From a virus: a stretch of DNA of 59,833 nucleotides. The position numbers and the translations under genes are program-made. Location: IMG/VR virus record IMGVR_UViG_3300020185_000003; one strand, written 5' to 3'. Positions 1-59,833 of this stretch are shown piece after piece. The notes beneath the pieces were generated by a model that saw only the letters and a program-made list of their open reading frames with translations, did no database searches and was not told where the DNA came from. Positions within the stretch are counted from its first letter, which is position 1; the number at the start of each line of letters is the position of its first letter.

Positions 1-127
1 GATGAAAGACTCAAGACAGACGTAGAGACTATTCCTAACGCTTTAGAGAAGGTTAATTCTCTTAGAGGCGTAACTTATACAAAAGACGGTGTTCGTGGCT
101 TAGGAGTCATTGCACAGGAAATTGAGA
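1..127. repeat. terminal overlap copy 1 (identical to 59707..59833)
   Basis: Base-by-base identity of the first and last 127 nt of the window. Confidence 0.95.
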
Positions 128-261
128 AGGTTATTCCTGAGGTTGTTATGGACGGAGAGGAATTTAAGTCAGTCGCTTATGGAAACATTGTGGGCGTATT
201 GATTGAGGCGATTAAAGAATTGACTGCTGAGGTTGAGTATTTAAAGAAACAAATAAAATAG
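1..261 (+). CDS. C-terminal end of the long tail fibre (the 5' part lies at 56524..59833; the gene crosses the circular junction): intramolecular-chaperone / peptidase S74-like autoprocessing domain
   Basis: Frame 1 is open from base 1 to TAG 259-261. It translates SDERLKTDVETIPNALEKVNSLRGVTYTKDGVRGLGVIAQEIEKVIPEVV...GVLIEAIKELTAEVEYLKKQIK, the classic pattern of endosialidase/tail-fibre C-terminal chaperone domains. Bases 1-127 are identical to 59707-59833. Confidence 0.85.
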   Translation, partial: DERLKTDVETIPNALEKVNSLRGVTYTKDGVRGLGVIAQEIEKVIPEVVMDGEEFKSVAYGNIVGVLIEAIKELTAEVEYLKKQIK

Positions 262-262
262 T

Positions 263-724
263 ATGGCAGTACCGAGTTCAGGAGCGATAACTATGTTGGG
301 CATTGCTCAAGAAAGAAAGTATGGCTCGTATGGTTTTGGAACTATAAGTTCTCCAATAACAATGTTTGACTTGCTTAACGGTGGGGGTGCTAATGCATTC
401 CCATCTTTAAATACTTGCCCACAACCAAACACTCCTTCATATAGTATGTCAGGATGGTATGGATACAATCAATCTGCATCTTGCTCAACGTGTTATGAAA
501 TATTCCTTTCATTTGGAGACGAAACGTTTCAGGCTTGCAATGGGGAATTTACCCAATACTTTACCTCAACAGAGCCTTTTCAACCACCTTGGATGTCCGG
601 GGCAGAGATATACACTGACCCTGCTTGCCAAATAAAGGCTCAAGATGGATATTATTCAAATGGTAGCGAGTATGGTTTTTATTTTAGAGGCGAATGGGGA
701 GAGATGGGCTTTTGCGGGTTTTAG
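263..724 (+). CDS. hypothetical virion-module protein, Cys-containing, with a C-terminal YTD..DGYY module
   Basis: 153-aa ORF starting 2 nt after the fibre stop. Its C-terminus EIYTDPACQIKAQDGYYSNG resembles modules in 17656..18846. Confidence 0.65.
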   Translation: MAVPSSGAITMLGIAQERKYGSYGFGTISSPITMFDLLNGGGANAFPSLNTCPQPNTPSYSMSGWYGYNQSASCSTCYEIFLSFGDETFQACNGEFTQYFTSTEPFQPPWMSGAEIYTDPACQIKAQDGYYSNGSEYGFYFRGEWGEMGFCGF

Positions 725-757
725 GCAGTCTTTTTAGTAATGATAAAATTTATTTCA

Positions 758-765
758 TATATTTG
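758..765 (+). promoter_or_regulatory. Bacteroidota-type -7 promoter box (TATATTTG)
   Basis: Matches TAnnTTTG and lies 26 nt upstream of ATG 792, in a 67-nt AT-rich gap. Confidence 0.5.
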
Positions 766-791
766 CATTTAAACAAATAAAATTTAATATA

Positions 792-1046
792 ATGGCACAA
801 TTGACAGAAGCAGAAAAGGAGAAAATCACAATGTTGGTTTCTCAATTCAACAACTACAAACTCCAACTTGGAGACACTTATCTTAATCAACAAAGTCTTT
901 TGAAAAAGATTGATGAGGTTAAGGCTGAGTACGCTTTAGTTGAGCAAGAACTTATGGAGACTTATGGGTCTGATGCGGTTATTAATGTAGAGACAGGAGA
1001 AGTTACAGAAAAGACGGAAGCCCCTGAAATGAAAGTAGAGAAATAA
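792..1046 (+). CDS. hypothetical protein (acidic, coiled-coil-like)
   Basis: 84-aa ORF behind the -7 box, with heptad-like E/K-rich sequence. Confidence 0.6.
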   Translation: MAQLTEAEKEKITMLVSQFNNYKLQLGDTYLNQQSLLKKIDEVKAEYALVEQELMETYGSDAVINVETGEVTEKTEAPEMKVEK

Positions 1047-1304
1047 ATGGGACAGATAAGCACATATGGTAATGCTTCTACGCCTACGATAGATGACAGG
1101 GTTATTGGTACAGACATTGAAAATGAAAATGTAACTAAGAACTTTGAAGTCTCTCAAATCCTTTCTTTATTAAATGAAGCAGTTATTGTATTGCCCATAT
1201 ATACTGATAATACTTCGGCTTTGGCAGGAGGTCTTGTTGCAGGGAATCTATACAGAACGGCAGGAGTAGCCGGAAGTTCAAGCGTTGTGTGCGTTGTCTA
1301 TTAA
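1047..1304 (+). CDS. hypothetical protein sharing an N-terminal ISTY..IGTD..TKNF module with 53590..54312
   Basis: The ATG directly abuts the previous TAA. MGQISTYGNASTPTIDDRVIGTD..TKNF aligns with MARISTYPIDSNVVGSDKWIGTD..TKNF. Confidence 0.6.
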   Translation: MGQISTYGNASTPTIDDRVIGTDIENENVTKNFEVSQILSLLNEAVIVLPIYTDNTSALAGGLVAGNLYRTAGVAGSSSVVCVVY

Positions 1305-1316
1305 GACACCACAAAA

Positions 1317-1547
1317 ATGGATATAAGAAAAATATCTATCGGACCTGATTATAAATCAGGAGCGATGCATTATATAGTAGGTCAAGAAGTGTTAGGTGGT
1401 AACTATGTTATTCACCTAATACGTTTTGATTCCAATATCGAATCAGTAAAGATTTGGATTGAGAAGTTAAAGGGGAGTGAGGTTTTTCTTTGGAAAGAAT
1501 TCACATCTACTATGCCTATATCCATTGAGTACAACATTAATTTCTAA
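1317..1547 (+). CDS. hypothetical protein
   Basis: 76-aa ORF in compact same-strand packing. Confidence 0.55.
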   Translation: MDIRKISIGPDYKSGAMHYIVGQEVLGGNYVIHLIRFDSNIESVKIWIEKLKGSEVFLWKEFTSTMPISIEYNINF

Positions 1548-1551
1548 CACT

Positions 1552-1734
1552 ATGACCGAGCAAGACTACATAGACATTTCATCAGAGATTGAATCTTTAA
1601 AAGCATCAAAGGCACTTACTTCTTCGTTTGAAGAGGAGATGGAATTTGCTGACAAGATTCATAACCTTCAAATGAAACTTGATGGTGTTAAACCACAGGA
1701 TACGTTTGTTGATTGCATTGGTTGTGGTTCATAA
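1552..1734 (+). CDS. hypothetical small acidic protein
   Basis: Internal ATG 1552 of track ORF 1477..1734 was chosen because it removes the overlap with 1317..1547 (MTEQDYIDISSE...). Confidence 0.5.
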   Translation: MTEQDYIDISSEIESLKASKALTSSFEEEMEFADKIHNLQMKLDGVKPQDTFVDCIGCGS

Positions 1735-1742
1735 AAAACCAT

Positions 1743-2306
1743 ATGAAATCCCCATTTGATTTTATCGTAAGACCATTAGACGGAAAACGCTATAATAATA
1801 TAAAAAAAATTGGCAGTATTGATTTGATTGTTAGCACTTCTGAAGAAGATGTTAAGGCTTCAAATAGATTTGCTGAAGTTGTTGAAACGCCTATTGGATA
1901 CAACGGTCCAATTAAAATTGGAGACATATTACTTGTTCACCACAATGTGTTCAAGTTTTACAATGATATGAAGGGTCGTCAGAGAAGTGGCAGAAGTTAC
2001 TTTAAAGACGACCTTTTCTTTGTTGATGCCGAACAGTTCTTTATGCACTATGATGGCACACAATGGAATGCTTATGATAGGTTTTGTTTTATAAAACCCG
2101 TCCCTGTTGTGGAATCATACATATATAAACCTTTTAGTGAAGAGCCACTCATTGGAGAGATGAAATATCCTAACGAGTATTTAAAAAGTAAAGGTGTTAA
2201 AGAAGGAGATTTAGTTACCTTTCTTCCTGAAACAGAATACGAGTTTAACATTGATGGTGAGAAACTATATAGGATGTATGACCATCACATAAGTATGGTG
2301 TTGTGA
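1743..2306 (+). CDS. hypothetical protein
   Basis: Track ORF 1713..2306. ATG 1743 (MKSPFDF...) avoids overlap with the previous gene. Confidence 0.6.
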   Translation: MKSPFDFIVRPLDGKRYNNIKKIGSIDLIVSTSEEDVKASNRFAEVVETPIGYNGPIKIGDILLVHHNVFKFYNDMKGRQRSGRSYFKDDLFFVDAEQFFMHYDGTQWNAYDRFCFIKPVPVVESYIYKPFSEEPLIGEMKYPNEYLKSKGVKEGDLVTFLPETEYEFNIDGEKLYRMYDHHISMVL

Positions 2307-2387
2307 GCAAAGACAAGTGGATTTTTTTTGAAGACAGTTGGAATGAACATAATGAGATTCCAATTAGAAAAGAAAAAAGAATAAGAA

Positions 2388-2669
2388 ATGAACTCAAAAG
2401 AAACAAAATTAAAAATAATCGAAGCGGGTCACAGGGCGGTGGAGCAACTAATTAAGGTTGCTAAGGAAGACATTATTAAGCACGACCCCGAAGATGAGTT
2501 GTCTGCAGACAGGTTAAAGAATGCTGCGGCAACAAAGAAGTTAGCAATATTCGATGCGTTTGAAATCTTAAACAGGATAGACGCAGAACAAGAAGCAATA
2601 GAGTCCTTAGAGAAAGGCGCAAGTAAAACAGATACAAAACAAGGTTTTGCAGAAAGAAGGTCAAGATAG
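2388..2669 (+). CDS. hypothetical protein; position compatible with a small terminase subunit
   Basis: 93-aa helical, charged ORF immediately upstream of and overlapping the large terminase gene. The function is positional inference only. Confidence 0.5.
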   Translation: MNSKETKLKIIEAGHRAVEQLIKVAKEDIIKHDPEDELSADRLKNAAATKKLAIFDAFEILNRIDAEQEAIESLEKGASKTDTKQGFAERRSR

Positions 2670-4899
2670 TACCCTGTATAGAGTTTTACATAATTATGTA
2701 CAACCAACCGTCCTCGCTAATAAAAACAAAGCGAAGAGTTGGACCTATGGCTATGATTTTAAAAATGACCTTATCGTAATATCTAAAGATGGAACCGTTG
2801 GTGAAGTTATTGAGATTGAAGGATTAAAAATAGGACTACCAATTGCTCCAAAGGAGTGTCTTCAAAGACACAAAAAAAAAGAGGAGCAGTATTGGGAACG
2901 TGTTGAAATCCCAAACGAGTTAAATAAAATTCAAACAATATTTCAATGGAACGAAAAGCCTTCTGAATTCAAGGACAGATGGGTGGACTATATTGAGGAA
3001 GAGTTTGACAGGAGGGAGAATGGGGTATGGTTTATGAATAATGGAACCCCAACATATATAACAGGGTCTCATTATATGTACCTTCAATGGACAAGCATTG
3101 ATGTTGGATACCCGGATTATCGTGAAGCCAATAGAATCCTGTATATACATTGGGAGGCTTGTAAGGCTGACAGTAGAAGTTTTGGACAGATATATCTAAA
3201 GATTAGACGTTCAGGATTTTCATTTATGTCTTCATCAGAGTGTGTAAACACAGGAACTCTTGCGAAAGATGCAAGGGTTGGCATCTTGTCAAAGACAGGT
3301 GCTGATGCTAAGAAGATGTTTACGGATAAGGTTGTTCCAATTAATAGCCGATTACCATTTTTCTTTAAACCGATTATGGATGGTATGGACAAACCTAAAA
3401 CTGAATTAGCGTTTAGGATTCCTGCGGCAAAAATTACAAAAAAGAATATGTACAATGCAGACAACAATGAGTTGTATGGATTGGATACCACTATAGATTG
3501 GAAGAATACAGACGACAACAGTTATGATGGTGAGAAGTTGTTGTTATTGGTTCACGATGAAAGTGGAAAGTGGATTAAACCAAATAACATTCAAAACAAT
3601 TGGCGAGTAACAAAAACTTGTTTGCGTTTAGGTAGTAAGATTATAGGTAAGTGTATGATGGGTTCCACCTCTAATGCGTTAGCAAAAGGTGGTGACAACT
3701 TTAAACAACTTTATGAGGACTCTAATGCGTTAAAGAGAAACTCAAATGGTCAAACCAAAAGCGGTATGTATTCTCTTTTCATTCCTATGGAATGGAATAT
3801 GGAAGGATTTATTGACAGGTATGGTATGCCCGTGATGCATAAGCCCACCAATAACCCCATAATTGGAGTTGATGGTGGGAATATCCATCAAGGTGCAGTT
3901 GACTATTGGGAGAACGAGGTTGAGTCTTTAAAGAACGATGCCGATGCACTTAATGAATTCTACCGTCAGTTTCCTCGCACAACGTCTCACGCTTTCCGTG
4001 ACGAAAGCAAGATGTCATTGTTCAATCTGACTAAGATATATCAGCAGATAGACTACAATGATTCATTAATAAAAGAACACCATATGACTCGTGGGTCTTT
4101 TTCTTGGAAGGATGGTATAAAAGATTCAAAGGTTATTTTTAGTCCAAACAATAACGGAAGGTTTTCGATTGGTTGGAATCCAAAAGCACATCTTCAGAAT
4201 AATATAATTATAAGGAATGGTATTAAGTACCCGGGGAATGAGCACATAGGTGCATTCGGATGTGACAGTTATGATATTTCGGGTGTTGTTGGCGGTGGGG
4301 GTTCTAATGGTGCTCTTCACGGATTAACTACATATCATATGGAAGAAGCACCTGTCAATACTTTTTTCTTAGAATATATTGCTCGTCCTCAAACCGCAGA
4401 GATATTTTACGAAGAGGTTCTTATGGCTTGTGTATTTTATGGTATGCCAATTCTAATCGAGAACAACAAACCTCGTTTGCTTTACCATTTTAAAAATAGA
4501 GGCTACAGAGGGTTCTGTATGAATAGACCTGATAAAGCATATACAAACCTGTCAAAAACAGAAAAAGAACTCGGAGGTATTCCGAATACGAGTGAAGATA
4601 TTAAACAGGCACACGCTGCTGCAATAGAATCTTATATTGAAAAATATGTTGGCTTAGACTTAGATGGAAGTTATAGAGATATGGGGGATATGGGAGATAT
4701 GATTTTTACCCGAACCTTGGAAGATTGGGCAAGGTTTGATATATCGAACAGAACCAAGCACGATGCCTCTATTAGTTCAGGGTTGGCTATTATGGCAACT
4801 CAGAAGGCTATGTATTTAAGCGAGAAAAAACAATCAAAAATAAAGATTAACTTTGCAAGGTATAGTAATAAAGGAACAATAAGCGAAATTATTAGATGA
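2647..4899 (+). CDS. terL: terminase large subunit
   Basis: 750 aa. It has a Walker-B-like LLLLVHDESGKW, a coupling-like MMGSTSN, and nuclease-like acidic motifs (GAFGCDSYD, ILIENN). It lies directly upstream of the portal-scaffold-capsid order. The Walker A motif is deviant (KIRRSGFS). Confidence 0.65.
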   Translation: MQKEGQDSTLYRVLHNYVQPTVLANKNKAKSWTYGYDFKNDLIVISKDGTVGEVIEIEGLKIGLPIAPKECLQRHKKKEEQYWERVEIPNELNKIQTIFQWNEKPSEFKDRWVDYIEEEFDRRENGVWFMNNGTPTYITGSHYMYLQWTSIDVGYPDYREANRILYIHWEACKADSRSFGQIYLKIRRSGFSFMSSSECVNTGTLAKDARVGILSKTGADAKKMFTDKVVPINSRLPFFFKPIMDGMDKPKTELAFRIPAAKITKKNMYNADNNELYGLDTTIDWKNTDDNSYDGEKLLLLVHDESGKWIKPNNIQNNWRVTKTCLRLGSKIIGKCMMGSTSNALAKGGDNFKQLYEDSNALKRNSNGQTKSGMYSLFIPMEWNMEGFIDRYGMPVMHKPTNNPIIGVDGGNIHQGAVDYWENEVESLKNDADALNEFYRQFPRTTSHAFRDESKMSLFNLTKIYQQIDYNDSLIKEHHMTRGSFSWKDGIKDSKVIFSPNNNGRFSIGWNPKAHLQNNIIIRNGIKYPGNEHIGAFGCDSYDISGVVGGGGSNGALHGLTTYHMEEAPVNTFFLEYIARPQTAEIFYEEVLMACVFYGMPILIENNKPRLLYHFKNRGYRGFCMNRPDKAYTNLSKTEKELGGIPNTSEDIKQAHAAAIESYIEKYVGLDLDGSYRDMGDMGDMIFTRTLEDWARFDISNRTKHDASISSGLAIMATQKAMYLSEKKQSKIKINFARYSNKGTISEIIR
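2856..2871. repeat. PAL16 copy A (GTGTCTTCAAAGACAC, exact)
   Basis: Lies inside the terminase CDS and is read as E-CLQRH. Confidence 0.95.
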
Positions 4900-7331
4900 A
4901 AGATGTTAAGATAAATATCACATCTGCAGGCTTCCCGAGTCAGTTTGTTTCAGACAAAGAAAAGGCTACGGAAGAATTCGGTTTACAGATTGGGCAAGCC
5001 ATTCAGTATGAGTGGTTTAGAAAAGATGGTAACGGGTGCAGATACTATGGTCAATGGAGAGACTTCCATAGACTTAGATTGTATGCTCGTGGAGAACAAT
5101 CAGTAGCAAAATACAAAAACGAATTAGCCGTTGATGGAGATTTATCTTATTTGAATATAGATTGGACTCCTGTTCCTGTTATACCAAAGTTTATTGACAT
5201 CGTTGTAAATGGAATGTCTGATAGACTTTTCAAAGTAAAGGCATACGCACAAGATGCTATGTCTCAAGAAAAAAGAAGTGCTTATCAAGATATGATTGAA
5301 GGACAGATGGTTGCTAAACCAATCCTTCAGACTATTATGGATAAAACAGGAGCCAATCCTTTTGTTACTGAACCTGAAGAACTTCCTAATAATGACGAAG
5401 AGTTAGCATTGTATATGCAACTCAACTACAAACCTGCAATTGAAATTGCGGAAGAGACTGCAATCAACACGATTTTTGATGCCAATCATTACGATGATAT
5501 CAGAAAACAACTTGATTATGATATGACTGTACTTGGTGTTGCTATGGCTAAACACGAATTTCTAAAAGGAGATGGTGTCAAGTTGTCGTATGTAGACCCT
5601 GCAAATGTGGTGTATAGTTACACAGAAAGCCCTTACTTCAAAGATTGTTTCTATTGGGGTGAGATTAAGACGGTTCCTATTATTGACCTAAAAAAAATTG
5701 ACCCATCACTAACCAATGAAGACTTAGAAGAGATATCTAAGTACAGTCAAAGTTGGTGGGACTATTTTAATGTAGCACAGTTTTATCAGAACGATATTTT
5801 CTATAGAGACACCGCTACGTTGATGTACTTCAACTATAAGACCACAAAAGAAATCGTATATAAGAAGAAGGTTTCTGATTCGGGTAATGTAAAAATGGTA
5901 GAGAAGGATGATTCATTCAACCCTCCTACCGAAATGATGCAAGAAGGAAACTTTGAAAGAGTTTCAAAAACTATTGACGTTTGGTATGAGGGTGTTATGG
6001 TTATGGGAACCAACTTCCTTTTAAAATGGGAGATGTCAAAGAATATGGTTCGACCTAAGTCTGCGACACAACACGCTATGCCTAATTACGTAGCCTGTGC
6101 TCCAAGAATGTATAAGGGTGTTATAGAATCGTTGACACGAAGAATGATTCCGTTTGCAGACTTAATTCAAATTACGCACTTAAAACTGCAACAAGTTATT
6201 TCTCGTGTGGTCCCTGATGGTGTCTTTATTGATGCTGACGGTCTAAACGAGGTGGACCTTGGTACAGGTCAAGCATATAATCCTGAAGACGCACTGAGAT
6301 TATACTTCCAAACGGGTAGTGTAATCGGTAGAAGTTTTACTCAGGACGGTGACTATAACAATGCAAGGGTTCCAATTACTCAACTAACTGCTAACTCAGG
6401 TGCTGCTAAAACACAAATGCTACTTGGAAACTATAACCACTATCTGAATCAAATCAGACAGGTTACAGGATTGAATGAAGCAAGAGATGCAAGTATGCCT
6501 GACCCTAACTCTTTGGTTGGTCTACAGAAGTTGGCTGCGTTAAACTCTAACACTGCTACACGACATATTCTTGATTCAAGTCTGTATATGTATAGAACAA
6601 TGGCTGAGTGTTTAACTTATAGAGTTGCAGATATTCTTGAGTACTCTGATTTTAGAGAAGAGTTTACTAATCAAATTGGTAAATACAACATTAATATCTT
6701 ACATAGTATTAATGACCTCTATATTTATGACTTTGGCATTTTTATTGAAGTCGCTCCTGATGAAGAGCAAAGAGCACAACTTGAGCAGAACATTCAAATG
6801 GCATTATCTAAGGGAGACATTAATCTCGAAGATGCTATTGATATCAGGGAGATTAAAAACATCAAACTTGCTAATCAATTACTGAAGGCTAAGCGTAAGG
6901 CTAAGCAAGACAGAGAAGAGAAAATGCAAATGCAGCAACAAGCAATGCAGCAGCAGGCTCAGGTTCAATCACAACAGATGGCTTCTGAAATGTCTATGCA
7001 AAAGTCTCAGATGGAACTTCAAGGTAAGATACAATTGAAGCAGGCTGAGATTGCTTTTGATATTGAGAAAATGAAGAACGAGGCTATGCTTAAATCTCAA
7101 TTAATGCAACAGGAGTTCGATTTGAATATGCAGTTAAAAGGAATTGAGGTTCAGGGATTAGCCCAAAGAGAAAAAGAAAGAGAGAAAGCGAAGGCTGATA
7201 GAATTGGTATTCAAAATACTCAGCAATCCAAATTGATAAACCAAAGGAAAAATAATTTACCTCCTTTGAACTTTGAATCTAATGAAGATAGTTTAGATGG
7301 CTTTGATTTTGCGGAATTTAACCCACGATAA
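4896..7331 (+). CDS. portal protein (probable)
   Basis: 811 aa, ATGA overlap with the terminase gene, followed by scaffold and capsid genes, with a Q-rich coiled-coil C-terminus. The call rests on size and synteny. Confidence 0.65.
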   Translation: MKDVKINITSAGFPSQFVSDKEKATEEFGLQIGQAIQYEWFRKDGNGCRYYGQWRDFHRLRLYARGEQSVAKYKNELAVDGDLSYLNIDWTPVPVIPKFIDIVVNGMSDRLFKVKAYAQDAMSQEKRSAYQDMIEGQMVAKPILQTIMDKTGANPFVTEPEELPNNDEELALYMQLNYKPAIEIAEETAINTIFDANHYDDIRKQLDYDMTVLGVAMAKHEFLKGDGVKLSYVDPANVVYSYTESPYFKDCFYWGEIKTVPIIDLKKIDPSLTNEDLEEISKYSQSWWDYFNVAQFYQNDIFYRDTATLMYFNYKTTKEIVYKKKVSDSGNVKMVEKDDSFNPPTEMMQEGNFERVSKTIDVWYEGVMVMGTNFLLKWEMSKNMVRPKSATQHAMPNYVACAPRMYKGVIESLTRRMIPFADLIQITHLKLQQVISRVVPDGVFIDADGLNEVDLGTGQAYNPEDALRLYFQTGSVIGRSFTQDGDYNNARVPITQLTANSGAAKTQMLLGNYNHYLNQIRQVTGLNEARDASMPDPNSLVGLQKLAALNSNTATRHILDSSLYMYRTMAECLTYRVADILEYSDFREEFTNQIGKYNINILHSINDLYIYDFGIFIEVAPDEEQRAQLEQNIQMALSKGDINLEDAIDIREIKNIKLANQLLKAKRKAKQDREEKMQMQQQAMQQQAQVQSQQMASEMSMQKSQMELQGKIQLKQAEIAFDIEKMKNEAMLKSQLMQQEFDLNMQLKGIEVQGLAQREKEREKAKADRIGIQNTQQSKLINQRKNNLPPLNFESNEDSLDGFDFAEFNPR

Positions 7332-7359
7332 ACGGTCTAAAACTATAACAATTTTTGAT

Positions 7360-7367
7360 TAACTTTG
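7360..7367 (+). promoter_or_regulatory. Bacteroidota-type -7 promoter box (TAACTTTG)
   Basis: Matches TAnnTTTG and lies 20 nt upstream of ATG 7388. Confidence 0.5.
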
Positions 7368-7387
7368 TAACTTAAATTAAATCTAAT

Positions 7388-8497
7388 ATGGAATTTACAG
7401 TAAAATCAGTAGGCGAAGCGAAAGAGAAATCGGTTCAAGAAGTAGAACAAGAACTGCTTGAAAAGCACGAGTCCTCTTTAAACGAGCCTAAAATAAAAGA
7501 AGAAGTAAACCCACAGGTTGACAATTCGCAAGAAGATGTAAACCTACAGGTTGACAAAGCAGAACCCTCAGAGTTAAGTGAGGAAGACGTTCTTTCATTT
7601 ATAGGAAAAAAATACGGTAAGCAAATTAATTCCCTTGAGGAGTTGACCCGTGAAAGAGAAGAGTCAGAACCTCTTCCTGAAGACGTGGCTGCTTACTTTA
7701 AGTATAAAAAAGAAACAGGAAGAAACATTGAAGACTTTATTAAACTTAATAGAGACCTTGATGAAGTAAATCCTGATAAGTTGCTTCGTGATTATCTTAC
7801 CGAGACAGAGAAAGGTCTTGACGAGGAGGATATTCAATCTTTAATGGAAGACTATTCATATGACGAAGAGTTAGATGATGAGTCAACTATTAAGAAAACG
7901 AAGTTGGCTAAAAAGAAAATGGTCGCAAAAGCCAAAGAGTATTTTGAATCCCAAAAGGAAAAATACAGAATCCCTGCAGAGTCTGCAGGTAGTTCTATTT
8001 CCAAAGAAGATTCAGAAGCCTTGGAGGATTATAGACAATATGTTCAAGAGTCAGTGTCATTAAGTGAGCAACTCCAAAAACGAGAGCAGTGGTTTAAAGA
8101 CAAGACAGGTGAAGTATTCGGTAGTGAGTTCAAAGGTTTTGAGTTTGCGTTAGACGATAAAAAACTTGTTTATGTTCCCGGAGATGGACAGGAAATGTTG
8201 AAAGTACATCAAGACCCTACAAACTTTACGAGAAAGTTTATTGGGGAGGATGGTCTTCTAACAGACCCTGTTGGTTATCACAAAGCATTGGCGGTTGCAA
8301 TGAATCCTGAAAAATTTGCTAAGTTCTTTTATGAGCAAGGCAAGTCGGAGGCGGTTGATGATGTTATGAGAAAGACAAAAAATATTGATATGTCTACTCG
8401 TAATGTCCCACAAAACCTCAACACAGGAGGAACAACCATTCGAGCAGTAAGCCAAGACTCAGGTCGAGGTTTACGAATTAAAAGTAACAAAAACTAA
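7388..8497 (+). CDS. scaffolding protein (probable)
   Basis: 369 aa, very acidic and E/K-rich, located between the portal and major capsid genes. Confidence 0.55.
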   Translation: MEFTVKSVGEAKEKSVQEVEQELLEKHESSLNEPKIKEEVNPQVDNSQEDVNLQVDKAEPSELSEEDVLSFIGKKYGKQINSLEELTREREESEPLPEDVAAYFKYKKETGRNIEDFIKLNRDLDEVNPDKLLRDYLTETEKGLDEEDIQSLMEDYSYDEELDDESTIKKTKLAKKKMVAKAKEYFESQKEKYRIPAESAGSSISKEDSEALEDYRQYVQESVSLSEQLQKREQWFKDKTGEVFGSEFKGFEFALDDKKLVYVPGDGQEMLKVHQDPTNFTRKFIGEDGLLTDPVGYHKALAVAMNPEKFAKFFYEQGKSEAVDDVMRKTKNIDMSTRNVPQNLNTGGTTIRAVSQDSGRGLRIKSNKN

Positions 8498-8515
8498 AAC
8501 TAAAAAACAAAAAAA

Positions 8516-9949
8516 ATGGCAGTTCAATCCGTTCCGGGATATCAGTTGCAGCCGAGTGCACAACAGGTCCCTTTAAAATCAAACTACATTACCAACTTTG
8601 ATTTCTTGAATCAGTATCTTCCTGATACCTATGAGAAAGAATTCGAGCGTTACGGTAATCGTACAGTTGCATCTTTCCTACGTATGGTAGGAGCAGAGAT
8701 GCCTTCTAATTCTGACCTTATCAAATGGGCAGAGCAAGGTCGTCTTCATACTAAGTATGTTGATTGTACCACTACAGTTCTTGCAGGTTCTGCAGTAGCA
8801 ACTTTCACTGTTAATGATGTCTTGATTCCTGCATTTGTAAATGCTGCTTCAGGTTCTATCGCTATCCGTGTAGGGCAGACGCTTATGATTACCGCTAATG
8901 CAGGTGGTGCAAACCACAAAGCAATCGTTACTGCAGTTGATACTGCTCTTAAAACGTTTGACGTAGCGTTCTACGATGCTGCAGGTATCACTAATGCTTC
9001 TGCTGCTGACAAGTGGACAGTATTTATCTATGGTTCTGAATTCAAAAAAGGAACTAATGGAATGATTGGTTCTTTGGAGTCTGACGATGAAATCTTCGAG
9101 AACTCTCCTATCATCATCAAAGACAAGTACGCAGTATCAGGTTCTGATATGGCTCAAATCGGATGGGTAGAAGTAACCACTGAGAATGGTGCTTCAGGTT
9201 ACCTTTGGTATTTGAAGTCAGAGCACGAGACTCGTCTTCGTTTTGATGACTACTTGGAGACTTCTATGATTGAAGCAGTTCCTGCTGAAACAGGTTCAGG
9301 TGCAGCATCTGCAGCCGGAGACGTTGGTAACAAAGGTTCACAAGGTATCTTCTACGTTGTTAACTTGCGTGGTAACGTATGGGGCGGTGGTTATCCTGTA
9401 ACTCTTGCCGACTTTGATACTATCGTATCTCGTTTGGACAAGCAAGGTTCTATCGAAGAGAACGTAATCTTTGTTGACAGAAACTTTAGTTTCTCTATTG
9501 ACGATATGTTGGCTGCTCAAAACTCTTACGGTGCGGGTGGTTCTTCTTATGGTCTTTTTGAAAACGATAAGGATATGGCTCTTAACTTGGGCTTCACCGG
9601 ATTCCGTAGAGGTTATGATTTCTACAAGTCTGATTGGAAATACTTGAACGACCCAACTATGCGTGGAGGTCTTCCTTCTGTTGCAGGTTCAGGTAAAGTA
9701 AGCGGTTTGTTGGTTCCTGCGGGTTCTACTACTGTATATGACCAAATCCTTGGTAAGAACGCTAAGCGTCCTTTCCTACACGTGCGTTACCGTGCTTCAG
9801 AAACTGAAGACAGACGTTACAAAACTTGGATTACAGGTTCTGCAGGTGGTGCTGAAACTTCTGACCTTGACGCAATGGAGGTTAACTTCTTGTCTGAAAG
9901 AGCAGTATGTACTTTAGGTGCTAACAACTTCTTCTTGTTCCAAAACTAA
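8516..9949 (+). CDS. major capsid protein (probable)
   Basis: 477 aa. The position after the scaffold gene, strongly biased codon use and a strong terminator immediately downstream support the call. Confidence 0.7.
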   Translation: MAVQSVPGYQLQPSAQQVPLKSNYITNFDFLNQYLPDTYEKEFERYGNRTVASFLRMVGAEMPSNSDLIKWAEQGRLHTKYVDCTTTVLAGSAVATFTVNDVLIPAFVNAASGSIAIRVGQTLMITANAGGANHKAIVTAVDTALKTFDVAFYDAAGITNASAADKWTVFIYGSEFKKGTNGMIGSLESDDEIFENSPIIIKDKYAVSGSDMAQIGWVEVTTENGASGYLWYLKSEHETRLRFDDYLETSMIEAVPAETGSGAASAAGDVGNKGSQGIFYVVNLRGNVWGGGYPVTLADFDTIVSRLDKQGSIEENVIFVDRNFSFSIDDMLAAQNSYGAGGSSYGLFENDKDMALNLGFTGFRRGYDFYKSDWKYLNDPTMRGGLPSVAGSGKVSGLLVPAGSTTVYDQILGKNAKRPFLHVRYRASETEDRRYKTWITGSAGGAETSDLDAMEVNFLSERAVCTLGANNFFLFQN

Positions 9950-9964
9950 GAGGAAAACAAAATC

Positions 9965-9999
9965 GGGGGGGTGTCTTCAAAGACACTCTCCCTTTTTTT
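9965..9999 (+). terminator. rho-independent terminator built on PAL16 copy B
   Basis: GGGGGG-GTGTCTTCAAAGACAC-TCTCCC extended stem followed by T7, 16 nt after the capsid stop. Confidence 0.8.
9971..9986. repeat. PAL16 copy B (GTGTCTTCAAAGACAC, exact)
   Basis: Intergenic; forms the apex of the capsid terminator. Confidence 0.95.
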
Positions 10000-10037
10000 C
10001 TTAATAAATCTAATTCTAATTCTAATTATATCTAAAA

Positions 10038-10784
10038 ATGAAAAACAAAGTAAACGTAGCAACCGATAAGGTCTACAAACTCGTAAAAGATTCGGCTCCA
10101 TTGTCTTATATGCTGCCGACACGACACACTGCACAATTCCCTTTATTGTATTTTGATGAAGAAGCCGGGGTAAACCGTGCCCTTCGTTATGCACGAAACC
10201 AAAAATCACCTTTCGAGGATGAGCAAGATGGGAACGTGGTATTGGAACCAATCATCTTTGAAGATGGATTCCTTAGTGTTCCAAGAACAAATCCTGTACT
10301 CCAACAATTCCTTTTCTACCATCCATCTAATGGTATGGCATTTCAAGAGGTTAACGAGGAACGTGATGCAACTGCTGAAGTCGACAGACTTAATGCTGAG
10401 GTTGATGCGTTACTTGCAGCCCGTGACTTGAAAGTAGAACAAGTTGAAATGATTTCACGAGTACTATTCAATAGAGATGTTACTAAGATTTCGACATCTG
10501 AATTACGCAGAGATATATTGGTTTATGCTAAGAATCGACCTGCTGAATTTCTTGATATCGTTAATGACCCTACATTAAAATTACAAGCAACCGTTTCCTT
10601 GTTATTTGAAAAAGGCTTTTTAGCATTTAGAAAAAACCAAAAAGAAGTTTGGTTTAACACAAACACAAATAAAACCAAGATGCTAAATGTCCCTTATGGA
10701 GAAGACCCAATGTTTATTGTTTCGTCTTTTCTACAGTCGGACGAGGGCATAGAAAACTATAAATTACTTGAGAAACTCTTGTAA
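10038..10784 (+). CDS. hypothetical head/connector-module protein
   Basis: 248-aa ORF between two terminators. No motif was recognised. Confidence 0.65.
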   Translation: MKNKVNVATDKVYKLVKDSAPLSYMLPTRHTAQFPLLYFDEEAGVNRALRYARNQKSPFEDEQDGNVVLEPIIFEDGFLSVPRTNPVLQQFLFYHPSNGMAFQEVNEERDATAEVDRLNAEVDALLAARDLKVEQVEMISRVLFNRDVTKISTSELRRDILVYAKNRPAEFLDIVNDPTLKLQATVSLLFEKGFLAFRKNQKEVWFNTNTNKTKMLNVPYGEDPMFIVSSFLQSDEGIENYKLLEKLL

Positions 10785-10791
10785 CCCTAAG

Positions 10792-10825
10792 ACCCCTTCC
10801 CGAAAAGAAGGGGTTCTTTTTTTTT
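10792..10825 (+). terminator. rho-independent terminator
   Basis: ACCCCTTC-CCGAAAA-GAAGGGGT hairpin followed by a T9 run. Confidence 0.8.
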
Positions 10826-10827
10826 AT

Positions 10828-10835
10828 TATCTTTG
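10828..10835 (+). promoter_or_regulatory. -7 promoter box, TTATCTTTGTAAAA family
   Basis: TATCTTTG lies 15 nt upstream of ATG 10851. Confidence 0.65.
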
Positions 10836-10850
10836 TAAAAAGGTTTACAG

Positions 10851-11834
10851 ATGATTAACTCAGTTAGAAACACGGTTCTGTCTGTACTGAATAAAAATAA
10901 TTACGGATATATTTCGCCTTCTGATTTCAATTTATTTGCAAAGCAGGCACAGTTAGATTTATTTGAGACTTATTTCTATCAGTACAATTATCAGATAAAT
11001 AAAGAAAATGCCCGCCAATCAGGTACGGGCTATGCCGACATTAGAAAGGCAATGGAGGAGTTGATTGAGGTATTCTCTGTTTACAATCCATTATCAAGAA
11101 CTACTGTACCACCAACGGTATCAAATATATACAGTCTTCCATCACCTACAACTACAGGAGATGATTACTATTTATTGAATAAAGTATTAGTGTTCCCTGA
11201 AATAGTTACAAGCGGAACAACTACAGGTACTGTAGGTAGTGGTCAAAACATTATAGATTCTAACGCTACATTTATTACTGATAGTGTTTCGGCAGGAGAT
11301 GTTGTTGGATTTGTTAGCAGTGGAATCACTCAATACGTAACTGTTATTAGCGTAAACAGTCAGACAAGTATTACGACTACACAAAGTGTTGTGTCTTCGA
11401 ACCCTTGGAATGCAATCGGAATTTCTTATGTAATCTACGATTCAAAACAAGAAGAGGCTGAGAAGGTATCTCATAGTAAAATAACTATGTTAAACAACTC
11501 GCTTTTAACTAAACCGAATTTAACCTTCCCTGCTTATACGCAAGAAGGCAATACGTTGTTTGCTTACCCTAATACCATTACCAATGTAGGGCAGGTATCA
11601 TCTCAGTACATCAGGTATCCCAAAGACCCTAAGTGGACATTTATCACTTTGGTTAGTGGAGAACCTGCATTTGACCAATCACAACCTGATTATCAGGATT
11701 TTGAATTGCCACTTGATTGTGAATCTGATTTGATTAATAAGATACTTCAGTACGCAGGTATGTCTATACGTGAGATTGCTGCGGTTCAGTTTGGACAGGG
11801 TCTTGAACAAATGGATAACCAACAACAACAATAA
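10851..11834 (+). CDS. hypothetical structural protein
   Basis: 327-aa ORF in the late module. Confidence 0.7.
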   Translation: MINSVRNTVLSVLNKNNYGYISPSDFNLFAKQAQLDLFETYFYQYNYQINKENARQSGTGYADIRKAMEELIEVFSVYNPLSRTTVPPTVSNIYSLPSPTTTGDDYYLLNKVLVFPEIVTSGTTTGTVGSGQNIIDSNATFITDSVSAGDVVGFVSSGITQYVTVISVNSQTSITTTQSVVSSNPWNAIGISYVIYDSKQEEAEKVSHSKITMLNNSLLTKPNLTFPAYTQEGNTLFAYPNTITNVGQVSSQYIRYPKDPKWTFITLVSGEPAFDQSQPDYQDFELPLDCESDLINKILQYAGMSIREIAAVQFGQGLEQMDNQQQQ

Positions 11835-11840
11835 TAGGCA

Positions 11841-12764
11841 ATGGCATATATATCTCAATATCAGTATTACGAAAACGGAGGGAATCCCCCTCAAGACGCT
11901 AATTGGGGTTCGTACCAATATGTATCTCTATACGACATCGTTAACAATTTTATGTTAATGTATGCGGGAAATCATAGTCTAATCAATAACGAAGAAAGGT
12001 TTAAGGTTTTGTTTCACGCAAAACGTGCTATTCAAGAACTAAACTATGATGCGTTTAAAGAGATTAAAGTTTTAGAACTTAGTGTGGATGACCAACTAAG
12101 ATATATCCTTCCCTCAGACTACGTCAATTGGGTTCGTATATCTATACAAAGAGATGGCATACTATACCCTTTAAGTGAAAACATTCAAACCAATTGGTCT
12201 TCTGCTTATCTTCAAGATAATACAGGGCAGATTTTGTTTGACCAAGACGGAAACGCTTTGTCTCCTCAATACTCTGAATTAGACTACAGAAGAATATTTT
12301 CTATACAACCAACCATCTATCTAAATTCCCTATCTCCTTTCAACGGAAGTATGGGGTATAATGATGATGGGAATTGGTATTTCACAAGAGGTGTAGGGGC
12401 GAGGTTTGGTTTAAATACCGAAACCGCAAACGCAAATCCTACGTTTAAGATTAATTCAAAGGGCGGAGTAATTAATTTTAGTTCAGGAATACAAGATGAA
12501 TTGGTAGTTCTTGAATATGTGTCGGACGGTATGGAAAACGGCAATGACAGTTACGTAACTGTCAACAAACTATTTGAAGACTATGTTTACGCAGCCATTG
12601 AATTTGCTATTTTAAACTCTAAGTTCGGAGTACAAGAGTACGTTGTTAATAGAGCAAGAAAGAGAAAATCCGCTTTGCTTAGGAACGCAAAGATTAGGAT
12701 TAGTAATATTCATCCGGGAAGATTATTGATGAATCTAAGAGGACAAAACAAGTGGCTCAAGTAA
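11841..12764 (+). CDS. hypothetical structural protein
   Basis: 307-aa ORF in the late module. Confidence 0.7.
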   Translation: MAYISQYQYYENGGNPPQDANWGSYQYVSLYDIVNNFMLMYAGNHSLINNEERFKVLFHAKRAIQELNYDAFKEIKVLELSVDDQLRYILPSDYVNWVRISIQRDGILYPLSENIQTNWSSAYLQDNTGQILFDQDGNALSPQYSELDYRRIFSIQPTIYLNSLSPFNGSMGYNDDGNWYFTRGVGARFGLNTETANANPTFKINSKGGVINFSSGIQDELVVLEYVSDGMENGNDSYVTVNKLFEDYVYAAIEFAILNSKFGVQEYVVNRARKRKSALLRNAKIRISNIHPGRLLMNLRGQNKWLK

Positions 12765-12765
12765 T

Positions 12766-15700
12766 ATGGCAAACCTGACAAGAAATTTTATCGCAGGGAG
12801 AATGAACAAAACCGTTGATGAACGGATTGTTCCCAATGGTGAGTACATTGATGCTCTCAACATTCGTATGGGTTCTACTGAAAACTCTGAGGTAGGTGTT
12901 ATTGAAAACGCAAAAGGAAATATTCGGCTTACTACATTGTCTTACAATGGTGTCCCATTAAGCCCTAATGCTAAATGTATTGGAGCATTTGAAGACGGCT
13001 CAGAGGAAACTATTTATTGGTTTGTACACGATGACAACTACCCAACTTCTCCTACAGGAAAGATAGATTTAGTGGTTTCGTATGACGACAACTCTAATAC
13101 GACTACATACCATTTGATTAGCATCAGAGAAGGTGCTACCGCAAATACCACCCTGAATTTTGATTACAAGTATTTAATCACGGGGGTGAATAAAAAAGAA
13201 GATTTATTATTTTGGACTGACAATTACAATCAGCCAAGATTTATTAATGTAACAAGAAACTATCCTAACCCTGTGGCAAACGCTGACGGGTTTAGTGCTG
13301 AGTCTATTCTTGTTATTAAGCAGCCTCCCTTAGCGGCTCCTAACGTGACTCCAACTCCAACCTCTTCTCAAGATAATTTTTTAGAAGAAAGGTTTATTTG
13401 TTTTGCTTATAGATACAGATACGCTGATGGTGAATACTCTGCAACTTCTCAGTGGAGTAAACCTGCTTTCTTGCCAAACACTTTTAGATACGATTTTTCA
13501 ACTGCACTAAATAGTGGTATGATAGGGTCTGCAAATATGGCAGTCATATCTTATAACTCAGGCGGACCACTTGTAAAATCTGTAGAGTTGTTGTTTAAGG
13601 AAATGGAACTCCCTACCATTAGAGTTATTGAAAAAATAAACAAGTCTAATCAGGGTCTTGCAGACAATACCAATTACACATATGAATTTCAGAATAGCCA
13701 AATCTTTACGATTCTTGCAGACACTGAAATATTAAGACTATACGATAACGTACCAAGACTTGCTAAAGCCCAAACAATGATGGGTAATAGACTTATGTTT
13801 GGAAACTATGTAGATGGATACGATATGGAAGACTTAGCAGGTAGCCCTGTGAGGTTGGAATATAGTGTCACTGCACAGTCAACTGACGTTGGTGCTACTG
13901 ACTTGGAAAGTAGACTTGATGATGGACTATACTCTTTTGGAGGAAACAACACAATTGCACAGGCAGTAAGTTATGTTGACTTTACAGATGTAGACTTAGT
14001 TGCAGGTGCATTGTTAACTATGGACATTAGGTATGCGTATACTGCCTATAGTGGAGATACACCATATCCTACAGACGAACAGGCAGCGACTACCATTTCA
14101 TTTACATACGTACTTCAGCAGCCATTTAATAGTGTTTACGACCTATCAGTTGATACTGATTTCTTAGAGAAAATTGGAACCGCACTTCCTTCGGGAACTA
14201 TTGAGACTGTAGCAAATTCTTGTAGCGGGACAACATTTACGGATGTGTTTAACTGTTCTGTTGAACAAACTCTTGAGGCTCCGGGAGGTATTACCCTTTA
14301 TAAATATGAGAGTGGTATCTCCGGGGCAGGTCAGCCTATAAATGTTATTTCATCTCCGGCTTCAAGTGAGATAGGGTTTCAGTTCCCAACGATGAGGTAT
14401 GTAGACGACCCTACGTTTGTAACTATTACGCAAAACGTATACGCCTACTATAAGATTGAAGCCAATGCCGTAACATACGCAGAGATTGGAAACCCAACAA
14501 GTTTGCATAGTAACCGTGGGTATGAGGTTGGTATTGTATATATGGATGAATTTAACAGAGCGTCAACTTCTTTAGTTAGTCCATTTAACTCTCTACATAT
14601 TCCTTGTGGTGCTTCTGAATTACAGAATAAAATTCAGGTAACTATACCAACAGGACAACGAGCACCTTATTGGGCAAAGAAATATAAGTTCTGTGTTAAA
14701 GCAGACAAAGACACATACGAAACTATATACTCAAGTTTCTTTTTTAGAGACCCAACATCAGGTGCTGATTTCTTTTTGTTAGATGGTCAAAACTCACAAA
14801 AGGTAGAGGTTGGTGATGAGTTAATTGTTAAGACTGACACATCAGGACCGAGCAGTAATTGTGTGTATACAACAGTATTAGAAAAGGAAACACAACCTGC
14901 AAAATTCTTAGACCCTGCTCCTGTTGATGACGCAGGGAATGACATTGCAGTTCCTCAAGGAGTTTATATGAAACTCAGAGCGAACAATTTTAGTACGACT
15001 ACAGATATAGGAGATGGATTGCCTCAAACTTGGACTGAAGGAGAGAAGAAAAACAACTCTAAAAGTTCCTCATATAATTGTGCTCCTATTGCTTATCAAG
15101 TAAACGTTGAAGACCCCGCAAACCCGGGGACATATGTTGACCTTCCTATTCCTGCAGGTAGTCGTATTTTAATTAAATATGAAAGTTATAGAATAGGTCG
15201 TTCTTGTAATTTAGAAAAGAGACTGTATAGATATGAGAATAACTTTACATCTTCTCAAGACTATACGAGTTTTTATGAGTGGTGGATTGGAGATAACGTA
15301 GCGGGAACGCTTAACGCTTCTTTTGTTCAAAGAGAATCTGAGTGTGGTCAAGGAGAACCCGAGGCTACTTTTTCCCCGGGGATTTCAACCTTTTATAATT
15401 TACCGTGTACTCTTGATGTCGGAATTCAATTTACTCAAGCATCTGCTACGTCAAAACAATATTTAATATACAATGGTATCAAAGGCTACTCAGGAAGAAG
15501 AGCAAGAACTAATAATACATTAGAGATTGTTATTCAGCGTAGCAATAGTCTTGTTGTGTTTGAAACAAAACCACTTGATGCTGCTCCTAATTTATGGTAT
15601 GAGTCTTCTGAGGTTTATGATATCAACGCACAAGGTGAGCACCAAGGTAACGTTCAAAACCAAGTTACTGCGTCTAATACTCCTGCAATTATTCTTACCG

Positions 15701-17634
15701 ACTTTTACAACTGTTACTCATTTGGTAATGGTGTAGAAAGTTATAAGGTTCAGGATGCTATTGACGGAAAAAAGTTGCAACTTGGCAATAGAGCATTTAT
15801 TACTACTACTACAGAGTATAGAGAAAGCAGAAGATTTGCTGATATTACTTACAGTGGTGTATACAACGAAGAGTCAAACATCAATAAACTTAACGAGTTC
15901 AATCTTGGGCTTTTAAACTTTAAGTCTTGTGAGCAGTCTTTTGGACCAATCCAAAGATTAGTGTCAAGACAACGAGATATTTTGAACCTACAGGAGGATA
16001 GAATTTCTTACGTTCTAACGGACGTAAATCTTTTATCTGATGCTGCGGGTGGTCAAGGAGTTGTTGTGTCAATACCGAAGGTCTTAGGAACTCAGGTGGC
16101 TCGTGCTGAAGAGTTTGGTATCTCAAACAATCCTGAAAGTTTTGTTCAATGGGGTACTGATAAATACTTTACAGATGCTAAGCGTGGTGCGCTCATTCAA
16201 TTAAAAGGACAGGAAGCGGAAAACTTAACTGCTATTTCTCAGCAAGGTATGAGAACTTGGTTTAGGGATTTGTTTAACACCTCGTTTAATACCCAAAAAA
16301 TTGGAGGGTATGACCCGTATATGAACGAGTATGTATTAACAAGTAATGATACTCTTTTACCTGCACCTGTTATTTGTGATGAGTGTGGTATTACTACATC
16401 TATTCAAGTTGAAGGAAGAAGCGGTTATACTAATTGCTACGAACTTGGAGACTTAGTTGGTGATGTTCAAGTAGATTTTATAGTTACGGCAGTAACAGGA
16501 ACTTTTACCATTACTGCTACTTATAACGGCAACACTACAGTGGTTGGACCAACGAGCACAAGTGGTTCTCTTACGTTTGCTAAAAACGTTGTTAATATTG
16601 ATACGGCAGTTATAGAGATTAATACCACAGGTTATGTTTCATTAGACCTGACTGTAAATTGTCCTGCTGCAGAATCAATCACAATATTCTTAGTGACGGT
16701 AACAAGTGCTAACGAGGCAGGGTTGTTTACCACTAACCAATACAGATGGAATGATGGGGCTTTCTTGTCTCCTCTTCACACTCAAGGAATAGAGTTTCAA
16801 TCAGGCGGAGGTGTCAATCCTATTGTGTCTCAATATCAATCTATAACAGGTCCTCAGGGAGGTGGTGTAATACCATCTAACAATGCGACTGTTACGATGT
16901 TCAACAACACTATTGTTCCTGATGATTTTGTTTTTGAGATTGGTTCTGATGACTTTAAATATCTAAGAACCAATACTCTTTATCAAAACAACACCGTAGA
17001 CATTCAGGGGTTGTTGGCTGCGTCAACTATGGCTACACCAATTAACCCACCTGTAAGCGGAAACACTGCTTTTTACGCACAGTTCCCTATGCCTTCTACA
17101 GGTCAATACTTGTATTTGGTTTGGGATTACAGAAACAGTACGCCTATTGATTTGTGTTACGATGCAGAGTCTCCAACAATCGCTTGTTGTGACTGTGAAG
17201 GTGGCGGTGGTGTTCCAATTGCATCCACTTATGTTATTCGTGACTGCGCTACAGGGTTTGATTATGTGGCTGATGTTGAGTCTTACTCATTTAATGTTGG
17301 ACAAGTAATTCACTACAAGGTTGGAATCAATGGAGGTTATGGTGTAACACTTTGTGCTACTATTCAATCTATAGGTCAAGCAACTGCTAACGCAAGTATT
17401 CAAGATGCAGGTACATATAACTGTAATAGTGAGGAAGACTGCTTCCAATGTTATTCGTATCAAGTATCAACGTACAGTCCTTCGGGTATAGGATATAGTT
17501 ATATTGATTGTGACGGTCTTGAAGCAGGAGGTGTTATTGGTGGCGTAAGCGGATATGACTCTGACACATTCTGTGCTAAACGAGGAAGTGTAAACGCTTC
17601 AGGATTAACCTTAATCGAATATGGACCTTGTTAA
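12766..17634 (+). CDS. large virion protein (tail/adhesin-like) with a Cys-rich C-terminal region
   Basis: 1622-aa uninterrupted ORF. The C-terminal ~170 aa are rich in Cys (IACCDCEGGGG...DCATGFDY...EEDCFQCYSY...). Confidence 0.8.
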   Translation: MANLTRNFIAGRMNKTVDERIVPNGEYIDALNIRMGSTENSEVGVIENAKGNIRLTTLSYNGVPLSPNAKCIGAFEDGSEETIYWFVHDDNYPTSPTGKIDLVVSYDDNSNTTTYHLISIREGATANTTLNFDYKYLITGVNKKEDLLFWTDNYNQPRFINVTRNYPNPVANADGFSAESILVIKQPPLAAPNVTPTPTSSQDNFLEERFICFAYRYRYADGEYSATSQWSKPAFLPNTFRYDFSTALNSGMIGSANMAVISYNSGGPLVKSVELLFKEMELPTIRVIEKINKSNQGLADNTNYTYEFQNSQIFTILADTEILRLYDNVPRLAKAQTMMGNRLMFGNYVDGYDMEDLAGSPVRLEYSVTAQSTDVGATDLESRLDDGLYSFGGNNTIAQAVSYVDFTDVDLVAGALLTMDIRYAYTAYSGDTPYPTDEQAATTISFTYVLQQPFNSVYDLSVDTDFLEKIGTALPSGTIETVANSCSGTTFTDVFNCSVEQTLEAPGGITLYKYESGISGAGQPINVISSPASSEIGFQFPTMRYVDDPTFVTITQNVYAYYKIEANAVTYAEIGNPTSLHSNRGYEVGIVYMDEFNRASTSLVSPFNSLHIPCGASELQNKIQVTIPTGQRAPYWAKKYKFCVKADKDTYETIYSSFFFRDPTSGADFFLLDGQNSQKVEVGDELIVKTDTSGPSSNCVYTTVLEKETQPAKFLDPAPVDDAGNDIAVPQGVYMKLRANNFSTTTDIGDGLPQTWTEGEKKNNSKSSSYNCAPIAYQVNVEDPANPGTYVDLPIPAGSRILIKYESYRIGRSCNLEKRLYRYENNFTSSQDYTSFYEWWIGDNVAGTLNASFVQRESECGQGEPEATFSPGISTFYNLPCTLDVGIQFTQASATSKQYLIYNGIKGYSGRRARTNNTLEIVIQRSNSLVVFETKPLDAAPNLWYESSEVYDINAQGEHQGNVQNQVTASNTPAIILTDFYNCYSFGNGVESYKVQDAIDGKKLQLGNRAFITTTTEYRESRRFADITYSGVYNEESNINKLNEFNLGLLNFKSCEQSFGPIQRLVSRQRDILNLQEDRISYVLTDVNLLSDAAGGQGVVVSIPKVLGTQVARAEEFGISNNPESFVQWGTDKYFTDAKRGALIQLKGQEAENLTAISQQGMRTWFRDLFNTSFNTQKIGGYDPYMNEYVLTSNDTLLPAPVICDECGITTSIQVEGRSGYTNCYELGDLVGDVQVDFIVTAVTGTFTITATYNGNTTVVGPTSTSGSLTFAKNVVNIDTAVIEINTTGYVSLDLTVNCPAAESITIFLVTVTSANEAGLFTTNQYRWNDGAFLSPLHTQGIEFQSGGGVNPIVSQYQSITGPQGGGVIPSNNATVTMFNNTIVPDDFVFEIGSDDFKYLRTNTLYQNNTVDIQGLLAASTMATPINPPVSGNTAFYAQFPMPSTGQYLYLVWDYRNSTPIDLCYDAESPTIACCDCEGGGGVPIASTYVIRDCATGFDYVADVESYSFNVGQVIHYKVGINGGYGVTLCATIQSIGQATANASIQDAGTYNCNSEEDCFQCYSYQVSTYSPSGIGYSYIDCDGLEAGGVIGGVSGYDSDTFCAKRGSVNASGLTLIEYGPC

Positions 17635-17655
17635 CTATAAATAAAATATAATAAA

Positions 17656-18846
17656 ATGCCACAAACATATTACATAGACGGGTCAACACTACTCAACTCT
17701 ACGGCAGTTTACACTGACGCAGGGTTGACTACTTGTGCCCCCGATGGTTTTTATTCTGATGGAATAAACTCAAGAGAATTGGTAGGGTGTATATTGCTTC
17801 CTGCTCAGGCTTGCGGTAGTTGTGCCACCCCTTGCGGGCAGCCTATTGCAGCAAATGGAGGTCAAGGAATCTATAAGGTCGACTTAGACGCAGGAAACTC
17901 TATTGGTGCTATGATTGTAAAATACAATCCTGCAAGCGTTCCCGATGGAATAAGAGTACTTTATAACGGTGGCGTTTACAATCAACTAAGTTCTCCTGTT
18001 GATGGATACCACGCAAGTACAGACCCTAATGGTTACACATATATTGGAGCGACTACTGCTGATTGTGGAATATCAGGAACTACATATCCTGCACTTGTAG
18101 AATATGTTTATAATGGTGCTTCATTTGTTGCTTCAGGAAATACGGTATCTGTTTTTGTCGCTGCGGGTGATGTCTCTTTGGGGGCAGCACCGGGGTGGTG
18201 TGTTATGGTTATACCTAAAATAAGTGCGACTCCAAGTTTAATTCAAGTTGAAGCGGTTGGTCCTTGTAGTGGTACTGCTTGGAATTTAGATATCGCTTGT
18301 CCTGTAGCACTAACAGGTTACAGTTCAACAACCCGACACCCTGCTTGCACCGAAGCGTGTGGACATCCCTTAACTGAAACATATTATAATGCTCCTGTTA
18401 CAGGAACTGCAGGCTCACCTGCTTTGTATGATTGGGTATTTAGTGATGCTAACGGTCAGTTTGTTTTAACTGATGGTTTTTATGGATTTACAGGAGGTAA
18501 GTGTATGACTGTTCAAAACGGAATTATAGTGGCAATAAGCACTTGCAGCAGCCCCCCTCCACCTACTGAATATATATACTTGTCTACGGTAACTGTTACT
18601 TGTGATGATTTTTGTGGCGGACAAAACTACAATATTGTTACTCAAAAAACTACAGTACAAAACCATAGTTTTATAAATATCACTCTTGGAGATGATATAT
18701 TTGGGTCTGTCATTAGTGATGGATACTATGCATATGCTGCTTCCATAACGGATACTTCAACGGGAGTATATAGAATTATGGAGGTCGTAAACAATGAGGT
18801 TGTAAGTATATTGGCGTGTTCGAGTGGGCAATGTGTGCCGTTGTAA
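17656..18846 (+). CDS. Cys-rich virion protein with repeated DG[FY]Y modules
   Basis: 396 aa. It contains AVYTDAGLTTCAPDGFYSDG, LTDGFYGFTGGKC and ISDGYYAYAAS, and many Cys residues. Confidence 0.75.
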   Translation: MPQTYYIDGSTLLNSTAVYTDAGLTTCAPDGFYSDGINSRELVGCILLPAQACGSCATPCGQPIAANGGQGIYKVDLDAGNSIGAMIVKYNPASVPDGIRVLYNGGVYNQLSSPVDGYHASTDPNGYTYIGATTADCGISGTTYPALVEYVYNGASFVASGNTVSVFVAAGDVSLGAAPGWCVMVIPKISATPSLIQVEAVGPCSGTAWNLDIACPVALTGYSSTTRHPACTEACGHPLTETYYNAPVTGTAGSPALYDWVFSDANGQFVLTDGFYGFTGGKCMTVQNGIIVAISTCSSPPPPTEYIYLSTVTVTCDDFCGGQNYNIVTQKTTVQNHSFINITLGDDIFGSVISDGYYAYAASITDTSTGVYRIMEVVNNEVVSILACSSGQCVPL

Positions 18847-18854
18847 AAAAAAGC

Positions 18855-18870
18855 GTGTCTTTGAAGACAC
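18855..18870. repeat. PAL16 copy C (GTGTCTTTGAAGACAC, exact)
   Basis: Intergenic, 9 nt after stop 18846 and preceded by A8. No T-run follows. Confidence 0.95.
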
Positions 18871-18885
18871 TAATAAAAATATAAT

Positions 18886-19713
18886 ATGCAAAACTATACA
18901 TTAACATATGACGAAGGAGTTCAAGGCTTTCCGTCCTTTTACTCTTACTATCCCGATTTTATGATTGGGATGAATAATTACTTCTATACGTTTAACGGGG
19001 GTAATCTTTACCGTCATAATGTAAATTCTGTTAGGAATAACTTTTATGGTGTACAGTATACATCAAAAGTTCAAAGTGTGTTTAATGACCTTCCATTAGA
19101 GAATAAATTGTTCAAGACCCTAAACTTAGAGGGAGACGATTCTTGGGAGGCTTATATGCGTACAGATATTCAAGACTCAGGATATATTGATGACGATTGG
19201 TTTGAAAAGAAAGAAGGGGCTTGGTTTGCCTTTGTTAGAAACTTAGGCAATGTTCCTGCAGGTGTAGGAGAGTATGCCTTGCGCTCATTGAATGGTATTG
19301 GTAAAAGTTCTGTTGTTACAATTGGAGCAGGTATAGCCACTATTGACTTCCCGTTAACTGTAAACGTAGGTAATATATTAAGTGTTGGCGATATGTTCTA
19401 CTTTGGTTTACCACCTGCGTATAGTAATCCTCAACTTGCAGGACAGGTTACGCAAGTGAACATTAATCTAAGAGCAGGAATCAATCAGGTCGTAATCAAT
19501 ACAGTAGGTTCTACTTTTATACCTACTATTGTTCCGTCACCTGTAACAGTTCCTATTCCTATACAGGATGCTTACTTTTTGTATATCAAGAACGCCATTT
19601 CTGAGTCTCACGGAGTGCTTGGTCACTACTGTGTTTTTGATATTGAAAACGGCAATACTAATAAAACAGAACTGTTTGCAGTTGAGTCGGAAGTAATGAA
19701 ATCCTTCCCATAA
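18886..19713 (+). CDS. hypothetical structural protein
   Basis: 275-aa ORF. Confidence 0.7.
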   Translation: MQNYTLTYDEGVQGFPSFYSYYPDFMIGMNNYFYTFNGGNLYRHNVNSVRNNFYGVQYTSKVQSVFNDLPLENKLFKTLNLEGDDSWEAYMRTDIQDSGYIDDDWFEKKEGAWFAFVRNLGNVPAGVGEYALRSLNGIGKSSVVTIGAGIATIDFPLTVNVGNILSVGDMFYFGLPPAYSNPQLAGQVTQVNINLRAGINQVVINTVGSTFIPTIVPSPVTVPIPIQDAYFLYIKNAISESHGVLGHYCVFDIENGNTNKTELFAVESEVMKSFP

Positions 19714-19719
19714 AATTAT

Positions 19720-19727
19720 TATCTTTG
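19720..19727 (+). promoter_or_regulatory. -7 promoter box, TTATCTTTGTA family
   Basis: TATCTTTG lies 8 nt upstream of ATG 19736. Confidence 0.6.
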
Positions 19728-19735
19728 TATAATGT

Positions 19736-20260
19736 ATGAGTATATTAAGTTTATTTAAGAAAAAGCAAAAGTCTGCTGAACATTTTCTCGAGTTAATTGA
19801 TGTTAACCGGGGACTTCTATGGGAGGCAATTGCTGATTTTAAAGAAAACTTGCAAGCCATTAACGGGACCGTGACTCATCATACTGATGAGATGCAAGAA
19901 GTGTTCCCTGTAACACACCACCTAAAAGATGGTTTATATACACGGGAATTGTTTATGCCAAAGGATTCATTAGTGGTAAGTTTTATACACTTGACAAATC
20001 ATCCTTCCTTTTTTATGAAGGGCGAGATGTCCATACTGATGGATAACGGAGAAATAAAAAGAATCAAAGCACCTATGGTAGTACAAACGGAAGTAGGAAC
20101 ACAAAGAGTTGCATATATGCACGAGGATTGTGTTTGGGCTTGCGTCTATAGGACTGATAAAAAAACAGTAGAAGAGGCAGAGAAAGATGTTTACACAGAA
20201 AACTATATGGATTTGCCTGAACACATTATTTTAAATAAACAATTACTATGTCAGGATTAA
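19736..20260 (+). CDS. hypothetical protein
   Basis: 174-aa ORF with its own -7 box. Confidence 0.65.
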   Translation: MSILSLFKKKQKSAEHFLELIDVNRGLLWEAIADFKENLQAINGTVTHHTDEMQEVFPVTHHLKDGLYTRELFMPKDSLVVSFIHLTNHPSFFMKGEMSILMDNGEIKRIKAPMVVQTEVGTQRVAYMHEDCVWACVYRTDKKTVEEAEKDVYTENYMDLPEHIILNKQLLCQD

Positions 20261-21075
20261 TAGTAGGTATTGCGGGTCTCGCCATTTCAGCAGGGACAAC
20301 GGCTGTTTCCTTTATACAGGCGGGCAAATCAAAGAGAAAGCAACAGGAATACGAGGCTGAAGCAGATAAGGCTATGGCTGAGGCACGTAGACAATTGCAG
20401 GTTAATTATGCTAAGCAGATGTCCATTAAAAAAGAACCGTATGCTCAAGAGCGTTTGGCTATGCTTAGTCAAGGTCAGCAGGTTGTTAATGCAGCCTCTG
20501 AAAGTGATAGAGGCGCAGCATCTGCAGCAGGACAGGTCTTAATGGGACAACAAGCAGGACAGGCAGATATCACAAATCGTCAAGTAACCGACCTTCAGAA
20601 TATAGAGAACGCAATCTTAGAAGAGGAGTCTCGATTGAGAGATATCAATGTCGACTTGGATATGCAAGAGGTTGAAGGACAAATGGCAGCAGCAGCAGAT
20701 ATGAGAACACGGGCTGCACAACAGACACAACAAGGAATTCAAGGAATCGCAAACACTGCTCAGGCAGGACTTAGTATGATTCCATTATACTCACAAAATA
20801 CGGCAGCACAAAAGCAGGCTCTCAGTGGTGTTAGCCTGTCTTCAGACCAATTTCAACAAATTGGAAACGTTGGTGGTGATGCAGGGAGCAAGATTATGGG
20901 TGCTGCAGGAACAGATGGGTTTACAAATCTTGATTTAGGTGCGGTTGGAAACTTAACGAATCGACAGTTTAGACAACTCAAAAGAGAGTTGACACCACTA
21001 CAACGTCAAATGTTATTTCAGAACCCTCAGTATACTGCCAATTATCAAAATGTATTTAATCCAATAATCAGATAA
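20248..21075 (+). CDS. hypothetical virion protein with an N-terminal hydrophobic segment, Q/A-rich
   Basis: 275 aa, starting MSGLIVGIAGLAISAGTTAVSFIQAG. Confidence 0.65.
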   Translation: MSGLIVGIAGLAISAGTTAVSFIQAGKSKRKQQEYEAEADKAMAEARRQLQVNYAKQMSIKKEPYAQERLAMLSQGQQVVNAASESDRGAASAAGQVLMGQQAGQADITNRQVTDLQNIENAILEEESRLRDINVDLDMQEVEGQMAAAADMRTRAAQQTQQGIQGIANTAQAGLSMIPLYSQNTAAQKQALSGVSLSSDQFQQIGNVGGDAGSKIMGAAGTDGFTNLDLGAVGNLTNRQFRQLKRELTPLQRQMLFQNPQYTANYQNVFNPIIR

Positions 21076-21076
21076 G

Positions 21077-23038
21077 ATGGCAACAAAAGTTGGATACATA
21101 AGACAAGACCCTACTGAAGCAATTAATTGGGCTGAAGTAGGCGCAAACTTTTCGGGCATTCTAAAAGAAGAGGCTCGTGTAAGAGAGGAAAAAAAAGCAG
21201 AGATAGATAGAGCAACTCGTGAGATGGAACGGGTGCTACAGGATTCTCCTATGGGGGATTCCAAGAATATGAATGAGTGGTCTTTGAAGTACGCTTCTGA
21301 CGCTCAACAACAATTGCTAATGGTTAATACGCTTTTAAAAAGCGGTCAACTAAAACCAAAAGACTATACTGTTATTCGTCAGAACTTGGCTGACGGTACA
21401 GACCAAGCATTTACATTGGTTCAGGAATACCAAAATGAATACTCCGACAAGATGGCTCGAATGAAGGCTAAGTTTGGAGATGTTGGTCCTGATGGTAAAC
21501 CTATCGTTCCGTCTCAAGAATTAGAACAGTTCCTTATGGGTACTGCTGAAGGGTTTGGAAACTTTAATGCATCTGAACTTGTTATTAATCCAACATCAGG
21601 GAATGTGATGGTTGGATTCCGTAATGAGAACGGAGAAATTGAGTCTGACCCAAACAAGTTAGTTGGTATCAATAACCTACGAAACAGAATAAAAGGGAAG
21701 TTTGACCTGTATGATATGCAGGGGGCAATCACAAAAGCCAAGGCAGAAACCTTTGGACAGTTTCAACAGATTGATGCTAAGTTAGGAAGCCTATATCAAA
21801 AAGGATTGATTTCCACTATGAGTGGTCCTGCTTTTAGAAGCCCCTCAAATATTGCTGATATGGTATCAAAGGGATATATTACTGCAGAGGAAGGCAAGTT
21901 GATTGGTATGCAAGCCAAGACTGAGGACCTTTGGGCAGAAAGCCAATTATCAAACACTTATAATGTTACGTCTTTATTGACAAATAATTTAGGCGGAATT
22001 GCCCCTAATGGTCAACCATATAAATTCACATTTAAAGCGGATGAAGAGGACGATAACACCATTCTACTACAACAGGTAGATGGCGCAGTCGTTCCTAACT
22101 TTGATAGTGCAGTAGGTAAGGTGCATAAGCAAACTGCTAAAGACGGATTACTTGCAGCAACAAGAGGTGCATTAGACGTTACAGTTGCAGGTCAAGCGAT
22201 TAGTGGCACAACACCACCGCAACAACAACAATGGCAAGCAGCGAGAGGAGATGAGAAGAAGAAAGAAGCATCACTTGTAAGCACTTGGAATGAGATAGGT
22301 ATGAACCCTGATGTTACGGTTAAGAGAGCAAAACTACAGTCGCTTTTAGGTGACGAAAGAGTTAAGCAAAGCGGCTTGTTTGAAATAACTATGTCCGAAC
22401 CTGCTGCTGATGGCTCATTTACGGTTGATTTCGTATACCCTAATAACCCTGAAAGAAATAGACTCGGCATTGTTGTGGATGAAAATATGACGCTTGAAGA
22501 ATGGGCAGGTCTTGGTTCTGAAGTTCACGGAATCTCCGACCCTAAAGAAGCACTAAGAATTGGTGGTGGCGGTCAAGGAACTGACAAGATAAATGCTGCA
22601 GGATTCAAGGGTGGAGTTCAAGATAAAAGAGGAAACGTAGATTACACTTCTGCATTTACTAATTATTTAGATAAGTTTGCTCCGGCAGGAACAGATGATA
22701 GTGGTTATAGATATGCTACTTCGAGTAAGATTAACCTTTACCACGGACCTGATATAGTAATTCCTCAAATAAAGAAGGCATTCCCTGACTTAAATTTGGT
22801 TGTTACTAAGTATTCGAGTGATGAAATTGAAGTAAAAATACCCGGTTCAAAGGCTTCTTCTTTAATATTAGAAGTAGACCTTTATAAAACTGCAAATCAA
22901 GGGGCGGCTATATCTGCTCTTATGGACTATATTCGACAAAACACACCTAAGAGTTTGGTAGATGAGATTGGAAAGAAAAAAGGTTGGAAGTCTACAACAA
23001 GTAGCGGAAGCGGAAGTGGTGGCTCTGCTCCAAGATAA
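21077..23038 (+). CDS. hypothetical virion protein
   Basis: 653-aa ORF whose start is adjacent to the previous stop. Confidence 0.7.
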   Translation: MATKVGYIRQDPTEAINWAEVGANFSGILKEEARVREEKKAEIDRATREMERVLQDSPMGDSKNMNEWSLKYASDAQQQLLMVNTLLKSGQLKPKDYTVIRQNLADGTDQAFTLVQEYQNEYSDKMARMKAKFGDVGPDGKPIVPSQELEQFLMGTAEGFGNFNASELVINPTSGNVMVGFRNENGEIESDPNKLVGINNLRNRIKGKFDLYDMQGAITKAKAETFGQFQQIDAKLGSLYQKGLISTMSGPAFRSPSNIADMVSKGYITAEEGKLIGMQAKTEDLWAESQLSNTYNVTSLLTNNLGGIAPNGQPYKFTFKADEEDDNTILLQQVDGAVVPNFDSAVGKVHKQTAKDGLLAATRGALDVTVAGQAISGTTPPQQQQWQAARGDEKKKEASLVSTWNEIGMNPDVTVKRAKLQSLLGDERVKQSGLFEITMSEPAADGSFTVDFVYPNNPERNRLGIVVDENMTLEEWAGLGSEVHGISDPKEALRIGGGGQGTDKINAAGFKGGVQDKRGNVDYTSAFTNYLDKFAPAGTDDSGYRYATSSKINLYHGPDIVIPQIKKAFPDLNLVVTKYSSDEIEVKIPGSKASSLILEVDLYKTANQGAAISALMDYIRQNTPKSLVDEIGKKKGWKSTTSSGSGSGGSAPR

Positions 23039-23058
23039 CAATACTTATAAAATTCAAT

Positions 23059-26000
23059 ATGAACGAAGAGTACTTAAATAAGTTATATCAATGGGTATCC
23101 TCTATGGACAATACGTTTCAGGAGGATATGTCTATAGATATGTTTATGCAAAGAATGGCAGACCCTAACTATGCATCTAATATGTATAATTGGATTTCCT
23201 CAAAAGACGAAACATTCCAAACAGATATGCCGTTGGAAAACTTTATGAATAGAATCTCTAATGCTGATTCTATCGCACCACCAACTACATTAAAAAAAAA
23301 AGAAGATGGGACTTCGACATCTTTGGATACCACGTTACAATCAAACTTTCAGCAACCGACTGAAGAAGATTATTTTACAGGAGGATTTGGTGATTTCCTA
23401 AGAGGTATGGATGAAGTGATTCCTCTTGGAATCGGTGACTTTATTGATGACTTATCACGCTCTGTAGCGAGTGGATATCGCCAAGGTCAGTTATCTGAAA
23501 ACGCATCTGACTTATTGTTGCGTGGTTCTATGGCTACTGATGAAGACCTTCAAAGTTTTATTGCCGCAAATAAAGAGGCTCAAATGTTAGGTCCATCAGA
23601 TGAGATGATGGACTATCAGAAGACTTACGAAGAGAACGGCAAAGGAATCTTAGGCGTAATATTAGGCATTGCTAAAAACCCAACAGTCATTCCTGAACTT
23701 ATACTTAGTTCAATGACGGGTATGGCTACAAACACAGATGCATTAGCAGCAGGTGGGGCAGCCATTACGACAGGCGCAGGATATGGAGCAGCGACAGGTT
23801 TAGCAGCAGGTGGTGTAGGAGCAGCCCCGGGTGCTTTAGCAGGTGCGGCAGCCGCAATTCCTTATGCATTTGCAGCAGCAGGAACTGCAGTTGAAATGGG
23901 GGCAACCTTTGCTGAACTTTTACAGGAAGAGGTAGGAGACCAAGAACTAACTGCAGAGAATATCCGAGAGGTTCTTAACAACGAAGAGAAGTACACGAGG
24001 ATTAGAAATAAAGCATTGGCTCGTGGTATAACTATCGGTGCAATTGATGCGTTCACAGGTAAAGTTGGCGGTAAGGTTGCGAGTAAAATTCTCACCAAGG
24101 GTGGTAAGCAAGCAGCAAAGGAAGCCACTAAAGCAACTGTTGCTAAGTCTGTAGCCGCAGCATCAGGTATTGAGGCAGTGGGTGGCTCTGTTGGAGAGGC
24201 TACTGCAAGAGGGGTAATTGGTCAAGATATGGACGTATCAGAGATTGCTCTTGAAGGTATTGCAGAACTTCCCGGTGGTGTGAAAGATTTTGTTTCAGCA
24301 AGATTCAGCAGCCCAAAGTACAAGGTAAATGGAAGCAATGTAGACGCTGCATTTATTGACAACCTTATTGAAACGATGACGCTTGAAGAAATTCAGGCGA
24401 CTAAAATACAGATTGATAACGACTATGATGGAAGAGCAGGTAAACTGCAGGATAGAATTGTAGAGTTGTCTATTAAAGATGAGTTGATAAAAGCAAACCC
24501 CGAACTAAATACTACTACACTAAACGAGTTGACTAAACTTCAAATAGAGTTAGATAAGTTAGAGGGAAATAAAACTGAGGTTGGAAAGGCAAAGGCTGCA
24601 GACCTCAGAGAAAAAATTAAAGACCTTCAGGAAAACCAACTTGAAGAAGAGGTGGTGGCTGAGGTTGAAGAAGCCGTGGTGTCAGGAGTCCCTGAGTTTA
24701 ATGCACAAGAAGAGTTTAACCTTCTTGCTGACGAAGAGAAGGCATCCTACTTAGAGGCAGCAGGTGGAGACCAAGAGGTTGCAATACAATCTTTTGCTGA
24801 CGATGTGGCTTCATTGGAGCAAGACTTAGAATCTGAAAGCAGATTTAGTTTGACCGAAGAAGGCGATGGTTTGTTGCAAGCAGACGAACAAGATGTCGAT
24901 GCTATTGCAGAGGAAATGAATTTAATGGATGCTGATGAGGTAAACTTTGTTGCTCCTGAAGGTGAGACAGTTGTTGTTAACCCAATAGAGGAAAGCAATT
25001 CTTTAGAGACATTAACTGATGAGGACGTAAGAGAGTTAGGATTCGAAAGCACCGATGAAATGGTACAACCATTAGAGTCTTTTGAAGGTATACCAATGAT
25101 TACAGGTATTAGTGATATTGCTGCAGGGGGGACTATTTCTGATGCAACAGGTCAGCCTATGAATGCTAAGGGTGGTGTTATGTTTAATGCATTGGCTAAG
25201 GTTAAGGCTGCTTGGGCAGGTGTAGAGCGTTCAAAGTCAGAGACTCAATATAAAAAAGCAGTAGAACTATACAATAAAAACAAAGGTTTATTTGAAAGAC
25301 TTTGGGAGGAAGGAAGAATCCCTAACGGTCACGTACCTATGGCGATTGTCCGTATGTCTGATGACGCAGTAAACTCTAACGAGATTGTATTTAGATACTT
25401 ATCTCCTGAAGTAAAGGCTCAGCCCGAGGCAAATCAAAAGGCAGCGTTAAATGATGTCGTATCCAATCTGAAAAATAAAAAGGCTCCACAAAATAAACGC
25501 CTATTAGATTTCATAGCAAGGAAAGACATCTCCACATTGGGGCAGTTGCTTGACGCTATTGTTCAGGATGCAAATCTTCGTGCAAAAGGCGATGTTAAAA
25601 GCACACTTACATTAGACGAAAGAGCAGCAATGTTCTCGGAACTATCCACTGCTCCGGGTGTAAAGACTCCTAACAAGGCGTACTTAAAATCACTTTATGA
25701 AGGTGCGCCTAAAAATAACTCAACACTTTTTACTGCTGACAATATTTACAACGCCATTGGAGAACCTTCAATGATGAAGACTAAGAAGGGAGACATTGTT
25801 TCTATCGTTGGTATTGATGTAATAAATGGAGGAGTGATTGATATCGACCACCAAAACTATGGTACAGGACCAAAGGGTAGATTAATTGCCTTAGTGAAAA
25901 ATCCAACTAATGGTATAAATGTATTCCCCACTTGGAGGGCTAAGGCAAGCAGGGTATTTAAACCGAATAAAGCGGGCAAACGACCAAGTGATTTACAAGT

Positions 26001-29000
26001 TTCGGGTCAGACTATGGGTACTGCTGCATCAGACTTGGCGTTCCAAGGAGATAGACCAACTACAGTGATGACAGACTTTCAAATCTTGTTAGGCAAGTTG
26101 AAGTTTGCATTCCCTGATGTTGCCGTTGCAACTTCTATTGAAGAGTTCAATGATATCCTTCAGCAGCCCGGTGTAAGAACAAAGGTTTCTGAGGGCAAGG
26201 TTATTCTTGGTATGACCAAGGACGGAAAGATATTCTTAAACCCTGAGAGAGAATCATTGGCTACTCCTATTCACGAGTATGGTCACATTTGGATTGACTA
26301 CTTGCGTTCTAAAGCAAGCGGGGAAAAGGGAACTGCTTTATTAGAGAGAGGCTTGAAGTTGGTTGAGAATACTCAAGCACTGAAAGATGCCATTGCAAAA
26401 TACGGAGACACTAAACTTGCACGAGAAGAGGCATTGGTAGAACTTATGGCTACCAAGGGAAATACAATTATTGAAGCATCCAAGAAGTCTCAATTCAAAG
26501 AGTGGATGAACGCCACCTTTAAATACATTAAAGAGAAGTTCACTACATCTGATGAGTTGGCTACAGATGCTATTAAGAAAATGTCTCTTGATGAATTTAT
26601 CAATACAGGACTTGCCGACCTATTCAAGGGCAAAGCGGTAAGCACAAAATTCGATGCCGCTAAAGAGTCCAAGGGAATGATGCCGAGGTTTGAACTTGGG
26701 GACGATGTCGCTGCGTTTATTAAACAAGCAAGAGGTCAGGGAATATCAGAGGCTGCAATTAAAACTGCACTAAGAAGAAGAGGTGTTGATGTGGATGTGA
26801 TTGCATCAGCCATAGAAAAAACCAAGGGCAAGGCTGCAGTTCGTACTAAGGTTAGCGAGGAGTTTGCTCAAGGGTATGACCGTGTAATGAAAGAGATTGA
26901 CGGTATCATTGAAAAATCTAAGAAGCGTGGACGTACATATTCTCAGATTCCTAAGAATGTAATTGCATACTTAGAGGGAACAAAGTTATATGAGAACGCA
27001 ACCGATGTTCAGAGAGAGCGAATGATTAGAGATATCAGAAAGAAGTTTGGTATCAAAGAGAAGTCGGCTCCATCTGTTGGAAGAATACTTGGTACTATCA
27101 AGGATATCAAGAAGATTACCATTGCTGAAAAAGAATTATATATGCTTCGCTTAAAGGCTCTTAACGAGGGAGCGAAGAATGTAATTACGGCTATGTCTAA
27201 AGCATCTAAGTTGTTGAACGAGGAGATAAATGACTTAGTAAAAAGCGGACAGATTAGTACGCAACAAATGGCTAATGTTCTTTCTCGATTCAGTAAGGTT
27301 AATCTACTGAGCGATGTATCTATCGAAAGGTTTGTTGACTATATGTCAAAGGTATTTGCTAATGCAGAGTACGCTGAAATTATATCACAAGCAAATCAGA
27401 AACGTAAAGTTGCTAAAGCGAATGCTGCTACTAAGATTGGTATTGCTCAGGCTTTAAGTCCTCAGTTGCAGCGATTGTTTTCTATCAACCCAACTCTTAT
27501 CCCTGATGCGGTATTAGATAAGTACGTATCACTTGTTGAGATGTTTGGCAAGAGAGAGCGAGTCTTGACGCTACCTTCTATTGAAGAGGTGACTCAACTT
27601 ACAGAAGATGTACTGACTGCTATCAATGAAGAGCAATCATTGGTTCCTGAATTACAGGAAAGATATAACGACTACGGTAAGGTAATGAATGATGAGGGCA
27701 AGGTAGACTACGCAGCCACCATTAAGTCGATGCTAAAGGACGATGTCATCACGGATGAGGAGTACGAACTTATGAAGAAATATAAGTCCTCTATCGTCCC
27801 TAAAAAGGCTGCTGCCCCAATGTCAGAAGCCGAGATTGAAGAGAGAAGACAAGATATTATAAACGAAGTAAACCAAACTGAACTTGAATTCAGTGAGTTG
27901 CCGAGTAGAGAAGAGCGTGATTTAGCCGCAAAGTTAAAGCGTTTAATCCGAAGCGGTGCAATTGATGGTCTATCCCTTCCTGATTTGCAAAACCTTTCAA
28001 AGGTTATAGACAACATCAACAACGGATACCTTCCTCATTTTGCTGAGGTAATGGTAGAGAAGTTGAATGCGGTCAATGACGGAAAGAACCTTGCTTCTGC
28101 AATCAATAGGTCTAAGCCTTTGCCACTTACTAAGATTTATGCAAAACTAAAATCATTAGTGACTCGAAAGGATTCTATTGTTGAGATGATAAGACGTAAT
28201 CCGTTGTTCAATATCGACCAAGTCTTTGGGGATTTTAAAACCAAGGATATTTTTGAATCGGTATTTGGTGCTGCGTCAAGGGCGGTAGCAAAGTATACTA
28301 ATGAGTACAGTGTTATTCAAGGCAAAATTGAGAAGGCACAGAATGCGGTACAGAAATCTCTTGGAAGAGACTCTCTGAAATATACTATGTCAAAGTATAA
28401 GCAGATGGCTTACCTGATTCAGCAAGAGTTCTTGAGCAACCCGCAAAGCCCACAAGTAAATTCCGTTACAGGATTCCTTAAAGCAACTATAAAAAGGATT
28501 GACGATGGGACTACTCAGTTTAGTGAGCGTGACGCTGAAATGCTTCAATCTATCTTAAATGATTTTACTGATGCTGATGGTAATTTTGATAACGATGCTT
28601 TGTTTGATTCGTTTAATAATGCCGAAAAGGAATCTATCAAAACAATCCAAGAGATTAATAGTGGTCTCGGTTCTAAAGCAGAGTTCACTTCGTCTGTGAT
28701 TCGTGGAGATAAATTTAATCCACTAAATAACTATGTGCATTTGAATGTAATGCACGAGACTCAGCCAAGTGATATGATGAACGGACCTTCTTTTGTGGAG
28801 TCGTTTAACAATTCATTAAGACCAAGTACAAGAGCGAAGAATTTAATCGAGAGAACGGGTAAGGTATCCGCTTTGAACTTTGACGTTTATGCTTCGGTGT
28901 TGAAGGGTTCTAAGCAAACGCTTATGGACTTCCATCTTACTGAGCCAATCAGAACTGCAAGACGCACAATGAATCAGGCTGAGAAGAACCTTCAGGCTGA

Positions 29001-30771
29001 CGGAGAAAGAATGTCTTCAAGTAAGCGTAAAACTTTTAACGCAATCAAGTCTGCGTTTGAGGAGACTGTAGAAAACTTATTGACTAATTCATATGCTGAG
29101 AACACAGTGTTGGATGAGGCATTAGAGTTCTTGAAGAAGACGGGATACAGAACTATTCTTGCAGGAAGCGGAAGGTTCGTTGCAGAATTAACTTCTAACG
29201 TGAGTTTTGCGTTGCTCGTTGACCCTGTTGGATTTACTAATGGAACTAAAATAGTTCGCAAGATTAGTAACGACCAAGGACCAAGCATCCTAAGCAATCT
29301 AAACAGTGGTCAGACCACACGAATGTATAGCGATGGTCTTAGCGGAAGGATGGTAGACACCAATATTCTAAGCCAAGCAACAGGCACGAAGACACGTGGT
29401 GCTTCAACTAAAGCAGCGAACTTCCTTCGTAAGTATTGGGACAAGACAGGTCAGAGATATGTCAAGGGGGTTGAGTTTGTTGCTGATGCGATGATATCCA
29501 CACCTGATAAAATGGTGATGAGACCTATTTGGTTTGGAACCTTTGACTCTAAGTTCAAAGAGATTACAGGCAAGTCTCCCGACTTTGATAAGATAGCAGC
29601 GAATGATGAGGCTTATATGTCAAAGTATAAGGAAGCATTAAGTGCTTCTACAAAACACGCAGACAACCGTTCTGTATTAGCAGGTGCAACAGACAACGCT
29701 TTTATGGGTATCCTTAAAGGAACGTCTAAGCCAAATCAAAGCGCAATGCTAAAAGGTTTCAATGCTTTTAATGGCTTTATGACACGCTTCTTAATATTTG
29801 AATACGTGACTGCACGTACAGGTATTATGAATATGATTGGCAAAGGAGAACTGAATAAGAGACAGGGAGCAGCATTGATTGCCGGGGTTACATCTCGTAT
29901 GGTTCTGTATACCTTGATTGGTCAATACCTTTCACACGCACTTACAGACTTGTTTGATGATGAACCAATCGCAAGGTTGGCGGGAGAATCTAAGGAAGAC
30001 GAGATGAAGTCTTTTGACAAGGCTTTGGGTCAAGCATTTGCTTCAACGTTTACATCTCTTCTTTTTGGTCGTGACTTTGGTAATGCTACCAAGTCAATCC
30101 TAAACTCAGGCATCGAAGAGTTTAATAAAGAGCATTTAGATTTTCTTAGAGAAGGAGATTACGATGCGTACAGGGATGCTATACAATATACTGTTACTCC
30201 AAAATCAAAGGATGGAGGAGGCTCAGGCTTGGGTGACTACCTTATGAAGATGGGTGCTGCCTATGGTCCAATCTTAAAGACGACAGACTTGGTTATCAAA
30301 AAGATTACAGAGCCTGCCAAGAAAGAGGCTGATGCAATCAAGAGAAGCGAAGACGAGATGTACTACAGAGTACCTATGGAGATTCTTGGTAACCTTGGAT
30401 TCATTCCTTTGTATAAAGATGTTCGTAAGGTTGTGTTAGACCAAATCTATAGTGACCTTAGAAAAGCACAGGCAGACCTGAAGAACGCTAAGAAGACTAA
30501 AGAGGAAATGCTTCAGGGATACGATAGTGAAGGTGATATGAAGCGTTACGACTACAGGTTGTGGGAGAACACATTCGGTCCAAATTCACCTGACTATGAT
30601 GTTAGAGAAGCAGAAAAGAAACTAAAGGCTGCTGAGAGAAAGTTGAAGCAACAAATGAAAGATGAGTTGTACGACTATACGCCTCCGTCAAAAGGCGGAT
30701 GGAAAGAAGAGAAGTGGGATGATAATTTTGATTCAGATTGGGATGATAAAGAGTGGTCTAATGAATGGTAA
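23059..30771 (+). CDS. giant virion protein (ejection/internal or tape-measure-like) with an HExxH motif
   Basis: 2570-aa uninterrupted ORF. It has a tandem N-terminal duplication (LYQWVSSMDNTFQEDMSIDMFMQRM / MYNWISSKDETFQTDMPLENFMNRI), a Gly/Ala-rich hydrophobic stretch, HEYGH at 26272..26286, and a long helical charged remainder. Confidence 0.8.
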   Translation: MNEEYLNKLYQWVSSMDNTFQEDMSIDMFMQRMADPNYASNMYNWISSKDETFQTDMPLENFMNRISNADSIAPPTTLKKKEDGTSTSLDTTLQSNFQQPTEEDYFTGGFGDFLRGMDEVIPLGIGDFIDDLSRSVASGYRQGQLSENASDLLLRGSMATDEDLQSFIAANKEAQMLGPSDEMMDYQKTYEENGKGILGVILGIAKNPTVIPELILSSMTGMATNTDALAAGGAAITTGAGYGAATGLAAGGVGAAPGALAGAAAAIPYAFAAAGTAVEMGATFAELLQEEVGDQELTAENIREVLNNEEKYTRIRNKALARGITIGAIDAFTGKVGGKVASKILTKGGKQAAKEATKATVAKSVAAASGIEAVGGSVGEATARGVIGQDMDVSEIALEGIAELPGGVKDFVSARFSSPKYKVNGSNVDAAFIDNLIETMTLEEIQATKIQIDNDYDGRAGKLQDRIVELSIKDELIKANPELNTTTLNELTKLQIELDKLEGNKTEVGKAKAADLREKIKDLQENQLEEEVVAEVEEAVVSGVPEFNAQEEFNLLADEEKASYLEAAGGDQEVAIQSFADDVASLEQDLESESRFSLTEEGDGLLQADEQDVDAIAEEMNLMDADEVNFVAPEGETVVVNPIEESNSLETLTDEDVRELGFESTDEMVQPLESFEGIPMITGISDIAAGGTISDATGQPMNAKGGVMFNALAKVKAAWAGVERSKSETQYKKAVELYNKNKGLFERLWEEGRIPNGHVPMAIVRMSDDAVNSNEIVFRYLSPEVKAQPEANQKAALNDVVSNLKNKKAPQNKRLLDFIARKDISTLGQLLDAIVQDANLRAKGDVKSTLTLDERAAMFSELSTAPGVKTPNKAYLKSLYEGAPKNNSTLFTADNIYNAIGEPSMMKTKKGDIVSIVGIDVINGGVIDIDHQNYGTGPKGRLIALVKNPTNGINVFPTWRAKASRVFKPNKAGKRPSDLQVSGQTMGTAASDLAFQGDRPTTVMTDFQILLGKLKFAFPDVAVATSIEEFNDILQQPGVRTKVSEGKVILGMTKDGKIFLNPERESLATPIHEYGHIWIDYLRSKASGEKGTALLERGLKLVENTQALKDAIAKYGDTKLAREEALVELMATKGNTIIEASKKSQFKEWMNATFKYIKEKFTTSDELATDAIKKMSLDEFINTGLADLFKGKAVSTKFDAAKESKGMMPRFELGDDVAAFIKQARGQGISEAAIKTALRRRGVDVDVIASAIEKTKGKAAVRTKVSEEFAQGYDRVMKEIDGIIEKSKKRGRTYSQIPKNVIAYLEGTKLYENATDVQRERMIRDIRKKFGIKEKSAPSVGRILGTIKDIKKITIAEKELYMLRLKALNEGAKNVITAMSKASKLLNEEINDLVKSGQISTQQMANVLSRFSKVNLLSDVSIERFVDYMSKVFANAEYAEIISQANQKRKVAKANAATKIGIAQALSPQLQRLFSINPTLIPDAVLDKYVSLVEMFGKRERVLTLPSIEEVTQLTEDVLTAINEEQSLVPELQERYNDYGKVMNDEGKVDYAATIKSMLKDDVITDEEYELMKKYKSSIVPKKAAAPMSEAEIEERRQDIINEVNQTELEFSELPSREERDLAAKLKRLIRSGAIDGLSLPDLQNLSKVIDNINNGYLPHFAEVMVEKLNAVNDGKNLASAINRSKPLPLTKIYAKLKSLVTRKDSIVEMIRRNPLFNIDQVFGDFKTKDIFESVFGAASRAVAKYTNEYSVIQGKIEKAQNAVQKSLGRDSLKYTMSKYKQMAYLIQQEFLSNPQSPQVNSVTGFLKATIKRIDDGTTQFSERDAEMLQSILNDFTDADGNFDNDALFDSFNNAEKESIKTIQEINSGLGSKAEFTSSVIRGDKFNPLNNYVHLNVMHETQPSDMMNGPSFVESFNNSLRPSTRAKNLIERTGKVSALNFDVYASVLKGSKQTLMDFHLTEPIRTARRTMNQAEKNLQADGERMSSSKRKTFNAIKSAFEETVENLLTNSYAENTVLDEALEFLKKTGYRTILAGSGRFVAELTSNVSFALLVDPVGFTNGTKIVRKISNDQGPSILSNLNSGQTTRMYSDGLSGRMVDTNILSQATGTKTRGASTKAANFLRKYWDKTGQRYVKGVEFVADAMISTPDKMVMRPIWFGTFDSKFKEITGKSPDFDKIAANDEAYMSKYKEALSASTKHADNRSVLAGATDNAFMGILKGTSKPNQSAMLKGFNAFNGFMTRFLIFEYVTARTGIMNMIGKGELNKRQGAALIAGVTSRMVLYTLIGQYLSHALTDLFDDEPIARLAGESKEDEMKSFDKALGQAFASTFTSLLFGRDFGNATKSILNSGIEEFNKEHLDFLREGDYDAYRDAIQYTVTPKSKDGGGSGLGDYLMKMGAAYGPILKTTDLVIKKITEPAKKEADAIKRSEDEMYYRVPMEILGNLGFIPLYKDVRKVVLDQIYSDLRKAQADLKNAKKTKEEMLQGYDSEGDMKRYDYRLWENTFGPNSPDYDVREAEKKLKAAERKLKQQMKDELYDYTPPSKGGWKEEKWDDNFDSDWDDKEWSNEW

Positions 30772-30782
30772 AATAAAAAACT

Positions 30783-30944
30783 ATGCCCTTTAAAAGTGAA
30801 GCACAAAGGAGGTTTATGTACAAGAACCATCCTGAGATAGCAAAGAAGTGGGAGCAGGAAGAGAAGTGGGATAAGGCAACGAAGAGTCTACCCGAGCGTC
30901 TTGCTCCCAAAGGATATTGGAAGAGAAGAGATAGGAAAAGATAG
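30783..30944 (+). CDS. small basic protein (53 aa)
   Basis: Hand-translated as MPFKSEAQRRFMYKNHPEIAKKWEQEEKWDKATKSLPERLAPKGYWKRRDRKR. It is below the ORF-track cutoff. Its TAG overlaps the first base of PAL16 copy D. Confidence 0.45.
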   Translation: MPFKSEAQRRFMYKNHPEIAKKWEQEEKWDKATKSLPERLAPKGYWKRRDRKR

Positions 30945-30961
30945 TGTCTTCAAGGACACTA
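30942..30961. terminator. bidirectional stem-loop between the convergent late and early blocks
   Basis: TAG-TGTCTTCAAGGACA-CTA: both convergent stop codons are part of the palindrome. Confidence 0.45.
30944..30959. repeat. PAL16 copy D (GTGTCTTCAAGGACAC, one mismatch)
   Basis: Located at the convergence point of the two transcription blocks. Confidence 0.9.
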
Positions 30962-31360
30962 CTTCTTTACCTTAGATGTGAGTTCTATACCTGAGGCTAA
31001 CGTTAGGTATCCTATTTTCTTTTCGATAAATGTATTGTCTGAGAAGTCTGTATGCTTTGGCAACAGTTTGTTCTGCCAAGTTATTCTGATGTTGGCAATA
31101 TAGAAAGCCCACACACCGTTAGGAGTAGAGTTCACGTACACAGGTATTGTTCCGTGTTCTTTACTCCTAAGCATTAAAGCATCGTATTTTTTCTTTTCGA
31201 TTATTAAATCAGAATAGTGTGTGCGTCTGCACTTGAGTTCTATATCCAAGTTATACTCCTTAGAGAAGCAGTCATAACGAGAGGTTCTTTTCTCTGATTC
31301 TTTTAGGTCTTTAATGAAATTTTTTTTAATCCAATTATATAATTCATTTTCAGTAATCAT
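30959..31360 (-). CDS. PD-(D/E)XK-like nuclease (probable)
   Basis: 133 aa. YDCFSKEYNLDIELKCRR gives a D..E-x-K arrangement. Confidence 0.5.
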   Translation of the reverse strand: MITENELYNWIKKNFIKDLKESEKRTSRYDCFSKEYNLDIELKCRRTHYSDLIIEKKKYDALMLRSKEHGTIPVYVNSTPNGVWAFYIANIRITWQNKLLPKHTDFSDNTFIEKKIGYLTLASGIELTSKVKK

Positions 31361-31541
31361 CCTCGGTACTTTCTTTTATGTCCCTGAGTGTTGACATAAT
31401 TTGAATTATTTCTTTATTAAGAGCGTCAAAGTCTCGGTCTATTAAGTTTTCATATATTGAATTTAGAGAGTCGTGTAGTCCGTCCATCAGTTGGTTGATG
31501 TAAGCAAGTCGCTCAGTGTCGTATGCGGACGGTTTCGGCAT
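31350..31541 (-). CDS. hypothetical protein
   Basis: 63-aa ORF. Confidence 0.5.
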   Translation of the reverse strand: MPKPSAYDTERLAYINQLMDGLHDSLNSIYENLIDRDFDALNKEIIQIMSTLRDIKESTEDDY

Positions 31542-31544
31542 TGG

Positions 31545-31832
31545 CTATTCTTTTTTATCTATGGTTGCAAGAAATGCATTGCCCATAGGTGGGTCTATTT
31601 TTTTTATTAATGTATAGATTCTTTTAGAGTTTCTTTTAACCTGCTCTCTTTCTTTGTTGGTGGAGTCCTTGCCGAGATTACAATACATAAAGCAATCAAT
31701 CTTCAGCAGTTCATCGGTCTTCTGCTTGGTAGTCCAAGTTTTGAATTCCGCAATCTTATCTATGTCGTTGATGTTATAGCCCATTGTACATTCGATTAAT
31801 TGCCCATTTAACTTCTTCTTCAGTTCCGACAT
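31545..31832 (-). CDS. hypothetical protein
   Basis: 95-aa ORF. It overlaps the upstream gene by 59 nt, and an alternative ATG at 31784 is possible. Confidence 0.5.
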   Translation of the reverse strand: MSELKKKLNGQLIECTMGYNINDIDKIAEFKTWTTKQKTDELLKIDCFMYCNLGKDSTNKEREQVKRNSKRIYTLIKKIDPPMGNAFLATIDKKE

Positions 31833-32328
31833 TGGTTCTTTGTTCTACTATCTTATAGATTTCACCAAGTCTTTGTCTGTTAGAGATGACGGATTTTAAT
31901 TGTCCTTCAATTTCTATAATTTTCAAAGATAGCGATTTGTTTTCTTTACGCAAAAGAATTAGTTCTTTTTTTAGTTCATCTTCTGACAAATATAATTGGT
32001 CAGTTATATCTCCATCGAATGAGTTCTTGATTTCAGTATAAGACCTGCGTAGTTCAGGGTCAGACATCAGGTAGTTGTCAAAGTTTTTTACGTAATGTAT
32101 TATAGTTGCGTGATGTTTTACCATAGCCCTGCCAATACTACTATAACCCCAACCTCCCTTATGTAGGATGTGAGCGTATATCATACGGGCGTTTACTATG
32201 TGTCTGCGTCTCGACTTTGCGGTTTTTACGTCAACACCTAACACTACTCTGATTATATCACGAAGGTGTTGTGTTGGATTCAATACTGTTTCGTCCATTT
32301 CTATATTGTTTGATTGTATTTGATTCAT
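31774..32328 (-). CDS. DnaA domain-IV-like HTH DNA-binding protein
   Basis: KSRRRHIVNARMIYAHILHKGGWGYSSIGRAMVKHHATIIHYVKNF follows the DnaA C-terminal pattern (SR..IV.AR....YL......IG......H.T..H). Confidence 0.65.
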   Translation of the reverse strand: MNQIQSNNIEMDETVLNPTQHLRDIIRVVLGVDVKTAKSRRRHIVNARMIYAHILHKGGWGYSSIGRAMVKHHATIIHYVKNFDNYLMSDPELRRSYTEIKNSFDGDITDQLYLSEDELKKELILLRKENKSLSLKIIEIEGQLKSVISNRQRLGEIYKIVEQRTNVGTEEEVKWAINRMYNGL

Positions 32329-32647
32329 TTATTAAGTCTAAGTATTGGTCGCAGTCTATCTCCAAGATGTTCACTAAGTCTATCATAGGAGTATCTGTGT
32401 ATGCGGTTAACGGGTCGTTATAGTATTCAATAACAAAGAAGAAAGGTTCATTAACAAGAGACACTCCGCCAACATAATAAGTCTCATCATCCAATGATAC
32501 TGTCATCCATTCCAACACACTTGAGAGTTGCTTCATTATGTCCACACGTATATCCCAATCAAATGTGTGAAGGGTGAAATGAAAGTCTTGTGTTAGCGAA
32601 ACACCTACATTGCTACTCTCCTCTGTATACCTCTGTTTTGAATCCAT
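32258..32647 (-). CDS. hypothetical protein
   Basis: 129-aa ORF. It overlaps both neighbours, so the start is uncertain. Confidence 0.5.
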   Translation of the reverse strand: MDSKQRYTEESSNVGVSLTQDFHFTLHTFDWDIRVDIMKQLSSVLEWMTVSLDDETYYVGGVSLVNEPFFFVIEYYNDPLTAYTDTPMIDLVNILEIDCDQYLDLINESNTIKQYRNGRNSIESNTTPS

Positions 32648-32858
32648 ATTGTTCTAATTCTTTTAGTCTATACTCCTGTAATGGAGAGACCTTTCCCTTT
32701 AATGTCTTAACCTCGCTGAAGATTACATTAGAGTTTGGCGGGATAGCAATGATATCAGGGATACCATTCTTATTGGTCTTGATTAGTTTGATTACATAGT
32801 AACCCTGAGCCTCAAGTTCCTTTATCCTTTTAGTCTGTATCTGTTGTTCTGTAGCCAT
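32613..32858 (-). CDS. VRR-NUC domain nuclease
   Basis: 81 aa with GIPDIIAI...IFSEVKTLKGKVSPLQ...LEQYG, which matches the G.PD...E.K...S..Q signature. Confidence 0.75.
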   Translation of the reverse strand: MATEQQIQTKRIKELEAQGYYVIKLIKTNKNGIPDIIAIPPNSNVIFSEVKTLKGKVSPLQEYRLKELEQYGFKTEVYRGE

Positions 32859-34316
32859 TTACAAAGTTAGCAAATCCTTTTTAAAGTGATTCAGAGTATA
32901 GTCTTTCTTGTCTGATACCGCTTTATATATTTCTTTTTCTATGCCCCCTTTAGCAAACACCCAATAAACATCTGACTCCAATCTTTCCTTGGTTGTCATT
33001 CGGTCTCTGCTCTGCCAATAACTTGTAGCACTGAAGTCTATGTTGTAATACACAAGAGCATCTGCTTTTCGTAAGGATATACCCTCACGTCCTGATACAA
33101 TTTGTAAGGCTATAGACTTACTTGTGTCTTCAAAGACACTAAGTTCTGTACATAATTGGTCTCCATATACCTGCTTCAGTGCGTTATACTCTTCCTTGAA
33201 TTTGTAGAAGATTCCAATCTTAGCATCGCCAAAGTTGTCGTGGATATATCTTGCTTTCGACAAGTCAATAATGGTTGAGTTGCCTGACTCAAACTTGATA
33301 GTTCCTGAATACAATTGGTGAAGTTTCATCATTAGTTTAACGGGAGTATCAGCCAATATCGTTTCTTCCTTTCCTTCAACGACCAAGTTCTTTTTTAATT
33401 GAGCCGCAATCTTATATGTAATTGGCTCAAGTTCTACCTCAAGTATATGTTCCCTTGTTTCTACTTTAAACCCTGCCTCCTTCTGTGTGTAGTTGATGGT
33501 GTATGGTTTCATTGCATCAAGTATCGTTGGAAGACCATTCGTATAATCGTTTATGTATAGAGAATTGATTTTTCTTTGCGTAACATTAACGAAGTCTTTA
33601 GAAAACTTATAAAAGTTTACATATTGATTGAATGGATTTGTACGTATACCGTAAACCTGATGATACATCTGAGAGTAAGACTCGGGAGTTGGTGTACCTG
33701 ATAAAAGAATTACCATTGGATTGTGCTTCTTTATAATTGCACTGACTTGCTTCGCTCTGTTGTTTGGTTTAGGGAATGCACCCATACCGTGTGCCTCATC
33801 GCAAATTAAAACATCAAGACTTTCTATCTCAACCTTGTGCAAACTTTCATAGTTGACTACTGTTAGTTCGTAGTTAGGGTTCAGCATAGCATAGTCGGAC
33901 TCTATGCTACTTATGGCTTTCTTCTTTGTCAAGAACAAAACTTTTTTTGCATCGAGTTCTCTACAGATACCGAGACTTGTAAGGGTCTTTCCTGTACGCA
34001 CCTCCATTGCTAAGTATACGAAGTTCTTCTTCTTCAGCACATCAGTGCCTTTCTCTATAATTTCTTTTTGATAATCTCTAAATTCTATTGTCGGATTTTC
34101 CATTTGATATTTATAATAATCAACGCTTCGATTGATTCGGTCTATTGTTTCCTTTGGAGTATTGTGCTTATACTCCTCTACTATTTTTACACCCTTTCCT
34201 CTACCGACTTTAATTTCCTTCTTTGCGTTAACTACTGATGCCAATATCATACACTGCTTGTGCATCATCTTGTTACTGTACCCCGGGATTCTCGGTAGTA
34301 TATCTGTGTCTGTCAT
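32859..34316 (-). CDS. SNF2/DEAD-like superfamily II DNA helicase
   Basis: Motif I MEVRTGKTLTS, motif II VLICDEAHG and motif III LLSGTPTPES are present. Confidence 0.85.
   Translation of the reverse strand: MTDTDILPRIPGYSNKMMHKQCMILASVVNAKKEIKVGRGKGVKIVEEYKHNTPKETIDRINRSVDYYKYQMENPTIEFRDYQKEIIEKGTDVLKKKNFVYLAMEVRTGKTLTSLGICRELDAKKVLFLTKKKAISSIESDYAMLNPNYELTVVNYESLHKVEIESLDVLICDEAHGMGAFPKPNNRAKQVSAIIKKHNPMVILLSGTPTPESYSQMYHQVYGIRTNPFNQYVNFYKFSKDFVNVTQRKINSLYINDYTNGLPTILDAMKPYTINYTQKEAGFKVETREHILEVELEPITYKIAAQLKKNLVVEGKEETILADTPVKLMMKLHQLYSGTIKFESGNSTIIDLSKARYIHDNFGDAKIGIFYKFKEEYNALKQVYGDQLCTELSVFEDTSKSIALQIVSGREGISLRKADALVYYNIDFSATSYWQSRDRMTTKERLESDVYWVFAKGGIEKEIYKAVSDKKDYTLNHFKKDLLTL
33124..33139. 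repeat. PAL16 copy E (GTGTCTTCAAAGACAC, exact)
   Basis: Lies inside the helicase CDS; the sense strand reads S-VFEDT-SK. Confidence 0.95.
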
Positions 34317-34480
34317 TTAGTTGCTTGAATAATTAAGTTTCTTACTGATACATTATCAATCAAACGCTGAGCAAATCTTTGTGCGTCAAGTTTGCTATTA
34401 AATATTTTCGACCTCTGTTCCCACTCTGCCGACTTGTTCAGTGCTTGATTGAAATAATTGTATGTTACTTGGTACTTCAC
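34313..34480 (-). CDS. small hypothetical protein (55 aa, GTG start)
   Basis: Hand-translated as MKYQVTYNYFNQALNKSAEWEQRSKIFNSKLDAQRFAQRLIDNVSVRNLIIQATK. Its stop forms an ATGA overlap with the helicase start, and its GTG overlaps the upstream TGA. Confidence 0.4.
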   Translation of the reverse strand: MKYQVTYNYFNQALNKSAEWEQRSKIFNSKLDAQRFAQRLIDNVSVRNLIIQATK

Positions 34481-34590
34481 GGATTAATTCCTTTTTTGTT
34501 AACGAATCTAATCCACATCTTGGCAGCAATTGCTCTGCGTTGTGGTTTGAACGAGTAGGTGCTACGCAACCTTGCCATAGCAATCCTCAT
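34477..34590 (-). CDS. small basic hypothetical protein (37 aa)
   Basis: Hand-translated as MRIAMARLRSTYSFKPQRRAIAAKMWIRFVNKKGINP. It has a GTGA stop/start overlap with the next ORF. Confidence 0.3.
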   Translation of the reverse strand: MRIAMARLRSTYSFKPQRRAIAAKMWIRFVNKKGINP

Positions 34591-34601
34591 AAATTGTTCT
34601 C

Positions 34602-34829
34602 TCATAGGTTGAATGTCAAGTCATTTTCGCTCATTGCTTCTCGTAACATCTCTCGGCATTTCTCATAGACCTCCATCTCACATTCGGTAGCCTCTCGGTT
34701 TCCGATGTATCCGTGTTTTACTATCCCTCGTAACTCTTGGTCAAGGCTCCACGCTGCATTATACCAAGCCCCTGCTTTCAATGCTTGGACTGCGTCTTGT
34801 TCGTTGTCAAACTCTATTATTACTTTCAT
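34602..34829 (-). CDS. hypothetical protein
   Basis: Track ORF 34602..34898. The internal ATG 34829 (MKVIIEFDNEQ...) is preferred because it minimises the overlap. Confidence 0.55.
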   Translation of the reverse strand: MKVIIEFDNEQDAVQALKAGAWYNAAWSLDQELRGIVKHGYIGNREATECEMEVYEKCREMLREAMSENDLTFNL

Positions 34830-35013
34830 CTTGTTCTGATTTAAAGGTTTGTTCACTTGAGGTCGCAATTTGCGACCAATAAAAATCACACTCTCCATCC
34901 TTAATTGGAGGGCTAAAGAAAAACGATTGGTACATTCCTGACGGTGCAGTGAAGCGGTAGCAGGTTTCTTTAAGGGCGCATCCCTCTCCTGTGCATTTTG
35001 ATATGTCTGCCAT
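34807..35013 (-). CDS. small Cys-rich protein
   Basis: 68 aa, starting MADISKCTGEGCALKETCYRF..GECDFY. Confidence 0.55.
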   Translation of the reverse strand: MADISKCTGEGCALKETCYRFTAPSGMYQSFFFSPPIKDGECDFYWSQIATSSEQTFKSEQDESNNRV

Positions 35014-35024
35014 TCTATTTGATG

Positions 35025-35420
35025 TTAAAGATTATTAAGTTCTTGTATCATTGAGTAGGGTAAAAGGTCGTTAAACTCTTCTCTGCCTCTTTTAATCCAT
35101 TGTGAAAGTTTTTCTCTGCGTCTTTCTCTGATTAAATATTCTCGCTCTTCGTGTCCTGCATATCGAATTTTTTGAAAAACGCAACCTGATTCATTTTCAA
35201 TTTCTCCGTATGTTGCAATTAATCCTTCGTCTTGAATGTTCGACACAATAGCCGTAAGCGTTTGGTGAGCCATACTAAGGTCTTTTCTTAACTCATCAAT
35301 GGTTGTGAAGCCTTTGCCTTTAAAGGTGCGCTTATGAATCTCATAGATGACTCTTGTAGTCTTGCTCTTTATTTCTCCGTTGTTGAGTTGATTGAGCCAA
35401 TTTTTAACTTTTACTTTCAT
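35025..35420 (-). CDS. winged-helix-like DNA-binding protein (probable)
   Basis: 131 aa. TIDELRKDLSMAHQTLTAIVSNIQDEGLI is HTH-like. Confidence 0.5.
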   Translation of the reverse strand: MKVKVKNWLNQLNNGEIKSKTTRVIYEIHKRTFKGKGFTTIDELRKDLSMAHQTLTAIVSNIQDEGLIATYGEIENESGCVFQKIRYAGHEEREYLIRERRREKLSQWIKRGREEFNDLLPYSMIQELNNL

Positions 35421-35426
35421 TTGATA

Positions 35427-37838
35427 TTATAGATTTAAATTTTGTTGTTGATTTAATTTTGGTTTAATACGCATCCACTTTCCTGCTGCATCTCTTCCCT
35501 CTTCAGGTTGTTGCTGAGTTTTGTATACTGCGTAAGCAACCAACCACTGATAGAATCTCATACGGCTTATGCTCATACGTGACTTTGGTGCATAGTCAGG
35601 ATACTCTGCAATGAATTCATAGTACCTGTCTTGTTGGTGAATCTTAATTCCTATCTCAAGACTTGGGTTCTCACGCATATCTCCAATCAATCCACACCAT
35701 TCGATAAAATCGTGTGATGTTTCTGCAGATAGTTGTCTCACTCCTAAGTTTACAAATGAAGACTTGATTAGCCCTTGGCTTAGGTACATCTGAAGACACG
35801 ACACCATATAGTTATCAAACTGACACCACTCATCATCATCCCAATCAGCAAAGAAGTGTTTGCCAAATTCATCTAACGGTGTATAGTTCTTATTGTAGTG
35901 CTGATGAAGTTCAACCTCCCACTTACGTCTTGCAAAAGAGTTACCGCTTCCTTTGATAGCATAGTTGGTAGTGATAGCAATCTTAGGTGACTTAGCAAAT
36001 GGAATCTTGATAGCATCTTTATTCTTCTTCTCCAACGTAAGACCCTCTGTAACCACAGAGAATAAACGCTCGAAGTCAAAGTGCTTCTTGACATCATCAA
36101 AGCAAAGCACCTGCGTATCTGCTGATACAAGTTGGTAAGGAAATGATTTCTCAAAAGCAAATGCCTTACCGTCAATCACCACTAACTTTTTCATTTGGTT
36201 CAGGGCATTCATAAATAATCCCTTTCCCGTACCACCTTCAGGGTTGTCACTTATAACCTCATCATTAAGTATTACCGCAGGACAGTATGATAAGTTCTTG
36301 TATCCGTGCATTAAGAATCCAATTGTAGACTCCATTGTTTGTACACGTGACTCGTTGTCCGCACAGATGCGAGAGATGAAAGTTTTGTAGTCGCACAAGT
36401 CATCATCGCACAGGTTAAACTTTCTGTCAATCACGTGTTCCTTCCAAACGTAACCACCCAAGTCTAAGTAGTCAATAGGTTCTATGTTGTTCTCCGTTAT
36501 CTTGACCGCACAGTTCTTGTAGTACAGGTAAGAAGTATCCTTGGAATCTTCGATGAAGTAAATATCAATCGTAGATAGCAGGGTTAAAAATTCCTCTCTA
36601 AAGAATCTTGTTTGGTCAGCGAAGTAGTTGTATATACTTAGGTCATCTATGTTCTGTAGATATCCCAATATAAAATCCTTAATCTCCTTCTCTGATGTGT
36701 GGTCTATCAAGTTGTTAGTGACCTTAACGAACACATAGTTTCTACTTCCTTCAGGGCAAAACTTGTAGAACCCATTGTCCTCAAGAAATTCTTTGAACAA
36801 GTAGTGTACTATCTTGATAGTTCCCTTTTCATTCTTTGTCCAAAAGGTATGGTTGGTTGCCTCATCTTCAATTCTGTTTAGTACTGAATCAATTACATCG
36901 CCATCAATACGAGACTCTTCTAACTGATGACGGATTTCCTTTTTTGATACGCCTCTCTTTAATTTAGTTCTGATTTGATTGATGCGCTCCTCATCCTCGT
37001 AGTACTTAGTTCCGAAGTTTCTTGTCTGTGAATATGCCGAGTCTATCGTTCTGTTGATTTCAGTTAAGGTGAAGTCCGCAGTTTGATATTGGCTTAGCAC
37101 ATAACCTGCAAGACTCTTACTGATACCATAGTCATTGAATGCCATCGCAAGAACATACACGTTCTGATTACGCTGACCTTCAACCATTGGATATTTCTTT
37201 AACCACCACTTGATAAGGATATCAACGACTTTGTTCTCATCTGTGATTGGAATAGTTGGTGCATCTCTATTCTTGTTAACCTCTACGTACTCAGGTTCAA
37301 CAATCTTATCCCATACTGATGAGTTCATATTGATGTATGTCAAAGGGTCATAAGACTCATAGCATACACGAGATACGTTCTTAACTACCTTGTCAAAGTT
37401 GGGAGAGTTGAAGTGTTCCTGTAAAGAGTTGAAGTAGTTCACGTGATTATCTACATCAGCAGGTATTTTAACCAACACCTTGAGACCATCACCTGATGGA
37501 GAGATGAATACGCTCATCACGTACTTGTCTTTGCATAGGTTCTCTTTATCCTGAAGAAGTTCTTTTGTCTTGGTGTAACCATCAAAGTCCAAACAAATCA
37601 ATCCACTGTGATTCTGTAGGGCATTGTCATTACGCTTGTGAAATACTCCGCTAAAACAAATAGCGGGTAGAAGTTTCTTTAGTTCGTTACGCTCCGACTT
37701 TACTTTCTCTTGTCGGATACGCTTAACTAAATCCTTTGTCGCTCCATCCTTTATTCTTTTAAGGACAAGTTGTACATCTCTATGGAACGGAGCCTCAGTT
37801 TCCTTGATGTTTTTGAATATTGTTACAGTGTGTGTCAT
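35427..37838 (-). CDS. DNA primase / SF3-type helicase (VirE-N-like N-terminus, P-loop C-terminal half)
   Basis: 803 aa with PAICFSGVF...LICLDFDG in the N-terminal domain, Walker A NPEGGTGKG and Walker B VLCFDDV. Confidence 0.8.
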   Translation of the reverse strand: MTHTVTIFKNIKETEAPFHRDVQLVLKRIKDGATKDLVKRIRQEKVKSERNELKKLLPAICFSGVFHKRNDNALQNHSGLICLDFDGYTKTKELLQDKENLCKDKYVMSVFISPSGDGLKVLVKIPADVDNHVNYFNSLQEHFNSPNFDKVVKNVSRVCYESYDPLTYINMNSSVWDKIVEPEYVEVNKNRDAPTIPITDENKVVDILIKWWLKKYPMVEGQRNQNVYVLAMAFNDYGISKSLAGYVLSQYQTADFTLTEINRTIDSAYSQTRNFGTKYYEDEERINQIRTKLKRGVSKKEIRHQLEESRIDGDVIDSVLNRIEDEATNHTFWTKNEKGTIKIVHYLFKEFLEDNGFYKFCPEGSRNYVFVKVTNNLIDHTSEKEIKDFILGYLQNIDDLSIYNYFADQTRFFREEFLTLLSTIDIYFIEDSKDTSYLYYKNCAVKITENNIEPIDYLDLGGYVWKEHVIDRKFNLCDDDLCDYKTFISRICADNESRVQTMESTIGFLMHGYKNLSYCPAVILNDEVISDNPEGGTGKGLFMNALNQMKKLVVIDGKAFAFEKSFPYQLVSADTQVLCFDDVKKHFDFERLFSVVTEGLTLEKKNKDAIKIPFAKSPKIAITTNYAIKGSGNSFARRKWEVELHQHYNKNYTPLDEFGKHFFADWDDDEWCQFDNYMVSCLQMYLSQGLIKSSFVNLGVRQLSAETSHDFIEWCGLIGDMRENPSLEIGIKIHQQDRYYEFIAEYPDYAPKSRMSISRMRFYQWLVAYAVYKTQQQPEEGRDAAGKWMRIKPKLNQQQNLNL

Positions 37839-37871
37839 TGATATGTTGATTTGATGTTGATTTGATTACTC

Positions 37872-37908
37872 TAACTACTTGATTATCAGACTCAGTGTTG
37901 AAAATGTT
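37872..37908 (-). promoter_or_regulatory. conserved 37-nt upstream element, copy 1 (paired with 47861..47897)
   Basis: 30/37 identity with 47861..47897. It lies 33 nt upstream of the primase ATG. Confidence 0.5.
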
Positions 37909-38012
37909 AATTTTATTATACATATATAAGAAATAAAAGTAATTATATATATCTATAGTAGTAGTGGTGGTGCTTTTATTTTTCGCATTCAGCACACTAT
38001 TAGAGATAGAAA

Positions 38013-38030
38013 AGGGGAGTCTCCTCCCCT
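38013..38030 (-). terminator. stem-loop, probable terminator after the SSB gene
   Basis: The minus RNA reads AGGGGAG-GAGA-CUCCCCU followed by UUUC. Confidence 0.5.
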
Positions 38031-38053
38031 TAACTATTTCTAATTGGTTTAGG

Positions 38054-38338
38054 TTAAAACGGCAGGTCATCATCCTCTTTCGCTACCGCAGGAGCAGGAG
38101 CAGGTTTAGGTGACGCTGACTTTCCTTGTGGCTTGGCTTCCCAAGTATCGAGTTCACAATAGTAGTTCCCGTTCTTGGCTTGTTTGATATCCAAGTTAAC
38201 CCAACCATTCTTGGCGTGTTGTGAAAGGAAAGCAATTGCTTCATCCACTTTAATTGATTGCCGACCCACTACGAAGTCGGGGGCATTCTCTCTGCGCTTA
38301 AAAGAGAATCCGTCTGCGAAAATTTTTTCGTCTGTCAT
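38054..38338 (-). CDS. ssb: single-stranded DNA-binding protein (short, non-canonical core)
   Basis: 94 aa with a Pro/Ala linker and the C-terminal acidic tip EDDDLPF (compare bacterial SSB DDDIPF). Confidence 0.65.
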   Translation of the reverse strand: MTDEKIFADGFSFKRRENAPDFVVGRQSIKVDEAIAFLSQHAKNGWVNLDIKQAKNGNYYCELDTWEAKPQGKSASPKPAPAPAVAKEDDDLPF

Positions 38339-38459
38339 TTTGTTTTGATTTTAATTTTACGCTCCAATAGTTTAGTTGTTGAGAGGATAACATTTTGTTT
38401 TTCCTCGGGGCTTTGGCATCTGATTGGAACACGCAGACACATCCACCCATTTTCTTTTT

Positions 38460-38475
38460 GTGTCTTTGAAGACAC
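38460..38475. repeat. PAL16 copy F (GTGTCTTTGAAGACAC, exact)
   Basis: Intergenic, 16 nt downstream of the exonuclease stop on the minus strand. Confidence 0.95.
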
Positions 38476-38491
38476 TGCTTCTGTTAATCTT

Positions 38492-39226
38492 TTAAAGAAG
38501 TTCATCTATGTAATAGTACTCGATGTTTTCAGTCGGATTGTCTCCAAAGAATTTTCTATAAACCTCAATGGCACGGATTACTTTTTCCTCACCACGCTTT
38601 ACAAATTCTTCTGTTGGTCTGTAGATGCCAAGCATACCGTTGGTCTTATCCACCACATAGAATGTTAGCGGAAGTCCAAACAGTTCCTGATATATGTAGC
38701 ACTGACTGTCATAATTATACTTTCGAGCCGACCACTTAAAATCAGAAATGTTACTTGTTGTTTTCAGGTCAATGAGTTTGTCCTTGCAAACGATGTCTGC
38801 CTTACCCTTCCACATCATACCGTGAATTTCCTTGACTGCAGGAACCTCATACTGATTCCCCTCCTCACGTATGCCTTCATAGAAAGCAAGGTTTTGAATC
38901 ATATTGTCCACGCACCCACGAATCTCTTCGCCCTCCTTCTCTAACATTGCAAAGGGAATCTTATTCTCTGCGATGTATTCCTTGTATGCTTTAGTAGTTC
39001 GAGTTGACACATCAACAAACTTTGTATGCACTGCCTTCTCAGGTTCAAGGATGAGTTGATGAAAGTATCTACCCTTGGCATAGTTCACGTTGTCCTCAGA
39101 AGACTTTCCAAATTCTTTTGGGTTACCAAGTAACGCTCCTATGTCTGAGTTGCTAAGGAATTGTTTTCCAAATGCTCCGTAATAATCCTCGTCATTACGT
39201 AAGCGGTCTAATGTTTCTTTGTTCAT
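38492..39226 (-). CDS. PD-(D/E)XK exonuclease (RecB/Cas4/YqaJ-like)
   Basis: 244 aa with GKADIVCKDKLIDLKTT (D..D-x-K). It is paired with an annealase gene. Confidence 0.65.
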   Translation of the reverse strand: MNKETLDRLRNDEDYYGAFGKQFLSNSDIGALLGNPKEFGKSSEDNVNYAKGRYFHQLILEPEKAVHTKFVDVSTRTTKAYKEYIAENKIPFAMLEKEGEEIRGCVDNMIQNLAFYEGIREEGNQYEVPAVKEIHGMMWKGKADIVCKDKLIDLKTTSNISDFKWSARKYNYDSQCYIYQELFGLPLTFYVVDKTNGMLGIYRPTEEFVKRGEEKVIRAIEVYRKFFGDNPTENIEYYYIDELL

Positions 39227-39876
39227 TTTCCTGTTACGATTTTAGTTAGATTATTCTTAACCAAGTTGGTGATGGTGTACTTGATAGACAATGCATCGAC
39301 AATCTTCTTGATGCCTATCTCTTTGTTCTCAGTCACGTACTTAACAACCTTATCCCAATTCTCATCACCAACCTTTAACGAAAGTTTTCCGTCTGCCGTT
39401 TTAGTTTGTGCGGGAGTCGATGGTGCGGGAGTTGGTGTTACAGTTTCTGATTCAGGCAAGTCTTCACCTGCATAGATGTAGATTCCCAATCCAAACATAG
39501 CCAAGTTCTTAACCAAGCAACGCATTAATGTTTTGTTGATGTCAAAAGTTGTTGCTGCTTCACATACCTTAGTACCGTAACGAGTTGTATACTCATACGA
39601 TTCCTTGCGCATTGATTTGTTTGCTCCATCCATAACAGGTAGCCACATCTCTAAAGATTCTCCTTCTATGGTCACTGACGTGTGACACATAAAGCCGAGT
39701 TGTTCGTCATACTCTGTCATTCCGATTTGATATGTCGCATCAGGACATACCTTCTTAGTTTCTGACCAAGCCCAAGCCCAAGATAAATACGTTAGGTTTG
39801 ATTTCTTTTCCACCTTGTCATTGACGTTGATGGCTGACAGTTTTTCAAATGTCGTTAGTTGTTTTGTGTTCTCCAT
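39223..39876 (-). CDS. Rad52-like single-strand annealing protein (Sak3/DUF1071-type)
   Basis: 217 aa with the NLTYLSWAWAW signature, as I recall it for this family. It forms an ATGA overlap with the exonuclease. Confidence 0.6.
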   Translation of the reverse strand: MENTKQLTTFEKLSAINVNDKVEKKSNLTYLSWAWAWSETKKVCPDATYQIGMTEYDEQLGFMCHTSVTIEGESLEMWLPVMDGANKSMRKESYEYTTRYGTKVCEAATTFDINKTLMRCLVKNLAMFGLGIYIYAGEDLPESETVTPTPAPSTPAQTKTADGKLSLKVGDENWDKVVKYVTENKEIGIKKIVDALSIKYTITNLVKNNLTKIVTGK

Positions 39877-40294
39877 TTTGATTTGATTTTAATTTATTTA
39901 ATTTAATTGTCATCTCTGTGTACTTCTCAAGGATATTTTGCCTTGTGGATTGGTAATAATCGAGTTGCTTCTGAGATGGGTTCGGCTTCTCGTTGACGTG
40001 CTTCTTAATCTGTCGCTCAATTCTGTCGAGTTTTGCACGATAGTTAGACAAAGATATAACATATATTCCATATCTCCAACCACCATCGTGAAATAAATTT
40101 ATATGTTCCTGATTTAGAGAGTGATAAAAATCTCCCGACTTCGCAGTATTCAACAGTTGTATTTGAGAGGTCTCGTTGTCTTTGACAATCTTTATCCCGT
40201 ACAAAAGATAGGACTCGTATCCATTCCCGTGAAGAGGAGATGAAGATGAGTCGTCAGATGCCTGAATAAAGATGTCGTTTAAACTGTAACGCAC
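39845..40294 (-). CDS. hypothetical protein
   Basis: 149-aa ORF. Confidence 0.55.
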   Translation of the reverse strand: MRYSLNDIFIQASDDSSSSPLHGNGYESYLLYGIKIVKDNETSQIQLLNTAKSGDFYHSLNQEHINLFHDGGWRYGIYVISLSNYRAKLDRIERQIKKHVNEKPNPSQKQLDYYQSTRQNILEKYTEMTIKLNKLKSNQNGEHKTTNDI

Positions 40295-40581
40295 GACTTC
40301 ATTTGTTTAATAGTTTTCCTATAGTCTCCGTCTACCTGCAAACGTTCTTTCACCTGATTGATTCCGTAGATAATAGATGAATGGTTAATGAGATACCCCT
40401 TGCTAAACATATACTCTTGGATATAAACGATTCGCATTGGTCGTTCACTGCACATATAGTATAGAAGGTAACGTGCGTCTACAATGTCTCTTCGTTTACT
40501 CTTAGTGAAAAGTAGTTCTTCGCTGATACCGAACAGGTCGGCACATTGAGTTGCGTATTCATTGAAAATATTTAGTTTCAT
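40279..40581 (-). CDS. DnaA domain-IV-like HTH DNA-binding protein (second paralogue)
   Basis: FTKSKRRDIVDARYLLYYMCSERPMRIVYIQEYM...NHSSIIYGINQVKERL. Confidence 0.6.
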   Translation of the reverse strand: MKLNIFNEYATQCADLFGISEELLFTKSKRRDIVDARYLLYYMCSERPMRIVYIQEYMFSKGYLINHSSIIYGINQVKERLQVDGDYRKTIKQMKSCVTV

Positions 40582-40796
40582 TTGATTTGATTTTTTGCTT
40601 CGTAGTCTTTGAATATTTCACCAAAGTACCCGAATAGTTCTTTTAAAATTTCTACTGAAGAGTTGTCTGCTACCCGTGTCTTTGAAGACACTCGCTCTCT
40701 TGATTGAAATTCCCTGAAGTGATACTCATCATCAAGGAATTCGTCTTGGATTTCTTGCTCACGAATTTCGGTGAACATCTGTTTTGATTTTGACAT
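40578..40796 (-). CDS. hypothetical protein
   Basis: 72-aa ORF that contains PAL16 copy G. Confidence 0.55.
   Translation of the reverse strand: MSKSKQMFTEIREQEIQDEFLDDEYHFREFQSRERVSSKTRVADNSSVEILKELFGYFGEIFKDYEAKNQIK
40676..40691. repeat. PAL16 copy G (GTGTCTTTGAAGACAC, exact)
   Basis: Lies inside a CDS; the sense strand reads R-VSSKT-R. Confidence 0.95.
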
Positions 40797-40833
40797 ATGA
40801 TTTGATTTTAGATTGTGTAAATATAATTATAGT

Positions 40834-41106
40834 TTATTTCTCGTGCAAATTTTCTTTAGCAATAATTAAAAGAATTAAGTACCCGCACAAGTCAAACAAG
40901 GTATCTTCTGTTTCATCGTTCAGCCCTCTGTTTTTTATTCGGGCTAACTTGTCGTCTATCCTTGCTTGTAAAGATTCAACGGCATCTCCCTTAGAGAATA
41001 TGTTGATTGGTTCAAGGGCTGAGTTCCCGTATGCCTCATTCTTTTCTGCAAGCATACGGTATACTCTCCCTGTCACATCTTTTATCTGCTCCTTGCTACT
41101 TGACAT
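40834..41106 (-). CDS. all-alpha MazG-like / DUF1599-like NTP pyrophosphohydrolase (tentative)
   Basis: 90 aa with EKNEAYGNSALEP...RIDDKLARIKN...EDTLFDLCGYLIL. Confidence 0.45.
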   Translation of the reverse strand: MSSSKEQIKDVTGRVYRMLAEKNEAYGNSALEPINIFSKGDAVESLQARIDDKLARIKNRGLNDETEDTLFDLCGYLILLIIAKENLHEK

Positions 41107-41452
41107 TGATTCCCATTAGGTGATTGAACAATGCTTCCTCTACAACCTCTATCTTCTTTGACCGCTTTGACTTCACTGTTGGATAGTCAAACAAATAGAA
41201 GCCGTTGCTTAGCATTTGAATGTAGTTCTTACCAATGTAAGTCATCACATCTTTGCACTTGGTGTCTAACGCAGGTGGATTGCGATACGATTTCTCGAAA
41301 GACTCTCGTGTCATAATCATCCCTGTTTCAGTCAGGTCTTTAATGGATAGTTCTTCATCTATCTTCTGTTGCATCTTCTGAATTACCTTCAGGTTCGGTA
41401 CGTCCTTGAGTTTCTCCTCAAGGATAAGTTGTTTGAATAAATGTTTCATCAT
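41096..41452 (-). CDS. hypothetical protein
   Basis: 118-aa ORF. Confidence 0.55.
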   Translation of the reverse strand: MMKHLFKQLILEEKLKDVPNLKVIQKMQQKIDEELSIKDLTETGMIMTRESFEKSYRNPPALDTKCKDVMTYIGKNYIQMLSNGFYLFDYPTVKSKRSKKIEVVEEALFNHLMGINVK

Positions 41453-41454
41453 AT

Positions 41455-41697
41455 TTAATTTATTTCACTGCTCTGTGCGTAAATGACTTCCCCCACGATT
41501 GGATGTCCATACAGTTCAGTTGCTTGTTGATTTAGTGGGAGTCCGAAAAGGTTCCCCTCTTCATTAATAATTAAACACTTTCCCTCGGGCAGGTATACGA
41601 TTTCAATGTAACCGCCAACGAGTTCTTGCATTGCTTTTAGAGTTGAGATGTCCACATCTTCTACTCGCTTACCATTTGATTTTAATAGTGTTGCCAT
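41455..41697 (-). CDS. hypothetical protein (DUF3846-like pattern)
   Basis: 80 aa with LKAMQELVGGYIEIVYLPEG..INEEGNLFGLPLN. Confidence 0.55.
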   Translation of the reverse strand: MATLLKSNGKRVEDVDISTLKAMQELVGGYIEIVYLPEGKCLIINEEGNLFGLPLNQQATELYGHPIVGEVIYAQSSEIN

Positions 41698-41729
41698 TTG
41701 ATTTGATTTTATTTGGTATAACTTATGTT

Positions 41730-41737
41730 CAAATATA
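41730..41737 (-). promoter_or_regulatory. -7 promoter box (sense ACTATATTTGAAC)
   Basis: The complement is TATATTTG, 32 nt upstream of ATG 41697. The box and its flanks are nearly identical to the 46851 box. Confidence 0.55.
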
Positions 41738-41748
41738 GTATTAATATT

Positions 41749-42102
41749 TTAACCACGCAAGATATCTGCGTATTTTCCGTACCAATATCCGTTAATTAGC
41801 ACCTTGTCTACTGATGTCCACTTCACTTCTTGCTTGGCGGGAATGTGTCCTCCTTCGATAACGATTCTTGCTCCGTCTTTGATTGCTCTGCGAATGTGGT
41901 AGACCGTGTCCATAAGTTCTTCTGCGACTCCGTCCCAAGCAAATACGTCAAGGTCTGTGTTGTTGAAGATGAGTTCTGCTTGGTCGGTGATGTCAACGAA
42001 TACGAAATTGTCAGGTTGGGTAATGATAAGTCTGTTGTCCATAATTGATTTTGTTTTTTTGATTTCATTTTTATTAGGTTTTATTTTAACAATGTCCTCC
42101 AA
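41749..42102 (-). CDS. hypothetical protein
   Basis: 117-aa ORF. Confidence 0.55.
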   Translation of the reverse strand: MEDIVKIKPNKNEIKKTKSIMDNRLIITQPDNFVFVDITDQAELIFNNTDLDVFAWDGVAEELMDTVYHIRRAIKDGARIVIEGGHIPAKQEVKWTSVDKVLINGYWYGKYADILRG

Positions 42103-42361
42103 AGGAAAAAGTTCCGTCAGGGTTTACTACATCGTAACGTGTCTCTGAGTCTGACGAGTCGTCATCCATTCCGTCTCCAAGTCCACGTCCAAATTCATAT
42201 GATGCGTCAGATAGTTTGTCATCGAGTTCATCAATAAAGAAATGCTCGTTGTCCCACAACCAATCTTTTACGTTCTCATCTTCTACGTGTGAAGGAACGT
42301 TTACTTCAACCGATACCATCTTATGGTATACCGCACGTGTTGTTACTTTTACTTTTTTCAT
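42086..42361 (-). CDS. hypothetical acidic protein
   Basis: 91-aa ORF. Confidence 0.55.
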   Translation of the reverse strand: MKKVKVTTRAVYHKMVSVEVNVPSHVEDENVKDWLWDNEHFFIDELDDKLSDASYEFGRGLGDGMDDDSSDSETRYDVVNPDGTFSFGGHC

Positions 42362-42367
42362 TTTGAT

Positions 42368-42664
42368 TTATATTACGTCTATTAATTTGCCGTCCCATTC
42401 TTTGTCGTTCAGATACCAATTGAAATTCTTTTGATGTATTCGCACGTTAGGAATTCCATTCAACCTTTCTTTTGTTGTATTACTAAGCCACCCTGCATTG
42501 GTGATGGACAAAGTTCTCTCAGGGTTATTGTATCGGTAGGCAATTTCGTTACCGAATAGTTTTAAAATGGTAACGTTGTCTAATACCGTCACCTCTGTGT
42601 TGTCTTTGTGGAAAGGTCTTGCATTCATAAATGCATCAACCGATTCTATTGTGATTTTTCTCAT
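42368..42664 (-). CDS. hypothetical protein
   Basis: 98-aa ORF. Confidence 0.55.
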   Translation of the reverse strand: MRKITIESVDAFMNARPFHKDNTEVTVLDNVTILKLFGNEIAYRYNNPERTLSITNAGWLSNTTKERLNGIPNVRIHQKNFNWYLNDKEWDGKLIDVI

Positions 42665-42681
42665 TTTGATTTGATTTTAAA

Positions 42682-43761
42682 TTAGTTAAACAATGCTACT
42701 TCGTTATCTGTGAACCAACCGCCACACGCACTGCAGTGGTAGTGGTTAAACCCATCGTACTCCAAGTCAGAGAAACAATCAATGCAGGATGGCTTCTCTA
42801 CATAAACCTCTTCCCTCTCATTAAAGACCTCATCGAAATAAGAAAGTTGTGTGCATTCTTTTTGTGTCTTTGAAGACACTGTCTTGGACTTGGATAGTGT
42901 AAAAGATTTTGGAATGGGCTTCTGAAGAAATGTCTTGTGCATTACCTCCCCACTTCTGATTTGTTTTGGGTTAAAGTATATCCACGCAGTAACTTCTTTA
43001 CCCTGTATGACAACCTGAATCTGCTCACGCTTGTACCATCTCGGATGACCCTCAAGGATATCTAACTTCGCTAAGGTAGAGTCACTTACTTTGAATACGT
43101 CTACCGCCACGTTGTGTCCCACTCCCTTTTGATTTACCAAGAAAGGTAAACCGTTAACGATTAACGGATACTTATCCTTAGTCTTGCCTGAGCCAACAAA
43201 GTCAGAGTTGTAAAGGTGACCGTAGTAGTTGCTATAACCTTTCTTCAATGTTCCGTACACTGCAACCACGTTGTCAAGTAGGACGTTGTCTTTTGAGAAC
43301 CACACGCCATCTCTGTTGGTGTACAGGTGACGATTGTATATCTGATACGATTTGGTCTTGGTGTTGACGCTAACAAACCTGCACTCATACTTCTCAAGTT
43401 CAGTTTTCCATTGGTCTCTTGGCATATCACCTAACATCTCAGCAAGTACCTTGCTATCTGTCTTGTTGTCGTTGCCCAACCCTTTGATGGTTCCGTTCAT
43501 CATCAGCAGTTCGTCTGTGTTCTTACCGCACACAAATGGATGTGTGTTCGCTCGGTTAATCTTACCGACAGTTGCGTATCTGAAATGCGCAATGTATGGT
43601 CGGTCAGTTAATAGTTTCTTGTACTCTTTAGAGTCGTGATAGGTTACCTCAAAGGTGTCCAACCAAACAATGCCCAACCCATCAGGATTGACAGTTGATG
43701 ATTTCTTTAGGACTTCTTGCGATACCTTGCGACCTCTTTGTTTAATGATGATTACACACAT
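42682..43761 (-). CDS. fusion protein: class-II (Ntn, Cys2) glutamine-amidotransferase-like amidohydrolase + AIG2/GGACT-like gamma-glutamyl(amine) cyclotransferase + C-terminal Zn-ribbon
   Basis: N-terminus: MCVIII..NPDGLGIVW..AHFRYATVGKINRANTHPFV..LMMNGTI (YafJ/EgtC-like pattern with the Cys2 nucleophile). Middle: VAVYGTLKKGYSNY...LDILEGHPRWYKRE (AIG2/GGCT pattern). C-terminus: CIDCFSDLEYDGFNHYHCSACGGWF. Confidence 0.75.
   Translation of the reverse strand: MCVIIIKQRGRKVSQEVLKKSSTVNPDGLGIVWLDTFEVTYHDSKEYKKLLTDRPYIAHFRYATVGKINRANTHPFVCGKNTDELLMMNGTIKGLGNDNKTDSKVLAEMLGDMPRDQWKTELEKYECRFVSVNTKTKSYQIYNRHLYTNRDGVWFSKDNVLLDNVVAVYGTLKKGYSNYYGHLYNSDFVGSGKTKDKYPLIVNGLPFLVNQKGVGHNVAVDVFKVSDSTLAKLDILEGHPRWYKREQIQVVIQGKEVTAWIYFNPKQIRSGEVMHKTFLQKPIPKSFTLSKSKTVSSKTQKECTQLSYFDEVFNEREEVYVEKPSCIDCFSDLEYDGFNHYHCSACGGWFTDNEVALFN
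42864..42879. repeat. PAL16 copy H (GTGTCTTTGAAGACAC, exact)
   Basis: Lies inside the GATase-GGCT CDS linker; the sense strand reads T-VSSKT-Q. Confidence 0.95.
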
Positions 43762-43789
43762 AATGATTATATTTTGTTTAATTATTGTA

Positions 43790-43797
43790 CAAAGATA
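43790..43797 (-). promoter_or_regulatory. -7 promoter box (sense AACTATCTTTGTAC)
   Basis: The complement is TATCTTTG, 28 nt upstream of ATG 43761. Confidence 0.6.
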
Positions 43798-43803
43798 GTT
43801 TAA

Positions 43804-44316
43804 TTATTTTAGACTACCAAATTTATTTTTTACTCGTTCCCAATACACTTCAGTTGATTGCTTCTTGTGACCTCGTCCTCCGCCATTCCATTTACGGGCA
43901 ACCACCTCAAAGAATTCTTCCTGAGTCAATCCCTCGCAACACTCAACCTGCTCCGCCATAATCTCAAACATCTCGATAGACTTTTCTCTGTTCCATCTGT
44001 CGTCCAAGGTGTATCGGAATGGGGCGTTCCACTTTTTTAGTTTGCGGTTAACCTCACGCACCATAATAGGACGTATCTGTAGGCAACCTGCCGCTTTCTC
44101 TTTTTCGTTGTATGCAGAATCATTCCCGCTACTCTCTACTTGGATTACTGCTTCAACAAATAATTCCCAATCGGTTTGTGTCTTTGAAGACACAATCTCG
44201 GGTGAGATTGTATCTTCTATAACACATTGTTCTGAATCTGTAGTTGGCTTGTCGTATGATGCAAACCCAAGCACGGATACCGTGACTACTCCTGCTAAAA
44301 TTTTAATCTGTCTCAT
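43804..44316 (-). CDS. lytic transglycosylase (SLT domain) with an N-terminal membrane anchor/signal
   Basis: MRQIKILAGVVTVSVLGF...; AVIQVESSGNDSAYNEKEKAAGCLQIRP matches the E-S..N...G.(L)MQI pattern. Confidence 0.7.
   Translation of the reverse strand: MRQIKILAGVVTVSVLGFASYDKPTTDSEQCVIEDTISPEIVSSKTQTDWELFVEAVIQVESSGNDSAYNEKEKAAGCLQIRPIMVREVNRKLKKWNAPFRYTLDDRWNREKSIEMFEIMAEQVECCEGLTQEEFFEVVARKWNGGGRGHKKQSTEVYWERVKNKFGSLK
44178..44193. repeat. PAL16 copy I (GTGTCTTTGAAGACAC, exact)
   Basis: Lies inside the SLT CDS; the sense strand reads I-VSSKT-Q. Confidence 0.95.
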
Positions 44317-44317
44317 C

Positions 44318-44644
44318 TTAAATAGTTGTTTGTGTTATATACTTCTGTGCTTGTGTCTTACTGACAAAGTATAGTTTGTTCTTATCAAATAATTCCTCGC
44401 TTATGTCATCCCAACAAGACATCACTACCTCGTTGTTTTCTATCGTGTAGTACGTGTCTCCCTCATTGAATGGGAATCCTGAATCGTACCAACACTCGTC
44501 AAGGAGATATCCCTTGGTTCGGTGCATATGCGCAATAAAATTGTCGCAGTGGCGTAGGTCGTTGAACTCTTTTGTTAGTGTCCATAAACTCTTTCCTTTA
44601 TAGGATGGTTTACAGGTTTCGAATTGTAGTGTTACTTTATACAT
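44318..44644 (-). CDS. hypothetical protein
   Basis: 108-aa ORF. Confidence 0.6.
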   Translation of the reverse strand: MYKVTLQFETCKPSYKGKSLWTLTKEFNDLRHCDNFIAHMHRTKGYLLDECWYDSGFPFNEGDTYYTIENNEVVMSCWDDISEELFDKNKLYFVSKTQAQKYITQTTI

Positions 44645-44655
44645 AATGATTTAAT

Positions 44656-44817
44656 TTATCGTGTTAATACTGCGGTTAATTTCTGACGTACTATCCAAGG
44701 ATACCTTGATATGTTGTCGTTGAACACTCGGTCAATGGCTTCCCATTTTGAATGTGCAGAGATATTGCAGATATCTTTACCTGCATATCTCACCTTGTAG
44801 TACTGCTTACTTTCCAT
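44656..44817 (-). CDS. small hypothetical protein (53 aa)
   Basis: Hand-translated as MESKQYYKVRYAGKDICNISAHSKWEAIDRVFNDNISRYPWIVRQKLTAVLTR. It fills an otherwise empty 160-nt gap, and its start overlaps the upstream stop by 11 nt. Confidence 0.5.
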   Translation of the reverse strand: MESKQYYKVRYAGKDICNISAHSKWEAIDRVFNDNISRYPWIVRQKLTAVLTR

Positions 44818-45001
44818 CTTTTGCGAACATTAGAACTCCTGCTAAATACAACAGGGTTAAGGTGAACAAACTCACAATACACGTTGAAATAAAATGTGGT
44901 ACGGAACTTACGTCTTGGAATAACGCCAAGATGAAACGACCTGCGTTGAATGTTACTACTGCCAACATTAACGCCATTAAAACTTTGCTTACTTTTTTCA
45001 T
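44807..45001 (-). CDS. small two-TM membrane protein
   Basis: 64 aa with two hydrophobic helices (VLMALMLAVVTF, IVSLFTLTLLYLAGVLMF). It is the first gene downstream of the hammerhead. Confidence 0.6.
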   Translation of the reverse strand: MKKVSKVLMALMLAVVTFNAGRFILALFQDVSSVPHFISTCIVSLFTLTLLYLAGVLMFAKDGK

Positions 45002-45022
45002 TTTGATTTTATTTTATTAGTT

Positions 45023-45075
45023 TCCTGTTTCGTCCTTTGGGACTCATCAGCACAGGCACTCACCTGTGGACAGGA
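45023..45075 (-). ncRNA. hammerhead self-cleaving ribozyme, stem III open (type III)
   Basis: The minus RNA reads UCCUGUC|CACAGG-UGAGUG-CCUGUG-CUGAUGA-GUCC-CAAA-GGAC-GAA-ACAGGA. The complete invariant core is present, along with a GUC cleavage triplet, the A15.1:U16.1 and G10.1:C11.1 pairs, and three perfectly paired stems. Confidence 0.85.
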
Positions 45076-45080
45076 GGATA

Positions 45081-45096
45081 GTGTCCTTGAAGACAC
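45081..45096. repeat. PAL16 copy J (GTGTCCTTGAAGACAC, one mismatch; sense strand same variant as copy D)
   Basis: Intergenic. The stem extends to 12 bp (45076..45101) and directly abuts the hammerhead. Confidence 0.9.
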
Positions 45097-45109
45097 TACC
45101 CTGCTTTTT

Positions 45110-46024
45110 TTAATATCTCCTTGGCGCAGGAGTCTCGGTGAATCCTAACCACCCTTTGATATCCTCGGTCACCTTGCCTGTCTTGATATACTTTTGGAAT
45201 GATACTGCCAAGGTCATTATCTCGTTCACCTTGTCTTGGTTTCTGTCGTACATCGCCATCAGGATTGGTTCTGCCTTCTTCAAGAAAGTCTTGAAATTTC
45301 CGTTTGGATTGTTTACGCTGAAATCAACCAATTCATACATCATCTCGTATCTGCGCATCATCTGTTTTACTGATTGGAATCGGGCAGGAAGACGAAATTC
45401 AATCACGCTACCTTTGTTTAAGCATACGTGATACTTGTTTGAATTGCCTACAGGTAATCCTGCCCAATCTTCTCTATTCTCCTGCATACGGATATTGAAA
45501 CGGCAGTAAGGATTTTGCAATCTGTGACGATACATTGCGTACAGGATGCCTGAATTTTTGCGTACTAAATTCATCAATTCACTACCATCCATCCCTTCTA
45601 CGGCAAGAGAAATGTGTCCGCCACATCGCTTGTCTGATGGGCTATTGGCATCCTCAATAATTCTCTTTGCTTTGTGCATCATATCGTAGACCTTGTTGCG
45701 CCATACTGATGCAGGTAGCAAAGGTAGGATGTTGGTCACTGCTTCGTATCCGCAAGAACCATCACGCTCAAATCCGCAAAGCAATTCGTATTCTCTTACT
45801 GCTCCACGAGATAATTGGTTTTTCTCAATCTCCATTCCGATTGTGAAACGTGAATTGAAATCCGAACCTACCTGCACCAAATTGCGCTTATCAGAATTTT
45901 TCAATTGGGCAATGTCCGAAGATTTTGCACCTTTCTGCATCTCACGAAATTCAGGTTTTCTGTGGTAGTGTTGAACTACTGCTCTGTCTGAGCGATTTTC
46001 GATTTTGTAGATGATACCTTCCAT
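45110..46024 (-). CDS. amidoligase (glutamine-synthetase-like fold, Amidoligase_2-type)
   Basis: TIGMEIEKN, GFERDGSCGYEAVTNILP, CGGHISLAVEG, NPYCRFN and GSVIEFRLPA follow the family motif order as I recall it. Confidence 0.7.
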   Translation of the reverse strand: MEGIIYKIENRSDRAVVQHYHRKPEFREMQKGAKSSDIAQLKNSDKRNLVQVGSDFNSRFTIGMEIEKNQLSRGAVREYELLCGFERDGSCGYEAVTNILPLLPASVWRNKVYDMMHKAKRIIEDANSPSDKRCGGHISLAVEGMDGSELMNLVRKNSGILYAMYRHRLQNPYCRFNIRMQENREDWAGLPVGNSNKYHVCLNKGSVIEFRLPARFQSVKQMMRRYEMMYELVDFSVNNPNGNFKTFLKKAEPILMAMYDRNQDKVNEIMTLAVSFQKYIKTGKVTEDIKGWLGFTETPAPRRY

Positions 46025-46057
46025 TTTATTTAATTTTAGTGTTTATGATTTTTTTAG

Positions 46058-46103
46058 TGGGCAGTAAGGATTCGAACCTTATGTGTCACCGACTGACCTA
46101 CCC
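46058..46103 (-). ncRNA. tRNA-like element (acceptor stem + D-like arm + T arm, no anticodon arm)
   Basis: The minus RNA reads GGGUAG-GUC-AGUCGGU-GAC-ACA-UAAGG-UUCGAAU-CCUUA-CUGCCC-A. It has a 6-bp acceptor stem (one G.U pair), a canonical T arm and loop, and a D-like loop with GG. Confidence 0.6.
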
Positions 46104-46105
46104 TT

Positions 46106-46121
46106 GTGTCTTTGAAGACAC
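46106..46121. repeat. PAL16 copy K (GTGTCTTTGAAGACAC, exact)
   Basis: Intergenic, 3 nt after stop 46125 and 2 nt before the tRNA-like element (minus sense). Confidence 0.95.
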
Positions 46122-46124
46122 TTT

Positions 46125-46769
46125 TTACATTCCCATTGATGATTGAAGAAACGCAATTGCTTGAGCAATTTCTGAAGCATCGTTTCGGGTAATCAATTCG
46201 CCATTGGCATTGATGCGGACTGCAATGTTTCGTCCTTCGGGATTCTTCATTGACATTGTGAAGATTGTCTCAACACGTTCCTGTACTTCTGCTGACTCAA
46301 TTGCTTCCTCAGAAATCTCCTCTTCTCCTGTCTCCTCGTTGATGATTGTTTCAACGTCATTGAAATCCTGTGCGAATTTCAACAGACCTGCTAAACTTCT
46401 GTCAACGTCTTTGCCTTGGGCATCTGCTTCGTCACATTTGGTATTGAATGCATCGACAATTTGCTCTGACAATTTCCCTGCTTTAAGTACTTTGTAGAAG
46501 AAAGACTTCTGCCATCCGAAGACCTTTTGACCGAATTCCTCTTTGCTCCACGATAATCCTGCATCCTGCATTTTGAATTTACCTTCCTCAGAAGTGAACC
46601 ATTGTTCTGCTTTTACGACCAATTTTGCCATATTCAAAGTATGACCGAATTTGCTCTTGTGAGCATTGGTAATTTGTCTTTGAATGCGTTTGATGTCATT
46701 CAAGTTTAATGCATTCTTGATTTCTGATTGTGAAAGGAATGCCGTTTCGATTGATAAAAGATTGCTCAT
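46125..46769 (-). CDS. hypothetical early protein (first gene of the leftward block)
   Basis: 214-aa ORF. No motif was recognised. Confidence 0.65.
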   Translation of the reverse strand: MSNLLSIETAFLSQSEIKNALNLNDIKRIQRQITNAHKSKFGHTLNMAKLVVKAEQWFTSEEGKFKMQDAGLSWSKEEFGQKVFGWQKSFFYKVLKAGKLSEQIVDAFNTKCDEADAQGKDVDRSLAGLLKFAQDFNDVETIINEETGEEEISEEAIESAEVQERVETIFTMSMKNPEGRNIAVRINANGELITRNDASEIAQAIAFLQSSMGM

Positions 46770-46850
46770 TTTTACTTGATTTTAGTGTTAATTAATTGAT
46801 TTTCAGTTAGTTACGTTAATTTTCTGTGTATTTCTTGTCGTTCTATGGTT

Positions 46851-46858
46851 CAAATATA
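46851..46858 (-). promoter_or_regulatory. -7 promoter box (sense ACTATATTTGAAC), probable leftward early promoter
   Basis: The complement is TATATTTG, 81 nt upstream of ATG 46769. Confidence 0.55.
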
Positions 46859-46911
46859 GTCTAATTTACTTAATATACAATAGGTGTGTTCATTTTTTTT
46901 TCAATTCCCTG

Positions 46912-46923
46912 CGAAATATTTCG
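46912..46923. repeat. perfect 12-bp palindrome CGAAATATTTCG
   Basis: Read directly from the sequence. It lies in the divergent control region. Confidence 0.8.
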
Positions 46924-46963
46924 ACTACCGAAAATGGGTACAGGGGTAACCTTCTCTCTCTTT

Positions 46964-46979
46964 GTGTCTTCAAAGACAC
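46964..46979. repeat. PAL16 copy L (GTGTCTTCAAAGACAC, exact)
   Basis: Lies between the divergent promoter boxes (46851 minus, 47336 plus), apparently outside both transcription units. Confidence 0.95.
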
Positions 46980-46995
46980 TTTTGTTTTGATTGTG

Positions 46996-47035
46996 GACAG
47001 GAACGCACACAGGAAGACAGGAACGCACACAGGAA
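46996..47035. repeat. perfect tandem 20-mer x2 (GACAGGAACGCACACAGGAA)
   Basis: 46996..47015 equals 47016..47035. Confidence 0.95.
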
Positions 47036-47036
47036 C

Positions 47037-47054
47037 GAATGCTTTGCCGCATTC
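47037..47054. repeat. inverted repeat GAATGC-TTTGCC-GCATTC
   Basis: Read directly from the sequence. Confidence 0.7.
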
Positions 47055-47080
47055 ATTCTCTGTTGCTCTTTGATTGCGTA

Positions 47081-47189
47081 CGGGAACGGGAACGGGGACA
47101 GGCGGAACGGGAACGGGAACAGGGGAACAGGGGACACAGGACGCAGGACGGATGCAGGCAGGACGCAGGACGCAGGCAGGCAGGTAGGT
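47081..47189. repeat. GC-rich, almost T-free tract of degenerate short tandem repeats (CGGGAA, CAGGGGAA, CGCAGGA, CAGG) with many G3-4 runs
   Basis: Only two T in about 109 nt of the plus strand. The composition contrasts sharply with the AT-rich genome. Confidence 0.9.
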
Positions 47190-47236
47190 GCTACAGGAAA
47201 TCGCCAAAAAATCCGACAGGGGACGGCAAAACTGCA

Positions 47237-47245
47237 CCCCCCCCC
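47237..47245. repeat. C9 homopolymer
   Basis: Read directly from the sequence. Confidence 0.9.
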
Positions 47246-47335
47246 TCGAAAAACAAATCGGTTTCGGTTGGGGGTCGGCTCGCCTGTGCCCGCATATTAC
47301 CCAAACACTACGGGTATCTGATAATTTTTTTTTAC

Positions 47336-47343
47336 TATCTTTG
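47336..47343 (+). promoter_or_regulatory. -7 promoter box (ACTATCTTTGTATT), probable rightward promoter
   Basis: TATCTTTG lies only 4 nt before ATG 47348, which implies a leaderless or near-leaderless mRNA. Confidence 0.55.
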
Positions 47344-47347
47344 TATT

Positions 47348-47503
47348 ATGGATAAGGAATGGGAAATCGAAATACAGAATAGAATCCCTACGGGACTTGT
47401 ATTAGGTTTTTCCATATATCCTCCTGACGAGGAATTTGAAGACGGAGAGATTATCCTTTATTTAATTATAATTAGTATACACTATAAATGGAGATACGTA
47501 TGA
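47348..47503 (+). CDS. small hypothetical protein (51 aa), possibly leaderless
   Basis: An in-frame ATG inside artefactual track ORF 46991..47503, positioned at the predicted transcription start. Confidence 0.35.
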   Translation: MDKEWEIEIQNRIPTGLVLGFSIYPPDEEFEDGEIILYLIIISIHYKWRYV

Positions 47504-47703
47504 AAGGTTTTAAATTTAAAAGTATGGGTGGGTTGGAAGTTAAGAACGGAAGACTTGTTAACGACAGACCTGTTGGACAGACGGGTATTGCACAGGCTGC
47601 TATGATTAAGCAGGCTATTAAGAGAGAGAACAAAGTATCTATGATTGCTGACGGTATTATGCGTGCAGAATTAAGAGAGCAGATGTTCGGTATGAAAGAT
47701 TAA
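47488..47703 (+). CDS. small hypothetical protein
   Basis: 71-aa ORF (alternative ATG at 47500 gives MKGFKFKS...). It is followed by a strong terminator. Confidence 0.55.
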   Translation: MEIRMKGFKFKSMGGLEVKNGRLVNDRPVGQTGIAQAAMIKQAIKRENKVSMIADGIMRAELREQMFGMKD

Positions 47704-47725
47704 TTGATTTGATTTTGATTTGGAA

Positions 47726-47758
47726 GGGGGGGACTATTCGCAGGTCCCCCCTTTTTTT
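47726..47758 (+). terminator. rho-independent terminator
   Basis: GGGGGGAC-TATTCGCAG-GTCCCCCC hairpin followed by T7. Confidence 0.85.
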
Positions 47759-47759
47759 G

Positions 47760-47833
47760 TACTCCCTATAGGATTCGAACCTATAACCTATACATTAGAA
47801 GTGTATTGCACTATCCTATTGTGCTAAGGGAGT
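47760..47833 (-). tRNA. tRNA-Arg: tRNA-Arg (anticodon UCU)
   Basis: The complement folds as a canonical 74-nt cloverleaf: acceptor ACTCCCT/AGGGAGT, D arm GCAC-AATAGGATA-GTGC, anticodon arm ATACA-CTTCTAA-TGTAT, variable AGGTT, T arm ATAGG-TTCGAAT-CCTAT, discriminator A. CCA is not encoded. Confidence 0.9.
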
Positions 47834-47860
47834 GTTGTTTTTATGTTGATATTTAATACT

Positions 47861-47897
47861 TAACTAATTGATAATCAGTAGTAGTGTTAAAAATGTT
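47861..47897 (-). promoter_or_regulatory. conserved 37-nt upstream element, copy 2 (paired with 37872..37908)
   Basis: 30/37 identity with the element upstream of the primase gene. It lies 27 nt upstream of the tRNA 5' end. Confidence 0.5.
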
Positions 47898-47908
47898 GAA
47901 ATGAAAGT

Positions 47909-47916
47909 CAAAAGTA
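47909..47916 (-). promoter_or_regulatory. possible -7 box (complement TACTTTTG)
   Basis: Matches TAnnTTTG and lies 75 nt upstream of the tRNA 5' end. Confidence 0.35.
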
Positions 47917-48010
47917 CTTATATAAAAAAAAGTAAAATACATATTTTCTATAGAGAGAGTAGGGAAGGAGAGATATAACACATACGACATTAAACTTGAA
48001 TTAGACTTGT

Positions 48011-48038
48011 TGTAGACATTATACCCTTTTGCATATAA
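48011..48038. repeat. direct repeat copy 1 upstream of the groEL promoter (TGTAGACATTATACCCTTTTGCATATAA)
   Basis: The near-identical copy is at 48051..48079. Confidence 0.8.
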
Positions 48039-48050
48039 TTAATAGACAAA

Positions 48051-48079
48051 TGTAGTTCATTATACCCTTCCGCATATAA
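48051..48079. repeat. direct repeat copy 2 (TGTAGTTCATTATACCCTTCCGCATATAA)
   Basis: It ends 8 nt before the -7 box at 48088. Confidence 0.8.
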
Positions 48080-48087
48080 AAAAAGTT

Positions 48088-48095
48088 TATCTTTG
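48088..48095 (+). promoter_or_regulatory. -7 promoter box, TTATCTTTGTAAAA family
   Basis: TATCTTTG lies 18 nt upstream of ATG 48114. Confidence 0.65.
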
Positions 48096-48113
48096 TAAAA
48101 AATCTAATGTATT

Positions 48114-49715
48114 ATGTCTGAATTAGGATTCACTCCAAAGAACCTCACCTTTGATGACAAGGGTAGAAAAAAATTATTTAAAGGGATAGAGGCTATTGCC
48201 TCAGCAGTAAAGTCAACTCTCGGACCTTCCGGTCAGACGGTTCTTATCGAATCACCACATCACACGCACGGCATCACAGTAACCAAGGACGGTGTTACGG
48301 TTGCCAAGGCGGTAGACCTATTAGACCCTGTCGAGAACCTTGCGGTTCGGATGATGAAGGAAGCGGCAGACCGCACGGCATCGCAAGCAGGTGATGGAAC
48401 GACCACGGCTATTGTACTTACAGAGGCTATTGTAAAAGCAGGATTTGAGGACATCGTTGATGGTGTAAATAAAACTCAAGTACTAAGAGACCTTGTTACG
48501 GAAACCAATAAGGTAGTTAAGTCACTAAAAAAACATTCACGCAAAGTGTCAGGGCGCACCCTTCGGGATGTAGCCATCATCTCAACAAACAACGACCCGC
48601 AACTCGGAACAACAATTGCTAACGTATACAACCGTGTTGGTAAGAATGGTATAGTTACCATCTCCAAGTCTCAAACATCAGACACTTACTTTGAGACAAC
48701 AAATGGATTGAAAGTAGAACGAGGATATACCTCACCACTATTCATCAACGACCATAAGAAAGATGAGTGTGTCTTTGAAGACACTTACATCCTTGTGAGT
48801 GATGCAGAGATTAGCAACCTACTATCTATCGAGAACGTATTGAAACCAATCATTAATGACGGCAAGAAGTTGCTTGTCATTGCACCGTGTTCTCAAAACG
48901 TAATCAACACATTGGCTGCTAACGTAATGAAAAACAATCTAAAGTTCTGTGCTATCACTCCGCCAAACTTCGGATATAAACAACACGAACTAATGCAAGA
49001 CATTGCTCTTGCGGTTGGGGCTACCTACTTCTCCGAGAAGACAGGAGACGACCTCAGCATTATGACATTCGATGACTTGGGTCACGCTGCCAAGGTGATA
49101 GTTGGTCGTGACTCTACCGTCATCGTTAAAGACTCAGATGAAATATCTGAACAAGTTAAAGAGCGAGTAGAGCAATTGTGGGATGCCCACGCTAACACTC
49201 CAAAGAAAGTAGACAAGGAATTTATCTTGTCAAGAATCGCCTCCCTCACAGGGGGAGTTGGGGTTATCTATGTAGGTGGCAACACAGACCTTGAGCAGAA
49301 GGAATTGTATGACCGTGTCGATGATGCGGTGTGTGCAGTTCGCTCAGCACTCGAAGAAGGTATCCTACCGGGGGGAGGCATCGCATTATTTAAGGAATCG
49401 TTGGTAGGGTTTTTTGACCAACCTGACGAGGAGAACATTGCTCGAAAGATATTGTTCAAAGCACTACGTGCTCCTCTTATGCAAATTTGGCATAATGCAG
49501 GTATTGAGGAAAGTAAAGACGGGCTTGAGTCTCACTACGATTTTGGATACAATGTCAAAACACAGGAGTGGGGAGATATGTATAAGATGGGAGTTATCGA
49601 CCCATTGAAGGTTACCAAGTCTGCTCTTCAGAATGCAGTGTCTGTTGCGGTAACTATTCTTTCGACTAATGCTATCATAACAATGGCTCGAACTTATGAG
49701 GACCAAAATTCTTGA
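48114..49715 (+). CDS. groL: GroEL-type chaperonin (Cpn60)
   Basis: 533 aa with TLGPSGQTVLIE, VTKDGVTVAK, AGDGTTTAIVL, GYTSPLFIN and ILPGGGIAL. It is collinear with bacterial GroEL. The C-terminus lacks the GGM tail. Confidence 0.9.
   Translation: MSELGFTPKNLTFDDKGRKKLFKGIEAIASAVKSTLGPSGQTVLIESPHHTHGITVTKDGVTVAKAVDLLDPVENLAVRMMKEAADRTASQAGDGTTTAIVLTEAIVKAGFEDIVDGVNKTQVLRDLVTETNKVVKSLKKHSRKVSGRTLRDVAIISTNNDPQLGTTIANVYNRVGKNGIVTISKSQTSDTYFETTNGLKVERGYTSPLFINDHKKDECVFEDTYILVSDAEISNLLSIENVLKPIINDGKKLLVIAPCSQNVINTLAANVMKNNLKFCAITPPNFGYKQHELMQDIALAVGATYFSEKTGDDLSIMTFDDLGHAAKVIVGRDSTVIVKDSDEISEQVKERVEQLWDAHANTPKKVDKEFILSRIASLTGGVGVIYVGGNTDLEQKELYDRVDDAVCAVRSALEEGILPGGGIALFKESLVGFFDQPDEENIARKILFKALRAPLMQIWHNAGIEESKDGLESHYDFGYNVKTQEWGDMYKMGVIDPLKVTKSALQNAVSVAVTILSTNAIITMARTYEDQNS
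48769..48784. repeat. PAL16 copy M (GTGTCTTTGAAGACAC, exact)
   Basis: Lies inside the GroEL CDS and is read as C-VFEDT-Y, at the position equivalent to E. coli GAVELESPF. Confidence 0.95.
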
Positions 49716-49956
49716 TATAATCCTTAACAACTATCCTGAAGAAGGATTCCTCAAAGCAGATGGCTTTGATGATGCTATCATTGGTATTAATAGCAAAGGG
49801 AACAAACTTGTTTACTCAGTTAGCAAGTGTCTCAATATCCTTATGAAGGAGGGGATGGATTTTGAAGATGCATATGAACACTTCTACTACAATATAGAAG
49901 CAGCATATGTTGGAGAGAATACGCCTATATGGGTAAACGACATATTTGAACTTTAA
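49696..49956 (+). CDS. hypothetical protein
   Basis: 86-aa ORF between groEL and groES. It overlaps the groEL end by 20 nt. Confidence 0.6.
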   Translation: MRTKILDIILNNYPEEGFLKADGFDDAIIGINSKGNKLVYSVSKCLNILMKEGMDFEDAYEHFYYNIEAAYVGENTPIWVNDIFEL

Positions 49957-49965
49957 TAAAAAATT

Positions 49966-50223
49966 ATGAAACCAATCGGAAAATATATTTTAATCAAAGC
50001 AATAGAGGAAGAGATTAAACACTCTTCAGGTTTAATATTATCTCAAGAAGATTCAAACCAATTGCGCTACAAGAAAGCAACAGTTGTTACTCCGGGAACA
50101 GATGTTGAGCAAATTAAAAGTAATGATTCAATCTATTACGACTCAAGGTCAGGGACCACTATGATAATCAATGGTGAGACCTACACCATTATTGTCGAGA
50201 GAGATGTCGTTGTTGTTTTATAA
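49966..50223 (+). CDS. groS: GroES-like co-chaperonin (Cpn10)
   Basis: 85 aa. MKPIGKYILIKAIEEE..SGLIL....KATVVTPG......ND.IYY....GTTMIINGETYTIIVERDVVVV follows the Cpn10 pattern. Confidence 0.7.
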   Translation: MKPIGKYILIKAIEEEIKHSSGLILSQEDSNQLRYKKATVVTPGTDVEQIKSNDSIYYDSRSGTTMIINGETYTIIVERDVVVVL

Positions 50224-50644
50224 AAGCATTCATTTCTTTTATCATATTTCGGTAGACCTTGTCTTGGTATGAGGCTCCTGCCAAAAACATTGGATTGGTG
50301 GACTTGCCTTCGGGTATTAGTCCACCATTTAATTTATCATACATACTACCTATCATTCGTCTTCCTTTATACGATATCTCGTATAATGCTTTGGTCTTAC
50401 CTGAACGTTTACGGAAGACGACTATCCATCCATCTCTAAGGAGTCTATCAAAACGATTCTCTTCCCACGAGAGTAGTTCGTCAAACTCGTTAAACTTATC
50501 CTTGCTAAAGTAAGTTTCCGAATAAAGGAATAATAGCAGGTCGAGGTCAGAAGTCCCTATTCCATACTTTGCTTTTATAAAATATCTGACCACCCTCCAA
50601 TACTTGAGGTAGTCCCTTGACGGCTCGAACTGTGAAAAACCCAT
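50189..50644 (-). CDS. winged-helix-like regulator (probable); the only minus-strand protein gene inside the rightward block
   Basis: 151 aa with LLRDGWIVVFRKRSGKTKALYEISYKGRRM (wing-like). It has its own -7 box, and its 3' end overlaps groES by 35 nt. Confidence 0.55.
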   Translation of the reverse strand: MGFSQFEPSRDYLKYWRVVRYFIKAKYGIGTSDLDLLLFLYSETYFSKDKFNEFDELLSWEENRFDRLLRDGWIVVFRKRSGKTKALYEISYKGRRMIGSMYDKLNGGLIPEGKSTNPMFLAGASYQDKVYRNMIKEMNAFIKQQRHLSRQ

Positions 50645-50657
50645 AATAAAATTTGAT

Positions 50658-50665
50658 TATATTTG
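50658..50665 (+). promoter_or_regulatory. -7 promoter box (TATATTTG) for the small basic protein cluster
   Basis: Lies 23 nt upstream of ATG 50689. Confidence 0.55.
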
Positions 50666-50672
50666 TACTATA

Positions 50673-50680
50673 CAAAAATA
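50673..50680 (-). promoter_or_regulatory. -7 promoter box (complement TATTTTTG) for 50189..50644
   Basis: Lies 28 nt upstream of ATG 50644. It interdigitates with the plus-strand box 8 nt away. Confidence 0.5.
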
Positions 50681-50688
50681 CATTTTTT

Positions 50689-50916
50689 ATGGCAACTGAT
50701 TCTAAAGGTTCCGGAAAGGAAAAAAAACAATATACTAAAGGAGAGGCTCTTGCAAACACAGTAGCAGACTTGAATGCAGCCAATTTTAAAAACAAAGATG
50801 TTCAGAAATGGTCAGAGATTAAAAGTAATCAAGACAGACCCGCACACGCCAAACTTAGAGGCTTAGCGTCTTTGAATCAAAAAACCAAGTTACCACGTTA
50901 TAACAAAAAGAAATAG
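50689..50916 (+). CDS. small Lys-rich protein
   Basis: Track ORF 50653..50916. ATG 50689 (MATDSKGSGKEKK...) fits the promoter spacing. Confidence 0.6.
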   Translation: MATDSKGSGKEKKQYTKGEALANTVADLNAANFKNKDVQKWSEIKSNQDRPAHAKLRGLASLNQKTKLPRYNKKK

Positions 50917-51053
50917 TGGCAGCAAAAGTAAATACGGCTACGTTTAAATCAAAGCCGCACATTAAAAGACCGGGCGTACACGCAAAGAGTAAATCATCTT
51001 CTATGAAGAACTCTAAGAACTATGTCAAAAAATATAAAGGACAAGGAAAATGA
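50916..51053 (+). CDS. small very basic protein (45 aa, GTG start)
   Basis: Hand-translated as (M)AAKVNTATFKSKPHIKRPGVHAKSKSSSMKNSKNYVKKYKGQGK. It has a TAGTG overlap upstream and an ATGA overlap downstream. Confidence 0.4.
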   Translation: MAAKVNTATFKSKPHIKRPGVHAKSKSSSMKNSKNYVKKYKGQGK

Positions 51054-51181
51054 AAAAAGTAGCAAAGCCATATTTCGCAGCAGCAATTGCTAAAAACGGA
51101 AAGAACGTAGAGAAGTGGTCAGGACAGATGTCTGAAAAGGCAATCAAGAATTCAGCATACGCTAAGTGCGGTAAGAAGTAA
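51050..51181 (+). CDS. small basic protein (43 aa)
   Basis: Hand-translated as MKKVAKPYFAAAIAKNGKNVEKWSGQMSEKAIKNSAYAKCGKK. It has ATGA and TAATG overlaps with its neighbours. Confidence 0.5.
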   Translation: MKKVAKPYFAAAIAKNGKNVEKWSGQMSEKAIKNSAYAKCGKK

Positions 51182-51471
51182 TGGCAGACAAGAGCAAAAT
51201 GAAATGCAACACTCCGATGAAGTCGGACAGAGCAGGCAAGAAGAAGATGGTCAAGGCTTGTTCAGGCGGTCAGGAGAAACTGATTCATTTTGGTGCTACA
51301 GGATACGGTCACAATTATTCTACTGCTGCTCGTAAGTCATTCAGGGCACGTCATAAGTGTAGCGAAGCAACAAACAAAATGACTGCAAACCATTGGGCTT
51401 GTAAGAATCTTTGGGGTGGTCCGGGTAAGGATACGCAGTCTTCTCCTAAGAGTAGACGTGGGAAATACTAA
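51181..51471 (+). CDS. small basic Cys-containing protein
   Basis: 96 aa with KCNTPMKSDRAGKKKMVKACSGGQEKLIHFG...FRARHKC. Confidence 0.65.
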   Translation: MADKSKMKCNTPMKSDRAGKKKMVKACSGGQEKLIHFGATGYGHNYSTAARKSFRARHKCSEATNKMTANHWACKNLWGGPGKDTQSSPKSRRGKY

Positions 51472-51483
51472 TAAAAAAATAAT

Positions 51484-51491
51484 TATCTTTG
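51484..51491 (+). promoter_or_regulatory. -7 promoter box, TTATCTTTGTAAAA family
   Basis: TATCTTTG lies 23 nt upstream of ATG 51515. Confidence 0.65.
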
Positions 51492-51514
51492 TAAAACATA
51501 AAACATAAAAAATT

Positions 51515-51709
51515 ATGTCTAAGAAACCAAAGAGAGTGCGGAGAGCAGATACTCCCCTTGCCCCAACGAAGTACGATGGTCCTGTAGGAAGAAGCCTAAA
51601 GGAACTTGATAAATATAATGGACCACAAGGTCCGAACCGAAATAAGGTTACAATCATTAAATCACCTCAAGCAAAGGCGGCAAAAAAAGCGGCACGAAAG
51701 AATGGGTAA
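51515..51709 (+). CDS. small basic protein
   Basis: 64-aa K/R/P-rich ORF. Confidence 0.6.
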   Translation: MSKKPKRVRRADTPLAPTKYDGPVGRSLKELDKYNGPQGPNRNKVTIIKSPQAKAAKKAARKNG

Positions 51710-51842
51710 GTGGTTGATTAAAATAGGCAACGCCATTGTAGATTTTAATTTAAAATTAAAAACTCGTTGGAATAAGATGGTATCTAAACTTATGTTTTCA
51801 TCCGTTGATTGCGGATGCGATGACTGTACTTGTAAAAAATAA
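51702..51842 (+). CDS. small protein with a C-terminal Cys cluster (46 aa)
   Basis: Internal ATG 51702 of track ORF 51606..51842 (MGKWLIKIGNAIV...CGCDDCTCKK). Confidence 0.5.
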   Translation: MGKWLIKIGNAIVDFNLKLKTRWNKMVSKLMFSSVDCGCDDCTCKK

Positions 51843-51848
51843 ATAAAA

Positions 51849-52001
51849 ATGAAATCAAGAGGACTTGGCGACACAATCGAAAAGATTACAACCGCAACAG
51901 GAATTAAAAAAGTAGTAAACACATTAGCAACCGCAGCCAAGAAAGAATGTGGTTGCAATAAAAGACGGGACGCTTTGAATAAAATCCTCCCTTATAAATA
52001 A
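51849..52001 (+). CDS. small conserved-looking protein (50 aa)
   Basis: Hand-translated as MKSRGLGDTIEKITTATGIKKVVNTLATAAKKECGCNKRRDALNKILPYK. Confidence 0.5.
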   Translation: MKSRGLGDTIEKITTATGIKKVVNTLATAAKKECGCNKRRDALNKILPYK

Positions 52002-52007
52002 AAAATT

Positions 52008-52493
52008 ATGCAAACGACACCATTAGTAGCGGGAAAACGAGCAATCTATGTTTACCCATCAGACGTAACAGACATTCCTTTTCCACAAGAGGTAGTCTCA
52101 GGGGTTAGTCAAACTCCTACCGCATTTCAATTAGTAGATAGTTCCAAGACATTTGCAGAGGTAAAAGCCGGAGACATTGTATATAATTTAACAGGTTTAA
52201 GTTCAGCAACTGTAGTCCGTGTAGATGGACCCGGTGTAATTGTTTTAAATGCAGATATTTTTGCTTCAAACGCTCAGAACTATACTATCTATGCTTCTTC
52301 TAACGACACTGTAAACGAGGGATGTATCATCTACGTTGGAGGTCAAGGAAACAATGAAGATGTTAAAGTAACCACAATTGGCGGGGATGTTGTAGTCTTT
52401 CACAAAGCACCTCTTGGAAGTTATCTTCCTATTGTTGTGTCGAGAGTTTGGGCAACGGGTACATCGGCAACGAATCTTGTAGCAATTTGGTAA
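52008..52493 (+). CDS. hypothetical protein (beta-rich, possibly structural)
   Basis: 161-aa ORF. Confidence 0.65.
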   Translation: MQTTPLVAGKRAIYVYPSDVTDIPFPQEVVSGVSQTPTAFQLVDSSKTFAEVKAGDIVYNLTGLSSATVVRVDGPGVIVLNADIFASNAQNYTIYASSNDTVNEGCIIYVGGQGNNEDVKVTTIGGDVVVFHKAPLGSYLPIVVSRVWATGTSATNLVAIW

Positions 52494-52505
52494 CCTTTTA
52501 AGGAG

Positions 52506-52676
52506 ATGAGAACAATGACGGGAGATATCAAACTTTATTTTTTAAATGCCACAACATTTGCTTTGTCTCTTTCTGATATTGATATGATTTTAAAAATCCT
52601 TTTACTGTTGGTATCTATTGGATACACAATTGACAAGTGGATGAAAATAAATAAAAAGAATGAGGGAGATAAATGA
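52506..52676 (+). CDS. small one-TM membrane protein, holin candidate
   Basis: Hand-translated, 56 aa, with ILKILLLLVSIGYTI. It overlaps the amidase start by 17 nt. Confidence 0.45.
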   Translation: MRTMTGDIKLYFLNATTFALSLSDIDMILKILLLLVSIGYTIDKWMKINKKNEGDK

Positions 52677-53106
52677 AATTATCGTCCATTGTTCTGCAAC
52701 TCGTGAGGGTCAAGAGATAAGTGTTGACACGATTCGTCAGTGGCACATAAGAAGAGGGTGGAGTGATATTGGATATCACTTTGTAATATACCTTGACGGA
52801 AGTGTTCACGAAGGAAGACCCCTTGAAAGAATTGGTGCTCACACTATTGGGCACAACAGGAATAGCATTGGTGTTTGTTACATTGGTGGTATGAACAAAA
52901 AATATACAAAGGCAAAAGACACAAGGACTGCTGCTCAAAAAGAAAGTCTTAAAAATTTATTAATGTCCTATAAGAACAAATACAAGGACATAAAAATTTA
53001 TGGACATCGTGATTTTGCTAATAAGGCTTGTCCGAGTTTTGATGCCACATCAGAATATAAATGGATAAGCGATGGAAAAAACGAAACCCCCAAAGAAGAA
53101 GTTTAG
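52660..53106 (+). CDS. N-acetylmuramoyl-L-alanine amidase (PGRP / T7-lysozyme-like endolysin)
   Basis: IIVHCSAT...WH..RGWSDIGYHFVI...GAHT.GHN..SIGVCY.GG...GHRDF..KACPSF. Confidence 0.85.
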   Translation: MREINEIIVHCSATREGQEISVDTIRQWHIRRGWSDIGYHFVIYLDGSVHEGRPLERIGAHTIGHNRNSIGVCYIGGMNKKYTKAKDTRTAAQKESLKNLLMSYKNKYKDIKIYGHRDFANKACPSFDATSEYKWISDGKNETPKEEV

Positions 53107-53542
53107 AGAAACCAAATTAGGCATTTGGTTAAAGGAGAAGTCTCCTAAAATATTAGAGATAGCAGGAGACCTGCTTCCTGATGCGGGACTATTGGGTGCT
53201 ATTGGGAAACTAATAGAGAAGGACCCCGTTCTTACTCCTGAAGAAAAGACAGAAGCACACAATCAAATCAAGGAACTGTACCAATTAGAGGTAGCAGATA
53301 GAGATTCAGCACGTAAAAGAGAGGTCGGTATAGCACAAACAGGTAGGTTTGACCTTATGTTTAACCTAACAGGAGTAATCGGCTTAGGGGCTTTTGTGTT
53401 TATTATCTATGCTATAGTTTTTCTTGAGGTTCCGCCCGAGAATAAGGAGGTTTGGATACACCTAATAGGTATATGTGAGGGTGTTGTCTTGTCTATTTTC
53501 GGATACTTCTTTGGAAGTGCGGTGAAAAAAAATGTAAATTAA
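53072..53542 (+). CDS. membrane protein with two C-terminal TM helices (lysis-associated candidate)
   Basis: 156 aa. It overlaps the amidase end, and the TM segments are GVIGLGAFVFIIYAIVFL and IGICEGVVLSIFGYFFG. Confidence 0.6.
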   Translation: MEKTKPPKKKFRETKLGIWLKEKSPKILEIAGDLLPDAGLLGAIGKLIEKDPVLTPEEKTEAHNQIKELYQLEVADRDSARKREVGIAQTGRFDLMFNLTGVIGLGAFVFIIYAIVFLEVPPENKEVWIHLIGICEGVVLSIFGYFFGSAVKKNVN

Positions 53543-53548
53543 AAAGTT

Positions 53549-53556
53549 TATCTTTG
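53549..53556 (+). promoter_or_regulatory. -7 promoter box, TTATCTTTGTAA family
   Basis: TATCTTTG lies 33 nt upstream of ATG 53590. Confidence 0.6.
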
Positions 53557-53589
53557 TAAGCAATAAGGTAAGGTAAAAAGACAGTATAG

Positions 53590-54312
53590 ATGGCAAGAAT
53601 CAGCACATATCCTATTGACTCTAACGTTGTCGGTTCCGATAAATGGATTGGCACGGATAGTCAGGACAATAAAAAAACAAAAAACTTTACGGCTGATGGC
53701 GTTGCTGCTTTTTTTAACACAAAAGGCATTATTGAGTCACAGGCACTAAGGTATACATATCAAAATGTAGGTTTAGGCGACACAAGACTAAACGAAACAA
53801 TTTCTTTCTCAACTGAGTTAGGGAATAGTGTTTTGTTTTCAAGTATATCAAGTTGGATGATAAGCAAGTATGCTAAACCAAACAAATTGGTCGAAACATT
53901 CTACACTGCCCCTCTTGTTGGGAGGCAAATTTTAATTAGTAACGCAGCAAATCCTTCAGATTGGGCAATTTTTGATTGGGATTCATCCACTAAAAGCACA
54001 CTTGACCAAAATTTCTACGACATTGGGCTAACACTTATCAACTCTTCGGGAGAATTGGTGGATGGACAAGATTATTTTATTTCATTACTTGGAAATACTT
54101 CAGGCGGTGGAGGTGGTGACAAAAATTTTGTCTACAACCAACCAACACCTTCTTTAATATGGAATGTTGTACACAATCTTGACAAGTACCCTTCTGTTTC
54201 TGTTGTAGATTCTGCCGGAACCACTGTGTTCGGGAACGTACAATATATAAATGTAAACGAACTAACGATAACCTTTAATGGGGCGTTCTCCGGCAAGGCT
54301 TTTATTAATTAA
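53590..54312 (+). CDS. fibre/receptor-binding-module protein sharing its N-terminal module with 1047..1304
   Basis: 240 aa, starting MARISTYPIDSNVVGSDKWIGTD..TKNF, with a GGGGG linker. It lies directly upstream of the fibre genes. Confidence 0.6.
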   Translation: MARISTYPIDSNVVGSDKWIGTDSQDNKKTKNFTADGVAAFFNTKGIIESQALRYTYQNVGLGDTRLNETISFSTELGNSVLFSSISSWMISKYAKPNKLVETFYTAPLVGRQILISNAANPSDWAIFDWDSSTKSTLDQNFYDIGLTLINSSGELVDGQDYFISLLGNTSGGGGGDKNFVYNQPTPSLIWNVVHNLDKYPSVSVVDSAGTTVFGNVQYINVNELTITFNGAFSGKAFIN

Positions 54313-54340
54313 AAACAAAAACAAAAACAAAAACAAAAAC
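54311..54340. repeat. microsatellite (AAAAAC)x5
   Basis: Five perfect tandem copies in the 36-nt gap before ATG 54349. Confidence 0.95.
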
Positions 54341-54348
54341 AAACAATT

Positions 54349-56439
54349 ATGGCTATTAAATTTTTAGACAGTATTGACATTACGGGTGGAGAAATCCAAA
54401 ACGTATTAGTTCAAAACTTAGCGACTGACCCAACGGGGCTTGGGGCAGGGCAAATCTACTACAACACATCCTCGAATGCGTTGAAGTACTTCAATGGTTC
54501 TGCTTGGACAACCTTGGCAGCATCAGGTGTTGGTATTTCTTCTGTTTCAGGAGGACCCGGTATCACTGTTAACACAGTAGGTCAAGCGGCAACTGTTTCT
54601 CCTGATTACTTAGGTTCTGACAACATTATCCTTAGTTCTGCAGCCTATGGCGCAGGAGACATCTCAGGTTCAGACATTATTATGTTTAGCGATGCTACTG
54701 ATAGTAATGTTAAGAAGGCTTCTATCAGCCAATTACCGTTCACAAACAATGTTGGTACGGTAACAAGTGTTGGTACTGCTAACTCAACTTTCATTTCAGG
54801 TTCAGGAACTGTTACAAGTTCAGGAAACTTAACTTATAGTTTGAGTGCTACAGGAACTGCAAGTTCTTCTACTTACTTACGTGGTGATAATACTTGGGCT
54901 ACTGTTCCTGCAGGATACAATGGATTCACACTTCAAGGTGATTCAGGAACTGCTGATACTATCGCAAGTGGAGACACTGTCGACATTGCAGGTGGGGTAG
55001 GTCTTAGCAGTGCTATCGCAACTGTTGGAACGGTTTCTACTCTTACTGTAAACTTGGACAACACTGCGGTTACTGCAGGTGCTTACACCTCAGCGAACAT
55101 TACAGTTGATGCTCAAGGACGTATTACTTCTGCTGCCAACGGTGCTTCAGGAACTATGTCTTCATTTACAGTTGCTTCTGATTCAGGAACTTCTCAAAGC
55201 ATCACTAACGGAAATACTCTTACCATTTCAGGTGGAACGGGGCTATCAGGTGTTGCAAGTGCTACAGATACCATTACTATCAATCACGATAATAACGGTA
55301 CTGCAGGTACATACGCTTATCCTTCATCTATTACTACTAATGCTCAAGGTCACGTTACTGCAGTAGTTGCAGGTTCTGCTCCGGGCACAATGAGTTCTTG
55401 GACTCTTGCAGGTGATAGCGGTACTTCTCAAACTATTGCAGATGGCAACACTGTTGACATTGCGGGTGGCGAAGGTATTGTTACTGCAGCAAGCGCAACT
55501 GATACGTTGACAGTAACTCTTGACCTTACTGAGTTACCTGTAAGAACTGTGCCTATTGATTCTGCAGCCGACTATATTGTTGGATTGTTTGACAAGGGTG
55601 CTGACCAAAATAAAACGTTTGTAAGAGACTTTACTCTTAGTATGTGGAGTGCTCCAACGGCAGACCTTAGTATTGGCTCAAACAAACTTATCAATGTTAA
55701 TGACCCAACTTTGGCTCAAGATGCTGCAACTAAGAACTATGTGGACACTACATTCGCAGGTTCAGGTGCTCTTATCTTCCAAGGAGGATATGACGCAACA
55801 ACTGCTGCTCCATCTGTTGGTGTAAAACAAGGTTGGACATACGCAGTAACTGCTGCAGGTACAGGTCTTCCTGCAGGATATTGGAGTCCTGCATTGGAAG
55901 TTGGTGATTTGATTATCGCTAATGTAGATGCTCCTTCAACTGCTGCAGATTGGACTGAGGTTAACAAGAACATTGACGTTGCTACTGCAACCGTTCAAGG
56001 TATTGCGAACTTCCCAACTACAGGAGGTCTTAGTGTTTCTTCAGGTGCGGTTAGCCTTGCTAACGTAGGTACTGCGGTAACTAACTTAGGTAGCGCAAGC
56101 GAGTCTTTGAAGATTACGACTGATGCAAAAGGTAGAGTGTCTGCTGCTTCTAAACAAGCAATTGCAATCACCTCATCTCAGGTTACTAACTTTGCGACTT
56201 CTGTTTCAAGTATTGTTGCGGGCACTAAGTTTGTTGACAGTATTGGTGATGGAGTATCCGTTTCTTATCCTGTTAGCCACAACTTGAATAACATTAATGT
56301 TATGGTTCAGTGTTTCAATAACACGACAGGTGAAACTATTTATGCAACGGTAGTTCGTGTAGACCCCAACACTGTTCAGGTGGACTTTAGAACTCCTCCT
56401 GCAGTGAATGATATCAGTGTAATGGTTCTATCAATGTAA
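54349..56439 (+). CDS. tail fibre protein with three ~78-aa tandem repeats
   Basis: 696 aa, G/S/T/A-rich. It has repeats GDSGTADTIASGDTVDIAGG.. / SDSGTSQSITNGNTLTISGG.. / GDSGTSQTIADGNTVDIAGG.. (about 54937..55530). The N-terminus GQIYYNTSSNALKYFNGSAWTT is fibre-like. Confidence 0.8.
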   Translation: MAIKFLDSIDITGGEIQNVLVQNLATDPTGLGAGQIYYNTSSNALKYFNGSAWTTLAASGVGISSVSGGPGITVNTVGQAATVSPDYLGSDNIILSSAAYGAGDISGSDIIMFSDATDSNVKKASISQLPFTNNVGTVTSVGTANSTFISGSGTVTSSGNLTYSLSATGTASSSTYLRGDNTWATVPAGYNGFTLQGDSGTADTIASGDTVDIAGGVGLSSAIATVGTVSTLTVNLDNTAVTAGAYTSANITVDAQGRITSAANGASGTMSSFTVASDSGTSQSITNGNTLTISGGTGLSGVASATDTITINHDNNGTAGTYAYPSSITTNAQGHVTAVVAGSAPGTMSSWTLAGDSGTSQTIADGNTVDIAGGEGIVTAASATDTLTVTLDLTELPVRTVPIDSAADYIVGLFDKGADQNKTFVRDFTLSMWSAPTADLSIGSNKLINVNDPTLAQDAATKNYVDTTFAGSGALIFQGGYDATTAAPSVGVKQGWTYAVTAAGTGLPAGYWSPALEVGDLIIANVDAPSTAADWTEVNKNIDVATATVQGIANFPTTGGLSVSSGAVSLANVGTAVTNLGSASESLKITTDAKGRVSAASKQAIAITSSQVTNFATSVSSIVAGTKFVDSIGDGVSVSYPVSHNLNNINVMVQCFNNTTGETIYATVVRVDPNTVQVDFRTPPAVNDISVMVLSM

Positions 56440-56456
56440 TAATTAAACTATAAATA

Positions 56457-56484
56457 GGGGGAGTGTCTTCAAAGACACTCTCCC
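56457..56484 (+). terminator. extended stem-loop on PAL16 copy N (possible terminator; no T-run)
   Basis: GGGGGA-GTGTCTTCAAAGACAC-TCTCCC, 18 nt after stop 56439. Confidence 0.4.
56463..56478. repeat. PAL16 copy N (GTGTCTTCAAAGACAC, exact)
   Basis: Intergenic, between the two fibre genes. Confidence 0.95.
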
Positions 56485-56523
56485 ATATTTATAAAAAGAA
56501 ACTTAATTTAAAAAAAATCATAG

Positions 56524-59500
56524 ATGTCAATAACTATTTTAGACTCAACCACTGTTGACGGAACCTTACTGATTAGTTCAATATCAAATTCCGCAACTGA
56601 TACCGACAGATTTGTTGTGTCGGATGGGGGCGTGTTGAAATATCGGACAGGTGCTCAGGTTCGGTCTGATATAGGTGCGGGCACAGGCAACGGTACTGTA
56701 ACATCTGTAACCGTTTCTGCAGGAGCAGGTTTATCGGGAGGTGGCACAGTTACTACTTCGGGAACTATCTCACTTGCTTTAGACTTAGGCGAATTGGGAA
56801 TTGGTGGCACTTTAGTTGGCACTGATTACATTATTGCCGAAAACGGAGGAGTAGACAACAAACAGTTGGTGTCTTCAATCCCTCTTAGTATTTTTAATAA
56901 CAACTCAGGATGGACCTCAAATACGGGGACCGTCACTTCTGTTGCTACTTCTTTACCTTTAACAGGTGGAACTATTACAGGAGCAGGAACAATTGGAATC
57001 AATCAAGCAAGCGGGTCACAGGATGGATATCTATCTGCTGAAGATTGGACAACCTTTAATGGAAAAAGTAATACAGTTGGAACCGTAACCTCTGTAGGAG
57101 GAACAGGTACTGTCAGTGGACTGACTCTGTCAGGCACTGTAACAACTTCGGGCAATCTAACCCTTGGCGGAACACTTGCTTTGACAAGCGCAAACGTCAC
57201 AACTGCTTTAGGATATACTCCCTATAATTCAACTAACCCGTCAGGATACACTACCAATACAGGTACTGTAACTTCTGTTGCAGTTGCAGCAGGGACAGGT
57301 ATGTCGGGCGGAGGCACAGTAACTACTTCAGGCACTGTAACATTGACTAACTCCGATAGGGGTTCTTCTCAAAACATATTTAAAAATGTAGCGGTATCAG
57401 GTCAGAGTTCTATTGTTGCAGATAGCAATAATGACACATTGACATTTGCAGCAGGTAATAACATTACACTAAGCACAAATGCGACTACCGATACTCTAAC
57501 AATAACGGCTAATATTAATCCCGGTGACATTACAGGTGTTACTGCTTCTGCTCCTTTAACAGGTGGCGGAACTTCAGGCGATATTACTGTTGGAATATCA
57601 CAATCATCAGATGCCACAGATGGATATCTTTCATCTGCTGATTGGAGAACATTCAATAGCAAAACATCTAATACAGGTACTGTTACTTCCGTTGGAGGTA
57701 CAGGTACTGTTAGCGGTCTTACTTTGTCAGGCACTGTAACAGGCTCAGGCAATCTTACTTTAGGAGGAACCTTAGCACTAACAAGTGCCAATGTAACGGG
57801 GGCTTTAGGGTACACTCCTTATAATGCCGCCAACCCTTCGGGATATACCACTAACACAGGTACAGTTACAAGTGTTGGAATATCACACGCAGGAAATGCA
57901 TTTACTGCAGGAACTGCAGTTACAACTTCAGGCACACTTGCTATTACTATGGCGGGTACTGCTGCTCAATACATTAACGGTCAAGGTAACTTGGTCACTT
58001 TCCCCGCTATTCCTCAAGGTGATATCACTGCAGTTGTTGCGGGAACAGGTTTAAGTGGAGGCGGCACAAGCGGTTCTGTTACTCTAACTAACTCAGCCCC
58101 TAACGTAACTACAAACTTGTCTACTACTACTGCGGCAGATTCAGTTACAGTTGTAAGTTCTGATGGTACTGATGCCCTTATCGCTGCTGCAAGTGATACT
58201 GATGCGGGCGTAATGACCTCTGATGACAGGAGAAAGTTAGATGGAATTGCCGATGGAGCAACGAATGTAACTAACAACAATCAACTGACTAATGGTGCAG
58301 GGTATATTACAGACGGTAATACAGGATGGAATAATACCTATGGATTCATTACTGCGTCTTCTACAGACACTTTAACAAACAAGTCAGGGAATATTTCTCA
58401 ATGGACAAACGATAGCGGCTACACAACAAACGTAGGCGATATTACAGGAGTAACTGCAGGTTCAGGATTAAGCGGTGGTGGTACAAGTGGTACGGTGACT
58501 TTAACAAACAGTGCACCAAACGTAACTACAAACCTTTCCACTACTACTACTGCAACCACGTTGACTGTTGTTAGTTCTGACGGAACAAATGCTACATTGC
58601 CTGCAGCCACAACAACTGTTGCGGGTGTTATGACAGGTGCTGACAAGTCTAAATTAGATGGCATCGCTGCGGGGGCAACCAACGTAACCAATAACAACCA
58701 ACTAACTAATGGTGCGGGATATACAACAAACGTAGGTGACATTACAGGTGTTACTGCGGGGACAGGTATTAGTGGTGGCGGTACTTCGGGAACTGTCACA
58801 ATAACTAATAGTGACAGAGGTTCTTCACAGAATATCTTTAAGAACGTTGCAGTTTCGGGTCAGACTTCTATTGTTGCTGACAGTAATAACGACACTCTTA
58901 CATTTGCTGCGGGAAACAATATAACGCTTACTACAAATGCGACTACAGATACTTTAACAATTACTGCTAACATTAACCCCGGAGATATTACAGGGGTTAC
59001 TGCAGGAACAGGTTTGAGTGGTGGTGGTACAAGTGGAACAGTGACTTTAAGTATTGATAGTACTGTTGCTACTTTAACAGGTACTCAAACATTCACTAAC
59101 AAATCAGGTAACATATCTCAATGGACAAATGATAGTGGATACACTACTAATGCAGGTACAGTACAAGGTGTATTTGCCGGGGATGGATTAACAGGAGGTG
59201 TGGATTTTGGAACATCAACAGGCACTTTAACCAATAGCGATAAAGGTTCTTCACAGAACATCTTTAAGGATATTCAAGTAGATGGTGTAAGTGTATTTAC
59301 CGCAGGAAACAATAATGATAGACTAAACTTTAAAAGTAGTTCATCAATTAGAATTGTGGCTGACCCGGCTACAAATAGCATTCAAGTAGACAACCTTTCT
59401 CCTGATACAGGAACTCCCGCTATACTTTCAAATGGTTCTACTCCATCTTTGAATAGTGGAATTACTGCAGCAGAAATAAGAAGTCTTATTGGAGCAGGTA

Positions 59501-59833
59501 CATCTTCCACAACAGGTACAGTTACTTCAGTTGGAATTGTTGCAGGAACGGGTATGTCGGGAGGTGGGACTATTACAAGTTCAGGCTCTGTTACTCTTAA
59601 CTGTACAATAGATTCTCCATCTGAAGTTGGATTAGGTAACTTATCATCAAATGGTAATTCCTTATCAGGTAATTTTACTGCAACAGGAAACATTACTGCG
59701 TACTCTGATGAAAGACTCAAGACAGACGTAGAGACTATTCCTAACGCTTTAGAGAAGGTTAATTCTCTTAGAGGCGTAACTTATACAAAAGACGGTGTTC
59801 GTGGCTTAGGAGTCATTGCACAGGAAATTGAGA
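56524..59833 (+). CDS. long tail fibre (3' end runs off the window; continues as 128..261; about 1147 aa in total)
   Basis: Hand-translated with no stop from ATG 56524 to the window end, in frame with 1..261. It is G/T/S/N-rich, has internal repeat pairs 57349..57546/58807..59004 and 58018..58305/58435..58722, and carries AGVMT..DK.KLDGI fibre-repeat motifs. Confidence 0.85.
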   Translation, partial: MSITILDSTTVDGTLLISSISNSATDTDRFVVSDGGVLKYRTGAQVRSDIGAGTGNGTVTSVTVSAGAGLSGGGTVTTSGTISLALDLGELGIGGTLVGTDYIIAENGGVDNKQLVSSIPLSIFNNNSGWTSNTGTVTSVATSLPLTGGTITGAGTIGINQASGSQDGYLSAEDWTTFNGKSNTVGTVTSVGGTGTVSGLTLSGTVTTSGNLTLGGTLALTSANVTTALGYTPYNSTNPSGYTTNTGTVTSVAVAAGTGMSGGGTVTTSGTVTLTNSDRGSSQNIFKNVAVSGQSSIVADSNNDTLTFAAGNNITLSTNATTDTLTITANINPGDITGVTASAPLTGGGTSGDITVGISQSSDATDGYLSSADWRTFNSKTSNTGTVTSVGGTGTVSGLTLSGTVTGSGNLTLGGTLALTSANVTGALGYTPYNAANPSGYTTNTGTVTSVGISHAGNAFTAGTAVTTSGTLAITMAGTAAQYINGQGNLVTFPAIPQGDITAVVAGTGLSGGGTSGSVTLTNSAPNVTTNLSTTTAADSVTVVSSDGTDALIAAASDTDAGVMTSDDRRKLDGIADGATNVTNNNQLTNGAGYITDGNTGWNNTYGFITASSTDTLTNKSGNISQWTNDSGYTTNVGDITGVTAGSGLSGGGTSGTVTLTNSAPNVTTNLSTTTTATTLTVVSSDGTNATLPAATTTVAGVMTGADKSKLDGIAAGATNVTNNNQLTNGAGYTTNVGDITGVTAGTGISGGGTSGTVTITNSDRGSSQNIFKNVAVSGQTSIVADSNNDTLTFAAGNNITLTTNATTDTLTITANINPGDITGVTAGTGLSGGGTSGTVTLSIDSTVATLTGTQTFTNKSGNISQWTNDSGYTTNAGTVQGVFAGDGLTGGVDFGTSTGTLTNSDKGSSQNIFKDIQVDGVSVFTAGNNNDRLNFKSSSSIRIVADPATNSIQVDNLSPDTGTPAILSNGSTPSLNSGITAAEIRSLIGAGTSSTTGTVTSVGIVAGTGMSGGGTITSSGSVTLNCTIDSPSEVGLGNLSSNGNSLSGNFTATGNITAYSDERLKTDVETIPNALEKVNSLRGVTYTKDGVRGLGVIAQEIE
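59707..59833. repeat. terminal overlap copy 2 (identical to 1..127)
   Basis: Base-by-base identity with the window start. Confidence 0.95.

Follow-up and report, generated by a model that had tools for sequence, protein, structure and literature searches.

What does a compact, self-folding RNA do in the 108-nt gap between two genes that point in the same direction? The question is raised by positions 45002..45109 of the window, that is, the whole 59,833-nt stretch of viral DNA analysed here (IMG/VR record IMGVR_UViG_3300020185_000003), for which an earlier note, made from the letters, had given the correct gap length and had recognized a canonical type III hammerhead ribozyme within the gap. 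The reading preferred here, to which a probability of roughly 0.7 is assigned from sequence and its comparison, is that a functional type III hammerhead is transcribed here within a leftward polycistronic message, and that it represents one copy of a modular intergenic cassette predicted to cut messages. The features on which the argument depends are as follows, from the upstream to the downstream end of the minus strand.

46058..46121, minus strand: sister module upstream of the 304-aa gene, with a palindrome (46106..46121) followed by a tRNA-like element (46058..46103); from the fold
45110..46024, minus strand: gene for a protein of 304 aa, predicted to fold like a glutamine-synthetase-type ligase; from the open reading frame list and a structure model
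45076..45101, minus strand: upstream RNA hairpin of 11 bp, palindrome 45081..45096 GUGUCUUCAAGGACAC extended by GGGUA/UAUCC; from the fold in context
45023..45075, minus strand: type III hammerhead ribozyme, 53 nt; from direct reading, Rfam RF00008, clade model R1 and the minimum-free-energy fold
45070..45075, minus strand: 5' strand of stem III, UCCUGU, pairing with ACAGGA at 45023..45028; U16.1 is the complement of 45070
45069, minus strand: C17 of the GUC triplet, with the predicted scissile bond between the complements of 45069 and 45068; from the Rfam alignment position
45051..45068, minus strand: stem I, CACAGG/CCUGUG and a closing U.G, with loop UGAGUG; from the fold
45044..45050, minus strand: core C3-A9, CUGAUGA; from direct reading
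45032..45043, minus strand: stem II, GUCC/GGAC including the G10.1-C11.1 pair, with loop CAAA; from the Rfam alignment and the fold
45023..45031, minus strand: core G12-A13-A14, GAA (45029..45031), and the 3' strand of stem III, ACAGGA (45023..45028); from direct reading
45002..45022, minus strand: A/U-rich, G-free leader AACUAAUAAAAUAAAAUCAAA between the hammerhead and the start codon
44807..45001, minus strand: gene for a 64-aa hydrophobic protein, probably of the membrane; from the open reading frame list and its translation

The identity of the element as a canonical type III hammerhead is borne out by its fold, by the Rfam alignment and by covariation among its relatives. Read on the minus strand from 45075 to 45023, it consists of UCCUGUC, CACAGG, UGAGUG, CCUGUG, CUGAUGA, GUCC, CAAA, GGAC, GAA and ACAGGA, exactly as had been transcribed before; CUGAUGA and GAA of the invariant core stand in the right order, and the GUC triplet, of the N-U-H type, lies 5' of stem I. 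Stems I and II are closed by loops, stem III is open, and A15.1-U16.1 closes stem III, both in the Rfam alignment and in the minimum-free-energy and centroid folds of the element, alone and in context. The 6 bp reported for stem I are present, with the minor correction that the stem can also be read as 7 bp, including the closing U.G, with a 4-nt loop. Folded alone, the element adopts the hammerhead fold as its minimum-free-energy structure (-20.6 kcal/mol, z = -2.7); in a 136-nt context, an 11-bp hairpin at 45076..45101 adjoins stem III and is followed by the hammerhead (-36.8 kcal/mol, z = -4.3), and 0 of 200 shuffles were equally stable.

The covariance-model match to the hammerhead extends over 45022..45076. 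In RF00008 (Hammerhead_3), 54 of 54 model positions are aligned with 47.1 bits, corresponding to E = 1.5e-9 for the 301 nt searched and to 3e-7 for the whole window on both strands with 4227 families. The curated gathering score of this family, an operational rather than a biological criterion, is 48.5, which places the element 1.4 bits under it; as a result, a default Rfam scan omits the hammerhead. A score below the family threshold had been named beforehand as grounds for rejection, and formally that ground applies; the shortfall is a property of the whole phage clade. Only 1 of approximately 35 clade members in 144 kb passes the RF00008 gathering threshold, and routine annotation misses about 97% of them, because the clade scores just under it. 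When the clade-specific model R1 was run over the window with filters off, a single match was obtained with 79.8 bits, the next best reaching 18.8. A second credible hammerhead was not found in the window by core pattern search, nor a second, degenerate one by the filters-off model search; further ribozyme classes were likewise absent from the window (Rfam, E <= 1) and from 12 related loci (Rfam, gathering threshold). A coding role of the plus strand in this region was considered and rejected, the open reading frame 44748..45020 stopping before the element and running antisense to a conserved gene.

Beyond the window, 81 distinct relatives of the hammerhead were collected from related viral and metagenomic contigs. 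The exact 24-nt core is present in 12 IMG/VR contigs, 42 stretches contain the composite of palindrome and hammerhead, with as many as 4 copies per 4 kb, and the clade model recovers 101 hammerheads in 522 kb. All three stems covary, both sides having changed in 12 of 17 pairs; 92% of the alignment cells are paired, compared with 71% in shuffles and 32-44% with slid partners, and 147 compensatory cells were observed as against 43 in shuffles. Stem I is 99.6% paired across the clade, with both sides changed in 6 of its 7 pairs; in stem II, 3 of 4 pairs covary, and stem III, of 4-6 bp, covaries as well. The two loops are conserved while their own stems vary, loop I keeping the consensus UG(A/U)GUG across differing stems and loop II reading NAAA in most members, a pattern that bears indirectly on the tertiary contact of the two loops on which fast cleavage at physiological Mg2+ depends. 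The cleavage triplets of the 81 members are GUC (61), GUA (16) and GUU (4), with GUG in none. Pairing, NUH triplet and core are visibly under purifying selection in these 81 diverged copies, which shows that the catalytic fold itself is maintained.

Part of this regularity is due to sampling. Many loci were retrieved by patterns that required both palindrome and core, and for this reason two results are partly built in: the invariance of the core, in which CUGANGA varies only at N7 and GAAA is present in 81 of 81 members, and the association with the palindrome, which immediately precedes the hammerhead in 73 of the 88 distinct contexts. Free of this bias are the extra copies found by the model within retrieved loci and the protein-anchored loci L013 and L053-L061.

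The association of hairpin and hammerhead proposed in the earlier note is real and general, and it belongs to a recurrent layout: a stop codon, a hairpin of 10-12 bp built on the palindrome GTGTCTTCAAAGACAC, the hammerhead, whose stem III is stacked on that hairpin, a leader and an ATG. In the clade, a median of 31 nt separates the previous stop codon from the hammerhead, and a median of 20 nt separates the hammerhead from the next ATG (13-29 nt in 68 of 88), in tightly packed genes of the same strand. At the window locus, the slot lies in sense orientation between the same-strand open reading frames 45110..46024 and 44807..45001; hairpin, ribozyme and leader fill the 108 nt, and an independent promoter has no room. 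The leaders of the clade consist of 54% A and 1% G, with a Shine-Dalgarno-like motif in 0 of 78. Genes of at least 40 unrelated families, most of them encoding 50-99 aa, stand downstream of the cassette, and small proteins homologous to the 64-aa protein follow the hammerhead in L005, L036 and L053-L057.

The upstream hairpin had been described as having 12 bp and starting directly at the ribozyme; it is present and has no spacer to stem III, its size being better given as 11-12 bp with G.U pairs included. Its apex is the palindrome GUGUCUUCAAAGACAC, a conserved 16-nt unit, and the extensions of the stem pair only in the sense RNA. Beside hammerheads, these extensions add a mean of 4.55 bp and contain 82 G.U against 1 A.C, whereas such an extension is missing from 119 of the 164 palindromes that have no hammerhead beside them; the hairpin adjacent to the hammerhead is therefore an RNA element of the same strand, and a hairpin acting only at the DNA level is ruled out by the G.U bias for these copies. 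In most of the other 14 contexts, a different GC-rich hairpin was seen by eye directly upstream. In 44 of 68 cassettes, hairpin and stem III are separated by 0 or -1 nt. The spacing is -1 in 21 of 68 and -2 or less in 13 of 68, and 23 of 68 show no overlap; in about half of the cassettes, the last pair of the hairpin thus competes with the first pair of stem III (gap -1). The window contains 14 palindromes and one hammerhead, and several of the palindromes lie within open reading frames or antisense to them, for which reason the palindrome serves another role as well, perhaps at the DNA level. Together with a U-tract, it forms classic terminators at 9971 and 56463, and many copies stand 12-25 nt before start codons with nothing between.

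A hammerhead occupies the slot downstream of the 304-aa gene in the window and in nine relatives, among them L053-L057, L061 and L013/L014. Homologous phages with non-compensatory changes at this locus had been named as evidence that would count against the ribozyme; in fact, the hammerhead is kept behind the 304-aa gene in relatives with 88%, 75%, 74%, 56% and 53% protein identity. The changes in these syntenic copies are compensatory, stem II passing from GUCC/GGAC to GACC/GGUC and all three stems having changed in L013, and change in the core is limited to N7 (CUGACGA).

At L059 and L060, the same slot is occupied by a palindrome and a tRNA-like element with acceptor and T arm. A sister module of this kind also lies in the window, upstream of the 304-aa gene, where the palindrome is followed by an acceptor-like stem of 6 bp, together with a D-like hairpin, a T arm whose loop is GGUUCGAAUCC, and a discriminator A; the acceptor stem is coaxial with a T stem-loop bearing a UUCGAAU-type loop. 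The sister module folds with -22.6 kcal/mol (z = -4.2), and across four orthologues its tRNA-like element is 100% paired, both sides having changed in 5 of 15 pairs. The element at 46058..46103 is classed as tRNA-like and not as a tRNA because it has no anticodon arm and is called as a tRNA gene by neither ARAGORN nor Rfam; ARAGORN called no tRNA among the replacement and sister elements, including those of L059 and L060. The slot upstream of the 304-aa gene carries palindrome and tRNA-like element in the window and in L053-L057, and palindrome and hammerhead in L002, L010, L022, L027 and L038; among close relatives, a slot may contain a hammerhead, a tRNA-like element, the palindrome only or nothing. 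Hairpins composed of acceptor stem and T stem-loop are efficient substrates of RNase P (PMC11143913), and we infer that the tRNA-like elements are cut by RNase P or RNase Z.

According to the preferred reading, the ribozyme would cut on the 3' side of C17 (the complement of 45069) as soon as transcription had passed the 3' strand of stem III. Established hammerhead chemistry predicts a 2',3'-cyclic phosphate on the upstream product and a 5'-OH on the downstream product. The message of the 304-aa gene would end in the stable hairpin and a 7-nt tail, UCCUGUC>p, with the 2',3'-cyclic phosphate, and an end capped in this manner would be a poor substrate for 3' exonucleases. The earlier note had likewise expected the upstream message to end in a hairpin, which fits the strand-specific, G.U-rich extensions of the stem. 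The message of the 64-aa gene would begin at the first base pair of stem I, bearing a 5'-OH; the folded ribozyme body would form its 5' end, with an unstructured leader behind it, and the neighboring cistrons would be uncoupled in both stability and translation. We infer that cleavage occurs, that it leaves these ends and that stability and translation are affected.

The 304-aa protein had been labeled an amidoligase, a name that finds no support in any sequence profile (Pfam, NCBIfam, PHROGs, PDB sequences or the family profile); it has 692 metagenomic homologues, and the 120 listed are all without a Pfam domain. Its structure model has a pLDDT of 86.9, and the top PDB fold matches are all GS, GmaS, PafA/Dop or YbdK (best E = 1.2e-4), with probabilities of up to 1.0, but a TM-score of only about 0.3. 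The amidoligase reading is thus a lead that comes solely from a predicted GS-like fold with a low TM-score.

The cassette is used by a group of phages that have podophage-like genomes of ~60 kb and are related to phages of Flavobacterium and Cellulophaga. In GenBank, the nearest genome is MW202828.1, whose terminase is 74.6% identical; it lacks both hammerhead and palindrome, from which it follows that the cassette is dispensable. GenBank phage DNA contained no match to the 3 kb around the site, in near and distant search modes, or to the 83-nt cassette. A cultured Flavobacterium phage, vB_FspP_elemoA_7-9A (MT497017.1), which grows on Flavobacterium sp. BAL314, possesses a single related hammerhead, with the triplet GUA at 19134..19132 of the minus strand. 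It lies in an intergenic region between divergent genes and precedes the first gene of the leftward operon by 13 nt; the prediction is therefore testable at the bench. When 185,579 representative genomes of bacteria and archaea were scanned for the composite, one match was obtained, in a coding sequence of an Oscillospiraceae metagenome-assembled genome and unmatched by the model; consequently, it yields nothing for prophages and no host assignment.

Several other explanations can be weighed against message cutting. An unlikely one holds that the palindrome belongs to a promoter or operator, that transcription starts in or just before it, and that the hammerhead, instead of separating two cistrons, strips a short 5'-triphosphate leader from the message and leaves it with a 5'-OH. 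The palindromes that stand directly before start codons would agree with it, as would the place of the elemoA_7-9A hammerhead at the head of an operon and the haloviruses HF1/HF2, in which a mapped transcript 5' end coincides with the hammerhead cut (PMC3088659). However, the G.U-rich extension needs the 5' arm upstream of the palindrome on the same RNA, the same-strand genes are tightly packed, with only a short distance from the previous stop codon to the cassette, and palindrome and U-tract make terminators elsewhere in the window. Trimming of 5' ends and separation of cistrons are not mutually exclusive. It is rather improbable that the cassette is a mobile or recombinogenic unit of ~100 nt, kept mainly for shuffling small genes between phages, with cleavage incidental. 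The promoter-stem-loop cassettes of T4-type phages provide the comparison, and such a unit would account for the many unrelated small-gene families downstream, for slot occupancy that differs among close relatives and for its absence from MW202828.1. Purifying selection on pairing, NUH triplet and core speaks against shuffling as the main purpose, and the fact that a different RNA-cleavage substrate takes its place at the same slot indicates that selection acts on cutting rather than on sequence homology.

The competition between hairpin and stem III could permit regulation instead of constitutive cutting, with cleavage tuned, for example, by temperature, Mg2+ or a protein that binds the hairpin. 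Such a switch is highly improbable as the explanation of the element: the overlaps between the two helices and the centroid fold of the window element, which assigns the contested pair to the hairpin, lean toward it, and the conserved apex suggests a specific binding partner, but the overlap is mostly limited to one pair, the active fold is the one of minimum free energy, 23 of the 68 cassettes are free of overlap, and coaxial stacking would help the active fold. Hardly credible is a chance or decayed, inactive motif, to which the sub-threshold Rfam score and the single copy in the window might point; the E-value for the window, the syntenic conservation with compensatory changes and the family-wide covariation all oppose it, and the comparative data already contradict it. 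Message cutting by a functional hammerhead is retained as the preferred reading. A broader proposal, held tentatively and at somewhat less than even odds, is that a widespread group of ~60-kb uncultured phages, with probable hosts among the Bacteroidota, punctuate their non-structural operons with palindrome-anchored cassettes, in which two unrelated cutting devices, the hammerhead and a tRNA-like substrate of host RNase P or RNase Z, can replace each other at one slot. If true, it would suggest a specific factor that recognizes the palindrome, and the interchangeable devices would be natural comparative evidence for the role in cistron separation and message ends that has long been proposed, and is unproven, for phage hammerheads.

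Hammerheads between phage genes are already known, and the novelty is the informative setting. The processing idea finds unusually clean conditions here: the geometry of the cassette is fixed, the upstream product would be capped by a strand-specific hairpin, the leader is free of Shine-Dalgarno motifs and set at a fixed distance from the ATG, and tRNA-like elements are natural replacements of the ribozyme at orthologous slots. In the literature searched, nothing relevant was found on hammerheads in Cellulophaga or Flavobacterium phages or on interchange of hammerhead and tRNA-like elements, and the hairpin-hammerhead composite was not encountered. With the members of RF00008, from viroids, satellite RNAs, plants and bacteria, the window element shares the CUGANGA...GAAA core, the NUH triplet, the A15.1-U16.1 and G10.1-C11.1 pairs, closed stems I and II and an open stem III. 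Relative to the model consensus, its loop II lacks 4 nt, and its stem III is short; moreover, it resides in the messenger RNA of a double-stranded DNA phage rather than a circular RNA replicon.

In the early region of phage T7, RNase III cuts conserved intercistronic hairpins, by which one long transcript is converted into several messages, and each upstream message is left with a protective 3' hairpin. The cassette differs in that the predicted cut is made by the RNA itself, beside the hairpin and not within it, with no host enzyme needed and with predicted 5'-OH and cyclic-phosphate ends.

The role of most self-cleaving ribozymes of bacteria and phages has been described as largely elusive (PMC6765202). 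Hammerheads flanking genes in polycistronic RNAs of prophages cleave in vitro and in vivo, and their function in processing into single-gene mRNAs has been proposed since 2011 (PMC3088659). The intergenic examples of phages and prophages described by Perreault et al. (2011), among them the Agrobacterium triple around ardA, PaP3, Bcep176 and the 'HHphage' of HF1/HF2 (PMC3088659), resemble the present ones in being intergenic and in sense orientation, often several per gene block, near the next start codon (13 nt in HF1/HF2) and with polycistronic processing proposed. Unlike them, the hammerheads of this clade have a conserved hairpin fused to stem III and a leader fixed at ~20 nt, and tRNA-like elements substitute for them at the same slots.

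A synthetic counterpart is the insulator RiboJ, a type III hammerhead of sTRSV with an added hairpin, which raises expression of the downstream gene (PMC6206723). Like the cassette, RiboJ is placed just upstream of a translation start, and after cutting, its ribozyme body remains on the 5' end and insulates the downstream message against the sequence before it, an arrangement to which the cassette may be likened. The cassette is, however, natural, its hairpin is located upstream and would stay with the upstream rather than the downstream product, and its leader has no Shine-Dalgarno motif. Similarly, the sister module and the elements of L059 and L060 recall tRNA punctuation and the non-tRNA substrates of RNase P, which include model acceptor/T-arm hairpins and mRNAs of polycistronic operons (PMC11143913), in that a canonical T arm with an acceptor-like stem stacked upon it stands between cistrons, whereas, in contrast to tRNA punctuation, these elements are not tRNA genes and carry no anticodon arm.

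When re-read, the minus strand at 45075..45023 was identical to the sequence in the earlier note, which had proposed a type III hammerhead there: 5'-UCCUGUC CACAGG UGAGUG CCUGUG CUGAUGA GUCC CAAA GGAC GAA ACAGGA-3'. When 45023..45075 (-) is folded alone, the minimum-free-energy structure and the centroid are both the hammerhead (-20.6 kcal/mol, z = -2.7). In a 136-nt context, an 11-bp hairpin (45076..45101) is formed flush against the 6-bp stem III and is followed by stems I and II, with an energy of -36.8 kcal/mol (z = -4.3) and 0 shuffles equally stable. In the Rfam search proposed in the same note, Hammerhead_3 aligns with the element from end to end, with E = 1.5e-9 over 301 nt and E = 3e-7 over the whole window with all 4227 Rfam families, but its 47.1 bits fall short of the gathering score. 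Because that curated score is set at 48.5, a default Rfam scan lists only a tRNA; the clade as a whole lies just under this cut-off, with 1 of about 35 members listed. As the sequence, fold and Rfam E-values agree, the element is genuinely present, far beyond chance, and pattern and model searches alike count a single hammerhead in the window. Its surroundings are as follows.

46058..46121, minus strand: 16-nt palindrome (46106..46121) and a tRNA-like element, upstream of the 304-aa gene
45110..46024, minus strand: 304-aa ORF, upstream neighbour of the hammerhead
44807..45001, minus strand: 64-aa hydrophobic ORF, downstream neighbour of the hammerhead

The window covers all or most of a phage genome, encoding a large terminase, portal, virion proteins, a helicase, a primase-like protein, GroEL and one tRNA-Arg. 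The closest relative by terminase is MW202828.1, an uncultured podovirus from Manatee Spring (74.6% amino-acid identity), followed at greater distance by Flavobacterium phages of the genus Elemovirus (46%) and by Cellulophaga phages; a nucleotide match for the window was not found among GenBank phages. The hammerhead's flanks belong to a minus-strand gene block that runs on into SLT, GATase/GGACT and replication genes, and for which an "early" status is plausible. The 304-aa ORF, named an amidoligase in the earlier note, has 692 metagenomic homologues (E <= 0.001) and belongs to a large, metagenome-only family; no Pfam domain occurs among the 120 listed of these 692, and the ORF itself has no sequence-profile match. 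Its structure, predicted with confidence (pLDDT 86.9), matches solely glutamine-synthetase-fold ligases (GS, GmaS, PafA/Dop, YbdK), though at low TM-score; the name may therefore be taken as reasonable but unproven. A nearby GATase/gamma-glutamyl-cyclotransferase (GGACT) fusion gene at 42682..43761 is consistent with it.

Homologous loci, to which the earlier note had looked for a comparative test, were retrieved via the neighbouring 304-aa protein and not via the RNA, and in each of the following relatives a hammerhead lies directly after the 304-aa gene (protein identity 88% in L053/L054, 75% in L055, 74% in L056/L057, 56% in L061 and 53% in L013/L014). Relative to the window, the L053 hammerhead has N7 changed from U to C and loop II from CAAA to AAAA, stem II in L055 and L056 reads GACC/GGUC in place of GUCC/GGAC, and stems I, II and III are all rebuilt in L013. 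No stem-breaking or non-N7 core change was seen at the syntenic sites behind 304-aa homologues; judged from sequence, the differences are of the kind that a working ribozyme tolerates.

The exact 24-nt core with stem II recurs in 12 IMG/VR contigs of 35–64 kb, at sites where the stem I sequences differ yet are self-complementary and the palindrome recurs just upstream; similarly, a pattern of palindrome, GTC and CTGATGA matched 42 stretches, with up to four copies in 4 kb. In a covariation alignment of 37 distinct, cleanly aligned hammerheads, 92% of cells are paired, against 71% when shuffled and 32–44% with slid partners, and 12 of 17 pairs have both-sided changes; stem I is 99.6% paired, with six of its seven pairs covarying. 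The alignment served to build a covariance model, R1; with it, 522 kb of related loci yield 101 hammerheads, and the window yields one, scoring 79.8 bits. Among 81 distinct sequences, the cleavage triplet is GUC in 61, GUA in 16, GUU in 4 and GUG in 0, the core is CUGAUGA in 73, CUGACGA in 7 and CUGAAGA in 1, which makes N7 the sole variable core position, and GAAA is invariant, counts that carry a retrieval bias in that some patterns demanded GTC, CTGATGA and GAAA, with the GUA, GUU and CUGACGA variants coming from the freer model search. The ribozyme motif is genuine and canonical and is maintained by selection, and the earlier interpretation of the element is supported.

Several clade variants (L023, L028, L047, L037, L019 and others) have non-canonical 10.1/11.1 positions, A/A in 6, U/U in 11 and U/C in 2, while the remainder of stem II still covaries. 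A cultured relative, Flavobacterium phage vB_FspP_elemoA_7-9A (MT497017.1), has at 19083..19139 (-) a type III variant whose triplet is GUA and whose core is CUGAAGA (R1, 40.5 bits; Rfam, 36.3 bits), located 13 nt ahead of the first gene of a leftward operon and not annotated in that record; no copy of the palindrome occurs in this phage.

The hammerhead forms part of a compact cassette. Over 88 distinct contexts, the median distance from stop codon to hammerhead is 31 nt and that from hammerhead to the next ORF-opening ATG is 20 nt, with 68 of the 88 within 13–29 nt. Leader composition is 54% A, 29% U, 17% C and 1% G, and 0 of 78 leaders contain a Shine-Dalgarno-like motif; a leader of this kind suits translation initiation of the Bacteroidota type, and a Bacteroidota host is inferred. 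The palindrome GTGTCTTCAAAGACAC lies in forward orientation 0–5 nt upstream of the hammerhead in 73 of the 88 contexts, and in most of the other 14, whose upstream sequences were read by eye, another GC-rich hairpin stands there instead. Beside hammerheads, the stem of the palindrome continues for a further 4.55 pairs on average, with 82 G.U against 1 A.C; elsewhere, 119 of 164 palindromes have no extension. Since G.U pairs form in the sense RNA only, the hairpin is an RNA element on the ribozyme's own transcript. The hairpin is typically 10–12 bp and stem III 4–6 bp, and the gap between them is 0 or -1 nt in 44 of 68 cases, so that both can stack as one continuous helix. In some cassettes of L003, L006, L007, L036, L041, L042 and L046, a second conserved hairpin, AAACCGGAGGUUUGAAACCCUCC, stands between hammerhead and start codon, giving a leader of about 41–44 nt.

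The window contains 14 copies of the 16-nt palindrome, GTGTCTTCAA[A/G]GACAC, where 0.5 would be expected (2856, 9971, 18855, 30944, 33124, 38460, 40676, 42864, 44178, 45081, 46106, 46964, 48769 and 56463). Those at 9971 and 56463 are classic terminators with a U-tract, and five or six lie inside ORFs in differing frames (terminase, helicase, GATase/GGACT, SLT and, antisense, GroEL), the GroEL copy keeping its place in six related loci. Given these intra-ORF and antisense copies, the palindrome has to serve some additional purpose beyond the hammerhead cassette. Following the copy at 46964, short direct repeats "ggacaggaacgcacacaggaagacaggaacgcacacaggaacga" occupy 46980..47060 (+), a small-ORF region near the tRNA-Arg gene.

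Upstream of the 304-aa gene, the order is palindrome, 45-nt tRNA-like element, A-rich leader and ATG. A 6-bp acceptor-like stem is combined in this element with a small D-like hairpin and a canonical T arm (loop GGUUCGAAUCC); it lacks an anticodon arm, and is not called as a tRNA by ARAGORN or Rfam. It is kept in L053, L055 and L056, with 100% pairing and compensatory, both-sided changes in 5 of 15 pairs. Members of the 304-aa gene family in five other phages instead have palindrome and hammerhead ahead of them, and in L059 and L060 the slot after the 304-aa gene holds a palindrome and a tRNA-like acceptor/T-arm element where the window has its hammerhead. A strict-rule scan yielded ten distinct palindrome and tRNA-like elements, including the window's own, its orthologues in L053 and L055, and others in L004, L007, L008, L011 and L035; another is found in L018. 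RNase P cleaves acceptor-stem/T-stem-loop hairpins efficiently (PMC11143913). The interchange of hammerhead and tRNA-like element, two unrelated predicted ways of cutting RNA, at one position behind the same hairpin is the strongest indirect argument for the cut itself as the selected function. The tRNA-like sequence after the palindrome is longer in L004 (5529..5621, -), L011, L007, L008 and L035, at 85–93 nt with a large insertion; the L004 copy scores as a tRNA in Rfam (35.9 bits), with no ARAGORN call.

Comparative anatomy lends good support to a putative role in cutting between cistrons. In the most likely course, the 304-aa gene and hairpin would be transcribed through, stems I and II would fold, and, once transcription has delivered the 3' strand of stem III, the ribozyme would close on the hairpin-stacked stem III and cut after C17, with product release through the short stem III. 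The upstream message would then finish with the hairpin, UCCUGUC and a cyclic phosphate; the downstream message would start with a 5'-OH inside stem I and retain the ribozyme body, followed by an unstructured leader. Such messages might resist 3' exonucleases and be poorly recognised by 5'-end-dependent decay, and translation might be insulated from upstream context. The analogues for these consequences are T7 RNase III sites and RiboJ (PMC6206723).

Another possible role of the hammerhead is 5'-end trimming of transcripts that start at or in the palindrome, as would fit the elemo phage copy at an operon head and the HF1/HF2 precedent (PMC3088659). Against this, the hairpin's 5' arm is transcribed and the cassettes are packed closely behind stop codons, both of which speak for read-through RNA here. 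The diversity of downstream genes and patchy slot occupancy fit a cassette that moves as a recombination unit, but this would leave selection on the catalytic fold unexplained. Where hairpin and stem III overlap, a regulatory competition between them is possible. A chance origin of the motif is excluded by the comparative data.

Intergenic hammerheads of phages and prophages were described in 2011, with several to a gene block and activity both in vitro and in vivo, and were proposed to process polycistronic RNA (PMC3088659). As late as 2019, a review described the biology of these ribozymes as still largely elusive (PMC6765202). The present ribozyme is itself canonical, and its class and phage setting are already known. 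In the literature searched, no description was found of the fused hairpin with conserved apex, the fixed leader, the hammerhead/tRNA-like interchange, or the clade's position just under the Rfam threshold. The cassette and its tRNA-like alternates make the old question of the ribozyme's role testable.

Follow-up and report, generated by a model that had tools for sequence, protein, structure and literature searches.

An intercistronic tRNA-like element without an anticodon arm in a phage genome, a predicted substrate of host tRNA-processing enzymes

Introduction

Why should a phage place a tRNA-like structure that has no anticodon arm in the short gap between two of its genes? The question is raised by a 46-nt element on the minus strand of a 59,833-nt IMG/VR virus record (IMGVR_UViG_3300020185_000003), which was analysed as a whole and is called the window below; all coordinates refer to it. 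An earlier note, made from the window's sequence, proposed that the element is a signal for tRNA-type processing, through which the upstream mRNA would come to end in a 16-nt hairpin, PAL16, and named a decayed tRNA gene and a phage attachment (att) site as alternatives. Bacterial RNase P, RNase Z, and the CCA-adding enzyme all accept minihelices made of an acceptor stem and a T arm, and tRNA-like t-elements and mascRNA set the ends of mRNAs or lncRNAs. Comparative evidence presented here best supports the processing signal, with cleavage a prediction from sequence.

Results

Sequence, fold, and surroundings of the element

When the minus strand was re-read from 46103 to 46058, the earlier reading of the sequence proved exact (Table 1). 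The acceptor stem has six base pairs, including G3-C70 and a single G.U pair (U4.G69), and is followed by a discriminator A, as had been described. The T arm is as perfect as claimed, with a 5-bp stem, a G53-C61 closing pair, and a 7-nt loop of the form UUCRANY. The description of the D-like arm was right as to its GG-bearing loop but not as to its dimensions: in place of a 3-bp stem with a 7-nt loop, the minimum free energy (MFE) fold has four base pairs and a 5-nt loop. The two arms are joined by ACA alone, so that an anticodon arm is indeed missing.

Table 1. Features of the window at and around the tRNA-like element
Feature	Position	Strand	Basis or remark
tRNA-like element without anticodon arm, 46 nt	46058..46103	-	sequence, MFE fold, covariation, shuffle control
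Element, acceptor 5' strand GGGUAG	46103-46098	-	sequence
Element, D-like hairpin, stem GUCA/UGAC, loop GUCGG	46097-46085	-	sequence and fold
Element, linker ACA	46084-46082	-	sequence
Element, T arm UAAGG-UUCGAAU-CCUUA	46081-46065	-	sequence and fold
Element, acceptor 3' strand CUGCCC	46064-46059	-	sequence
Element, discriminator A	46058	-	sequence
PAL16 hairpin GUGUCUUCAAAGACAC	46106..46121	-	2 nt upstream of the element; sequence conserved in relatives
Upstream gene, 214 aa	46125..46769	-	ORF; relatives retrieved with its protein
Downstream gene, 304 aa	45110..46024	-	ORF; element 5' of it, PAL16 and hammerhead 3' of it
PAL16 variant (PAL16') GUGUCUUCAAGGACAC, slot 2	45081..45096	-	sequence
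Type III hammerhead ribozyme, 4 nt behind the PAL16 variant	45022..45076	-	Rfam RF00008
Phage tRNA-Arg(TCT), no encoded CCA	47759..47833	-	ARAGORN, Rfam
Bacteroidota-type -7 promoter motif TATATTTG, upstream of the 214-aa gene	46851..46858	-	motif scan; candidate

In RNAfold, the resulting three-way junction was both the MFE and the centroid structure, with an energy of -15.7 kcal/mol and 73% of the ensemble. The fold energy had a z score of -2.2 for the element alone; within a 101-nt context that included the PAL16 hairpin the fold persisted, with a z score of -3.25. Chance was assessed with a structural scan. A site qualified if it had a T arm whose loop read TTCRANN and was closed by a G-C pair, if an acceptor helix of 6 bp or more abutted the T stem, and if the linker measured 3-25 nt. 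The window yielded one such site, and 300 dinucleotide-preserving shuffles yielded none; in 3.3 Mb of fetched phage DNA, 85 sites were found, versus 3 in the reversed-sequence control.

The element escapes standard annotation. ARAGORN, as the earlier note had anticipated, did not report it and called a single tRNA in the window, tRNA-Arg(TCT), which was also the only report from Rfam, whether at gathering scores window-wide or locally at E-values up to 10. A canonical tRNA (RF00005, ARAGORN) is a cloverleaf with an anticodon arm, from which the element departs. No match to the tmRNA clan of Rfam was obtained for the element, the hammerhead core CUGANGA...GAAA is absent from the sequence between 46058 and 46130, and an exact search of viral contigs with the 46-mer returned no match. 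An intrinsic terminator was also considered and rejected, because the RNA trailer is A-rich rather than U-rich. Charging with alanine in the manner of tmRNA was excluded because G3.U70 is missing.

The element occupies a 100-nt gap between two minus-strand genes. The stop codon of the 214-aa gene lies 4 nt ahead of PAL16, and this hairpin ends 2 nt (AA) ahead of the element. On the other side, an A-rich leader of 33 nt separates the element from the ATG of the 304-aa gene, and no promoter motif was recognised between them. Upstream of the 214-aa gene, a -7 motif of Bacteroidota type is a candidate start for a polycistronic transcript. Neither flanking protein has a Pfam or PHROG match.

Conservation and covariation of the element

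The same phage is present in at least 24 public contigs, from assemblies such as ERZ807186 and JGI 3300020175, and the intergenic region was identical in the three independent assemblies compared. Distant relatives were retrieved via the 214-aa protein. In three of them, an element of the same architecture is located directly behind PAL16 in the same slot, i.e., after the 214-aa gene (slot 1). It reads GGGCAG GUCA GUCGG UGAC ACA UAAAG UUCGAGU CUUUA CUGCCC A in L519 (94% protein identity), UAGGUA GGUCA GUCGG UGACC UU GCAAAG UUCGACU CUUUGC UACCUA C in L560 (76%), and AACGAU GGAG GUCGG CUCC UUA UAAGG UUCAAUU CCUUA AUCGUU U in L520 (56%). The elements of the window and L519 differ at four positions, all of which preserve the structure: two make up a compensatory replacement of a G-C by an A-U pair in the T stem, one converts U.G to C-G in the acceptor stem, and one lies in the T loop. 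The coaxial helix measures 6 + 5 = 11 bp in the window, L519, and L520, and 6 + 6 = 12 bp in L560.

Because MAFFT put the acceptor strands out of register in alignments with mixed linker lengths, gapless subsets (A3, A10) were used for models and pair counts. In the gapless alignment of the window, L519, and L520, 45 of 45 cells were paired (33-51% in slid-partner controls), and 9 of the 15 pairs had changed on both sides. A covariance model built from these three sequences (R2) detected the element of L560 with an E-value of 3e-12 and, at 5e-9, another at L549:1314-1360, upstream of a homologue of the 214-aa gene (GGUGAG GCUA GGCAGG UAGC AUA AGCGG UUCGAUU CCGCU CUCACC A); the stems of both differ from those in the model. 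We conclude from these comparisons that the structure of the element is under selection.

Hammerhead ribozymes at equivalent positions

PAL16 occurs 14 times in the window, versus 0.04 copies expected. Since 5 of the 14 copies lie inside ORFs, the hairpin does not serve solely as an mRNA end. After the 304-aa gene (slot 2), a type III hammerhead ribozyme stands behind a variant of PAL16. The hammerhead scored 47.1 bits against RF00008, just under the gathering score of 48.5, with E-values of 8e-10 for the region and 3e-7 window-wide; a complete CUGAUGA...GAAA core and a GUC cleavage site can be read in its sequence. It is predicted to cut after GUC, between CUCCUGUC and CACAGG. The layouts of the two slots match. 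Slot 1 reads stop, PAL16, AA, tRNA-like element, CUAAAAAAAUC...AUG, and slot 2 reads stop, PAL16', UAUC, hammerhead, ACUAAUAAAAU...AUG, with the leader motif CUAA(A/U)AAAAU behind element and hammerhead alike.

A search by core (CUGANGA, stem II, GAAA) showed hammerheads to be widespread among the relatives, in most cases with several per locus and with a position directly behind PAL16. Among 330 distinct, strand-specific contexts, with each PAL16 copy read on both strands, 41 had a hammerhead behind the hairpin and 9 a tRNA-like element, which began 1-5 nt further on. Both types of module were found in both slots. Slot 1 holds a tRNA-like element of the D-arm type in the window, L519, L560, and L520, a tRNA-like element with a D loop only in L017, L533, L536, and L545, and a type I hammerhead in L022 and L532. 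Slot 2 is occupied by a tRNA-like element in L017, L550, and L551, and by a hammerhead in most relatives. The slot-1 hammerhead of L022, whose best Rfam match is RAGATH-1-hammerhead (E-value 0.015), uses PAL16 itself as stem III. In all three designs, about 12 nt at most separate the predicted cut from the hairpin on its 5' side; this hairpin is PAL16 except in L532. We conclude that, in the sequences compared, hammerheads and tRNA-like elements replace each other at the same two slots.

A wider class of minihelices without an anticodon arm

The D-loop-only elements belong to a wider class. Its search pattern, AATGGTT-N(2-12)-GTTCGAWTC, is narrow and contains no stem; it was present in at least 120 viral contigs. 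An acceptor helix of at least 5 bp directly flanked the pattern in 71 of 129 matches, among the matches listed, and even with this deliberately narrow pattern class elements were found in at least about 70 viral contigs. The acceptor and T helix together measured 12 bp in 20 of 44 non-redundant elements, 11 bp in 13, 13 bp in 8, and 14 bp in 3. A covariance model built from nine seed sequences (R1) gave 78 matches in 100 loci. In the model-fitted alignment, 94.7% of cells were paired, compared with 55% in shuffles and 38-51% in slid versions, and 338 cells had changed on both sides, compared with 97 in shuffles. The loops GUCGG, UUCGAxU, and AAUGGUU are strongly conserved and the stems vary freely. 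Acceptor sequences and discriminators are variable as well, with no common identity element and no G3.U70.

Class elements are intergenic and oriented like the flanking genes. Many lie 7-60 nt upstream of a start codon, and overall they are about equally near to upstream stop codons and to downstream starts. A hairpin immediately upstream is enriched (p = 1e-4 versus shuffles). Some loci show a gene-by-gene punctuation, as in L108, where several genes each have an element behind them; in another (L121), six near-identical minihelices follow one another at intervals of about 150 bp within 1 kb of non-coding DNA, at whose end stands a terminator-like hairpin. No protein family was common to the neighbours of class elements when 59 proteins were compared with PHROGs; the matches were scattered and included four different HNH endonuclease families. 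Matches to the pattern also came from bacterial genomes of several phyla, where 47 of 124 had flanking helices. The class extends over phages and genomes of many host phyla. Rfam 15 contains no family for it: a scan of 15 loci at gathering scores gave tRNAs only, and the L121 array, scanned by E-value, yielded nothing beyond weak antisense or tRNA-Sec noise.

The relation of the window's element to this class was examined with both models. R1 matched its T arm alone (46065-46081; 11 bits, E-value 2.7), and no full-length R1 match was obtained; R2 aligned class members over their full length, with the D stem deleted, weakly (E-values from 6e-5 to 0.05). In architecture, the element has the acceptor helix abutting the T arm, the one GG-bearing linker, and the lack of an anticodon arm that mark the class, and in placement it is likewise intergenic, co-oriented with the genes, and just 3' of a hairpin. 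The AAUGGUU-type minihelices detected by R1 share with it an 11-13-bp acceptor/T helix, a GG linker, a UUCGAxU loop, and frequently a hairpin in front, and in L017, L533, L536, and L545 they stand in the slot that the element fills in the window. They differ in having an unpaired linker of about 10 nt (AAUGGUUNNN) and the loop UUCGAUU, whereas the linker in the window is 16 nt long with a 4-bp stem and the loop is UUCGAAU. Forms with a D stem were found solely in the window's phage family. A search with the pattern CAGTYGGT...GGTTCGAWTCC gave almost exclusively normal tRNAs, in which this string is formed by the anticodon stem and variable loop. We therefore conclude, from sequence and predicted fold, that the element of the window is a variant of the minihelix class and not a sequence-level member of it.

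Discussion

Proposed mechanism

Since hammerheads are found at equivalent positions in relatives, the element most likely recruits host tRNA-processing enzymes to cut the mRNA. The reading we prefer is that it is an intercistronic processing module at which host RNase P or RNase Z is predicted to cut a polycistronic phage mRNA, and we put its probability at roughly 0.58. The minus-strand transcript would carry, in order, the 214-aa gene, PAL16, the element, the 304-aa gene, PAL16', the hammerhead, and the next gene. Once transcribed, the element would fold into the top half of a tRNA, an 11-bp acceptor/T coaxial helix capped by an elbow of T loop and GG loop, the shape recognised by bacterial RNase P, RNase Z, and the CCA-adding enzyme. 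RNase P would cut 5' of G46103, between A46104 and G46103, leaving the upstream 214-aa mRNA with a 3' end made of the PAL16 hairpin and AA and the downstream mRNA with the structured element at its 5' end. Alternatively, RNase Z might cut past A46058, in which case the downstream mRNA would start with CUAAAAAAAUC.... The 304-aa mRNA would be cut out, with the tRNA-like element marking one end and the hammerhead the other. Processing at the element would have the same outcome as hammerhead self-cleavage at equivalent positions in this phage and its relatives. We infer that the site is transcribed through, that host enzymes cleave there, and that mRNA stability or expression is affected.

The phage's true tRNA-Arg has no encoded CCA, and its trailer (A followed by CAAAAAAA) resembles that of the element (A followed by CUAAAAAAA), both being of the type C plus A-run; the host must therefore process 3' ends of this kind. 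That class neighbours have no partner protein family in common fits a dependence on host enzymes.

Several observations count against cleavage of this kind. The helix of the window's element is 11 bp long, and the canonical one 12 bp. Bacterial RNase P prefers U at position -1 and G at +1, whereas in the class A predominates at -1 (29 of 52) and only 17 of 52 begin with G. In most relatives slot 1 is empty or contains PAL16 alone, so that the slot-1 cut, and with it the module, is dispensable in many of them. The copies of PAL16 inside ORFs likewise speak against a hairpin confined to mRNA ends.

Alternative explanations

The element could instead be the gene of a small, stable, trans-acting RNA, a mimic of about 46 nt that is excised, CCA-tailed, and employed as a decoy, with the cut in the mRNA a by-product. 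A tRNA-targeting defence toxin, a modification enzyme, EF-Tu, and RNase P, all by way of acceptor/T-arm or elbow recognition, are proposed targets. We consider this unlikely, though it is the strongest competitor. The L121 array, whose non-coding setting and terminal hairpin make it resemble a tRNA operon, fits the release of small RNAs better than it fits mRNA punctuation, and in this respect counts against a processing module. The conservation of loops over freely varying stems, and the spread of the class over many host phyla with no common neighbour gene, are also what a trans-acting RNA would lead one to expect. However, the variability of acceptors and discriminators and the lack of an identity element make a sequence-specific decoy or a charged RNA unlikely. 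Moreover, hammerheads, which release no tRNA-like product, substitute for the element in the same slots, which argues that the cut is the function selected in this phage family.

Next comes the view that the element acts in cis without being cleaved, as a structure in the 5'-UTR of the 304-aa gene that stabilises the mRNA, insulates translation, or binds a tRNA-binding regulator. Its distance from the ATG, with an A-rich leader between, would suit such a role, as would the many class members ahead of start codons and the leader motif that element and hammerhead share. What is conserved, however, is precisely what tRNA-processing enzymes read, namely helix length and elbow; relatives carry self-cleaving RNAs as the equivalent modules; and class members are about as near to upstream stops as to downstream starts. 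We regard a cleavage-free role as improbable.

Far less probable is a functionless tRNA gene that has lost its anticodon arm. The D-like and T arms do appear to be derived from a tRNA, there is a genuine tRNA gene 1.7 kb from the element, and tRNA genes are also found nearby in relatives. A decaying pseudogene is disfavoured because all pairs survive double substitutions: among positional homologues, 15 of 15 pairs were kept through nine double-sided changes. Each of the window/L519 differences is likewise neutral to the structure, L560 and L549 repeat the architecture with unrelated stems, and independent assemblies of the phage carry the element unaltered.

To an attP core or att remnant derived from the 3' part of a host tRNA gene we give hardly any credence: phage att sites often hold a tRNA T arm and 3' acceptor strand, yet a Pfam scan of the 51 ORFs of at least 90 aa found no integrase or recombinase family, in agreement with the earlier note, the 5' acceptor strand and D-like hairpin covary with the 3' strand although an att core has no need of them, and the element always stands 1-5 nt behind PAL16, within operons and co-oriented with the genes.

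Comparison with known systems

In function, the processing module would be closest to plant mitochondrial t-elements, the tRNA-like elements of Haloferax volcanii, and mascRNA/MALAT1; in position and role, its nearest counterparts are the hammerheads of prophages. The t-elements and the Haloferax elements are tRNA-like folds, often an acceptor stem plus T arm, within longer transcripts, where cleavage by RNase P and/or RNase Z sets mRNA ends; this has been shown experimentally for them and is predicted for the phage element. They differ in belonging to organelle or archaeal genomes; they are not known to have a conserved hairpin partner upstream, and we know of no documented interchange between them and self-cleaving ribozymes. 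In mascRNA/MALAT1 (with MEN-beta, a 3'-end module, Rfam RF01684), a tRNA-like structure is located directly downstream of a stabilising 3' structure, an RNase P cut gives the upstream RNA its mature 3' end, and the tRNA-like piece is set free and receives a CCA tail. This system is eukaryotic and keeps a short anticodon-like stem, and its stabiliser is a triple helix as opposed to a 16-nt hairpin. As in these systems, the tRNA-like fold of the phage is part of a presumably longer transcript and adjoins a putative stabilising structure of the upstream RNA, standing 2 nt from PAL16 with no recognised promoter before the ATG.

Some phage RNAs other than tRNAs resemble the element in being processed by host RNase P through mimicry of the acceptor and T arm, namely the C4 RNA precursor of P1/P7 and the M3 RNA of phi80. 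These are single regulatory RNAs and not a dispersed intercistronic class, and they are not known to share sequence or architecture with the element. The tRNA-like domain of tmRNA, including jakobid mt-tmRNA, has an acceptor stem, a T arm, and a surrogate of the D loop with no anticodon arm; its two halves are separated by the rest of the molecule, and its alanylation needs G3.U70, where the element has G3-C70 followed by U4.G69.

Tandem hammerheads that flank single genes cleave polycistronic RNAs of prophages (Perreault et al. 2011, PMC3088659). Such hammerheads share position and role with the element and, in this phage family, the same slots directly behind PAL16. They cleave themselves and leave 2',3'-cyclic phosphate and 5'-OH ends; the tRNA-like element, which has no CUGANGA/GAAA core, would depend on host enzymes and would give 3'-OH and 5'-phosphate ends.

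Implications

We see about even odds for a broader proposition: that phages of many host phyla carry 40-46-nt mimics of the tRNA top half, with a helix of about 12 bp formed by acceptor and T arm, a GG loop that caps the T loop, no anticodon arm, and no family in Rfam 15, and that these recruit host RNase P or RNase Z to cut polycistronic mRNAs, as equivalents of hammerheads that depend on protein enzymes and are freely swapped with them at the same slots. If so, phages would have a second, host-enzyme-dependent way to punctuate polycistronic transcripts beside self-cleaving ribozymes, and the side-by-side exchange would point to the cut itself as the selected function of phage hammerheads. 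What appears to be new is the phage-borne form without an anticodon arm, the breadth of its distribution, and the way it trades places with hammerheads slot for slot; we found no description of anticodon-less tRNA-like elements in phages in the literature, of which our coverage was incomplete, and earlier work is possible.

At about 42 nt, the elements are compact, natural, putative RNase P/Z cleavage cassettes akin to the engineered tRNA-gRNA arrays that synthetic biology employs. The RNA class to which they belong, which occurs in viral contigs and in bacterial genomes, is overlooked by tRNA finders and by Rfam 15; in Streptococcus phage SA-TP2, unannotated copies are located in a 690-bp gap.

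Hammerhead ribozymes and other junctions in the intergenic slots

The window itself encodes a type III hammerhead ribozyme (Table), which scores 47.1 bits against an Rfam gathering score of 48.5 and would therefore be overlooked by standard annotation. Type I hammerheads were found in two other fetched loci, L022 and L532, each in the slot that the tRNA-like element fills in the window; stem III of the L022 ribozyme is the PAL16 hairpin itself. In relatives L007, L021, L022, and L026, up to 3-4 hammerheads per locus are contained within a few kb.

Different closed three-way junctions were observed in the same slot, after the 214-aa gene, in L540 and L549, where they lie 3' of PAL16, and in L541. 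These consist of an acceptor-like stem and two hairpins, without a T-loop consensus (for example, UAGGGU GCUAUAGAUAGC CUAAG AAUGG-AGCGUAA-CCAUU ACCCUA), and may represent additional module types.

Table. Location of RNA and repeat features in the window and in fetched loci
Feature	Location	Strand	Remarks
Type III hammerhead	window 45022-45076	-	4 nt 3' of PAL16-like hairpin, in gap after 304-aa gene
Type I hammerhead	L022:2827-2885
Type I hammerhead	L532:~2126-2180
Six near-identical anticodon-less minihelices, tandem array	L121:~940-1780	-	spacing ~150 bp
Seven minihelices	L108:70-3170		interleaved with short genes
Minihelices	L512 (PQ571305.1 20337-21023)		Streptococcus phage SA-TP2
Short tandem repeats	window 46996-47188		units ACAGGAACGCAC, GGGAAC(G/A), CAGGACGCAGG
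A-run, then strong G/C hairpin (GGGGGGACC...GTCCCCCCC)	window 47735-47758	-	3' of tRNA-Arg(TCT) gene

Occurrence of anticodon-less minihelices

Minihelices form a tandem array in L121 and alternate with short genes in L108; the DNA surrounding the L121 array is A/C-rich and non-coding, with a terminator-like hairpin at its end. In Streptococcus phage SA-TP2, a cultured phage with annotation, minihelices are present but unannotated, and occupy a 690-bp gap with replication-module genes on one side and late regulator/terminase genes on the other. A contig from a Streptococcus genome (L465) has minihelices of the same type. Cellular genomes of distant phyla, one archaeon included, likewise contain AAUGGUU-type minihelices flanked by acceptor helices; carriers of this type are L429 (Haloferax marinum), L401 and L458 (Corynebacterium), L468 (Catenuloplanes), L460 (Microcoleus), and others.

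PAL16 copies within genes

Five of the 14 PAL16 copies in the window (at 2856, 33124, 42864, 44178, and 48769) are located within long ORFs, where the encoded peptides include VSSKTQ (GGACT and SLT proteins) and CVFEDT (GroEL homologue). The 16-mer is kept in relatives despite protein identity of only ~50%. Given these in-ORF copies and this conservation, PAL16 is not just an RNA hairpin of intergenic regions; it may be bound by protein or act at the level of DNA.

Gene content and non-coding region of the window

Window gene matches, which include a crAss muzzle protein domain, a P22-like portal, a GroEL homologue, a Sak annealing protein, and a GATase-II/GGACT fusion, indicate a podovirus-like phage that lacks a lysogeny module. 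The short tandem repeats, adjoined by a PAL16 copy (46964-46979), are situated in the 900 bp of non-coding DNA that separate the 214-aa gene from the tRNA-Arg gene; they may serve as iterons or form a regulatory array. CCA is not encoded in tRNA-Arg(TCT).
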